Made by a program: the position numbers and the translations under genes
The notes under the pieces: generated by a model
The model's input: only the letters and a program-made list of their open reading frames with translations
What the model was told of the DNA's origin: nothing
Databases searched by the model: none
Origin: Macrostomum lignano
Taxonomy: Eukaryota
Assembly (NCBI GenBank): GCA_002269645.1
Contig: NIVC01000884.1
Span: 331,616 to 395,615 of the forward strand
Direction: 5' to 3'
DNA length: 64,000 bases
Part shown: in pieces, positions 1-64,000 of the stretch
Position numbering within the stretch: position 1 is the stretch's first letter
How the letters are laid out: the number at the start of each line of letters is the position of its first letter

Positions 1-672
1 TGAGTTAGTTATGAGTTCATGAGTGAGTTAGTTGTGAGTTCATGAGTGAGTTAGTCATGAGTTCATGAGTGAGTTTAGGTGTTCATGAGTAAGTTAGTTA
101 TATGAGTTCATGAGTGAGTTAGTCATGAGTTCATGAGTGAGTTAGTCATGAGTTCATGAGTGAGTTTAGGAGTTCATGAGTGAGTTAGTTATGAGTTCAT
201 GAGTGAGTTAGTCATGAGTTCATGAGTGAGTTTAGGAGTTCATGCGTGAGTTAGTTATGAGTTCATGAGTGAGTTAGTTAGGAGTTCATGAGTGAGTTAG
301 TTAGGAGTTCATGAGTGAGTTAGTTAGGAGTTCATGAGTGAGTTTAGGAGTTCGTGAGTGAGTTAGTTATGAGTTCATGCGTGAGTTAGTTATGAGTTCA
401 TGAGTGAGTTAGTTATGAGTTCATGAGTGAGTTAGTCATGAGTTCATGAGTGAGTTTAGGAGTTCGTGAGTGAGTTAGTTATGAGTTCATGCGTGAGTTA
501 GTTAGGAGTTCATGAGTGAGTTAGTTAGGAGTTCATGAGTTAGTTAGGAGTTCATGAGTGAGTTAGTTAGGAGTTCATGAGTGAGTTTAGGAGTTCGTGA
601 GTGAGTTAGTTATGAGTTCATGAGTGAGTTAGTTATGAGTTCATGAGTGAGTTAGTTGTGAGTTCATGAGTT
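1..672. repeat. 21-bp minisatellite (GAGTTCATGAGTGAGTTAGTT-like unit)
   Basis: About 30 tandem copies with small variants, running off the window start. Confidence 0.95.
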
Positions 673-1496
673 GGATACGAATGCATCTGAGTAAGCGCGA
701 AGCTGTTTGGAAAAATTCAAATCACAAACAGAACAGTAAAGTTTTGCTTGGAGTTTTTCAATTATAATTAAATCTTAGTAGAACAAAGTCATTATAGTAA
801 TATAATAATTATTATATTTAATCAATGTAAAACAAACCAACTTGCTAGCTCTAGTTAAGCTTAGCAAAATATTTGGCAAAAAAGTTGTAACAAATTTATA
901 CGACATTTCCTGCTGAGTCGCGTGAACACAGTTGCGGATCCAAGTCTACCCCAGAATCTCATGGACTTTGTAAGTTGAATTAGTAGAGCATGGGTCAGCT
1001 GGGTCAGACATTCTTATGGTATCTTATGTCAGGTAAAGTCAGGTATCCGCAACCCCTTGTTCTATTCAGTGCACTGCCGCATTCGCATTGACCCGGGGTG
1101 TTGTTGCTCGGTTCGTTCACACCCTGTGCGAGCGTGTATTTTAATGTATCAGGGATTTATCAATTATCCACTACCGAGCCGATCTGCCAGGTGAGTCAAA
1201 CAATTACAATGAGTTCTTAAAGCCGCGTACTCATGTGAAAAGATTGAATTTGAAAAATGATTTAATGCAATTCATATCTACAAAAATATATGCGCTAAGA
1301 AGGAAAAGTGAGAAAATCGTTATTTAAAAACAAGCGGGTTGACAGAGGAAGTTATTACAGTCAATTACAGTGAATTACAGCAAGTTAGTTAGCGGAATGC
1401 CAGAATATTAGGTCGAATAATTATCTGATAGTAAGTAGTACAGCAACAGAATTCGACATTGTCATAGGCGCTGTTGAACCTACACACGAGGGCGCA

Positions 1497-3675
1497 TCAG
1501 CCGTTGTAGCCATAATCAGCTTTGTTGTGCATCACGAGGCGATCATTCACGAAGTAGAAGCTGTCACTCTTCGTCTCGAACGGGTTGTCAATCATCTCTT
1601 TGACTGAAATTTGTTATTCGGAGTAAATTGATTTCACTCATTATTACTTACATTGCTCACTCATTAAACTGCTTATTCATTCACTAACTCACCCACACAA
1701 TCACCCAATCCACTTATTCACTATATCGTGAACAGGGACACACGCAGCGGAAATAAGCCAAGCCGAAAGACATGGGTTTGCCATAGACTTGTGCAGAAAA
1801 TCAGCAATCAATTTGGTCTCTATTTGCATTCTATTTGAGCTAACTAAAGATTATCTATAAAGATTCTCTAAGCGACTAAGGGTCTAGAAAGCTAATTTTG
1901 GAATAACGGCCTCTATGTGCCATGTCTCTTGTACTAGAGCTAATTTTGGGCGGAGCAAATTGAACACAAGTACACGGCTATTTCCGAATTGCTTTCTGCT
2001 CTCTGCTAAGTCTATGGCCAAACCCTACTGGCAAATTCGCACCATATTAAACTTAGATTTCGCCAAATAGAGCGCAAAAATGTAATAATACATCTGCATG
2101 TAGACATTTCTCTGTGCCTTGTGGGGGCTGGCATGGATCTCACGCACGAGCTCTCTCACTCTAAACTTGCGCACCTTTAAACGCTAAAATCTTACCTTCC
2201 TCCTGCGTTAGACTCGGAAATTCGTAAATATGCTCGACGGTGTTTTTTGAATGCGGTATAACAAAGCCAAAATCGAAATCGAACGATTTCAATAGCCGGT
2301 CGCGAAAATAATGACGCTCAATCATGCGGAATTTGGTGATCTCCAGGTCGCCGACTGTGAATTCGATTCTGATGGAATTAAAAAGGTCAAGTTATAGCCA
2401 TGTCCTATACATGTAGTTTGTAAATAATACTATGGTAAATTCTGCAGAAATACCCGTAAAGTAGAGCATAGCCCCTAAAGCTGATGCAAGATGGCACTGC
2501 GGTGTACTTTTGCCTTTTTATTTGAAGGCAGCACTGTTTTGTGCAGCGCAAAAGTACATGCAGCTGCTTTGTTGGCTTAAATATAATTTTTCAGTTGCTT
2601 ATACTTGCACTGCATTCTTTCGTTAGAACCTTCAGTTATAAACGGACAACATGTTGCACTTACCGACTCAAACCAACGAATGCATTTCTATATGAAAAAT
2701 GGCTAGAAAGAAATAACAAATCACAGAATTAAGAATAGAATTCTCACGTGGCGCCAACAGTTTTAAGCCGGAGAAAATCTTTCGGGAACTGGTAGCGAAT
2801 GAACCGACCGGCATTCGGGTCGTCTGGATTTTGAACAATTTCTAAAGTCATGTAGGAAAGTTAGGTTTTAGGTAGGTGCATAAATAAAAACAAAAATGCA
2901 ATTAAAAGGCAGGAAAGATCTCAGTTCATGCGGTACCCGAATCTGGCGGTTTTGAAACTTCGAACAGGACCTGACCGGACACCAGATCGCGGAGCTTGAA
3001 TCGCGTGAACTCGATTTCGTACTTGTTTGCGTCCGTACTGCACAGGTATTCTTAAATAAAGAGGTTAGGCGTCGATTCAAATTAGCTATAGTTTGAGCCT
3101 AATGACTGAAGTTTAAACGATAACAATCAAATTTTTAAGTGAATTTTTAAACGAAAAAAATCATTTTTTCAATATTCTCTCACTTTATTAACTAATTGTA
3201 CTAGTAAAATCAAAACTACATTAATTTTCGGAATAAAGCAAATAATTTATTTGAATACACTTGCCAGCTTGCCTTCGAAGTCAAAAATATTTTGACCCAC
3301 TTTATGACTCAATAAAGCAACTAAATAGGAAAGTTACCTGACTCAGCAGCAGAGCTGTTTTTTAGGGGACTTGGTTTTTGGAAAGCTTTGCATTCAATGA
3401 AAGGAGAACCGTTCAATCGATACCGAATGGTACATTCTGTTCAATTTAAACTTCATTGGGGTACCTATACTAGTAAATACTATCGTTAAATTTAGAATTT
3501 AGTGGCAGCGTTGTCTCCTACCTTTCGTTGCCGACTTCAGACAAAGAACATCCTCAGGACGAATAGTTCCAGACTTAAGCAAATCATCTTCTGTCTTCAC
3601 TTTTGATTCATTAGCTTTTCTTGCAAGGACACTTCCACCTTTCTTCTTTGGAATTGCTTTAGTTTGTGAAGCCAT
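1497..3675 (-). CDS. unc119: UNC-119 lipid-binding cargo chaperone; exons 3675-3522, 3050-2937, 2841-2748, 2368-2196, 1603-1497
   Basis: Spliced translation gives [58 protein letters not shown] and [19 protein letters not shown], which are UNC119 family motifs. GT-AG introns keep frame; the intron 2 donor GTACCG is weak. Confidence 0.93.
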
Positions 3676-4198
3676 TGTCAATGAGATTTGACTGTTATAG
3701 TTTTGAAATATAATCGACCAACAAGCTTTGTGTGAAAAATAGTGGGATAGGTACAAGTTAAAAAAGTAGGATACCGAGTAGAAAAAAAAGTTATTGGATT
3801 CATCGCAAGAAAATATAAACAGTGAAAAGTGTTATTTTAACTAAAAAATTTTTTTTTAGAACAGTTATCTTAAAGTGCGTCTTTTTCGAAACATATATTT
3901 GTTTTAGTTTACTAAAAGTCTTAATGTTTTTTGAATCAAAATAATTTTCGTCCGGACCTTAGAAATAATCCATCACGTTGGCACTGGAGCTACAAATCTG
4001 GTTATTATTATTATATTCTCTTTAATATCGAGATAACGCATTAATTTTTACTTCTCTGTAGAGACCCTTCGTAGGCTGCTTGATTTTTTGTTTTATTTGG
4101 CAATCTAAAAGACAAGCATCAGGTCTATAACTAAAATAAAAAACTATCCTACTTATACTACCTTGCTGTAAGCCTGTAACCTTTGCGCCTTAAATACT
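3676..4198. promoter_or_regulatory. Putative shared bidirectional promoter between unc119 and drp1
   Basis: Divergent start codons are 523 bp apart with an AT-rich spacer. No specific motif was identified. Confidence 0.5.
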
Positions 4199-14894
<10,696 letters not shown>

Positions 14895-15329
14895 GAAAAG
14901 TACTAATTGACAGTCCCGAGTAGACAAAGATTGCCGGCTACAAACAGACAATGCGGACCCAGTCTTAATCGGTCTTATTGTTCTTTTTTTCAATTCAGAG
15001 TTTGAAAAACTACGATTTGACTGACAACTTTGTGTGACAACTTCTGCGGCAAATTTCTTCTGCTTTAACCAGATAAAAAAGATTTGCTGCTGTTGCAATT
15101 TGGCTCCAAACTTGTTTTTTTACACGGTACGTGACAAATAAAAATAAAAAAGTTATACCTTGTAAAATTTATTTACAAATTATCGATCGAAATAAAAATT
15201 GTTTTTCTTCCTCCTGTCCTGTTTCTTGCGTGCTTGTGTGTGTGCGTTTTTAAGACCTCAGTTTCTGAGGCTATGTTTGATCATCGTATAAAATAATCCG
15301 CGAATTCCCCTGTCTATAAAATGATTCGG

Positions 15330-15885
15330 GAATTCCCTTAGCAACAGTGTATAGAATCATTCGGGAATTCCCTTAGCAACAGTATATAGAATCATTCGGG
15401 AATTCCCTTAGCAACAGTATATAGAATCATTCGGGAATTCCCTTAGCAACGGTCTATAGAATCATTCGGGAATTCGCTTAGCAAAAGTCTACGAGTACAG
15501 AACCATTCGGGAATTCCCTTAGCAACAGTCTACAGAACCATTCGTGAATTCCCTCCCCTAGCAACAGCCTATAGAATCATTTTGGAATTCCTTTAGCAAT
15601 GTTCTATAGAATCATTCGGGATTTCCCTTAACAGTCTACAGAACCATTCGGGAATTCCCTTAGCAACAGTCTACAGAACCATTCGTGAATTCCCTCCCCT
15701 AGCAACAGCCTATAGAATCATTTTGGAATTCCTTTAGCAATGGTCTATAGAATCATTCGGAATTTCCCTTAACAGTCTACAGAACCATTCGGGAATTCCC
15801 TTAGCAACAGTCTACAGAACCATTCGGGAATTCCCTTAGCAACAGTCTATAGAACCATTTGGGAATTCCCTCAGCGACAGTCTAT
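15330..15885. repeat. About 33-bp minisatellite with palindromic GGGAATTCCC core
   Basis: About 16 copies of TATAGAATCATTCGGGAATTCCCTTAGCAACAG, downstream of the drp1 3' end. Confidence 0.92.
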
Positions 15886-17272
15886 GAAACGGTTCCGGTA
15901 TTCCTAGGAAAATAACCTTTTGACTAATACAAGCGCACGTGGTAATGCGATATTCCACATGCGGTTGTCATATAAACAGCGTGCACATTGTCTGTCTCAC
16001 AAATTTGATCTTATAATTCGCGTGTGACAGATCGAAATCTATTACTTCCTTGACGCCCTCTGCGCTGATTCCTTATTGTTGGTTGGAATTTTTCGAATCA
16101 ATTTTTTTCATTGTAAACCCCCGTGTGACGATTGAATTCGATGGCTTTACGAGTAATCGTACGAGTAATTGCGAGTACTTTATTTTGCATAGCGAAATGC
16201 CTAACTTATAAACCGCATGCTTATTAATAATATTAACTAGGACTGAATTATACTTGAGCGTCATTTGTACGAATTTCGAATGGCTTGCTGTGTTATACTT
16301 TATTTTACTATATTAATTTACTCAAAAAAATATGTGCACATTGTGAGTTAGCTTCTAATATGCCATTTTTACTATTAAATTTCGAATAAGGAATGCGACA
16401 GAAATCACTTACTGTAAGTAGTACGGATTGCAAACATTTGCTAAATTTGTTATTCAACTGTAAAAAAGTATTTTTCATTGGGATTAGTCTTAAGAGATAT
16501 GCTCACTTTTTATTTCTTGAATTGTGTAGTTCAGTTTTATAGAATATTTTATGGTATTGCAGTAATAATTTATTAACCCTCTTTCGAATGTCGTTTCTGC
16601 TAGTTTAGTTAAAACCCGATTAATAATACAATTATAATTATATTGAATTATCCCTCAGAACGCATTCGTCATTGTCTGCATTAAATTTGTCACAACTTAT
16701 AATCTGCCCCATCGCAAAGGTTTTCATTTATTACATTTCAATTTATACTGGCCTTCATGCCTAGTTATTGAATTAATCATTTTTACTGCATTGCTATATC
16801 AGTTTCCACGCCCACTCTAAGTATATAAAAATGTTTTTTGTTATTCAATAGAAACAGAAATAAATGGTTTATAACAACCGTATCTATATATGTATATAAT
16901 TAAAAAATTAACTTTGTTACAATTATACAGGCGCCACCACCAGCAGAGATGCAGAGCAGTGTACCAGCGACCTTGATGTTGGTACAAACGAACAAGAGCA
17001 GAAAAAGTTTCTATTTGCAATTTTAATTTGTTTATTATTTACTTTCATAGGTTAAACTGAATTTTCGCTATACATGAATGCACAAATTGTTTAATTAGAC
17101 TTTGACAAAGTTTGTAGCAGATACTTAAACGATTAAATCTGCTTGGTGGAAACCACAGGAAATGGAAACGTGGGCGCCGGCAAAAATCACCTGTATAACG
17201 CCTGGATACTTCACTTTTTTAGTGATATTCAAATCACGCATTAGTAAATTCTTAGAAATGGTTTCTAAATGA

Positions 17273-17610
17273 GGGACCCGTAGCCCAGTGGTCTGGCGTG
17301 GCGCTTTGATGTGCCAGCGGCCCATGGGCTCGATTCCAAATGCAGTCACATACATTAATTTGGGGCTAAATTGGAGTCTCGGCTTGGCTCTGCTCGTGCA
17401 ATTAACGCCCTTGAAGGCCAACCCCCAAGGCACAGTGATGTGTACATGTCAAACGATAAATAAAGTTAGGGCCGCTGTACACTCCTGTGTGTGTGCCTGT
17501 GCGTATGACTGCGTACGTATCCGCGCGCTTGTGTGCCTGCTCAGGGGAGTCTGCGGAATGGGGTTGTGTGACAATGTCGCTTAAAGTGCACCCAGGTGCA
17601 CACAGTGTTT
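17273..17610 (+). mobile_element. tRNA-derived SINE, family A
   Basis: A-box TAGCCCAGTGG and B-box-like GGCTCGATTCC at the 5' end; homologous copies at 31572, 49480, 21930, 55900 and 36405. Confidence 0.8.
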
Positions 17611-17969
17611 CTAAATCATCTGTAGATATTGATTGAAGTGATTATGAAATTCACACGATTCACTTGATAATGAAACGATCTCTTTTAAATGTACATATAG
17701 CTTGTGCAAAACTTGCTGCGTAGACTTCAAAGACCACGTTTTCAGGAATCAAAGCGGATTCCTTTGTAAAAAACAGTAAAACAACCAAATATATTCCTGG
17801 CATCATAGTCGCACGACATTTTCTGCATAGCAACAACAATTGAAGCAATTAATGAACTGGGGTTTCCAACCGGTGTATTTCAATAAAGCAGCAGAGTTAC
17901 AGCGGTGAATGAATACATCCGAATAATATAGCCAAAAATGCTCAACTTTAACTGTCTGACTGATAAGCC

Positions 17970-20900
17970 TTACTGCATGGGATTAGGCACAGTCGCTGCT
18001 GGGGCAATAATCCCAGGCGGGGGAGGCGGCTGCATGGGATAGATTGTCGCCGGCTGCTGCATCGCTCCAATGGCCACAGACGGGCCGCCGCTGCTGCCGC
18101 CTCCGCCGGCATCATCCGCCGAGGCCGATTTGCCTCCGGCAGCAGAATTTCTGGGCGGCGGAGATTTCGGCCGCAGGCGTTCGATCTCCTCTGTACAGCC
18201 GGTCAGGTGGGCCTGCGCGTCGCGGCTGAAATAGCCAGAATAGATGCGCGAATCGAAGTTCGAAGCGGCCAGCTCGGGGCCCAGGGACAGCCAGCCTTTT
18301 CTAACGGTGTCGTCCCTGGCGAACAGGTGCAGCCGGCGCCTGCCCAGACAGAAGTGCTCGATAATGTTGAACAGCTCGGCTGGGTGCGCCTTCTGGCCCC
18401 AGCCCGGCTCCTCGTGCATGATGAGGTCAATGTCAACGTTGGCATGGATGAAGTCGCCATCAGTGGAGCGGCGAACCGTGCCCTTGATACCCATGAGGCA
18501 GTGCTCCTTGGTCTGCTGGAATAGGGCCGTCTCCGCCTCCACCTGCGATTAAGGGTGAGGATTAAAAGTGCGAGCAGTTGTACTTTAACAGACAGAAGGA
18601 AGGGGGGCGTTTCGTCACGTTCCGCAGTTATATCGCACTCCGTAATGACTCTGTAAAAAACATCACAATCCTCATAATTCATGACAATCCCCAAACTTCA
18701 TAATTCCCATAATTCATGACAATTCCCAGACTTCGTAATTCCCATAATTCATGACAATCCCCAAACTTCACAATCCCCATAATTCAGGACAATCCCCAGA
18801 CTTCATAATTCCCATAATTCATGACAATCCCCAAGCTTCACAATCCCCATAATTCATGACCTTTTCCAAGCTTCACAATCCCCATAATTCATGACCTTTT
18901 CCAAGCTTCACAAATCCCCATAATTCATGAAATTTTCCAAGCTTCACAATATCCATCATTCATGACATCTTCCAAGCTTCACAATCCACAAAATTCATGA
19001 AATTCCCCATAATTCACGACAATCCCCATAATTTATGACATTCCCTATAATTCACGACAATCCCCATAATTTATGACATTCCCTATAATTCATGATAATC
19101 CCCATAATTCATGACATTTTCCAAGCTTCACAATCCCCATAATTCATGACATTTTCCAAGCTTCACAATCCCCATAATTCATGACATTTTCCAAGCTTCA
19201 CAATCCCCATAATTCATGACATTTTCCAAGCTTCACAATCCCCAAAATTCATGACATTTTCCAAGCTTTACAATCCCCAAAATTCATGATTATCCCCATA
19301 ATTAATGATTATCCCCATAATTCATGATTATCCCCAAGCTTCACAATCCCCAAATATCATGACAATCCCCATATTCATGACATTCCCTATAATTAATGAC
19401 AATCCCCATAATTAATGATTATCCCCAAGCTTCACAATCCCAAAAATTCATGACAATCCCTATAATTCATGATAATCCCCATAATTCATGATTATCCCCA
19501 AGCTTCACAATCCCAAAAATTCATGACAATCCCTATAATTCATGATAATCCCCATATTCATGACATTCCCTATAATTAATGACAATCCCCATAATTAATG
19601 ATTATCCCCAAGCTTCACAATCCCAAAAATTCATGACAATCACAAAAATTCATGACAATCCCCATAATTTATGATTATCCCCAAGCTTCACAATCCCTAA
19701 AATCCAACAATCATCCAACGGGGCAAGCGCACCCCAATATCAGGAACATCTAACTGCCAGAAACAATCCGCCTACCAGCTTGTGTCCTGGCCGGCCCTTG
19801 TTAGTCTTGATCCAGCAGATATCTTCGCACCTACGGAAGCCCCATTTGCGCAGACAGCGGCGGCCGTGCTCCAGACTCTCGCCGTTGCCGCACCAGAGCC
19901 ACACGAAGCAGCGGGGGGCGGTGATCTCCTCAATTTTTAACTGTTCAATTTCGTCCCAGGACCAATAGCGGGGGTAATAAACACCGTGCGATATGTTGTA
20001 CTCTTCGAGTGGCGGCTCGACCAAGATGGCGTCAAATTTGCAGTTGAGATCGTTCAAGTTGAAGGTGAGCAGGTCGCACCTGGTGTTTGGGAATTAGAGG
20101 TGCAAGTGACGATTGGGAAGATTCTAAAGGTTTATATCGGGAAGATTCTGAAGGTGTCTTTCAGATGGTGGCTTTTGGGAAGATTCAAATGGTGGCTTTT
20201 GGGAAGATTCTGAAGGTGGCTTTTGGGAAGATTCAGATGGTAGCAATTTTGGGAAGATTCTAATGGTGGCTTTTGGGAAGATTCTGATGGGGCAACTGGG
20301 AATATTATGATGAGACAATTGAGAAGATTATGATGGGACAGTTGGAAAGATTATGATGAGGCAACTGGGAAAATTATGATGAGGCAACTGGGAAAACTAT
20401 GATGAGGCAACTGGGAAGATGATGATGGGGAAACTGGGAAAATGATGATGGGGAAACTGGGAAAATTTTGATGGGGAAACTGGGAAAAGTTTGATGGGGA
20501 AACTGGGAAAATTATGAAGGGGCAATTGGGAAGATTATGATGGGGCAATTAGGAAGATGATAATATGAGACTATTGGGAGAAATCTGAGGGTGACAATAG
20601 ACAAGATTCTAGGTAAATGTTGCTAAAGAAGTTAATACATACTTGAGATACATGGGCGGAGTAGCCGTCTCTTTCACAAGTTCGTCCTTCAGCCGAATAA
20701 GCTCGCGCAATTTCGGGTATTCAGCAAACCGGTTGGCCAGGCCGGCATCGCGAATGAAATTCTGCGGCCTCAGGCCGGTGTCAACAAAGTGCTGGCTGTA
20801 GTCATTGTGCGGATTGGCCGACTGGGTGCCCTTCAGGAAGATGTTCTTGAAGTCTGCCGGGTTGCGCGTGTTGCCGGCTGCGTCCTGCGTGGAAAGCAGA

Positions 20901-21778
20901 CTGGCGGCCTGGCAGTGTTGAGTTTCGGGCGCGCGAATTTGAATGTGGACTTTCTAAGAATTCTATTAGAATACATTTGCAATAAAATACAAACCCAGAA
21001 CCCAGCAACTGAGGGTCTGGGAGGCTGGCCCAGCAACTGAGGGTCTGGGAGGCTGGCCCAGCAACTGAGGGTCTGGGAGGCTGGCCCAGCAACTGAGGAT
21101 CTGGGAGGCTGACTGCTCAGCCGCAATATCCCAAGAAACCCCAGGCTACTCCAGTTCGCAGCGGCAGCAGACCGCAATGCAGCTCACAACTTCCTCGGCA
21201 GACTTTTGAACGGCCTCGCTAGTAGACGAGTCGCCACCGGCGCTCTGAACTCGCCTGTGCCGCAGCACGGAGGTCGCCGTCGGGCCCGCATTCGACGTTG
21301 CGGTTGTCGCCGCCTTGGTTGCATCGTCGCTGACAGGCGCTGCTGCCTTGGACGCGGTAGCCGCCGAAGTCATGGACAGCAGCAGGGAGGACGGCAGCTT
21401 CGGCGGTGGCGGAGCCGCCAATCGGCGAATGCCGGTCACGTAGGCCTCAGGATCGAAGCCAGACTTGCCGAGCACCCGGCTGAGCTGGTCCGGGTGCAGC
21501 AAGCCGAACAGGTGCGCCAGAGAGTGGCGCCGGATTGCTTGGCGCCGACGTATGCGCCGAAGCCAACGCCGTCTGGAGCGCTGCTTTAACAGCGCGGATT
21601 CGGCAAACGACGGAGCTTCGTCTAATTCGTCTTTGTCGTCATCTTGATGGACTGCAGGCGGCGACAGCGGAGGAGGCGGCGGCGGAGGAGGCGGCATCTG
21701 CTGCTCCTCGGAATTACCGCCAGGGTTGCAGAGAGAATCTGCGCCGTCCCCGCTGCCGCCGTGAATTGCTGTTTGCAT
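17970..21778 (-). CDS. METTL14: m6A methyltransferase non-catalytic subunit METTL14; exons 21778-21188, 20953-20643, 20079-19776, 18542-17970
   Basis: [87 protein letters not shown] and [16 protein letters not shown]. Confidence 0.96.
18665..19705. repeat. Composite minisatellite (CCCCATAATTCATGACAAT / CCAAGCTTCACAAT modules) in METTL14 intron 3
   Basis: Tandem degenerate units of about 19 and 34 bp. Confidence 0.9.
20115..20600. repeat. Degenerate GGGAAGATT/GGGAAAATG-core minisatellite in METTL14 intron 2
   Basis: Repeating units of about 23 bp. Confidence 0.85.
21000..21115. repeat. 28-bp family minisatellite in METTL14 intron 1
   Basis: 4 copies of CCCAGCAACTGAGGGTCTGGGAGGCTGG. Confidence 0.9.
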
Positions 21779-21929
21779 GGGCGCTGCTTTCAGACATAAG
21801 TAAAATGTCAATATTGAAAACTTGATGAACAACTACTAACAGTAGTTAAATGCAGCAAAAAATAATCTAAAAAAACGAAATTCTGCCGATTCCACTGACT
21901 TCTGAGCAGAAGCAAGCGTGCCATTACTG

Positions 21930-22070
21930 TACGCAGGCGCGCACTCTACACGCGCTCACACAGGGTGTACAGCGGTCCTGACTTTATAATCGTAAGGCAT
22001 GTACACTCTCTGCGCCTTTGGGACTGGCACTCACGGGTTCGAATTGCACGACAACCCCAACGACTACATA
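21930..22070 (-). mobile_element. SINE family A fragment
   Basis: Shares GTGTACAGCGG-CCT-ACTTTAT-ATCGT-GGCATGTACAC with the copies at 31.7 kb and 49.6 kb. Confidence 0.6.
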
Positions 22071-22089
22071 TATATATTATTTCAATAGA

Positions 22090-22259
22090 ACATGTAGACA
22101 GGCCTCGGAGTGTCAATTGCAACAGCAAATTTTCAAACAGCAATCGACACGGTGTAAAGCCTGACAGCACAGCTGTTTAATATTGCATTGTTTAATCCTT
22201 CCAGGCCAGCTCATGATGGTAAAAAATAAGAAGGGCTGGCTTGGTACACACCAATGCAA
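22090..22259 (-). ncRNA. Box H/ACA snoRNA, predicted guide for the 18S uridine in CCUU-U-G-UACACAC
   Basis: 5' hairpin TGCATTG/CAATGCA plus CCAAGCCAGC/GCTGGCCTGG; H box ATATTA; 3' hairpin CAGGCT/GGCCTG plus GTGTCGATTGC/GCAATTGACAC; ACA 14 nt from the pocket. Homology to the second copy ends exactly at ACA. Confidence 0.8.
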
Positions 22260-22750
22260 AGCTGAGGTTTTGTAAGTTGCAACTTCATGAGGGTTCAGAT
22301 AAGAGGATAAACCTCAGTATGGATTAGGTGAGATTTACGGGATGGATTAATGGAGATTTGCATGGAGGATTATGGAGGATCTCGAGACTGGATGATGGGA
22401 GATTCTAGGACTATTTTATGGGAGATTTTCAGGCTAGATTATGGGAAACTTTGGGGTTAGGATCATGGGAGATACGTACTGAGACTGGATTAAGGAACAA
22501 TCTGGAGGTCGGTCTATGGAAAATCTTAAGGCTAGATTAGGACAGAAATATGAAATTAATAAAATCCATGCATTGCCTAACAATACCAGATAAGTGATTG
22601 AAAAATCAAACATTTAACAGAGTAGAACAGATTTTAAATTGAAATAATTTATTTATAAATGGCATTGAACCTGCTTAGATAAGCGAAAGCAAACAGGCGG
22701 ATTAGACAGGTAAAAACTACAGTCGACTTAAGACAATCTTAGCTAATAGC

Positions 22751-24034
22751 TCAGGTTATACGATAATTAGCATAGGCCCTGTTCTCTTCGCATGTTTTGT
22801 GCAATTGCAATTTGGCGTGCACAGCTTTGCCTTCATTGTTGCTGGCATTCACCAGCTCCCTGGCCAGCGAGCGGTACAGGTGCTCCTTGGTGCCGCGAAC
22901 GTTTGACGCAATTCGCAGAAATTTAAACGCTCGCATTTGACTCTCCGACTCGCGCAGCGGGCAGGGCACTTTGTATAGGAAGCCGCCGCGAAACACGTGC
23001 TTAATGATGAGCAGAGGTGAGCAGTTCTCAACGGCTTTGTGTATGACGCGAGTGGGGTCCACCTGCAGCGATGGTGAGACTTAGTTAGTGGAATTCTATG
23101 GCTGTAGAAAGACCGGGGATCTGGGAGGCTGGCCCAGCAACTAAGGATCTGGGAGGCTGTCTCAGCAGCTGAGGATCTGGGAGAGCGGTGGCCCAGGAAC
23201 TAAAGATCTGGGAGGCTGTCTCAGCAGCTGAGGATCTGGGAGAGCGGTGGCTCAGCAACTAAGGATCTGGGAGGCTGTCTCAGCAGCTGAGGATCTGGGA
23301 GAGCGGTGGCCCAGCAACTAAGGATCTGGGAGGCTGTTTCAGCAGCTGAGGATCTGGGAGAGCGGTGGCCCAGCAACTAAGGATCTGGGAGGCTGTCTCA
23401 GCAGCTGAGGATCTGGGAGAGCGGTGGCCCAACAACTGAGGATTTGGGAGAGCGGTGGCCCAACAACTGAGGATCTGGGAGAGCAGTGGCCCAGCAACCC
23501 AGGATTTGGGAGGCTGGCCCAGCAGATCAGGATCTATTTGGTTGGGAAGATCTCGAAGGATTTTCCTACACCCAAAGATTTCCAATCCCAGAGTGAACTA
23601 GCCTCAATGGACGCTTTCTCCTCAGGCGGCGCGGCGTTTCGCCGGGCCATCTGGATGTGCTTGATCTCTGCCATCATCTGGGTGAACACGTCGCGCAATT
23701 TGTCTCGCTGGCCGCATTTGACAAAGTGTCCAGCAAAGCTGTTTACAATAGGATCGTAGTGCACGCTGAATATCTGGTACTTGCCAGGCGGCCGGACAGC
23801 TTTAGTCCGACGCTCGTCAGTTTTGGGAATGTGCCGCGTGAACAGGTGCGGGTCCGGGTCGGTCTTGGTCCATTCCGGAAACGGGCCGCGCTTGCGAACT
23901 TTCTGTAGAGGCGATTTGTGCCGCACCGGCTGCTGGCTGAGAATGGCGGCGGCGGCAGCGGTTGTTGCGGCCGAGCCCGAGCGAGACTGACAGCCTAGCA
24001 GGCGGCTGGCATAGCCCAGTAGCAGCTGGGACAT
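22751..24034 (-). CDS. MRPS7: Mitochondrial ribosomal protein S7 (uS7m); exons 24034-23603, 23062-22751, with a GC-AG intron
   Basis: DPIVNSF, EEKASIE|VDPTRVIHKAVENCSP, YKVPCPL, LHKTCEENRAYANYR (uS7 motifs); N-terminus resembles a basic presequence. Confidence 0.9.
23115..23525. repeat. 28/30-bp family minisatellite in the MRPS7 intron
   Basis: Alternating variants of the CAGCAACTGAGGATCTGGGAG unit. Confidence 0.92.
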
Positions 24035-24437
24035 TTATCTCGGTTGTACCTCCGAATCGTTGTTTTTGTCTAGCTTATAGCTTGAGAATGGCTGCTCAGC
24101 CGAGAATGCTAGAATAATAATTAGTATGTTATTAATTAGTAGCTTTATTAACAACATTAATAGTAAAAATCAAACATTAATTATATGCTAATTGAAAGAA
24201 ACATTTTTGTATTCAAATATATCAATAAGTAATGAACGATAAGCGTGTTTATTTTTTAATACAATTCACACTTAATTAGAATGCTAAGCTTGATATTAGT
24301 AATTACAAGATATAAAGCATTGAGACAATAAATAAAGTATTACTAAGGGTCACCGGAAGGTCAAATCGTTAGGGGACCAATCATGCAGAGAATAATGAAT
24401 AAGAGATGTGAGCACAGTGTGAGACAGCGAAACTGAG

Positions 24438-27400
24438 TCACTTGAGTCCAATACCAAAGTTAATAGCTAGCAGCAGTTTAGCGGTATCCTGCTCATTGCT
24501 ACGCATAGTCTGGTTCCGCTCCGACTGCTCATTCTCAAAGTCAGGCCTGGCCTGTTTCAATGAATTCAATGCGGTCTCGGCCGCTTTACGCATCTGCTCG
24601 GACGTTCTCGGCTGAGCTTCAATGTTAGTGCCGGATTTCTGAAACTCGTTGCGCCTGTGCTCAACGCTCAGGTCGAGTTTAGTTCGCAGATAGTGCGGCA
24701 CACTGTCGTGATTAAGCAGGCCGAGACGGCCTTCTGTGTGGTTCAACAGGTGCTGATCGAGCTGCGGACTCAGGCCAATTGGTAGTAGAGCGAAATCATT
24801 TAAACGAAGCTGCTTCTCGTTGCGCAGGGTGCGGTGCAGGGCGGAGAGCTGGGAGACGCACTCGGCCAGGCAGTTCAGAATCTGTAGTTGGCGATTTGTT
24901 TGGCGTTGTTGAAGACAAAATTTATCTGACACTTGCTTCACCTCAGTAATTTAAATAAGTTTGAAACATCAGAATCTGACAACCTCAGAGAGAATCTGAC
25001 AACCTCAGAGAGAATCTGACAACCTCAGAGAGAATCTGACAACCTCAGAGAGAATCTGACAACCTCAGAGAGAATCTGACAACCTCAGAGAATCTGACAA
25101 CCTCAGAGAGAATCTGACAACCTCAGAGAGAATCTGACAACCTCAGAGAGAATCTGACAACCTCAGAGACAGAATCTGACAACCTCAGAGACAGAATCTG
25201 ACAACCTCAGAGACAGAATCTGACAACCTCAGAGACAGAATCTGACAACCTCAGAGACAGAGTCTGGCAACCTGAGAGAGAGAATCTGACAACCTCAGAG
25301 ACAGAATCTGACAACCTCAGAGACAGAATCTGACAAACTCAGAGACAGAATCCGACAGCCTCAGAGACAGAATCTGACAACCTCAGAGACAGAATCTGAC
25401 AACCTCAGAGACAGAATCTGACAACCTCAGAGACAGAGTCTGGCAACCTGAGAGAGAGAATCTGACAACCTCAGAGACAGAATCTGGCAACCTGAGAGAG
25501 AGAATCTGACAGCCTCAGAGACAGAATCTGACAACCTCAGAGACAGAATCCGACAGCCTCAGAGACAGAATCTGACAACCTCAGAGACAGAATCTGACAG
25601 CCTCAGAGACAGAATCTGACAACCTCAGAGACAGAATCCGACAGCCTCAGAGACAGAATCTGACAACCTCAGAGACAGAATCTGACAACCTCAGAGACAG
25701 AATCTGGCAACCTGAGAGAGAGAATCTGACAGCCTCAGAGACAGAATCTGACAGCCTCAGAGACAGAATCCGACAGCCTCAGAGACAGAATCTGACAACC
25801 TCAGAGACAGAATCTGACAACCTCAGAGACAGAATCTGACAACCTCAGAGACAGAATCCGACAGCCTCAGAGACAGAATCTGACAACCTGAGAGAGAGAA
25901 TCTGACAGCCTCAGAGACAGAATCTGACAACCTCAGAGACAGAATCCGACAGCCTCAGAGACAGAATCTGACAACCTCAGAGACAGAATCTGACAACCTC
26001 AGAGACAGAATCTGACAAACTCAGAGACAGAATCTGACAACCTCAGAGACAGAATCTGACAATCTCAGAGACAGAATCTGACAACCTCAGAGACAGAATC
26101 TGGCAACCTGAGAGAGAGAATCTGGCAACCTGAGAGAGAGAATCTGACAGCCTCAGAGACAGAATCTGACAACCTCAGAGACAGAATCCGACAGCCTCAG
26201 AGACAGAATCTGACAACCTCAGAGACAGAATCTGACAACCTCAGAGACAGAATCTGACAAACTCAGAGACAGAATCCGACAGCCTCAGAGACAGAATCTG
26301 ACAACCTCAGAGACAGAATCTGACAACCTCAGAGACAGAATCTGACAATCTCAGAGACAGAATCTGACAACCTCAGAGACAGAATCTGACAATCTCAGAG
26401 ACAGAATCTGACAACCTCAGAGACAGAATCTGGCAACCTGAGAGAGAGAATCTGACAACCTCAGAGACAGAATCTGACAACCTCAGAGACAGAATCTGAC
26501 AACCTCAGAGACAGAATCTGACAACCTCAGAGACAGAATCCGACAGCCTCAGAGACAGAATCTGACAACCTCAGAGACAGAATCTGACAATCTCAGAGAC
26601 AGAATCTGACAACCTCAGAGACAGAATCTGGCAACCTGAGAGAGAGAATCTGACAGCCTCAGAGACAGAATCTGACAACCTCAGAGACAGAATCCGACAG
26701 CCTCAGAGACAGAATCTGACAACCTCAGAGACAGAATCTGACAACCTCAGAGAAAGAATCTGACAATCTCAGAGACAGAATCTGACAGCCTCAGAGACAG
26801 AATCTGACAACCTCAGAGACAGAATCTGACAACCTCAGAGACAGAATCTGGCAACCTGAGAGAGAGAATCTGACAGCCTCAGAGACAGAATCTGACAACC
26901 TCAGAGACAGAATCCGACAGCCTCAGAGACAGAATCTGACAACCTCAGAGACAGAATCTGACAACCTCAGAGACAGAATCTGACAAACTCAGAGACAGAA
27001 TCCGACAGCCTCAGAGACAGAATCTGACAACCTCAGAGACAGAATCTGACAACCTCAGAGACAGAATCTGACAACCTCAGAGACAGAATCTGACAACTTC
27101 AGAGACAGAATCTGACAATCTCAGAGACAGAATCTGACAACCTCAGAGAGAATCTGACAACCTCAGAGACAGAATCTGACAACCTCAGAGAGAATCTGAC
27201 AACCTCAGAGACAGAATCTGACAACCTCAGAGAGAGAATCTGACAGCCTCAGAGACAGAATCTGACAACCTCAGAGAGAGAATCTGACAACCTCAGAGAG
27301 AATCTGACAACCTCAGAGACAGAATCTGACAACCTCAGAGAGAATTTGACAACCTCAGAGACAGAATCTGACAACCTCAGAGAGAATCTGACAACCTCAG

Positions 27401-28098
27401 AGACAGAATCTGACAACCTCAGAGAGAGAATCTGACAGCCTCAGAGACAGAATCTGACAACCTCAGAGAGAATCTGACAACCTCAGAGACAGAATCTGAC
27501 AACCTCAGAGAGAATCTGACAACCTAAGAGAGAATCTGACAACCTCAGAGACAGAATCTGACAACCTCAGAGAGAATTTGACAACCTCAGAGACAGAATC
27601 TGACAACCTCAGAGAGAGAATCTGACAGCCTCAGAGACAGAATCTGACAACCTCAGAGAGAGAATCTGACAACCTCAGAGACAGAATCTGACAACCTCAG
27701 AGACAGAATCTGACAACCTCAGAGACAGAATCTGACAACCTCAGAGACAGAATCTGACAACCTCAGAGAGAATCTGACAACCTCAGAGACAGAATCTGAC
27801 AACCTCAGAGACAGAATCTGACAACCTCAGAGACAATCCGACAACCCTTAGTTAGCCAGGGAAATCGAAACCACATGACAGACAAGCGCAAACAAAGAAT
27901 CAGGACAATTGCCGCCAGTCACCTTACCTCAGGCCAGGTGGCCGGACGCTTCTCGTCAACTTTAGCAATCAAGGAGCACAGTGTTCGCCGAATACCGCGC
28001 AGTCGGTCGATCAGCTCGTCAAGACAATCGTCCGAGCCGCGATTTCCGCCGCCGCCTTCACGACCGGCCAGCTGTTGATGCTGGAACGGATCCGCCAT
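24438..28098 (-). CDS. MED8: Mediator subunit 8; exons 28098-27928, 24881-24438 (204 aa)
   Basis: LDELIDRLRGIRRTLCSLIAKVD-TWPE|ILNCLAECVSQLSALHRTLRNEK, LPIGLSP-TEGRLGLLNHDSVPHYLRTK and LLAINFGIGL match the MED8 family pattern. Confidence 0.88.
24970..27838. repeat. 20/22-bp minisatellite AGAATCTGACAACCTCAGAGAC, about 130 copies, filling the MED8 intron
   Basis: Tandem array with recurring variant blocks (higher-order structure). Confidence 0.97.
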
Positions 28099-29387
28099 CG
28101 ACGCCCTGCTGCTGCTGCTGCTCCTGCTGCTCCTGCAGTTGCTGATTGGCCTGTCTAGTTAGCAACCGATGCCGCTTAGGTATATAGTGCTGCCAATGCA
28201 ATAGGATCTGCTCGTCAACTTCCCTAGCTAGGCCTGTTTTAGCGATGTCTTTGCGAAACTGCTGATGCTGCAGTAGATCCAGCAGCTGCAGACAGAATGG
28301 GTACTTGATGTACTTGACGTAGTCCGCCTCTTTCCAGTACTGCAGGTAGCTTAAGTAGTTGATGAATTCGCGTTTCTCAAAGAAGCGACGCTGGGCTAAG
28401 AAGTTCAGGTAATTCGGATTGCCCAGGCACTGGACGAACTCTAGTTCAACCTGCGGGGTGGGATGTGGTTGGGATGAATAAACATAGGCTGTTTAATCCT
28501 TTGTGTATCCATAGTTAGATGGGCGATTTTATGGGATAGATGGGCGATTCTATGGGGTAGATGGGCGATTCTATGGGGTAGATGGGCGATTCTATGGGGT
28601 AGATAGGCGATTCTATGGTATAGATAGGCGATTCTATGGTATAGATGGGCGATTTTATGGGATAGATGGGCGATTCTATGGGATAGATGGGCGATTCTAT
28701 GGGATAGATGGGCGATTCTATGGGATAGATGGGCGATTCTATGGGATAGATGGGCGATTCTATGGGATAGATGGGCGATTCTATGGTATAGATGGGCGAT
28801 TTTATGGGATAGATGGGCGATTCTATGGGATAGATGGGCGATTCTATGGGATAGATGGGCGATTCTATGGGATGATGGGCGATTCTATGGAGTAGATGGG
28901 CGATTCTATGGGGTAGATAGGCGATTCTATGGTATAGATAGGCGATTTTATGGGATGGATGGGCGATTCTATGGGATAGATGGGCGATTCTATGGTACAG
29001 ATAGGCGATTTTATGGGATCTATGGGCGATTCTATGGGGTAGATGGGCGATTCTATGGGGTAGATGGGCGATTCTATGGTAGAGATAGGCGATTTTATGG
29101 GATGGATGGGCGATTTTATGGGATGGATGGGCGATTCTTTGGGATAAATGGGCGATTCTATGGGAAAGGGATATGTATTCTGTTCCACAGGTTACAGCGG
29201 CCACCTGTACCCAAGTAGGTATTACCTGAAAGCGCTGTCGCTCTTCGTTATCAGCTCGAGTCTGCTGCAACAGCTGATGCTGGTGGTGCTGATGATGCTG
29301 GAGGCTGGCAGCGGCGGCTGCGGCGGAGAAGTGCGACGTCGGCAAATTGGAATGCGGCGGTAGCGGTGGCGGCTGGTTGGGCTTCAT
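28058..29387 (-). CDS. MED31: Mediator subunit 31; exons 29387-29226, 28450-28058 (184 aa)
   Basis: RFQ|VELEFVQCLGNPNYLNFLAQR, YLQYWKEADYVKYIKYPFCL and DEQILLHWQHY are SOH1/MED31 motifs. Confidence 0.95.
28515..29165. repeat. 21-bp minisatellite ATGGGCGATTCTATGGGATAG in the MED31 intron
   Basis: About 31 copies. Confidence 0.95.
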
Positions 29388-30039
29388 GTGCCGCGATTAA
29401 ATTATTTTGTCAATAAACAGTATTGATCTCAGCTTTTATTATTTACCATGAAATTAGTGCATCGACAGGTGCTTTTAGACTTAAGTTAATATAAGAAAAT
29501 AAGTATGAATAAAATACACCAAAACAAAAAAAATACAAATTAATAAATTCAACAGCAAGTTAAACAGCAAACTAGCAGGTGCCCAAATAGTGGCATATTT
29601 ATTTGTCATTAAGGTATTAACATAATTATTAGTTGTTCATATGAACAACTTCACACTATAATGTCCTAATTGAATTTGAATATTAATTACTATAGTGACA
29701 TTTCAAGGCAATAATTATATAATTATAGCATTGCAGAAAGCTATAACGCAAACAAAAAACTCACAGATGCGCAAGCACTGTTCTGCGCAACCAAAGTGAT
29801 TTTGTACAGTCACTGGGCCGATATGTGATGCGCCGAGTCGAACTTGTCTAATTAATTATTGGGTATTTTACGCTAAACAAGTTCATAAAAATATGAAAGA
29901 AACATAGCATTTGTGACGTTACTACACAATCTTGGATGTCCTAACATAATATACTTGCATATATCGCTATGAGTAATATAGTGTAGTTTTAGTTCCAGTC
30001 TCAGCGATTTCAATTGTCAATACAAACTACTTTTGCATT

Positions 30040-30122
30040 TATCTATCTACCAATCTACCTACCTACCTACCAACCTACCTACCTACCTATCTACCAACGC
30101 TCGTACGTACCTACTTTTCTAA

Positions 30123-30206
<84 letters not shown>

Positions 30207-30211
30207 TTATC

Positions 30212-30277
<66 letters not shown>

Positions 30278-30300
30278 CCTATCTAAGTATCTATCTAGCT
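30040..30300. repeat. (TCTA)n/(ACCT)n microsatellite
   Basis: Direct run. Confidence 0.95.
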
Positions 30301-30654
30301 ATTTATCTAGCTATTTTTGAAAAAAAAGGTTTTAGAAGATAACCAATAGCCAACATGCAGGTAGTGGAGACAGAGCTATATGGACCGAACAGGTACATAA
30401 AATTTAAAATAGAATGAAAGGGAGAAGAAGAGAAAATAAAAATGCAGCAATTTTTGACCAACAAAGTTTAGCAGAAACATACAAAACACATACAACAGCA
30501 ATGGGCATTGATAATAACACAAATTACGCGTAAATTATAATTTAAAATTTAAAACATCTTCCAAAAGCAACTCCGGTTAATGGCCGTTTATTCGCTTATC
30601 GTCAGGTGTTTCATTTTCGGCAGAATTGGACAATTATAAGTTTAAAGCTCAGGG

Positions 30655-31088
30655 CTGGCTCAGGGGCGATTCTTAGACTGATGACTCAGGGGCGATTCTT
30701 ATACTGATGACTCAGGGGCGATTCTTATACCGATGGCTCAGGGGCGATTCTTATACTGATGACTCAGGGGCGATTCTTATACTGATGACTCAGGGGCGAT
30801 TCTTATACTGATGACTCAGGGGCGATTCTTATACTGCTGGCTCAGGGGCGATTCTTATACTGCTGGCTCAGGGGCGATTCTTAGACTGATGACTCAGGGG
30901 CGATTCTTATACTGATGACTCAGGGGCGATTCTTATACCGATGGCTCAGGGGCGATTCTTATACTGATGACTCAGGGGCGATTCTTATACTGATGACTCA
31001 GGGGCGATTCTTATACTGATGACTCAGGGGCGATTCTTATACTGCTGGCTCAGGGGCGATTCTTATACTGCTGGCTCAGGGGCGATTT
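30655..31088. repeat. 26-bp minisatellite TCAGGGGCGATTCTTATACTGATGAC
   Basis: About 16 copies, just 3' of the SRSF7-like paralogue b. Confidence 0.95.
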
Positions 31089-31118
31089 TTAAAGCACTGT
31101 TATATATCTTTGATGCGC

Positions 31119-32190
31119 TTAGCGACTGCGACTGCTGCCCCGACTGCTGCTGCCGCCGCGATTGCCGCGGTCTCGACGACGATCGACGCTGCGACTGCGG
31201 CTTCGGCCACGACTGCGACTGCGGCTCCGGTCCCGATCGCGACCTCGGTTGCTTCGGCTACCGCCGCTGCCGCCACCCCGATCTCTTGTCGGACTGGGCG
31301 ATCGACCGCCGTACTTGCCGCGGCCGCCAAGGCCGCCTCGACTCGGACACTCGTAAGCGTAGTGGCCGCTGCGGCCACAGCTGTAGCACCGGTCGTCGCG
31401 CGGACTGCGGCCTCGAAAGCCACCGCCGCCTCCGCCACCGCCGCCGCCTCCGCCACCGCCGCCGCCTCCGCCGGCAGCTGCGGGACGCCTCTCGTGCTTG
31501 GCCAGTTCCAGTCTAAGTTGGAAAAAATAAACAGCTATTGTTGAATGTGTAAAGTCAAGGTGTACATCCTATGTGAGCGCGTGTATGAATGGCAATCGAT
31601 TTTCAAAGTACACACCCTGGCGCACTTTAAGCGACATTGTCACACAACCGGCGAGAGGCATTGCTGCCCATTCCGCCGACTCCCCTGAGCAGGCACACAA
31701 GCGCGCGGACACGTACGCAGTCATACGCACAGGTACACACTCACAGAGGAGTGTACAGCGGCCCTAACTTTATTTATCGTTAGTAGGCATGTACACTTCA
31801 CTGTGCCTTGGGGGGTTGGCCATCAAGGGCGTTAATTTCACGAGCAGAGCCAAGCCGAGATTCCAGTTTAACCCCAAATTACGTAATGTGACAGCAGTGA
31901 CTGCTGGAATCGAGCCTGGGCCGGTGGCACATCAGAGCACAGCGCTAGACCATTAGGCTACGGGAGTCTCCTTACCTAGCCCTTGCACCGCGTATTCTTG
32001 GCGGACTTCTAACGGCGTCTTCAGCGTCGCGGCGTTCTCGAAAAGTAACAAAAGCATAGGTGCCGCGACCGTGCACCCAGACAGATTCTAGTTCGCCGAA
32101 GCTGCGCAGCGCCGATTTAATGTCGCGTTCGTCCGCACCGCCTGGCAGATCGCCCACGTACACTCGGCGGCCCATCTCTTGGCGGGACAT
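31119..32190 (-). CDS. SRSF7/9G8-like SR protein, divergent paralogue b; exons 32190-31976, 31512-31119
   Basis: RRM (RRVYVGDL-TYAFVTF), poly-Gly, CCHC knuckle CYSCGRSGHYAYEC and RS tail; phase-2 GT-AG intron. Confidence 0.88.
31572..31968 (-). mobile_element. tRNA-derived SINE, family A (near full length) inside the SR paralogue b intron
   Basis: Minus-strand head GTAGCCTAATGG-GGCTCGATTCC; the body matches 17273-17610. Confidence 0.8.
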
Positions 32191-32351
32191 GATTGAATTC
32201 TAGCTGTGAGACTGCGGCTGCCGATTGAGTATAGTAGTAATATAGCGGTCTCAGTGCAGAAATGTGAGCGAACACATTTTGATAGAGCTACAGGTTAGTG
32301 AGAATAAGGAGCATTGCACATGGCTTAAGGGGTAGACGATTATCTAGATGA

Positions 32352-33005
32352 AGGGGGGGACTTCTGTTGGGGAATGGCTGAAAGGGGGAATTCTGTTGGG
32401 GAATGGCTGAAAGGAGGAATTCTGTTGGGGAATTGCTGAAAGGGGGAATTTTGTTGGGGAATGGCTGAAAGGGGGAATTCTGTTCGGGAATGACTGAAAG
32501 GGGGAATTCTGTTGGGGAATTGCTGAAAGGAGGAATTCTGTTGGGGAATGGCTGAAAGGGGGAATTCTGTTGGGGAATGGCTGAAAGGAGGAATTCTGTT
32601 GGGGAATTGCTGAAAGGGGGAATTCTGTTGGGGAATTGCTGAAAAGGGGAATTCTGTTGGGGAATGGCTGAAAGGATGAATTCTGTTGGGTGATTGCTGA
32701 AAGGAGGAATTCTGTTGGGGAATGGCTGAAAGGAGGAATTCTGTTGGGGAATTGCTGAAAGGGGGAATTTTGTTGGGGAATGGCTGAAAGGGGGAATTCT
32801 GTTCGGGAATGACTGAAAGGGGGAATTCTGTTGGGGAATTGCTGAAAGGAGGAATTCTGTTGGGGAATGGCTGAAAGGGGGAATTCTGTTGGGGAATGGC
32901 TGAAAGGAGGAATTCTGTTGGGGAATTGCTGAAAAGGGGAATTCTGTTGGGGAATTGCTGAAAGGGGGAATTCTGTTGGGGAATGGCTGAAAGGGGCAAT
33001 TCTGT
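32352..33005. repeat. 29-bp G-tract minisatellite GGGGAATTCTGTTGGGGAATGGCTGAAAG
   Basis: About 22 copies. Confidence 0.95.
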
Positions 33006-33711
33006 TGGGGGAATGGTTGAAGGAGATTCTGCAGAGGGAGTTATGGTGATATTTTTCTAAAGCATGGTTTTGAGGCGGTTCTTTTAATTAAAAAGAATAT
33101 TAGAGACTCTAATAGTTAAGTCCTTAATTATGGCCTAGTAGGCTTATTGATCTCAGTTAGGACACGAGAAAAAATAAAAAAAAGCATCGCAAAATGAACA
33201 CTAGATACGACAGACATGAAGAGAAATTCAGCGGAATTCCAAGGGTCAGTATTAAATATTTTATTTGATTAGTTTAATTTTTGTTTCGTAATATAGTTGC
33301 CGTGAATTATACATTTTTGGTTGAGCTAATAGTTAATAGAAAATAAAAAAATTACAGCGTAGAAGCGCGACGAGCATGCTACTTACAGTAATATAAATTG
33401 ACAGCATTGTCCATAAACGTGGCTATTTAAGGTTATAACAATTGACGGCAGCCAATGAAACTTCATAAATAAACTGTTTATTACTAATATTAAGAGAAGG
33501 CAGTATTGCCTACCGTGTAACAGACCAAAAAGTTTAATTAGTTAACTAAATAACTTGAACAGACACTTTATTCTTACACAACCGGGTCATAGTGCGGCAT
33601 TGCGAAATTATGACTCCGATTTAATTAATTATATAATAAAGTAATAATAATGACAACGACAAAGCCGACGGCTACTATTATTCCAGCCAGATAAAAACGC
33701 TACCAAGGGTC

Positions 33712-35445
33712 AAGGTAGCTTCTAGAGTAGCTTAATATGGCAATAGGGTAGCTTATAGAGTAGCTTAATATGGCAATAGGGTAGCTTCTAGAGTAGCTTA
33801 GATATGGTAATAGGGTAGCTTCTAGAGTAGCTTAGATATGGCAATAGGGTAGCTTCTAGAGTAGCTTAATATGGCAATAGGGTAGCTTATAGAGTAGCTT
33901 AGATATGGTAATAGGGTAGCTTCTAGAGTAGCTTAGATATGGCAATAGGGTAGCTTCTAGAGTAGCTTAATATGGCAATAGGGTAGCTTCTAGAGTAGCT
34001 TAGATATGGTAATAGGGTAGCTTCTAGAGTAGCTTAGATATGGCAATAGGGTAGCTTCTAGAGTAGCTTAATATGGCAATAGGGTAGCTTATAGAGTAGC
34101 TTAATATGGCAATAGGGTAGCTTCTAGAGTAGCTTAGATATGGTAATAGGGTAGCTTCTAGAGTAGCTTAGATATGGCAATAGGGTAGCTTCTAAAGTAG
34201 CTTAATATGGCAATAGGGTAGCTTCTAGAGTAGCTTAGATATGGTAATAGGGTAGCTTCTAGAGTAGCTTAATATGGCAATAGGGTAGCTTATAGAGTAG
34301 CTTAATATGGCAATAGGGTAGCTTCTAGAGTAGCTTAGATATGGTAATAGGGTAGCTTCTAGAGTAGCTTAGATATGGCAATAGGGTAGCTTCTAGAGTA
34401 GCTTAGATATGGCAATAGGGTAGCTTATAGAGTAGCTTAATATGGCAATAGGGTAGCTTCTAGAGTAGCTTAGATATGGTAATAGGGTAGCTTATAGAGT
34501 AGCTTAGATATGGTAATAGGGTAGCTTCTAGAGTAGCTTAATATGGCAATAGGGTAGCTTCTAGAGTAGCTTAGATATGGTAATAGGGTAGCTTCTAGAG
34601 TAGCTTAGATATGGCAATAGGGTAGCTTCTAGAGTAGCTTAATATGGCAATAGGGTAGCTTATAGAGTAGCTTAATATGGCAATAGGGTAGCTTCTAGAG
34701 TAGCTTAGATATGGTAATAGGGTAGCTTCTAGAGTAGCTTAGATATGGCAATAGGGTAGCTTCTAAAGTAGCTTAATATGGCAATAGGGTAGCTTCTAGA
34801 GTAGCTTAGATATGGTAATAGGGTAGCTTCTAGAGTAGCTTAATATGGCAATAGGGTAGCTTATAGAGTAGCTTAATATGGCAATAGGGTAGCTTCTAGA
34901 GTAGCTTAGATATGGTAATAGGGTAGCTTCTAGAGTAGCTTAGATATGGCAATAGGGTAGCTTCTAAAGTAGCTTAATATGGCAATAGGGTAGCTTCTAG
35001 AGTAGCTTAGATATGGTAATAGGGTAGCTTCTAGAGTAGCTTAGATATGGCAATAGGGTAGCTTCTAGAGTAGCTTAATATGGCAATAGGGTAGCTTCTA
35101 GAGTAGCTTAGATATGGTAATAGGGTAGCTTCTAGAGTAGCTTAGATATGGCAATAGGGTAGCTTCTAGAGTAGCTTAATATGGCAATAGGGTAGCTTCT
35201 AGAGTAGCTTAGATATGGCAATAGGGTAGCTTCTAGAGTAGCTTAATATGGCAATAGGGTAGCTTCTAGAGTAGCTTAGATATGGCAATAGGGTAGCTTC
35301 TAGAGTAGCTTAATATGGCAATAGGGTAGCTTCTAGAGTAGCTTAGATATGGTAATAGGGTAGCTTCTAGAGTAGCTTAGATATGGCAATAGGGTAGCTT
35401 GTAGAGTCAGTTCAATATGGTAATAGGGTAGCTTCTAGAGTAGCT
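33712..35445. repeat. 33/34-bp minisatellite GGGTAGCTTCTAGAGTAGCTTAGATATGGCAATA
   Basis: About 51 near-identical copies. Confidence 0.96.
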
Positions 35446-35615
35446 GAACACGGTAATAGGTTAGGTACTGTTTCTCATCGGGCTGGCCATAATAGGTAGG
35501 CTGCTTCGAGAGCAGCTCCTTACACTGTCTATAAAAGCCTGCAGTTGGTTCAGTTTATCCAACATTCAAACCTGACGCCGCTCTTCGCCGCTCCCTCGCT
35601 ACATGCTGCAGCTGT

Positions 35616-36122
35616 TCAGCTCCTAGATCGGGACCGGGAGCGAGTCGAGCGCGACCTCGACCGACGCCGCCGATCGTCGTAGCGGCCGCCGCGATCGCGG
35701 TCCCTGTCCCTAGACCGGTCCCTGTCGCGGTCGCCGCCGCGCAGTCGGGGACACTCGCGAGCGAAATGACCGGGCCGGCCGCACGAGTAGCAGCCGCCGC
35801 CTCGGCCTCCGCCGCCGCCGCCGCCGCCACCGAAGCCGCCCTGGCCGGGTCGGCGGGCTCGCGACCGGCCGCTGGACAGTTCAACTCGAGCCCGAACTCC
35901 GCAGATGACGGTGCCGTCTAGATCGCGTACAGCGTCGCCAGCGTCGCGCGAATCTTCAAATACAACAAAGGCAAAGCCGGGCGGATTGCGGGCAACCCAA
36001 ACGGAGCGGACGGCGCCGTAGTGCCGGAACGCTTTCTCAATTTCTGACTCCGAAGCGTCGCGCGGCAGGTCGCCGATGTACACTTTGCAGCCGTCGTCGT
36101 CGTCGTAACGTTTGGTTGACAT
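35616..36122 (-). CDS. SRSF7: SRSF7/9G8-like SR protein, paralogue a (intronless CDS, 168 aa)
   Basis: [47 protein letters not shown] zinc knuckle and RS tail. Confidence 0.88.
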
Positions 36123-37970
36123 TATTTAGCTAGCTTAAAACCTTGAAAAACCATGGCGAGAGGTGGGCAATGGGGGGTGTTAAGCTGTTTTTAGTATGAG
36201 GGCAGAAGTCCTTGTCAGAGGCGAGTTACGGAGATAATTTAAGATGGAAACACTACAAATAGTAAGAGAGAACAAGATAAAAGTGCAGAGAAGCGTAGGA
36301 AATTAAAAAAAAATATTACGGGGTAAATTTCGATCAAATATGGCCTTTATCAAGTAAGCTATTAAATTTCAGACAGTTTTTGAGCAATGGGTTAACGATA
36401 ACTGTGAGTGCCTGTGTACACAGTATTGACGCACTTGTATGTGCTCAGGAGCCAGCAGAATGGGCAGAATCGCCTCACAGCCCTGGTTGTGGGACCGACG
36501 TCGCCGAAGGCGTTGCGCCAGGATGCTCACAAGACGCTTGCAATTAATATTGAAGCATTAGTTGAAAATCACTAATTGTCCACCACACTGCCACCAAAAA
36601 ATCTAGGCCACAGAAGAAGTCAGAAAGAGGAGATTAACAGAGAAACAGATAACAACGTAGACGGATATGAAGTGCATTAAAAAACTTTGGTAGAAATTCT
36701 GCAACACGTTATTAATTTTCATCACAAAATATAGAATTATCCTCGATAAATGAAGGCAAAGATAAGCACGGTTCTTTAAGCACTACAATAGTGTAGCTCC
36801 CCAACTGAGTTTTCATGTTTAACAGTGCAAATTGTATTTCTGCTTTTCCTTGGGTATAAAAGGCTCTCTAAACGAATTTTCTTTGAAGATTCTGCACATA
36901 TCAGTAGATAGAGATAAAACTGCGCAACCAATAAACTTATTGAACTACAGAGCAGCAACTGCAGCTTAATTTAGAGGGGTAATGCAACTTTATTATTTTT
37001 AATAATCTCACTCAAAAAAATCTAAAAATCTCAAGAGTTCTAAATCTTATAGCATGCTACTTATTTAGTAGCATATAAGAAACTAAGCATAATCCTTCGG
37101 ATGTTTCCTTTTCAACAACTCCCTAAGGGTAGACGCTTTACAATAAATAAAATTATTGCAGTCAACTTACCGCGCGAAAAGTGAGCGCGAATCAGAGCAG
37201 GCAGAGAGGGGGAGAGGGGGGATAGGAAGGTCGGTTTTTTTAGCAGACTTTAAACGACGGGCGCAGCGCCAATATCGCCGAGTATTTTTAAACATTCTGT
37301 CTAGCCATCGAGACGGTGGTAGGAACTGTGATGGAAAAGCCGAGACGAAGGAATTAGCAACTGTCGCTGAACGCACTCGATCCGCCTCTCTCCCCACTCT
37401 CTCTTTGCTCTCGGGTGTGCCACTGACTCGACAGTCGGGGGGATTAACTCTTAGCATTAACTTATAACGATGAGGCGGCTGGGCTGTAGTAGTGTAGTAG
37501 GTGTGAGGGTGCAAACTATTGTGGCGAGCTGAGAGCTGCAGGCTGAAGCGCTGAGCTGAGCTTTAATTAGCTGTGTCGAGAGGTTCATTTTTGCTGCTTT
37601 TACTGCTGCTGCTGTGCTGCAAGCTGAGCTGCTGTTAGAAGATTTTTGCTGCTTTGCTGCTGCTGCGCTATTGCTTGTTGCATAAGGCGACACATTAGAC
37701 GAATCTCTTCTTGCCGCATTCGAAGAAAAAAGACAGCGCGGGCATACAAAATAGCATGCAATATGAAAATAAAAGCAGGTAAACGCGTACAAAAATCTAC
37801 TGAAATGCAGATGTAAATAAAGAATGACTACAGTTTTCTATACAGTATTTTATGTACAATATAATGATAATCAAGCGCGGATATGAAAGACTATAACAAA
37901 CACATAAAACGCCGAAATATAACCCTATGAAAATGGTATCTGGGCCAAGAAGCGTTGCATGACTTGCAAC

Positions 37971-38142
37971 CATGCTTGGGCGCAACCCAGGGACTCACCC
38001 TGCCGTTTCTACTGGCAACACACACATGTAAGTCGCTATTGGACGGAATAGTAGTCACGTGACTGCTCTCAGCCAATAGTGACTTACATGTGTGTGTTGC
38101 CACTAGAAACGGCCGGGCGACTCCCAAGGTTGCGCATGCATG
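37971..38142. mobile_element. Palindromic hAT-type MITE
   Basis: 8-bp TSD CTTGCAAC (37963-37970 and 38143-38150); termini resemble the CATGCGCAAC TIR; 41-bp internal arms with 2 mismatches around GTCACGTGAC. Confidence 0.8.
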
Positions 38143-39239
38143 CTTGCAACTCTTAGACGACTCTTAAAACCGAAACGTCTTGATAAAAGTGGCCAAAAAG
38201 ACCGTCAGAGTCGCCTAAGAGTCAATTTGAGGCGTTTTATTGTTGGCGACTTTAAAACTACTTTGGAGCAGCGCAAGCGACTTTTAGGCGCTTTCATAAT
38301 GAGTCTATGAATTCATCACTATGCGTCACTATGAATTCAGAATCGCATTTCACATTGATGACAACTCTATTTAGTCTACTTGAGTTGATAGAAAGTTAAT
38401 AAACGACTCTTAAAACAAATTTTCAACTCTCTTACGATTTTTGCAACTCACGTGATGCGCTCGTGACTCAACAGTTGCCTGTACAGTAGTTTGAGTCATT
38501 TAGAAAAGTATAAATGTATATAATACAAATAAACGCCAATAAGAAAAGCCTGAAAAATAAGCGAATAATCTCGCTGACGTGTTTCTCTGCCTGACAAGTT
38601 TATTCGTTAAAATTTTCATTTTCCGATGCCACTGATAGTCTTGGACCCTCTTCCGGAGAGATTTGGTCTTCTGCCTTCTCGCTTAACGACTGGGACGCAG
38701 ATTGTTGAAAGCATAAATATATATATATATATTTCTAAGAAATATTAATACATCAGAATATGTACTTAAATCGATACTGCTTATCTAACATTGAATTATC
38801 AAGTTCACTTTGTACTATATATAATTTTTCTTACTAATATGATTTAAAGTTAAAAGCAAAATCTCCCGACTGGTTCGATCAAACAAATAGTAAAAATGGA
38901 TTTATATTTATTTCATTCATCAACTCATTAGCCAGGCGTGTATCTATATAGCTCACATGACTATATTTCCACTATAATAATAGTGCGTAGTGTAATGAAA
39001 CAGTTGGACACAGGTGACCAAACGGTCAAGTCAGGATGACAATTTGTTGATTATATAAGCAACATTATTCTTATTTTAAAATGCAATTTCAACAAGCTAG
39101 CGTGGGCAGTTACACATACTGATCAGGTGATCAGGTATTTCAAATTCAACTTAAAATACTAAAACTTTAACGAATGGCTCTCCATAACAAGGCATTAGCA
39201 CAATTTTAGGACCATGAAGATCTTTACTAGCGTCCTTCA

Positions 39240-40550
39240 GTTCTTCAATGAGCCCCTTAAGGTCCTTTAATGAGCTCATTCCGGCCCTTTAATAATCTCC
39301 CTCAGGTCCTTCAATGAGCTCCTTCAGGTCCTTTAATAATCTCCCTCAGGTCCTTCAATGAGCTCCCTCAGGCCCTTTAATAATCTCCCTCAGGTCCTTC
39401 AATGAGCTCCTTCAGGTCCTTTAATAATCTCCCTCAGGTCCTTCAATGAGCTCCCTCAGGCTCTTAATAATCTCCCTCAGGTCCTTTAATGATCTGCCTC
39501 AGGTCCTTCAATGAGCTCCCTCAGGTCCTTCAATGATCTCCCTCAGGTCCTTTAATAATCTCCCTCAGGTCCTTTAATGATCTCCCTCAGGTCCTTCAAT
39601 GAGTTCCCTCAGGTCCTTTAATAATCTCCCTCAGGTCCTTTAATGAGCTCCCTCAGGTTCTTTAATGATCTCCCTCAGGTCCTTCAATGAGTTCCCTCAG
39701 GTCCTTTAATAATCTCCCTCAGGTCCTTTAATGAGCTCCCTCAGGTTCTTTAATGAGCTCCCTCAGGTCCTTCAATGAGCTCCCTCAGGTTATATGATAA
39801 TGAGCTCCCTCAGGTCCTTCAATGAGCTCCCTCAGGTTATATGATAATGAGCTCCCTCAGGTCCTTCAATGAGCTCTCTCAGGTTATATGATAATGAGCT
39901 CCCTCAGGTCCTTCAATGAGCTCCCTCAGGTTATATGATAATGAGCTCCCTCAGGTCCTTCAATGAGCTCTCTCAGGTTATATGATAATGAGCTACCTCA
40001 GGTCCTTCAATGAGCTCCCTCAGGTTATATGATAATGAGCTCCCTCAGGTCCTTCAATGAGCTCCCTCAGGTTATATGATAATGAGCTCCCTCAGGTCCT
40101 TCAATGAGCTCTCTCAGGTTATATGATAATGAGCTCCCTCAGGTCCTTCAATGAGCTCCCTCAGGTTATATGATAATGAGCTCCCTCAGGTCCTTCAATG
40201 AGCTCTCTCAGGTTATATGATAATGAGCTCCCTCAGGTCCTTCAATGAGCTCCCTCAGGTTATATGATAATGAGCTCCCTCAGGTCCTTCAATGAGCTCC
40301 CTCAGGTTATATGATAATGAGCTCCCTCAGGTCCTTCAATGAGCTCTCTCAGGTTATATGATAATGAGCTACCTCAGGTCCTTCAATGAGCTCCTCAGGT
40401 TATATGATAATGAGCTCCCTCAGGTCCTTCAATGAGCTCCCTCAGGTTATATGATAATGAGCTCCCTCAGGTCCTTCAATGAGCTCCCTCAGGTTATATG
40501 ATAATGAGCTCCCTCAGGTCCTTCAATGAGCTCCCTCAGGTTATATGATA
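39240..40550. repeat. 22-bp/47-bp higher-order minisatellite (AATGAGCTCCCTCAGGTCCTTC with TTATATGAT variant)
   Basis: Tandem array that shifts from monomer to dimer organisation. Confidence 0.95.
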
Positions 40551-40578
40551 AGAAACGTCCCTTTCCAAGCGAACAACT

Positions 40579-47320
<6,742 letters not shown>

Positions 47321-47452
47321 TGTTATGACGCTTAATTGGCTGGAAACATTTTGCAGGGTGAGGTGGAGGGCAATAGGTTAATATTTGGAATATGTGGCCC
47401 GATAGTATCCCAAACCTAGGCTAGAATTTACATGGTCAACGAGGGTAGCGTT

Positions 47453-47755
47453 GGCCCAGCAACTAAGGATCTGGGAGGCTGGCCCAGCAACTAAGGATCT
47501 GGGAGGCTGGCCCAGCAACTGAGGATCTGGGAGGCTGGCCCAGCAACTAAGGATCTGGGAGGCTGGCCCAGCAACTGAGGATCTGGGAGGCTGGACCAGC
47601 AACTGAGGATCTGGGAGGCTGGACCAGCAACTGAGGATCTGGGAGGCTGGCCCAGCAACTGAGGATCTGGGAGGCTGGACCAGCAACTGAGGATCTGGGA
47701 GGCTGGACCAGCAACTGAGGATCTGGGAGGCTGGCCCAGCAACTGAGGATCTGAT
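47453..47755. repeat. 28-bp family minisatellite upstream of the MRPS22 ATG
   Basis: About 11 copies. Confidence 0.93.
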
Positions 47756-49089
47756 AGGCTGGCGGTGGCCCATTGTGAGTATTGGAATAGTGTAGTCTCC
47801 ACAGTAAAAATAATAAGCAGTTAAATGTACGGCACTTATTAGTAAGAGCAGATAGCGCAAATCAGGCATACAAATTTTATTCTCCTTGGCCCTGAGAATG
47901 ACATTAGCTAATTATAGATAGAATTATGTTACACAAACATGCAAAGCTGGTGTCTAATGAAAGCTAAAGTTATAGGCCTTGTACAATCACACAGTTTATG
48001 CACAGAGGGCTACATAGCAACGGGCAGGTAGAAATAGAAAGCCAAAGGAGATTCAAGAAAAATAAATATACGAGTGCACAAATATTAGGATTAGATATAT
48101 GTTGTTGTTACCACTAAAAGTAGGAGAGCAGAGGACTCAAAATTGAAAAAAAACGGACTTATTATCAAGACTTTTGACAAAAAATCTTTTGTCTACAAAA
48201 CAGCGTAATTTATCATAAAAAATTATAGAGAAAATAATAGGTTTTTCTTTAAGATAAAGTCAACACTACAACAAAGACCTGTCTAGAACACAGCGCTGTT
48301 CTGAAATCATCGTACAGTAGAACTTAATCCATTAAATCCACTCTAATAAGACAATTTAAAAAAGAACTCACAATGAGCATAGATAGAAACTATTAGTGTT
48401 AAAGCACAACTCAGCATTATGATTGAGGATAGACAGTCAACATACCTATATATACTTTAAGAAATGAAATCCTATTGACAGAATTGCACTTCTTTATGAT
48501 GTACAACTTGTTTCAAATAAAATTGTGCGCATTAGACCATCTGTCTGCTGAGGAAAACTACTAGCATAGAAATCGTAAGTAGTCTGGTCCGCTCTAAGCT
48601 AGATATTATAAATTAAAATATACAATGTTAGTTCTAGCGACTGGACTAGCAGAGCAAAGGCACACGGGCACGCGGCAACAAGGTACTACTAGTACTACTA
48701 AAAAAGATACTACTACAAGTAGGCGAAAGTAGTTTTTTAATTCTATTTTTTTACAAAATCTCAGTAAACTCTGCGCAACGGCTGGGCGGCAAAAAAGCAG
48801 GTAAAAAGACGATGAGTTGCAAAATAGCTAAGGAAGCACTGCAATAAAAAAAATAATAAATGTATGCATAGTAACAATCCAAGCTTTAACATCATTGAAA
48901 CAGAACCAAAACGAGTGGTTCAATTTTGACACTCGGCTGCTGATCCAAGGCACTTCACCCCGAGCACAAGAAAACAACAGCAGAACAAAGAAAACATTAA
49001 TTATTAGTAACAGTAAGTAACCTCAATAACAATAGAATTAGTCAATTGTTCTTCCCGAAAAACTGCCCTCCAACCCGTTAGAATTTCAA

Positions 49090-54225
<5,136 letters not shown>

Positions 54226-54439
54226 CTGAAATCGACATGAAACTTTAGCTTACTATGAGAATGAGATTCTATAATTTTCATTTTTCTAAGTCCTTCTATG
54301 AAAGGCAGGCAGCAGTTAGGGTCACAAATGCAGTCGACCTTCTGTTGTTCTGGGGTCATGACAGTGACTACTTACTACTGACTCTAATGTCCACTACTGC
54401 GTCTACATTATCTAATGTCCACTACAGCGTCTACATGAT

Positions 54440-54790
54440 CTAATGTCCACTGACTATTGTGTCTACTGACTCCACCGTCTACTGACTATTGTGTCTACTG
54501 ACTCCACTGTCTACTGACTATTGTGTCTACTGACTCCACTGTCTACTGACTATTGTGTCTACTGACTCCACTGTCTACTGACTATTGTGTCTACTGACTC
54601 CACTGTCAACTGACTCCACTGTCTACTGACTCCACTGTCAACTGACTCCACTGTCAACTGACTCCACTGTCAACTGACTCCACTGTCTACTGACTCCACT
54701 GTCTACTGACTCCACTGTCTACTGACTCTACTGTCTACTGACTCTACTGTCTACTGACTCCACTGTCTACTGACTCCACTGTTTACTACT
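54440..54790. repeat. 16/33-bp minisatellite GTCTACTGACTCCACT
   Basis: Tandem copies; related to the 41.2-kb array. Confidence 0.9.
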
Positions 54791-55353
54791 GTGTCCAGAC
54801 TCCGATGTTGAAAAGCATCATCTCTCAGACATGCACTCACTCTGTGCTACAGCCATTGGCCCTCATGGGCGTTAAGTTAACACTCCGAACCCCGAACTGA
54901 AAACTATATTTTACTACTAGCTACTAAATATAAATTAGAAAACTCTTATTTAAAGAAACACAGTTGGTTACAACTCGTAACAGCCTCGGATACAGAAAGT
55001 TGTACTATTAATTGAAATCGGTCGATATACTGCATTAGCAACATAGAAATATTTGAATTATTAGTCAACACACAAGCGCATATAGGTTTATAACGGCAAC
55101 ATTACAAACACAACATTATAGATGCTGGGAAACGAACATAAAAACTAAAGATAGTAAGATACTAATGTTGACGCAAGCAGACAATCCATGTCTTTAGAAT
55201 AGGGGATATAAGTGCTAGTCTAGGAGATATTATTTTTAGTTTGCCTCAATGTCAGACCGGTAACTGCTAACTAAACAGATGTTAGGAAAACTTTGACGCA
55301 TTTGAAACCAATATGAATTAGTAGTTAATAAAATAGTAATTATAGCAATCAGT

Positions 55354-58300
55354 TCAAAATCGCCTCGAAGAGGACACGTCGTAGCCGTGACTAGCCGATC
55401 CGCCAAGGAACATTGGCGCACCGCCGCCCGATCCAGAGCCGGTTGAACCGCCAGCACCAGGCATAGCAACCCGGCCAGACATGTAGGCCGCCGCTGCAGA
55501 CGGTGGAGGCTGATGATGATGATGCGCCAGATGATGCGGCGGCAGCTGGGGCGGCTGCGGCGGCCGGGCGGAGCTGACGCCGGCAATGCCAGTGGGCAAA
55601 GTTGGAGCTGTAGGCAGGTGGGCGCCAATTAAGCTACCAGCTGCTCCGCTGCCGCCAGTCCAGGCCAGGGTTGGCCCGCTAGGCTGCTGCGGCTGCTGAG
55701 CAGAGAAATGATGACCGCCAGCGCCTCGCTGATGCTGACGCTGAGGCTCGCCGCGGTGATAGTAGCGCTGCGACTGCTGATCTGGCTCGGGCTGGCGGCC
55801 TCGGCTATAGTAATAAAATGGCAATAAACTCTTAGTACTATCAGTCCAGTAGCAAGAAGGAAAGGTTTAAGCTATTTTTTGTTATGAAAACAAATTCAGT
55901 CGTAGCCGTTTTGTACATCAGCCAAGGAGGCGGCGCTCTGATGTGCCAGCGCAGCGGCCCAGGCTCGATTCCCAGTGCAATTAACACCCTTGAGGGCCAG
56001 TCCCTAAACTACAGTAAATTGTGCATGCCTAACGATAAATATTTATTAATTATCTTATCATAGTACTTTACACTACACGAAAATTAGCTGAGTAGCTGTG
56101 GAAAAACCCTCATGAAGGAAGCAATAATACTCAGTATATAACTCAAACACTGACAATAATAATTTCAGTTTCACCCAACATAACAGCATGCATGCATCAG
56201 GCTTGATATAGTCGAAGAGGCCGACGGACTCCGATGCTGAACACCTTTTCTGAAGAGTCTAGTTAAAAGCAAGTTTAAAAATGCTTTAAGAAACCACTGG
56301 CAAAATTCCCAAAGCCGCGCGGGTCTGTGGACCGTGCTGACCGCAACACACTGTGCCTTTGACTTTTGCGATCGAAATTACTTTGCATTACCTATGCTGG
56401 CGCTGCTCCTGGCCACCGTGATAATCCCGACTTCTGTCGCGCTCGCCATCCCGACGGGAGCCGCCGCCGCCTCCTCCTCTCGAATCGTAGGCTGATCGCT
56501 TACGATCGTCCCGCTCGCGGCTAGAGTTGCGCTTCCTAGACATTCGATCGCGCGCCTCTCGATCGTGGCGTTCGCGCGCCTCCCGTTCAGCGCGCTCTTG
56601 TCGCTCGCGTTCGGCGCGCTCTCGTTCGACGCGTTCGCGCTCTTTAGCAGCGGCCACGACTGCCGCCTCGCGTTCGGCGCGTTCGCGTCGATCTCGCTCT
56701 TCGCGCGCTTTCCGCTCGCGCTCCCAGCGTTCGCGCGCCTCACGTTCGGCCCGTTCACGTCGCTCGCGCTCCTCGCGCTGGCGTCGCTCAGCCTCCAGGT
56801 GCTCCTTCATTCGTCTGTACTCTTCTTTCTCCCGTTCCAGTCGGCGTTTCTCTTCAATCAGAGCTCGCTCTTGTTCACGTTTCATTTCTTGCTTCTCGCG
56901 CTCCAGATTGGCCTTCTCTTTTTGCAATAGGTATTGCATCTGTTCGAACTTTTCGCGGGTGCGCGCCTCTTCGCGCCTCTTCCATTCTTCTAGTTGGCGG
57001 CGTTCGCGTTCTAGGCGCACTTTCTCGTCTTCTGCGGCCTTCTTGGCGTCCCTGGCAGCCAAAAGGTGACGCAAATCGTCTTCTCGGACGCCTTTAGCGC
57101 TGGCCGAATGGTCGCTGCCAAGCAGTGCATTTCTAGCGCCGGAACTAGGAGCGCCAGCTTGGCGCCGGATTCCGCTATTCTCCATCGAGGTGCGCCGCTC
57201 TCGCGGAGGATTAGACCGGGCAGACGTGTGAGCGCCAGGTCGATGCTGATGATGCGCCTCGGCAAGTCTGTCCCGACTTGTTCCTGTCCGCGCCCGACTG
57301 TCCCGATCCCGACTGCTGGCAGTTCGTCCTCGGTTATTGCGGTCCCGACTGCCGCCGCTGGACCGTCGCCGATCACCCTGCAAAGCACTGGGGACTCTAC
57401 TAATATTACCGGCGCCGTCGGCGCTACCGCGTCGACGATCGCTACCGGCGCTCCGGCGCTGATCAGTAGACGGTCGGCCGTGCTGCTGACGCTGCCTCGA
57501 TCGGCTTCTGGCGCTGCCGGCGCGTCCGCTAATTGGAGATCGAGAGCGGCCGCCGCTGCCGCCGCGCGACATTGAAGCCGAAGCCGCCGCTGTCCGCGCC
57601 GACTCCTGGTTAGAAGAGAACGACGTAATTGGCAACTTGATAACGCCGGGCTTTGGCTTATTGTCGGCAGTCTTTGTCGTCGATGTCGTCTCTAACTTCG
57701 ACGAGCCAGTGGTTGCAGACTTAGTCGCATCGGTAGTCGCTTCCGCTGATGAAGACGACTTAGTAGTAGTCAATGATGCTGACTCTGCTTTTTTAGTAGT
57801 AGATGGCTCCGAATTGGCCCGGTCAACGTAGATTGTCCGACCATGCAAGCTAGTCTTGTGCAGACTCTTCTGGCATTTGTCAGCCTCGTCAGCCGATGAC
57901 ATCTGTATGAGGCCGTAGCGCTTCTGATTGGATCCTTTAGCGTTGACAACAATTTTAGCAGCGAGAACTTTGCCGTGCTTGCTAAATAGCTGTTTGAGAT
58001 CCACGGCCTTTGTACTGCTGTGGATGTTGCTAACCCACAGGCTTTTGCTGTCTGCAAGAACGAAATTTAAATATTTTGGGCGAATAGTTTTTCTTCCCCA
58101 GCGTTTCCTGTCTTTTTTTACCGACGTTTCGAACTCAAAGACAAGACAGAGCAATAAGTTTCGTCAATTTATTTACTTTGAAGACTTGACATGCGCAACA
58201 AAGCGTTGATTTAATAGTTGCAGATTGTCCTTGTTGTTATCATGTCAATTAGAGCTGTGGAAACTTGAATAAAAATTATTACCACAAGAATTGGATCCCA

Positions 58301-59859
58301 CGATCAATGCTTTAAGTTCTTTGTTCTTCTTGAATATTCTCGATTTGAGCTGTGGAAACTTGGGCCTAAAACATTATTACCACAATACTTATGGTGCCCA
58401 AGGATCAGTTGTTTATTTGTTTTCTAATCCTCTTTAATGCTGTTGCTTCGAACTGCGGATTCTTGACTTGAAGCACAGACATATACCACAATAACTGGAG
58501 TGCAAGACCAATGATCTTTATTGTTGTTTAATCCATGGTTCTGTCGACTGAAATCGTTATGTACCAAAAGAAATAAAACCCAAGATCAATTTAGATGTCC
58601 ACGGAGTAGTAGGCTCTGACAGCAGTCGAACAGATTGAATCTCTGTAGTAGATCCTGGCTTGCAGTCGACTCGGTCTTTGTTTGACAATTCGTGCTGCAG
58701 TCGAATCAGTTGTAGGCTGCATATTGCAACAGCAGACCCCCGTCCCGCCATTTTTCAACATTTAAACAAACTTGCCACAAATTGAAACTTGCAGTCATCA
58801 GTAACTCGTATAGTAAGGGAAGCCGTTTCACAATTAAACAATAGTTTGCCGACTTACCTTTAGACGCGGGTACAGCATTAGACTTAGAAGCGGCAGAAGA
58901 CTGTCCGGAAGCGGAGCTGGCAAAGTGGAATTTTTAATAAATTATTCAAAACAATAGTTAAGATGCAGCAAAGTCATCAATAAAAATAGACAAAACGAAA
59001 CTACAAACCCATTAGATTTAGAAGCCCACTTATGAGCTTGCTGACTCTTTTTAGCCGCAGAAGACAACGACAAGCGTTGATGCTTAGCCAAATCTTCGTC
59101 GAGATCGTCCGTTTGTTCAACGTGCACCTCTAGCGAAGCCTCCTCAGCGGCAGTAGTTGAAACCGGCTTTGACACTATCGCGTTTGAATGAACTTCAGCG
59201 GCGCTTGCAGATTCATCTTCTTGTTGTTTATCTTCATCTTTAGCGATGCTAGACGCGTTGCCAGACTCCTGCAATTGCGGCTCCTCATCCTGCTGACTCG
59301 CTAGGTGAGCATCGGCCATAGAATCGTTGTCTCCGTCTTCTTCGGTTGCAACTTTTTCTGACAAATTTTCAACTGCGGGATTCATTATTAGGGACAACTC
59401 TGCTTTCACTGAAGGATAAGGGAGTGCAGATGAAAGCTGACGATGCAAATAAGAATGTAAACATGATTGCTTACCACCAGACTCTTCCTGAACGTCCTGC
59501 AAAGTTTAAGAGAATATTATATTAGTCTCGCCATAACTCATTTATCAATAAAAAAGTAAACTGCTGCTACAACAATAAAAAATCATATAACCCACTACTC
59601 ACATCAACATAGTCTACAACGTCAGTTGAGTAGATGTCAGACTCTATAGTTGTTGGTGGATCTTCTTTTTTCGAATCATTTAGCCGGGCATTATCGCCAT
59701 CTAAAATAAAACAATAGAAAGGTGAAGTTTTCATAACGTTCGCACAGTTACACCTTAATTAATAACAAGTAAAGTGTGAGAAAAACATTAATCAATAATC
59801 TTACCGCGTGTCTCAATTTCAAACTGGTATTCACTAGCATCTTCGCCATTTTCTTCCAT
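55354..59859 (-). CDS. SAFB/SLTM-like RRM and Arg/Glu-rich protein; exons 59859-59805, 59700-59603, 59496-59475, 59408-59030, 58916-58858, 58051-56392, 55804-55354
   Basis: RRM [42 protein letters not shown]; acidic N-terminus; long ERER coiled coil; Gly-rich tail ending RRF. Splice phases are consistent. No SAP-domain exon was found in the window. Confidence 0.8.
55900..56040 (+). mobile_element. SINE family A 5' fragment in the last SAFB-like intron
   Basis: GCGCTCTGATGTGCCAGCG-GGCCCAGGCTCGATTCC is shared with the family head. Confidence 0.65.
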
Positions 59860-60434
59860 GTTCTAAAATTTTGCAGGTTAATAACAAATTGAAGGCATTA
59901 AATTAAGGGGACACTTTTAACCAAGTATCAATAACACATTTTATAATAAAATTGTTAAATTAATCTATGGGGTGCATTATAGTAGCTTAAAATGACTTAA
60001 TGATTCTAAGCAACATGTTAATGTAATTCAGCAAACCAAAACATTTGATATATGAATGTCAAATGTTTGGCTAATATATTGTCACTCTAAATTATTGACT
60101 CTATTTTGAGGACCCCAACAACCCAATGGTTGGTACCAACATGATATTTTATTGAGGTGTCTTGGGCCCATATCGAGGGCCAAGGCCAAATGCAGGGTGA
60201 TACACAACATCTCTGATGCCATGTTTGAAACTTGAAAGCTAGCTACTTGATAAAAAAAATTTTATGGTACTGCTTTTTTTCAAATAAGTGTTTGGTAACC
60301 AAATAAGAGTGATTGGATAGCATACTACTATTGACTTGTCAAATACTTAACCTTTCCAATAGGATTATTGTGATTTTAGTGAGATGTTTCTTTTAATAAT
60401 ATTCATTTTTGTAATAAGAAAAGACCATTTTGGT

Positions 60435-60741
60435 CATACATGCCTAACACTTAGCTGACCTGGCCAATTTGGCTAGGTGGCACAAAAGGTCTAGCAAATG
60501 TAAGTCACAAAAATGCTAACCCAAAATTAAAAAAGTAGACATTGTACTACTTATTAGATGACAAAGAATTTAGCCTAAAATATAGTCATAGTTACTTAAT
60601 AATATACTCATGATAATAATGCATAGTTACACAAGTCACATTAATTTTTGCTTTAGTAGAGCTTCTTTAATCAGTAAGTTGCATATTTGGTCACAAAGTA
60701 AGTTGCAAAGCTAGGTGAAATTTCAAAGTTGGGCATGTATG
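60435..60741. mobile_element. hAT-type MITE, family copy 2
   Basis: TIR CATACATGCC(T/C)AAC; exact 8-bp TSD ATTTTGGT (60427-60434 and 60742-60749); internal similarity to 6136-6412. Confidence 0.85.
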
Positions 60742-62134
60742 ATTTTGGTAAATAGCCAGTGTAGTCACAAAAAGACTTTGCATAGACTTTTGGGACACCC
60801 CTTGTACATTGATTGTAGAGTTGTTCTAAATTTTTTATATGGTATACTATATAATACTTAATTATATCAGAATGCATAATGAAATTTACAATATATCTTA
60901 GTCCCAGGATGGAATTCTTGCTTGGGGTAGGAAAACGAGCAGTGTACACGCTAGCTGTAAAAAATCATGATACAGAGCATGGTGGGTCTATATGCTAAAA
61001 AATGAAATTTCTAGTTTTTCAATTCTTATGCCGACATAAATTAGAAAGTTATACTTTAAGTGTATAGTAGCTTGAACACTATAATTTTTAGAGAAAATAT
61101 TCTTTAAAAATTATAAGAGTTTCACTAAACTTCAAAGTAACTTTTTTTGCTAAAAACTTTTATTCTTTGTTTTATTTTTGTTTAAAATTTTCCAGCGTAA
61201 ACACAACCTTCCAGACTATGAAAAGTAGAACTTGAGTGCACATACACTATATGGCATGCATACTCTGGATCATGCTGGGTGCACGCCCGAACAAAAATTG
61301 AATAATTACAAATGCATGCCGAAAAAAATTTAGTGCATGCCCATTCTTAAAAATATGCCGGTGTTGCAATAATAAAATACCTTTTTTTACGTTGTGACAA
61401 TAAACAACCTTTTTTTTCCTTTTTTTAAATTGCATAATAGACCCTTAATATTAGATAGATATTTTGTTGCTTCTAAAGCTTTTTTGGCGATACTATTTAT
61501 AGCGGAAAGTTTATATACGCAAAAATTTGTGTAAATAGTCTTTTACGAGCTGGAAAAAACTGGAAAGCTTGAAATTTATGCTTAAAATGAACTCTTTTCA
61601 TCTTTTTTCTACTTTACAATAACTCTTACCCGTGATTCTATAAAGTACACGCCAGGTGTGCACGCATACTATTTTCTCAGGAGTGATGCACGCCAACTGT
61701 GCATGCCTAACTTTGGTGTGCAAGGCCAATGCATGCCCAAATTTTCGGGCGTATACTAGGCACATGACCAAGATGGCAACACACCAAGATGGCCACAGCT
61801 CTGAATGGCTGCTTGGATAGGAATAGGTCTATATATTTCCTCATTTCCTATTGGCTGTGATTGGGATGGGGTATGACCTAGCTTCAAGTCTCGGAGAAGA
61901 CAGATTTTGTTAGTGAAATTAGACTAAGTAAAACAAAAAACACTTCCCTTTACAGCAGGTATTACTACCTACTAAAGCTAGTAGCACTACTAGCACAATA
62001 CATTTGGTTTTTGGATCATGGATAATAGTTTCAAACCTATCTTTAATATACTAAAACTGACGTGTTGTTTGTATATGTTAAAAGTTAAAGGTAGAGGTTA
62101 AAGGTATTAGTTATGATAGAAGTAAGCAAAAATT

Positions 62135-62660
62135 GGAGTGCCCTCTTTTCTCTGATCTTTTCTCTCATCTCTACACTCTTGTCTCTTATCTTTTCTCTCT
62201 TATCTCTGCTCTCTCGTCTCTAATCTTTTCTCTCTCTCATTTCTGCCCTCTCTTCTCTCATATCTTGCCTTCTCCTCTCCTCACCTCTCTCCTCTCCTCT
62301 CTCCTCATCTCTATCCTCTCTTCTCTCCTCACCTCTGCTCTCATCTCCCTTTTCCTCTTCATTCTCTTCTCCCTTCCCGCCTTTCTCCTCTCCATTAATC
62401 TCCCTTCTCCTCTGATCTCTCTCTGCTCATATTTAATCTCTCCTCTCATCAACTCTCTTCTCCTTTATTCCTTTGCCTCTCCTTTATCCTATGTTTGTAT
62501 TTCTCTTCTCTATTCCTTACCCTCTCTCCTCACCTCTGGCCTGCTGTCATCAGGACTCCTCGCTTCGCTTTGGGGGCCAACGAAGCAGACTATAGAAAGG
62601 CAGTCATGAGCTAGGTTCTCAATCAAGGTAAAAAGTTTGCCAACCCCTGCACTAAAAGCA
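62135..62660 (-). mobile_element. CT-rich hAT-like element, partial
   Basis: Ends in AAAAAGTTTGCCAACCCCTG (reverse complement CAGGGGTTGGCAAACTTTTT), matching the 44238 terminus. Confidence 0.5.
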
Positions 62661-62893
62661 CCTGGCTTAGTCACATTAGATAAAAACTACATGTATAGTG
62701 GAATGGGATTGAGAACAATGTGAACTAGCCTCTCTACTCTCAACCTCTCTACTCTCAGCCTCTATCTACTCTCAACCTCTCTATTCTCAGCCTCTCCACT
62801 CTCAGCCTCTCTCTACTCTCAGCCTCTACTTTCATCTTCTCTCTCAGCTCAGCTTATATCTAGTTCTAAAATCTGAAGTCATACTCAAACAAA

Positions 62894-63645
62894 CGACAGC
62901 TGGATAGGCTGGTTGCCGTTGCGGCGAGCGTCGACCTGGTGGTCAACATGCAGAAGACCGTCGTGCTATGCGTGCCGGACGACACCGAGGCTGCAATTTT
63001 CTGCCAAGGCGCTGATGGACAGGCGAGTGAGCTTCCAAGATGTCAGCAGTTGGTCTACCTTGGCAGTCTGGTTCCCGACGTCCACGAGGATCTGCGGCGT
63101 CGCCGAGGACTTGCTTGGGCTGCCTTTCGTTCTATAAGGTCAGTCCTGCAGCCCGAGGCCCTACCGGACCGCCAGAGGGCGGCGCTGTTCTAGGCGGTGA
63201 TCGAGACCATCCTATTATACAACGCCGAGACCTGGACGCTGACAGACTCGCTCGAGGCTCAAGTCGACACGGCGCACGCTGGCCTGCTGCGCGCCACTTC
63301 AGATCGGCAACGAGCGAGTCACCAACACGGCGCTCTATCATCGCGCCGCCTGGCCCGTCCTAGCGATCTGCTGCGCCGTCGGCGACTCCAGCTGGCAGGC
63401 CACGTCATCCGCGCCAAGGCCTACTGTCCGGAGCCGGTGCAGGAGGTGCTGCTACTTACGTTGCAGGCACCCTACCGGCGGGGACAGGCGAAGACTCGGC
63501 GCTACGTCAACTGTCTGCTGGCTGACGCCGGCGCCCCGGACTCTGCCGGCGGTGCGGCTTTTGTTCGCGCCCAAGCTTTGAAGCGCGCCATCTGACGCTG
63601 CTTTTGTGAACTGGCAGCGTACTCTGTTGTTGTTGTTGTTGTTGT
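62894..63645 (+). mobile_element. 5'-truncated, degenerate RTE-type non-LTR retrotransposon
   Basis: RT C-terminal motifs VNMQKT, YLGS, AWAAF and LLYNAETWTL; in-frame stop at 63191-63193 and a frameshift; (TTG)n tail; TSD CAAACAAA (62886-62893 and 63646-63653). Confidence 0.85.
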
Positions 63646-63668
63646 CAAACAAAACTTGTCTTTTGAAA

Positions 63669-63965
63669 CATGTATTGGCAAAATCTCTGGCCTCTTGTCT
63701 CTCTCTATGTCCCTCGATCCTTTAAAACTTCTATCTTCTATTTGTTTTCTCTCTCTCTCTCTTCTCTCTTTCTTCTCTTTCCTATCTCCTCTCTCCCATC
63801 TTCTCTCGTCGATCTTCCCTCACCTCTCTTCTTTTCATCTTTGCTCTCTCTTCTCTCATTTATCTCTGGTCTCCACTCTCTCCCCTTAGGAAAGAAGGAA
63901 AGATAGGAAAGATAGATAGCAAACATAGGAAAGAAGCCTATGTTTGAAAAAGTGCCCGACTTGTA
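63669..63965 (-). mobile_element. CT-rich hAT-like element, inverted relative of 44238-45787
   Basis: CATGTATTGGCAAA-CTCTGGCCTC-GATCCTTTAAAA matches the reverse complement of 45720-45787. Confidence 0.55.
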
Positions 63966-64000
63966 CCAGCTGAGGCCAGCTAGAAGGCAACGCAGGAGAG

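Follow-up and report, generated by a model that had tools for sequence, protein, structure and literature searches.

A predicted box H/ACA snoRNA of Macrostomum lignano with a guide complementary to helix 28 of 18S rRNA, found between MRPS7 and METTL14 and in an intron of MRPS22

A stretch of 64 kb of Macrostomum lignano DNA was analysed as a whole, and is called here the window. On its minus strand, the segment running from 22259 to 22090 is probably one gene copy of a genuine M. lignano box H/ACA snoRNA, belonging to a family of at least two loci. Judged on its fold, its boxes and its complementarity to rRNA, we consider it likely that this family is a genuine H/ACA snoRNA aimed at a uridine of 18S helix 28; our confidence that the copy at 22259-22090 (copy 1) is itself expressed is lower. 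An initial annotation of this segment had described two hairpins with internal pockets, an H box and a terminal ACA. All of these were found on the minus strand, where the segment folds as hairpin-hinge-hairpin-tail with both boxes present. The elements of copy 1 are the following.

22090..22259, minus strand: predicted mature box H/ACA snoRNA, copy 1, 170 nt (from the fold, the coordinates and the paralogue alignments)
22261..22093, minus strand: block identical between paralogues (from the paralogue alignments)
22183..22259, minus strand: 5′ hairpin (hairpin I), with an 8-bp lower stem, a pocket, an upper stem and an apical loop of 24 nt
22259-22252 with 22190-22183, minus strand: lower stem of hairpin I, perfect, UUGCAUUG with CAAUGCAA
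22251-22245 and 22200-22191, minus strand: strands of the 5′ pocket, GUGUGUA and AAGGAUUAAA
22245..22252, minus strand: 5′ strand of the 5′ pocket, (G)GUGUGUA, pairing with 18S UACACAC(C), 3′ of the target U-G
22197..22200, minus strand: AAGG in the 3′ strand of the 5′ pocket, pairing with 18S CCUU, 5′ of the target U
22244-22235 with 22210-22201, minus strand: upper stem of hairpin I, 10 positions with one A.C mismatch
22183..22178, minus strand: H box AUAUUA (ANANNA), invariant in all three copies
22099..22163, minus strand: 3′ hairpin (hairpin II), with a 5-bp lower stem, a pocket, an 11-bp upper stem and a 19-nt loop
22163-22159 with 22103-22099, minus strand: lower stem of hairpin II, CAGGC with GCCUG
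22158-22151 and 22109-22104, minus strand: strands of the 3′ pocket, UUUACACC and UCCGAG
22093..22095, minus strand: ACA box, 14 nt after the upper stem of hairpin II
22092-22090, minus strand: tail UGU

The H box overlaps the last base of the hairpin I lower stem. Hairpin II is followed by UCU, ACA and UGU in succession, which sets the ACA 3 nt past the lower stem. The distance from upper stem to box is 14 nt for hairpin II (to the ACA) and 17 nt for hairpin I (to the H box); the latter value, already pointed out in the initial annotation, is correct and is the same in all three copies described below. Compared with the published pocket-to-box range of 13-16 nt (PMC1636440), the 3′ pocket falls within the range and the 5′ pocket 1 nt above it. 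The 14-nt stretch between the H box and hairpin II, as well as the apical loops of 24 and 19 nt, are also larger than the human norms given in PMC1636440. A CAB-like UGAG straddles the border between loop and stem in hairpin I, and none is present in hairpin II.

The full 176-nt fold had an energy of -52.8 kcal/mol (z = -3.04), and 0 of 200 shuffled sequences were equally stable. Both hairpins were present in the RNAfold MFE and centroid structures, hairpin I at -22.8 kcal/mol (z = -1.5) and hairpin II at -29.4 kcal/mol (z = -3.5). A custom H/ACA scanner was then applied to both strands of the 64-kb window. Its requirements were an ANANNA and an ACA separated by 50-95 nt, each with its pocket at a distance of 13-18 nt, and two hairpins without branches, each with 12 bp or more and an energy of -15 kcal/mol or lower. 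The copy-1 element was its sole match. As the scanner also gave 8 lenient matches in 22 Markov-simulated 64-kb windows (about 0.36 per 64 kb), none of them as stable, the fold alone is only moderately unusual, and is suggestive rather than decisive. The guide and H box taken together, GTGTGTA-N30-60-AAGG-N10-14-ANANNA, are expected 0.05 times per window, and only 2 of 3000 random guide pairs, tried at every U of a complete rDNA unit, formed 4+7 Watson-Crick pairs or more. On the plus strand, a C/D snoRNA was considered and rejected: AUGAUGG and CUGA lie there 54 nt apart, but no terminal stem is formed, and the sequence is sense to 18S.

The 5′ pocket had been proposed to be complementary to a segment of 18S rRNA, and indeed 4 + 8 uninterrupted Watson-Crick base pairs are formed with the 18S sequence CCUU-U-G-UACACACC. 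Both pocket strands were as originally read in sequence and position, except that the first G of GGTGTGTA, taken there as a free guide base, closes the lower stem; the guide consists of 7 free nucleotides plus this one. Competing sites were searched for in at least 120 metagenomic contigs containing CCCTTTGTACACACCGCCCGTCGCTACTACCGATTGAATG, 574 kb in total, in which the genes around the target are matched by Rfam SSU_rRNA_eukarya, with 5.8S and LSU alongside. Among the matches listed in these 574 kb, this site was the only conserved one that fits the 5′ pocket, the other matches being sporadic and rich in G.U pairs. The occurrence of the target in 118 of 120 loci is by construction, given that the 40-mer selecting the loci contains it, and shows only the lack of a competing site.

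For Psi1692 of human 18S rRNA, PMC9610020 gives the snoRNABase assignment, U70/SNORA70. The bridging oligonucleotide used for Psi1692 in PMC9610020 starts at GTACACACCGCCCGT, directly 3′ of the pseudouridine, which places the latter on the U directly 5′ of GUACACACC. The U left unpaired by the 5′ pocket is thus the one that corresponds to human Psi1692, the SNORA70 site, in keeping with the initial proposal. Psi1692 lies in helix 28, at the junction of neck and head (PMC10227372). The reverse assignment is found in PMC7760958, with 18S U1692 given to SNORA64 and 28S U4975 to SNORA70. We regard this swap as a slip, because the SNORA70 reverse primer of the same paper implies a guide GGU(A)GUGUA, a sequence that we infer from the primer. 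As a predicted guide for the helix-28 uridine, the M. lignano element has the bipartite complementarity, with a spacing outside 13-16 nt.

Comparison of the window with itself revealed a second copy, on the same strand, in sense orientation within intron 1 of MRPS22. It is present in two parts.

46025..46066, minus strand: copy 2, 5′ part, with the lower stem, the 5′ guide, the 5′ strand of the upper stem and the start of the loop
42933..43057, minus strand: copy 2, 3′ part, with the rest of hairpin I, the H box, hairpin II and the ACA (42936-42938)
43058..46024: 2,967-bp insertion that interrupts copy 2 within apical loop I, 10 nucleotides of that loop being lost

The insertion has a GA-rich, low-complexity core (44410-45717). 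A 30-kb stretch of the Mlig_3_7 contig NIVC01001170.1 (L122 and L123) is collinear with window positions 57314..28805 at 89-99% identity; the orthologue of copy 1 would lie less than 1 kb past the end of L123. It carries an intact copy at L122 10982-11150, in the same intron, where the insertion is absent. The intact copy in this homologous contig indicates that the insertion is specific to one haplotype, homeologue or assembly. Exon 1 of MRPS22 extends from 47320 to about 46930, exon 2 occupies about 42130-41930 and exon 3 about 41157-40579, and the MRPS22 protein encoded here shares 98% identity with BOX15_Mlig020281g1 of Macrostomum lignano. The two loci share a strand, at a distance of 21-24 kb. 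Location in sense orientation within an intron of a ribosomal-protein-type gene is the classic metazoan arrangement for a snoRNA.

Satellites with a 23-nt unit containing GATTAGGG (telomere-like TTAGGG) flank both copies (46178-46760, 42193-42761 and 22368-22446), the one beside copy 1 (22368-22446) being degenerate. That related satellites are found next to both copies suggests that satellite and snoRNA were duplicated as one segment. A telomerase-RNA-like arrangement, with an H/ACA domain downstream of CCCUAA, was rejected, since the CCCUAA comes from the 23-nt satellite, present as some 25 repeats inside an intron.

Comparison of the copies provides what is, in our view, the strongest evidence for the predicted snoRNA. 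With apical loop I set aside, 144 positions were compared; copies 1 and 2 disagree at 1 of them, copy 1 and the L122 copy at 3, and copy 2 and the L122 copy at 2, which gives an identity of 98-99% among the three (99.3% for copy 1 versus copy 2). The 5′ flanks of the two loci (139 nt) are 64-70% identical, and their 3′ flanks (100 nt) about 47%, which amounts to unalignable. The block of identity extends from 2 nt outside the lower stem to the ACA. Changes in apical loop I consist of a 5-nt deletion and the large insertion. Apical loop II has one A/U difference; at window position 22131 the RNA of copy 1 has an A of its own, and the intronic copies a U. There is in addition one A-to-U change in the distal 3′ pocket, and one C-to-U change in a stem, where a G-C pair becomes G.U. 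All 33 of 33 stem pairs are kept in the three copies, and the 5′ guide, the H box and the ACA are invariant. Compensatory covariation is absent in the three copies because they are too similar. Such a pattern is typical of a structured guide RNA under purifying selection, and gene conversion confined to the unit could resemble it. Dozens of copies decaying in the manner of a transposon were not seen: two loci were found in about 95 kb (the 64 kb of the window and about 30 kb of the homologous contig), with a body far better conserved than its flanks (98-99% versus 47-70%), which sets the unit apart from a repeat, SINE or satellite. A further hairpin just 5′ of the snoRNA (CUGAGGUUU...AAACCUCAG) was tried as an additional conserved element and rejected, as it is not kept in copy 2, whose z there is -0.16.

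We turn now to the surroundings of copy 1. It lies between two coding regions of the minus strand.

22751..24034, minus strand: MRPS7 coding region, upstream of copy 1, with exons 24034-23603 and 23062-22751
21146..21778, minus strand: METTL14, first coding ORF upstream of the conserved exons, with its first ATG at 21778

This position, already given in the initial annotation, was confirmed at the protein level: MRPS7 matches Pfam Ribosomal_S7 at 6.6e-23, and METTL14 matches METTL14 proteins at about 1e-109, the best of them only about 67% identical. A search for orthologous loci with the MRPS7 protein found nothing. The single MRPS7 intron (23063-23602, minus strand) has a GC-AG splice pair (GAG/GCTAGT ... 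GCAG/GTG) and is mostly composed of a 28-31-nt satellite; once spliced, MRPS7 has 247 aa, the same length as annotated on the Mlig_3_7 contig. Between about 17970 and 58154, the minus strand carries SAFB-like, LATS/NDR kinase, MRPS22, SRSF7-like, Med8, MRPS7 and METTL14 genes. Some 400 nt separate Med8 from MRPS7, which lies downstream of it. With several spacers this short, the row of genes is operon-like by the criterion published for M. lignano.

The spacer between MRPS7 and METTL14 is 972 nt long, about 410 nt of which are repeats; the degenerate 23-nt satellite at 22368-22446 and a SINE-like repeat at 21883-22051 occupy part of it. Copy 1 begins 492 nt downstream of the stop codon of MRPS7 (22751) and some 390 nt beyond the sole AATAAA (22653-22648), and lies 312 nt ahead of the first ATG in the METTL14 frame (21778). 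The snoRNA is followed, about 220 nt further 3′, by a pyrimidine-rich ...UUUUUUUAG (AG) whose last base is 21867. Genes of M. lignano are taken as belonging to one operon when the repeat-corrected spacer is below 1000 bp (PMC8629364), so that by distance the MRPS7-METTL14 pair qualifies as intra-operonic. No match to the trans-splice (SL) acceptor motif [T/C]TNCAG (PMC8629364) was found between the snoRNA and the METTL14 ATG when the sequence was read by eye. No intron was recognised around copy 1, as had been noted at the start.

Several repeats of the window were recorded along the way. Copies of the SINE-like repeat, which has a tRNA-like GGTTCGAAT box, are 72-80% identical and are found at 21883-22051, 17394-17562 (minus strand), 31664-31843, 49571-49641 and 55975-56036, the first of these 39 nt 3′ of the snoRNA. 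A tRNA beside copy 1 was rejected, as ARAGORN finds none and the GGTTCGAAT segment belongs to this repeat. A 28-nt satellite, CCCAGCAACTGAGGRTCTGGGAGGCTGG, occupies introns and spacers of several genes (21001-21111, 23117-23535, 47452-47763 and 9388-10214) and gives rise to long spurious ORFs. An intact-looking mariner/Tc1-type transposase ORF of 372 aa is present at 6603-7721 on the plus strand.

If the predicted snoRNA is produced, its RNA would be transcribed from the minus strand within a longer Pol II transcript, bound co-transcriptionally by dyskerin/Cbf5, Nop10, Nhp2 and Gar1, and trimmed by exonucleases to the base of hairpin I on one side and 3 nt past the ACA on the other. The 5′ pocket would then pair with 18S CCUU and UACACACC, leaving U-G unpaired at the base of the upper stem, and the U of helix 28 equivalent to human U1692 would be isomerised to pseudouridine. 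The least certain step is the release of copy 1, for which a read-through or polycistronic Med8-MRPS7-METTL14 transcript, an intron in the METTL14 5′-UTR, or a promoter of its own may be envisaged; the initial annotation had proposed an intercistronic spacer or an unrecognised UTR intron. In the most specific version, copy 1 would be functional and matured from the intercistronic spacer of an SL trans-spliced operon Med8-MRPS7-METTL14, backing up an intronic paralogue that is polymorphic for an insertion. Once MRPS7 had been polyadenylated and METTL14 had received its SL by trans-splicing, the discarded spacer, or outron, would be trimmed back to the snoRNP as a debranched intron is. We know of no description of operon-spacer biogenesis for animal snoRNAs, and this scenario is offered tentatively, as a rather unlikely one.

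It may also be that the family is real and copy 1 a silent duplicate, co-duplicated with its 5′ flank and satellite, the copy in the MRPS22 intron being the working gene. Several features go in this direction. The intronic copy has a host gene of the canonical sort and is uninterrupted in the Mlig_3_7 contig, whereas copy 1 is in no identified intron, well past the only polyadenylation signal after MRPS7, with a SINE-like repeat inserted 39 nt beyond its predicted end. Against it, copy 1 has no disabling change and remained 99.3% identical to copy 2 while the 5′ flank decayed to 64%; moreover, in the chromosome version represented by the window it is the intronic copy that is broken, and the 972-nt spacer is short enough to be intra-operonic (PMC8629364). 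On these grounds we judge a silent copy 1 unlikely.

The 3′ pocket predicts CUCGGA-U-N-GGUGUAAA as a target, or GGUGAAAA for the L122 variant, in which one guide base of this pocket differs. It had been described as an orphan, and it stayed so: no conserved rRNA target was found for it among 63 complete 18S and 16 near-complete 28S sequences. For CUCGGA-U-Y-GG there is a fit to the helix-44 motif ...CUCGGAUYGG..., which is semi-conserved, occurs in several rDNA contigs and in human, and lies about 54 nt downstream of the first target; the remaining six bases of this candidate site fall in a variable stretch. The 3′ pocket would either serve a lineage-specific site or be idle.

This pocket, with its canonical 14-nt spacing, enters a second alternative, in which the RNA is of the H/ACA class and its complementarity to 18S is unused owing to the 17-nt spacing, the RNA acting instead through the orphan 3′ pocket, on a scaRNA-type target, in processing or as a chaperone. 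The departure of the 5′ pocket from the 13-16 nt rule and the CAB-like UGAG at the loop/stem border of hairpin I would both suit such a role. A bipartite match of 12 Watson-Crick base pairs to a known pseudouridine site is, however, very unlikely to be accidental, and it is the 5′ guide that is invariant in all copies whereas the 3′ pocket varies. Besides, six unpaired nucleotides in the 3′ pocket strand could absorb the extra nucleotide. An RNA that leaves its 18S match unused is, in our opinion, quite improbable.

Scans with Rfam did not identify the element. At the gathering score, no family matched anywhere in the whole window, and permissive scans (E ≤ 10) of stretches of 801 nt and 191 nt gave no match to SNORA70 (RF00156). 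The permissive matches were at chance level only: SCARNA1 (16.4 bits, E = 1.6), C/D families and PK-BYV. The snoRNA was missed by annotation because no covariance model covers it. By its structure and boxes the element is predicted to belong to the box H/ACA class, and homology to SNORA70 is not supported.

The last alternative, that there is no RNA gene here but chance hairpins or a repeat unit linked to the flanking 23-nt satellites, draws on the chance rate of lenient H/ACA-like folds in random sequence, on the related satellites beside both copies and on the lack of an Rfam match, and is very improbable in view of a unit that is much better conserved than its flanks and is bounded by the stem base and the ACA, of its presence at only two loci in the 95 kb or so compared, and of the guide match combined with the boxes.

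We therefore retain a family of genuine H/ACA snoRNAs directed at the helix-28 uridine as the preferred reading, and if it is confirmed, flatworms would possess a guide for the helix-28 pseudouridine next to the decoding region, implying that the modification seen as human Psi1692 predates the split between Platyhelminthes and vertebrates. Annotation by Rfam covariance models misses such guides in distant phyla, and a targeted search by guide sequence and fold can find them. The pair of loci constitutes a small natural experiment on snoRNA redundancy, and on operon spacers as snoRNA hosts in a trans-splicing animal. The gene itself would be of an ordinary kind, and the general picture of snoRNA biology is unchanged.

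Among known systems, the M. lignano element is the predicted functional counterpart of vertebrate SNORA70/U70, the box H/ACA guide to which the same uridine of 18S (human Psi1692) is attributed (PMC9610020). The SNORA70 guide GGU(A)GUGUA implied by the published qPCR reverse primer is close to GGUGUGUA of the M. lignano element. No sequence or structure homology with SNORA70 was detectable (covariance model, E ≤ 10), and the M. lignano guide is uninterrupted, belongs to the 5′ hairpin and lies 17 nt from the H box. SNORA70, about 135 nt long, is also shorter than the predicted M. lignano RNA of about 170 nt, and its human host is RPL10, against an MRPS22 intron and the MRPS7-METTL14 spacer here. 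Our literature search found no snoRNA annotation for M. lignano. In Drosophila, snoRNA:Psi18S-1820 possibly guides the equivalent site, assuming that 1820 corresponds to human 1692, as we estimate from rRNA lengths. This snoRNA exists by name in PMC12239590. Neither a counterpart nor such a guide was found at the MRPS22 locus of the trematode Calicophoron or at the METTL14 locus of Lingula, which is not syntenic, so that the host associations look lineage-specific.

The element shares with the intron-encoded H/ACA snoRNAs of metazoans the hairpin-hinge-hairpin-tail organisation, the two boxes (ANANNA and ACA) and a bipartite guide that leaves U-N unpaired. As with them, one copy is found in a sense-oriented intron of a housekeeping, ribosome-related gene. 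It differs from them in that copy 1 is intergenic, and in that the linker and apical loops exceed the human limits (PMC1636440). Finally, multi-copy snoRNA families arise by segmental duplication or retroposition (PMC8178906), and like these the M. lignano family comprises two loci, one of which was disabled by an insertion in one haplotype or assembly. In contrast to retroposed families, the M. lignano copies share a 5′ flank and a satellite, with neither a poly(A) tail nor a target-site duplication. The shared flank and satellite point to a DNA-based duplication rather than to a retrocopy of the mature RNA.

What the first reader, a model, noticed from the sequence alone, without database searches (positions are those of the whole stretch)
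27928..29387. Two Mediator subunits, MED31 and MED8, overlap by 41 nt on one exon in different frames
Seen in sequence: MED31 exon 2 reads ...QQQQQ-GVDGGSVPASTAGRS-TGA, with the stop at 28060-28058. The MED8 ATG at 28098-28096 lies inside it in the +1 frame, and its ORF ends at a perfect donor (GAG|GTAAGG, 27928) that splices in frame to the rest of MED8. The +1 frame is open from about 28160. There is no intergenic space for a separate promoter or polyA site. Established: MED31 (middle module) and MED8 (head module) belong to the same complex and are normally separate genes. Inferred options: a bicistronic mRNA with leaky scanning or re-initiation; a programmed +1 frameshift giving a MED31-MED8 fusion; or trans-splicing inside the MED31 coding exon. 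For the last option, a CTAAC branch-like motif lies near 28160, and the acceptor TCCGTTCCAG| at 28081 would put a leader-terminal AUG in the MED8 frame. That would make the two proteins mutually exclusive products of one pre-mRNA.
Basis: partly seen in the sequence, partly recalled or inferred. Interest (0 to 1): 0.87.

Follow-up and report, generated by a model that had tools for sequence, protein, structure and literature searches.

The report
Overlapping MED31–MED8 bicistronic flatworm gene
In the flatworm Macrostomum lignano, the genes for two Mediator subunits (MED31 and MED8) share one transcript and their coding regions overlap by 41 bases, a real and conserved arrangement that is an unusually tight case of the polycistronic gene organisation already known in this animal.

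Summary
On the minus strand, MED31 (29387-29226 + 28450-28058, 184 aa) ends 41 nt after the MED8 ATG (28098), which lies in the +1 frame. One detail needed fixing: MED8 exon 2 starts at 24881, not 24941.

The window is Macrostomum lignano (last 64 kb of NIVC01000884.1). This animal uses spliced-leader (SL) trans-splicing and has published operons.

- **Not an artefact.** All three assembled copies keep the overlap. A spliced RNA contig from a diverged relative (dS about 1.7) carries MED31 and MED8 contiguously with a 35-nt overlap in the same +1 frame.
- **Operon context.** NCBI locus tags place MED8, mRpS7 and METTL14 in one transcriptional unit.
- **No 3' end for MED31.** No AATAAA/ATTAAA occurs between the MED31 stop and the MED8 3'UTR.
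- **AUG-free ORF1.** No ATG occurs in any frame in the 511 nt between the two start codons, in both species.

Best reading: a mature bicistronic mRNA, with MED8 reached by leaky scanning. SL trans-splicing at an acceptor inside MED31 exon 2 is a live rival or a parallel route. A +1 frameshift fusion is not supported. This is a new example of a known kind and of moderate interest. MED31 is un-annotated in M. lignano except inside a chimeric four-gene model.

The parts
29226..29387 (-). MED31 coding exon 1 (ATG 29387-29385; 54 codons; donor CAG|GTAATA)
   Evidence: The same exon junction (RFQ|VELEF) is seen in the spliced contig L003.
28451..29225 (-). MED31 intron, mostly a 21-bp tandem repeat (28516-29165, 31 copies)
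   Evidence: Intron length differs among the three genomic copies (775, 733, 383 nt).
28058..28450 (-). MED31 coding exon 2 (Med31 domain, Gln-rich tail, TGA 28060-28058)
   Evidence: PF05669, E=6e-37
28058..28098 (-). 41-nt overlap of the MED31 tail (frame 0) and the MED8 start (frame +1)
   Evidence: The equivalent overlap in L003 is 35 nt.
27928..28098 (-). MED8 coding exon 1 (ATG 28098-28096; 57 codons; donor GAG|GTAAGG)
24882..27927 (-). MED8 intron (3046 nt), filled by a 22-bp unit x 133 (24970-27846)
24438..24881 (-). MED8 coding exon 2 (acceptor ctacag|ATTCTG; stop TGA 24440-24438)
   Evidence: The spliced product is identical to NCBI PAA75450.1 / P0123.
24248..24260 (-). First canonical poly(A) signals downstream of the MED31 stop (ATTAAA 24260-24255, AATAAA 24253-24248). 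They lie in the MED8 3'UTR.
28133..28138 (-). Candidate SL acceptor CTGCAG|, 26 nt downstream of the CTAAC at 28162-28158. An SL-AUG here would be in the MED31 frame. The site is lost (CTGCTG) in genomic copy L005.
28081..28086 (-). An SL-AUG here would be in the MED8 frame. The site is not present in L003.
22751..24034 (-). Next cistron of the same transcriptional unit: mitochondrial ribosomal protein S7 (exons 24034-23603 and 23062-22751), 404 nt downstream of the MED8 stop. METTL14 follows further downstream.
   Evidence: exact match to PAA75449.1; the locus tag shares the Mlig030536 prefix with MED8 and METTL14

Best explanation
MED31 and MED8 are two overlapping cistrons of one RNA polymerase II transcription unit of Macrostomum lignano. 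The unit continues into mRpS7 and METTL14 and is an SL-type operon.

The MED31-MED8 junction differs from the downstream junctions. It has no intercistronic spacer and no poly(A) signal. MED31 must therefore be translated from a mature, cis-spliced mRNA that also carries the whole MED8 ORF and ends at the MED8 poly(A) site near 24250.

On that bicistronic mRNA, some scanning 40S subunits pass the MED31 AUG (cacAUGa). They meet no other AUG in any frame for 511 nt and initiate at the MED8 AUG, 41 nt before the MED31 stop. One promoter and one mRNA would then deliver both Mediator subunits in a ratio set by the leakiness of the first AUG. SL trans-splicing at an acceptor in MED31 exon 2 may additionally release a monocistronic MED8 mRNA.

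Shown here: gene identities, the overlap, its conservation, the absence of a poly(A) signal, the absence of AUGs, and the shared transcriptional-unit names.

Inferred: that the bicistronic RNA is the mature MED31 mRNA, and that leaky scanning is the route to MED8.
For: - **Organism and context.** An SR-protein ORF matches NIVC01001170.1 of GCA_002269645.1 exactly. L004 on NIVC01000884.1 is identical to the window. Papers identify this assembly as M. lignano, with 30-39% of genes SL trans-spliced, about 7% of transcripts polycistronic and about 15% of genes in operons.
- **Co-transcription downstream.** MED8, mRpS7 and METTL14 carry the same transcriptional-unit prefix in their NCBI locus tags: Mlig030536 g3/g8, g5/g9, g7/g6/g1, and Mlig020072 g2, g3.
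- **Co-transcription of MED31 and MED8.** Logan contig L003 from a related species holds both ORFs contiguously. Both introns are removed, and the overlap is 35 nt in the +1 frame.
- **Conservation.** Between the two species dS is about 1.7 and dN/dS about 0.09-0.10 for both genes. The three M. lignano copies are all intact.
- **No 3' end for MED31.** No AATAAA or ATTAAA lies on the minus strand between 28497 and 24260. MED8 and mRpS7 have one 177 and 97 nt after their stops.
- **AUG desert.** There are 0 ATG in 511 nt. Dinucleotide shuffles give a mean of 4.9 and P(0)=0.003. Coding sequence elsewhere in the window has 0.83 ATG per 100 nt, giving a Poisson P(0)=0.014. L003 has 0 in 498 nt (P=0.04). 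With the protein held fixed and codons resampled, P(0) is 0.14 for the window and 0.11-0.20 for L003. Only 4 of 120 MED31 homologues lack an internal Met.
- **Start codon.** The MED8 genomic start ATGGCGGA is conserved, and the deposited protein starts there.
- **Annotation hint.** MED31 is absent as a separate protein from every source. This fits a transcript model on which only the longer ORF (MED8, 204 vs 184 aa) was kept. This last step is inference.
- **Precedent.** A weak ORF1 context plus under-representation of AUGs is the experimentally validated signature of leaky-scanning bicistronic mRNAs (PMC11892635).
Against: - No RNA-level data for M. lignano itself could be reached. The mature bicistronic mRNA is inferred from sequence and from one contig of another species.
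- L003 could be a cis-spliced but not yet trans-spliced precursor. It could also be an assembly path joined through overlapping mature mRNAs.
- The AUG desert is only moderately significant once the protein sequence is held fixed. One control CDS in the window (the SR protein, 507 nt) also has no internal ATG.
- The initiation-context consensus of M. lignano is unknown. mRpS7 also has T at -3, so calling the MED31 AUG weak rests on the vertebrate rule.
- The animal's default way of expressing a downstream cistron is SL trans-splicing. Five consensus acceptor motifs lie in MED31 exon 2.
- The control set for AATAAA/ATTAAA as the poly(A) signal here is small. The SR gene has none within 1.5 kb of its stop, probably because of a 3'UTR intron.
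Confidence: 0.5

Rival explanations
1. Operon resolution by SL trans-splicing inside the MED31 coding exon. The primary transcript would be processed in one of two ways. Either it stays whole as MED31 mRNA, or it receives the 35-nt SL at an AG in MED31 exon 2, which destroys the MED31 ORF and yields a monocistronic MED8 mRNA. MED8 protein would come mainly from the trans-spliced form. In a sub-variant, the acceptor is TTCCAG| at 28081 and the SL's terminal AUG is the MED8 initiator, giving MHQQLAGRE...
For: - M. lignano trans-splices 30-39% of its genes and most conserved genes. Downstream operon genes are SL-spliced. The SL ends in AUG and the acceptor consensus is [T/C]TNCAG.
- MED8 is named as a separate gene of a multi-gene transcriptional unit.
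- Motif matches lie at 28340, 28286, 28268, 28133 and 28081.
- CTAAC at 28162-28158 lies 26 nt upstream of the 28133 acceptor.
- At 28081 the SL-AUG is in the MED8 frame.
- Internal SL acceptors inside coding sequences, and operons without intercistronic sequence, are documented in flatworms, C. elegans and Ciona (PMC12582326).
Against: - No SL reads could be examined.
- The 28133 site is lost in genomic copy L005 (CTGCTG), and neither 28133 nor 28081 is conserved in L003.
- Every motif site except 28081 puts the SL-AUG in the MED31 frame. That creates an upstream ORF across the MED8 AUG, so leaky scanning would still be needed.
- The deposited MED8 protein starts at the genomic ATG upstream of 28081 and is not flagged partial.
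- Trans-splicing alone does not explain why the whole MED31 ORF is free of AUGs, or why MED31 lacks a poly(A) signal.
- If TBONE had cut the unit here, a 3'-partial MED31 protein would be expected in NCBI. None exists.
Confidence: 0.35
2. MED8 has its own promoter and capped transcription start inside the MED31 gene (intron or exon 2). The two genes would then merely overlap as independent transcription units.
For: Same-strand overlapping transcription units occur in compact genomes. The MED31 intron and exon 2 offer about 1.1 kb upstream of the MED8 ATG.
Against: - The intron is almost entirely a 21-bp satellite of variable length among the copies.
- A contiguous MED31-MED8 RNA contig exists in the relative.
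- The locus sits in an annotated polycistronic unit.
- MED31 would still lack a 3' end of its own.
Confidence: 0.06
3. A programmed +1 ribosomal frameshift at or before the MED31 stop (antizyme-like, UCG-UGA-A) makes a MED31-MED8 fusion protein.
For: The +1 frame is open from 28158, and a +1 slip at the UGA would enter the MED8 frame in both species.
Against: - MED8 keeps its own conserved AUG and N-terminus.
- The codon before the stop is not conserved (UCG vs CCG).
- There is no unusual RNA structure (z = 0.32).
- The lengths of the overlap and of the MED31 tail differ between the species (41 vs 35 nt, with a roughly 66-nt tail insertion).
- The only fusion protein in databases (A0A1I8I420) is a gene-prediction chimera that also swallows mRpS7 and METTL14.
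Confidence: 0.02

Closest known systems
SL trans-spliced operons / polycistronic transcriptional units of Macrostomum lignano (Wudarski et al. 2017, PMC5730564; Ustyantsev & Berezikov 2021, PMC8629364)
   Same: Same organism. The genes are tightly packed on the same strand and are conserved housekeeping genes. The downstream part of this very unit (MED8-mRpS7-METTL14) is named as one transcriptional unit in the deposited annotation. The MED8-mRpS7 junction looks canonical: poly(A) signal, AT-rich spacer, then an acceptor before the ATG.
   Different: The MED31-MED8 junction has a negative intergenic distance (-41 nt, against a published mode of about +100 nt). The upstream gene has no poly(A) signal. 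The upstream ORF is AUG-free. None of these features is part of the described operon architecture.
Operons without intercistronic sequence: C. elegans SL1-type operons and Ciona intestinalis operons (as summarised in PMC12582326)
   Same: There is no spacer between cistrons. Making the upstream mRNA and trans-splicing the downstream one would compete for the same RNA.
   Different: In those operons the upstream poly(A) site directly abuts the acceptor and the coding regions do not overlap. Here no poly(A) signal precedes the junction, and the two ORFs overlap by 41 nt.
Leaky-scanning bicistronic nuclear mRNAs, e.g. green-algal bicistronic loci (PMC11892635). From my own knowledge, not tested here: MOCS2A/MOCS2B with overlapping ORFs in animals.
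   Same: Two full-length conserved proteins lie on one mRNA. ORF1 has a poor initiation context by the vertebrate rule. There are no AUGs between the ORF1 and ORF2 start codons. The two proteins belong to one complex or pathway.
   Different: Translation of ORF2 from the bicistronic RNA is not demonstrated here. ORF1 is long (184 codons). The host also has SL trans-splicing as an alternative route.
Chimeric gene models produced from flatworm operons (PMC12582326)
   Same: UniProt A0A1I8I420 fuses MED31, MED8, mRpS7 and METTL14 into one 1171-aa protein. This is exactly the kind of annotation artefact described for operons.
   Different: Here the predictor also had to invent a 7-nt intron (GTTCCAG) to get across the frame change caused by a genuine CDS overlap.

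Membership tests
MED31 (Pfam PF05669) and MED8 (Pfam PF10232) | Significant match to the family profile over the whole domain | tested here: met
   Med31 scores 126 bits (cut-off 25). Med8 scores 98 bits (cut-off 28.3). Human and mouse MED8 chains in PDB match at E=5e-16. MED31 is 51-59% identical to MED31 proteins of many animals.
SL-resolved operon of M. lignano | Adjacent same-strand genes less than 1 kb apart (repeat-adjusted), transcribed as one unit | tested here: met
   MED31/MED8 are -41 nt apart and MED8/mRpS7 are 404 nt apart. MED8, mRpS7 and METTL14 share a transcriptional-unit prefix. A contiguous MED31-MED8 RNA contig exists in a relative.
SL-resolved operon of M. lignano | The downstream cistron's mRNA carries the 35-nt SL, joined at a [T/C]TNCAG acceptor upstream of its start codon | not testable with these tools
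   Motif matches exist at 28133 and further upstream, but no RNA-seq reads or SL track could be accessed. Supplement searches found nothing.
SL-resolved operon of M. lignano | The upstream cistron has its own cleavage/polyadenylation signal before the downstream acceptor | tested here: not met
   No AATAAA or ATTAAA lies between 28497 (inside the MED31 intron) and 24260.
Leaky-scanning bicistronic mRNA | No AUG in any frame between the ORF1 and ORF2 start codons | tested here: met
   There are 0 in 511 nt in all three M. lignano copies, and 0 in the 498 nt available in L003.
Leaky-scanning bicistronic mRNA | Sub-optimal initiation context at the ORF1 AUG | tested here: inconclusive
   The context is cacAUGa, with no purine at -3 and no G at +4. 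This is weak by the vertebrate rule, but the species consensus is unknown, and mRpS7 has T at -3.
Leaky-scanning bicistronic mRNA | Both ORFs present on one mature, polyadenylated mRNA, with ORF2 translated from it | not testable with these tools
   There is only indirect support: the L003 contig and the lack of a poly(A) signal.
Programmed +1 frameshift (antizyme type) | A conserved shift site at the ORF1 stop with a downstream stimulatory structure, and no independent start for the second frame | tested here: not met
   UCG-UGA in M. lignano against CCG-UGA in L003. The fold z-score is 0.32. A conserved MED8 AUG is present.
SL1-type / Ciona-type operon (no intercistronic region) | The poly(A) site of the upstream gene directly abuts the trans-splice acceptor of the downstream gene | tested here: not met
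   No poly(A) signal lies in MED31 exon 2 or in the overlap. The coding regions overlap rather than abut.

The most novel reading that the evidence does not exclude
An obligately bicistronic animal nuclear mRNA encodes two subunits of the Mediator complex in overlapping frames. The 184-codon upstream ORF has been kept free of every AUG across saturating synonymous divergence. Ribosomes therefore reach MED8 by leaky scanning, in an animal that could have used SL trans-splicing instead. The MED31:MED8 output ratio would be hard-wired at the level of start-codon choice.
Probability: 0.4. Interest if true: 0.6.

Novelty: new member of a known kind. Interest (0 to 1): 0.45.

Why it matters
Three consequences follow if the reading holds.

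1. **A test case in a tractable animal.** It would show how an operon-bearing animal expresses two cistrons that have no spacer, by leaky scanning, by trans-splicing inside a coding exon, or by both. M. lignano has stable transgenesis, so start-codon context and AUG-insertion experiments are feasible.

2. **Coupled synthesis of two Mediator subunits.** MED31 belongs to the middle module and MED8 to the head module. Coupling their synthesis on one RNA has not, to my knowledge, been described. The arrangement is old enough (dS about 1.7) to be under selection.

3. **An annotation repair.** MED31 is missing from the deposited M. lignano protein sets. It appears only inside a chimeric 1171-aa model labelled METTL14. 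Comparative studies could therefore wrongly score MED31 as absent. The same overlap problem may hide other genes in this genome.

Tried and rejected
- **Exact look-up of the spliced MED31 protein.** The protein was later shown to be absent from the collection.
- **Look-up of the raw MED8 exon-1 ORF.** Not on record.
- **Gene-level SL or operon tables.** No paper holds both gene names with 'dicistronic', no paper names Mlig030536 or Mlig020072, and run SRR30276804 is not cited anywhere. The supplements of PMC5816591 and PMC8629364 hold no entry for these genes.
- **More relatives.**
  - A profile search with MED8 found only distant homologues beyond L003.
  - Two of their contigs (L006, L007) have unrelated neighbours and no MED31.
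  - A JGI metagenome scan by protein pattern and one by a conserved MED31 DNA word both found nothing.
- **Met-free MED31 homologues as further cases.** P0012 and P0052 lie on bicistronic-looking marine metatranscriptome contigs. Their second ORF is not MED8, and their MED31 CDS contains out-of-frame ATGs. They serve as negative controls for the AUG-desert test.
- **AUG desert taken at face value.** This was tempered. With the protein held fixed, P(0) is only 0.14, and an SR-protein CDS also has none.
- **Kozak argument.** This was downgraded because too few local genes are available to define a consensus.
- **RNA structure in the overlap region.** A stimulatory or IRES-like structure was looked for and none was found.
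- **SL RNA gene in the window.** None.
- **Brute-force mRpS7 splicing.** The search with 2-4 introns was ambiguous. The single GC-AG intron solution matched the database exactly.
- **Assembly indel.** Rejected.
Full report
**What is there**

On the minus strand, MED31 is encoded by two exons, 29387-29226 and 28450-28058. They are separated by a 775-nt intron that is almost entirely a 21-bp tandem repeat. The 184-aa product matches Pfam Med31 at E=6e-37. Its reading frame ends ...QQQQQGVDGGSVPASTAGRS-TGA at 28060-28058.

The MED8 ATG is at 28098-28096, one base out of register (+1). The two coding regions therefore overlap by 41 nt. MED8 exon 1 ends at a GAG|GTAAGG donor at 27928.

The acceptor is ctacag|ATTCTG, and the first exon base is 24881. 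The resulting 204-aa protein is identical to NCBI PAA75450.1 and scores better against Pfam Med8 than the longer alternative. The 3046-nt MED8 intron is a 22-bp unit repeated 133 times.

**Whose genome it is**

An intronless SR-protein ORF in the window has an exact match on GCA_002269645.1. Papers identify that assembly as the Mlig_3_7 assembly of the flatworm Macrostomum lignano. Locus L004 (NIVC01000884.1) is base-for-base identical to the window across the region. The coordinates show that the window is the last 64 kb of that contig.

This changes the question, because the animal's gene organisation is already described:
- 30-39% of its genes receive a single 35-nt spliced leader, CGGTCTCTTACTGCGAAGACTCAATTTATTGCATG, which ends in AUG.
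- The acceptor consensus is [T/C]TNCAG.
- About 7% of assembled transcripts encode two or more proteins.
- About 15% of genes are assigned to operons, with a modal intercistronic distance of about 100 nt (PMC5730564, PMC8629364).

**Artefact or real**

The assembly holds three copies of the locus: L002, L004 and L005. All three give an intact MED31 (184, 184 and 182 aa), the same 41-nt overlap and the same +1 relation. L005 differs only by in-frame 3-nt deletions and a few substitutions. A one-base assembly error is therefore excluded.

A Logan contig from run SRR30276804 (L003, 1160 nt) comes from a different species. Its MED31 is 78% and its MED8 76% identical at the protein level. Between the two species dS is about 1.7 and dN/dS about 0.09-0.10. 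L003 contains the 3' 530 nt of MED31 and all of MED8 as one continuous sequence with both introns removed. In it, MED31 stops at 531-533 and the MED8 ATG is at 499, again in the +1 frame, so the overlap is 35 nt. The arrangement is therefore real and old, and both genes are under purifying selection.

**The transcription unit**

Downstream on the same strand lie mRpS7 and METTL14. The mRpS7 ATG is at 24034, 404 nt after the MED8 stop. I reconstructed the mRpS7 product with a single intron, and it matches NCBI PAA75449.1 exactly.

The deposited locus tags share a transcriptional-unit prefix across these unrelated genes. MED8 is Mlig030536g3/g8 and Mlig020072g2. mRpS7 is Mlig030536g5/g9 and Mlig020072g3. 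METTL14 is Mlig030536g7/g6/g1. According to the naming rule in PMC5730564, this means they were assembled as one polycistronic unit.

The MED8-mRpS7 junction looks like a textbook operon junction. ATTAAA and AATAAA lie 177-184 nt after the stop. An AT-rich spacer follows, and then a pyrimidine-rich ...ttattattctag| acceptor about 75 nt before the ATG.

**How the MED31-MED8 junction differs**

1. There is no canonical poly(A) hexamer on the minus strand between 28497 (inside the MED31 intron) and 24260 (the MED8 3'UTR). MED8 and mRpS7 have one within 200 nt of their stops. The SR gene has none within 1.5 kb of its stop. A GTAAGG about 95 nt after its stop, followed by a satellite and then AATAAA at 33625, suggests a 3'UTR intron. 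If MED31 is expressed at all, which its dN/dS says it is, its mRNA most probably runs through MED8 to the MED8 poly(A) site.

2. In the spliced RNA there is no ATG in any frame in the 511 nt between the MED31 and MED8 start codons. This holds in all three copies. Dinucleotide-preserving shuffles give a mean of 4.9 and P(0)=0.003. The ATG density of other coding sequence in the window gives a Poisson P(0)=0.014. L003 also has none in the 498 nt available (P=0.04).

   The signal is weaker than it first looks. With the protein held fixed and codons resampled, P(0) is 0.14 for the window and 0.11-0.20 for L003. One control CDS, the SR protein, also has no internal ATG. Two points work in the other direction. 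Synonymous sites are saturated between the two species, so the two codon-level results are nearly independent. Only 4 of 120 MED31 homologues lack an internal methionine. Two of those four were checked and do contain out-of-frame ATGs. Overall I rate the AUG desert as a moderately strong signal, of the order of 1e-3 to 1e-2.

3. The MED31 AUG context (cacAUGa) has neither a purine at -3 nor G at +4. The local consensus is unknown, so this counts for little.

4. The MED8 start ATGGCGGA is conserved between the species.

A weak ORF1 context plus under-representation of AUGs before ORF2 is the signature that was validated experimentally for leaky-scanning bicistronic mRNAs in green algae (PMC11892635).

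**The trans-splicing alternative**

Five [T/C]TNCAG motifs lie in MED31 exon 2, at 28340, 28286, 28268, 28133 and 28081.

- **28133.** This site is 26 nt downstream of the CTAAC, which is a good branch-point distance, and 35 nt upstream of the MED8 ATG. However, it is CTGCTG in copy L005 and is absent from L003.
This is the only site at which the SL's AUG falls in the MED8 frame. Three points count against it. It lies in a 9-nt stretch that L003 lacks. The CTAAC is 78 nt upstream of it. The deposited, non-partial MED8 protein starts at the genomic ATG upstream of it.
- **The other sites.** At each of them the SL-AUG would open a MED31-frame upstream ORF across the MED8 AUG, so leaky scanning would be needed anyway.

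Trans-splicing inside coding sequences and operons without spacers are both documented (PMC12582326). No reads were available to me. I therefore keep this as a strong rival, or a parallel route, at 0.35.

**Other alternatives**

- **+1 frameshift fusion.** This is disfavoured. MED8 has its own conserved AUG. The pre-stop codon is not conserved (UCG vs CCG). The MED31 tail length is variable. The fold z-score is 0.32.
- **Independent promoter.** This is disfavoured. It would have to sit in a variable satellite intron or in a coding exon, and it would not give MED31 a 3' end.

**Annotation by-product**

No MED31 protein of M. lignano exists as such in NCBI, UniRef or the other sources searched. 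It appears only as the N-terminus of UniProt A0A1I8I420. That entry is a 1171-aa 'METTL14' model that fuses MED31, MED8, mRpS7 and METTL14. It crosses the frame change with an invented 7-nt intron, GTTCCAG. This chimera is the kind of artefact reported for flatworm operons.

The absence of even a partial MED31 entry in the RNA-seq-based NCBI annotation fits a transcript model that carries both ORFs, on which only the longer one (MED8) was kept. That step is inference.

**Verdict**

The locus is an unusually tight junction inside an already described kind of polycistronic unit. The most likely reading (0.5) is a mature bicistronic mRNA with leaky scanning to MED8, and trans-splicing inside the MED31 exon is the main rival.

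I file it as a new member of a known kind, with interest 0.45. The decisive data, SL-read and poly(A)-end tracks for this very assembly, already exist publicly but could not be reached with these tools.

Noticed in passing
window 28081-28087 (-); protein P0148 = UniProt A0A1I8I420: The only database protein containing M. lignano MED31 is a chimeric 1171-aa model labelled METTL14. It fuses MED31, MED8, mRpS7 and METTL14, and it bridges the MED31-to-MED8 frame change with an invented 7-nt intron (GTTCCAG). MED31 is otherwise un-annotated in this species.
   Followed up: yes
window 24882-27927 (-), repeat array 24970-27846: The MED8 intron is a 22-bp unit repeated 133 times. It contains 116 copies of CAGATTCT, the same 8 bases that span the authentic exon-2 acceptor junction (CAG|ATTCT at 24882/24881). 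The intron therefore carries more than 100 look-alike acceptors. The array may have arisen by amplification of the acceptor region.
   Followed up: partly
window 28516-29165 (-); L002, L005: The MED31 intron is a 21-bp satellite (31 copies). Its length differs among the three genomic copies (intron 775, 733 and 383 nt). The MED8 gene span also differs (3661, 2369 and 1448 nt). Intron satellites are the main difference between the paralogous copies.
   Followed up: partly
window 23063-23602 (-): The single mRpS7 intron has a GC-AG boundary (gag|GCTAGT...CTGCAG|gtg). No equivalent GT-AG placement gives the same product, and the spliced protein matches NCBI PAA75449.1 exactly.
   Followed up: yes
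L005 about 9266-9270 (third genomic copy): In copy L005 the last base of MED31 exon 1 is A instead of G (CAA|GTAATA vs CAG|GTAATA). This is a synonymous change that weakens the donor. This copy also lacks the CTGCAG motif at the position equivalent to 28133.
   Followed up: partly
L008 (JGI 3300018974), L009 (JGI 3300018901), L010 (Logan ERR1712126): In marine metatranscriptome contigs of unidentified eukaryotes, MED31 is followed on the same RNA by an unrelated second ORF. In L009/L010 it is phosphomevalonate kinase, 36 nt downstream. In L008 it is a 159-aa ORF, 82 nt downstream. MED31 thus seems to sit repeatedly as the first cistron of bicistronic or operon RNAs.
   Followed up: partly
window 6603-7721 (+): An intact-looking 372-aa mariner/SETMAR-type transposase ORF.
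   Followed up: no
window 8982-13078 (+) and many other places (e.g. 8071-8868, 9388-10214, 11410-12513, 32340-32999, 44285-45859): A dynamin gene lies on the opposite strand, with introns filled by short tandem repeats. Long pseudo-ORFs made of minisatellites are scattered through the whole window, which fits the repeat-rich M. lignano genome.
   Followed up: no
window 35518-33600 (-): The SR-protein gene (CDS 36122-35616) has no poly(A) hexamer for about 2 kb after its stop. A GTAAGG about 95 nt after the stop, followed by a satellite and then AATAAA at 33625, suggests a repeat-filled 3'UTR intron.
   Followed up: partly
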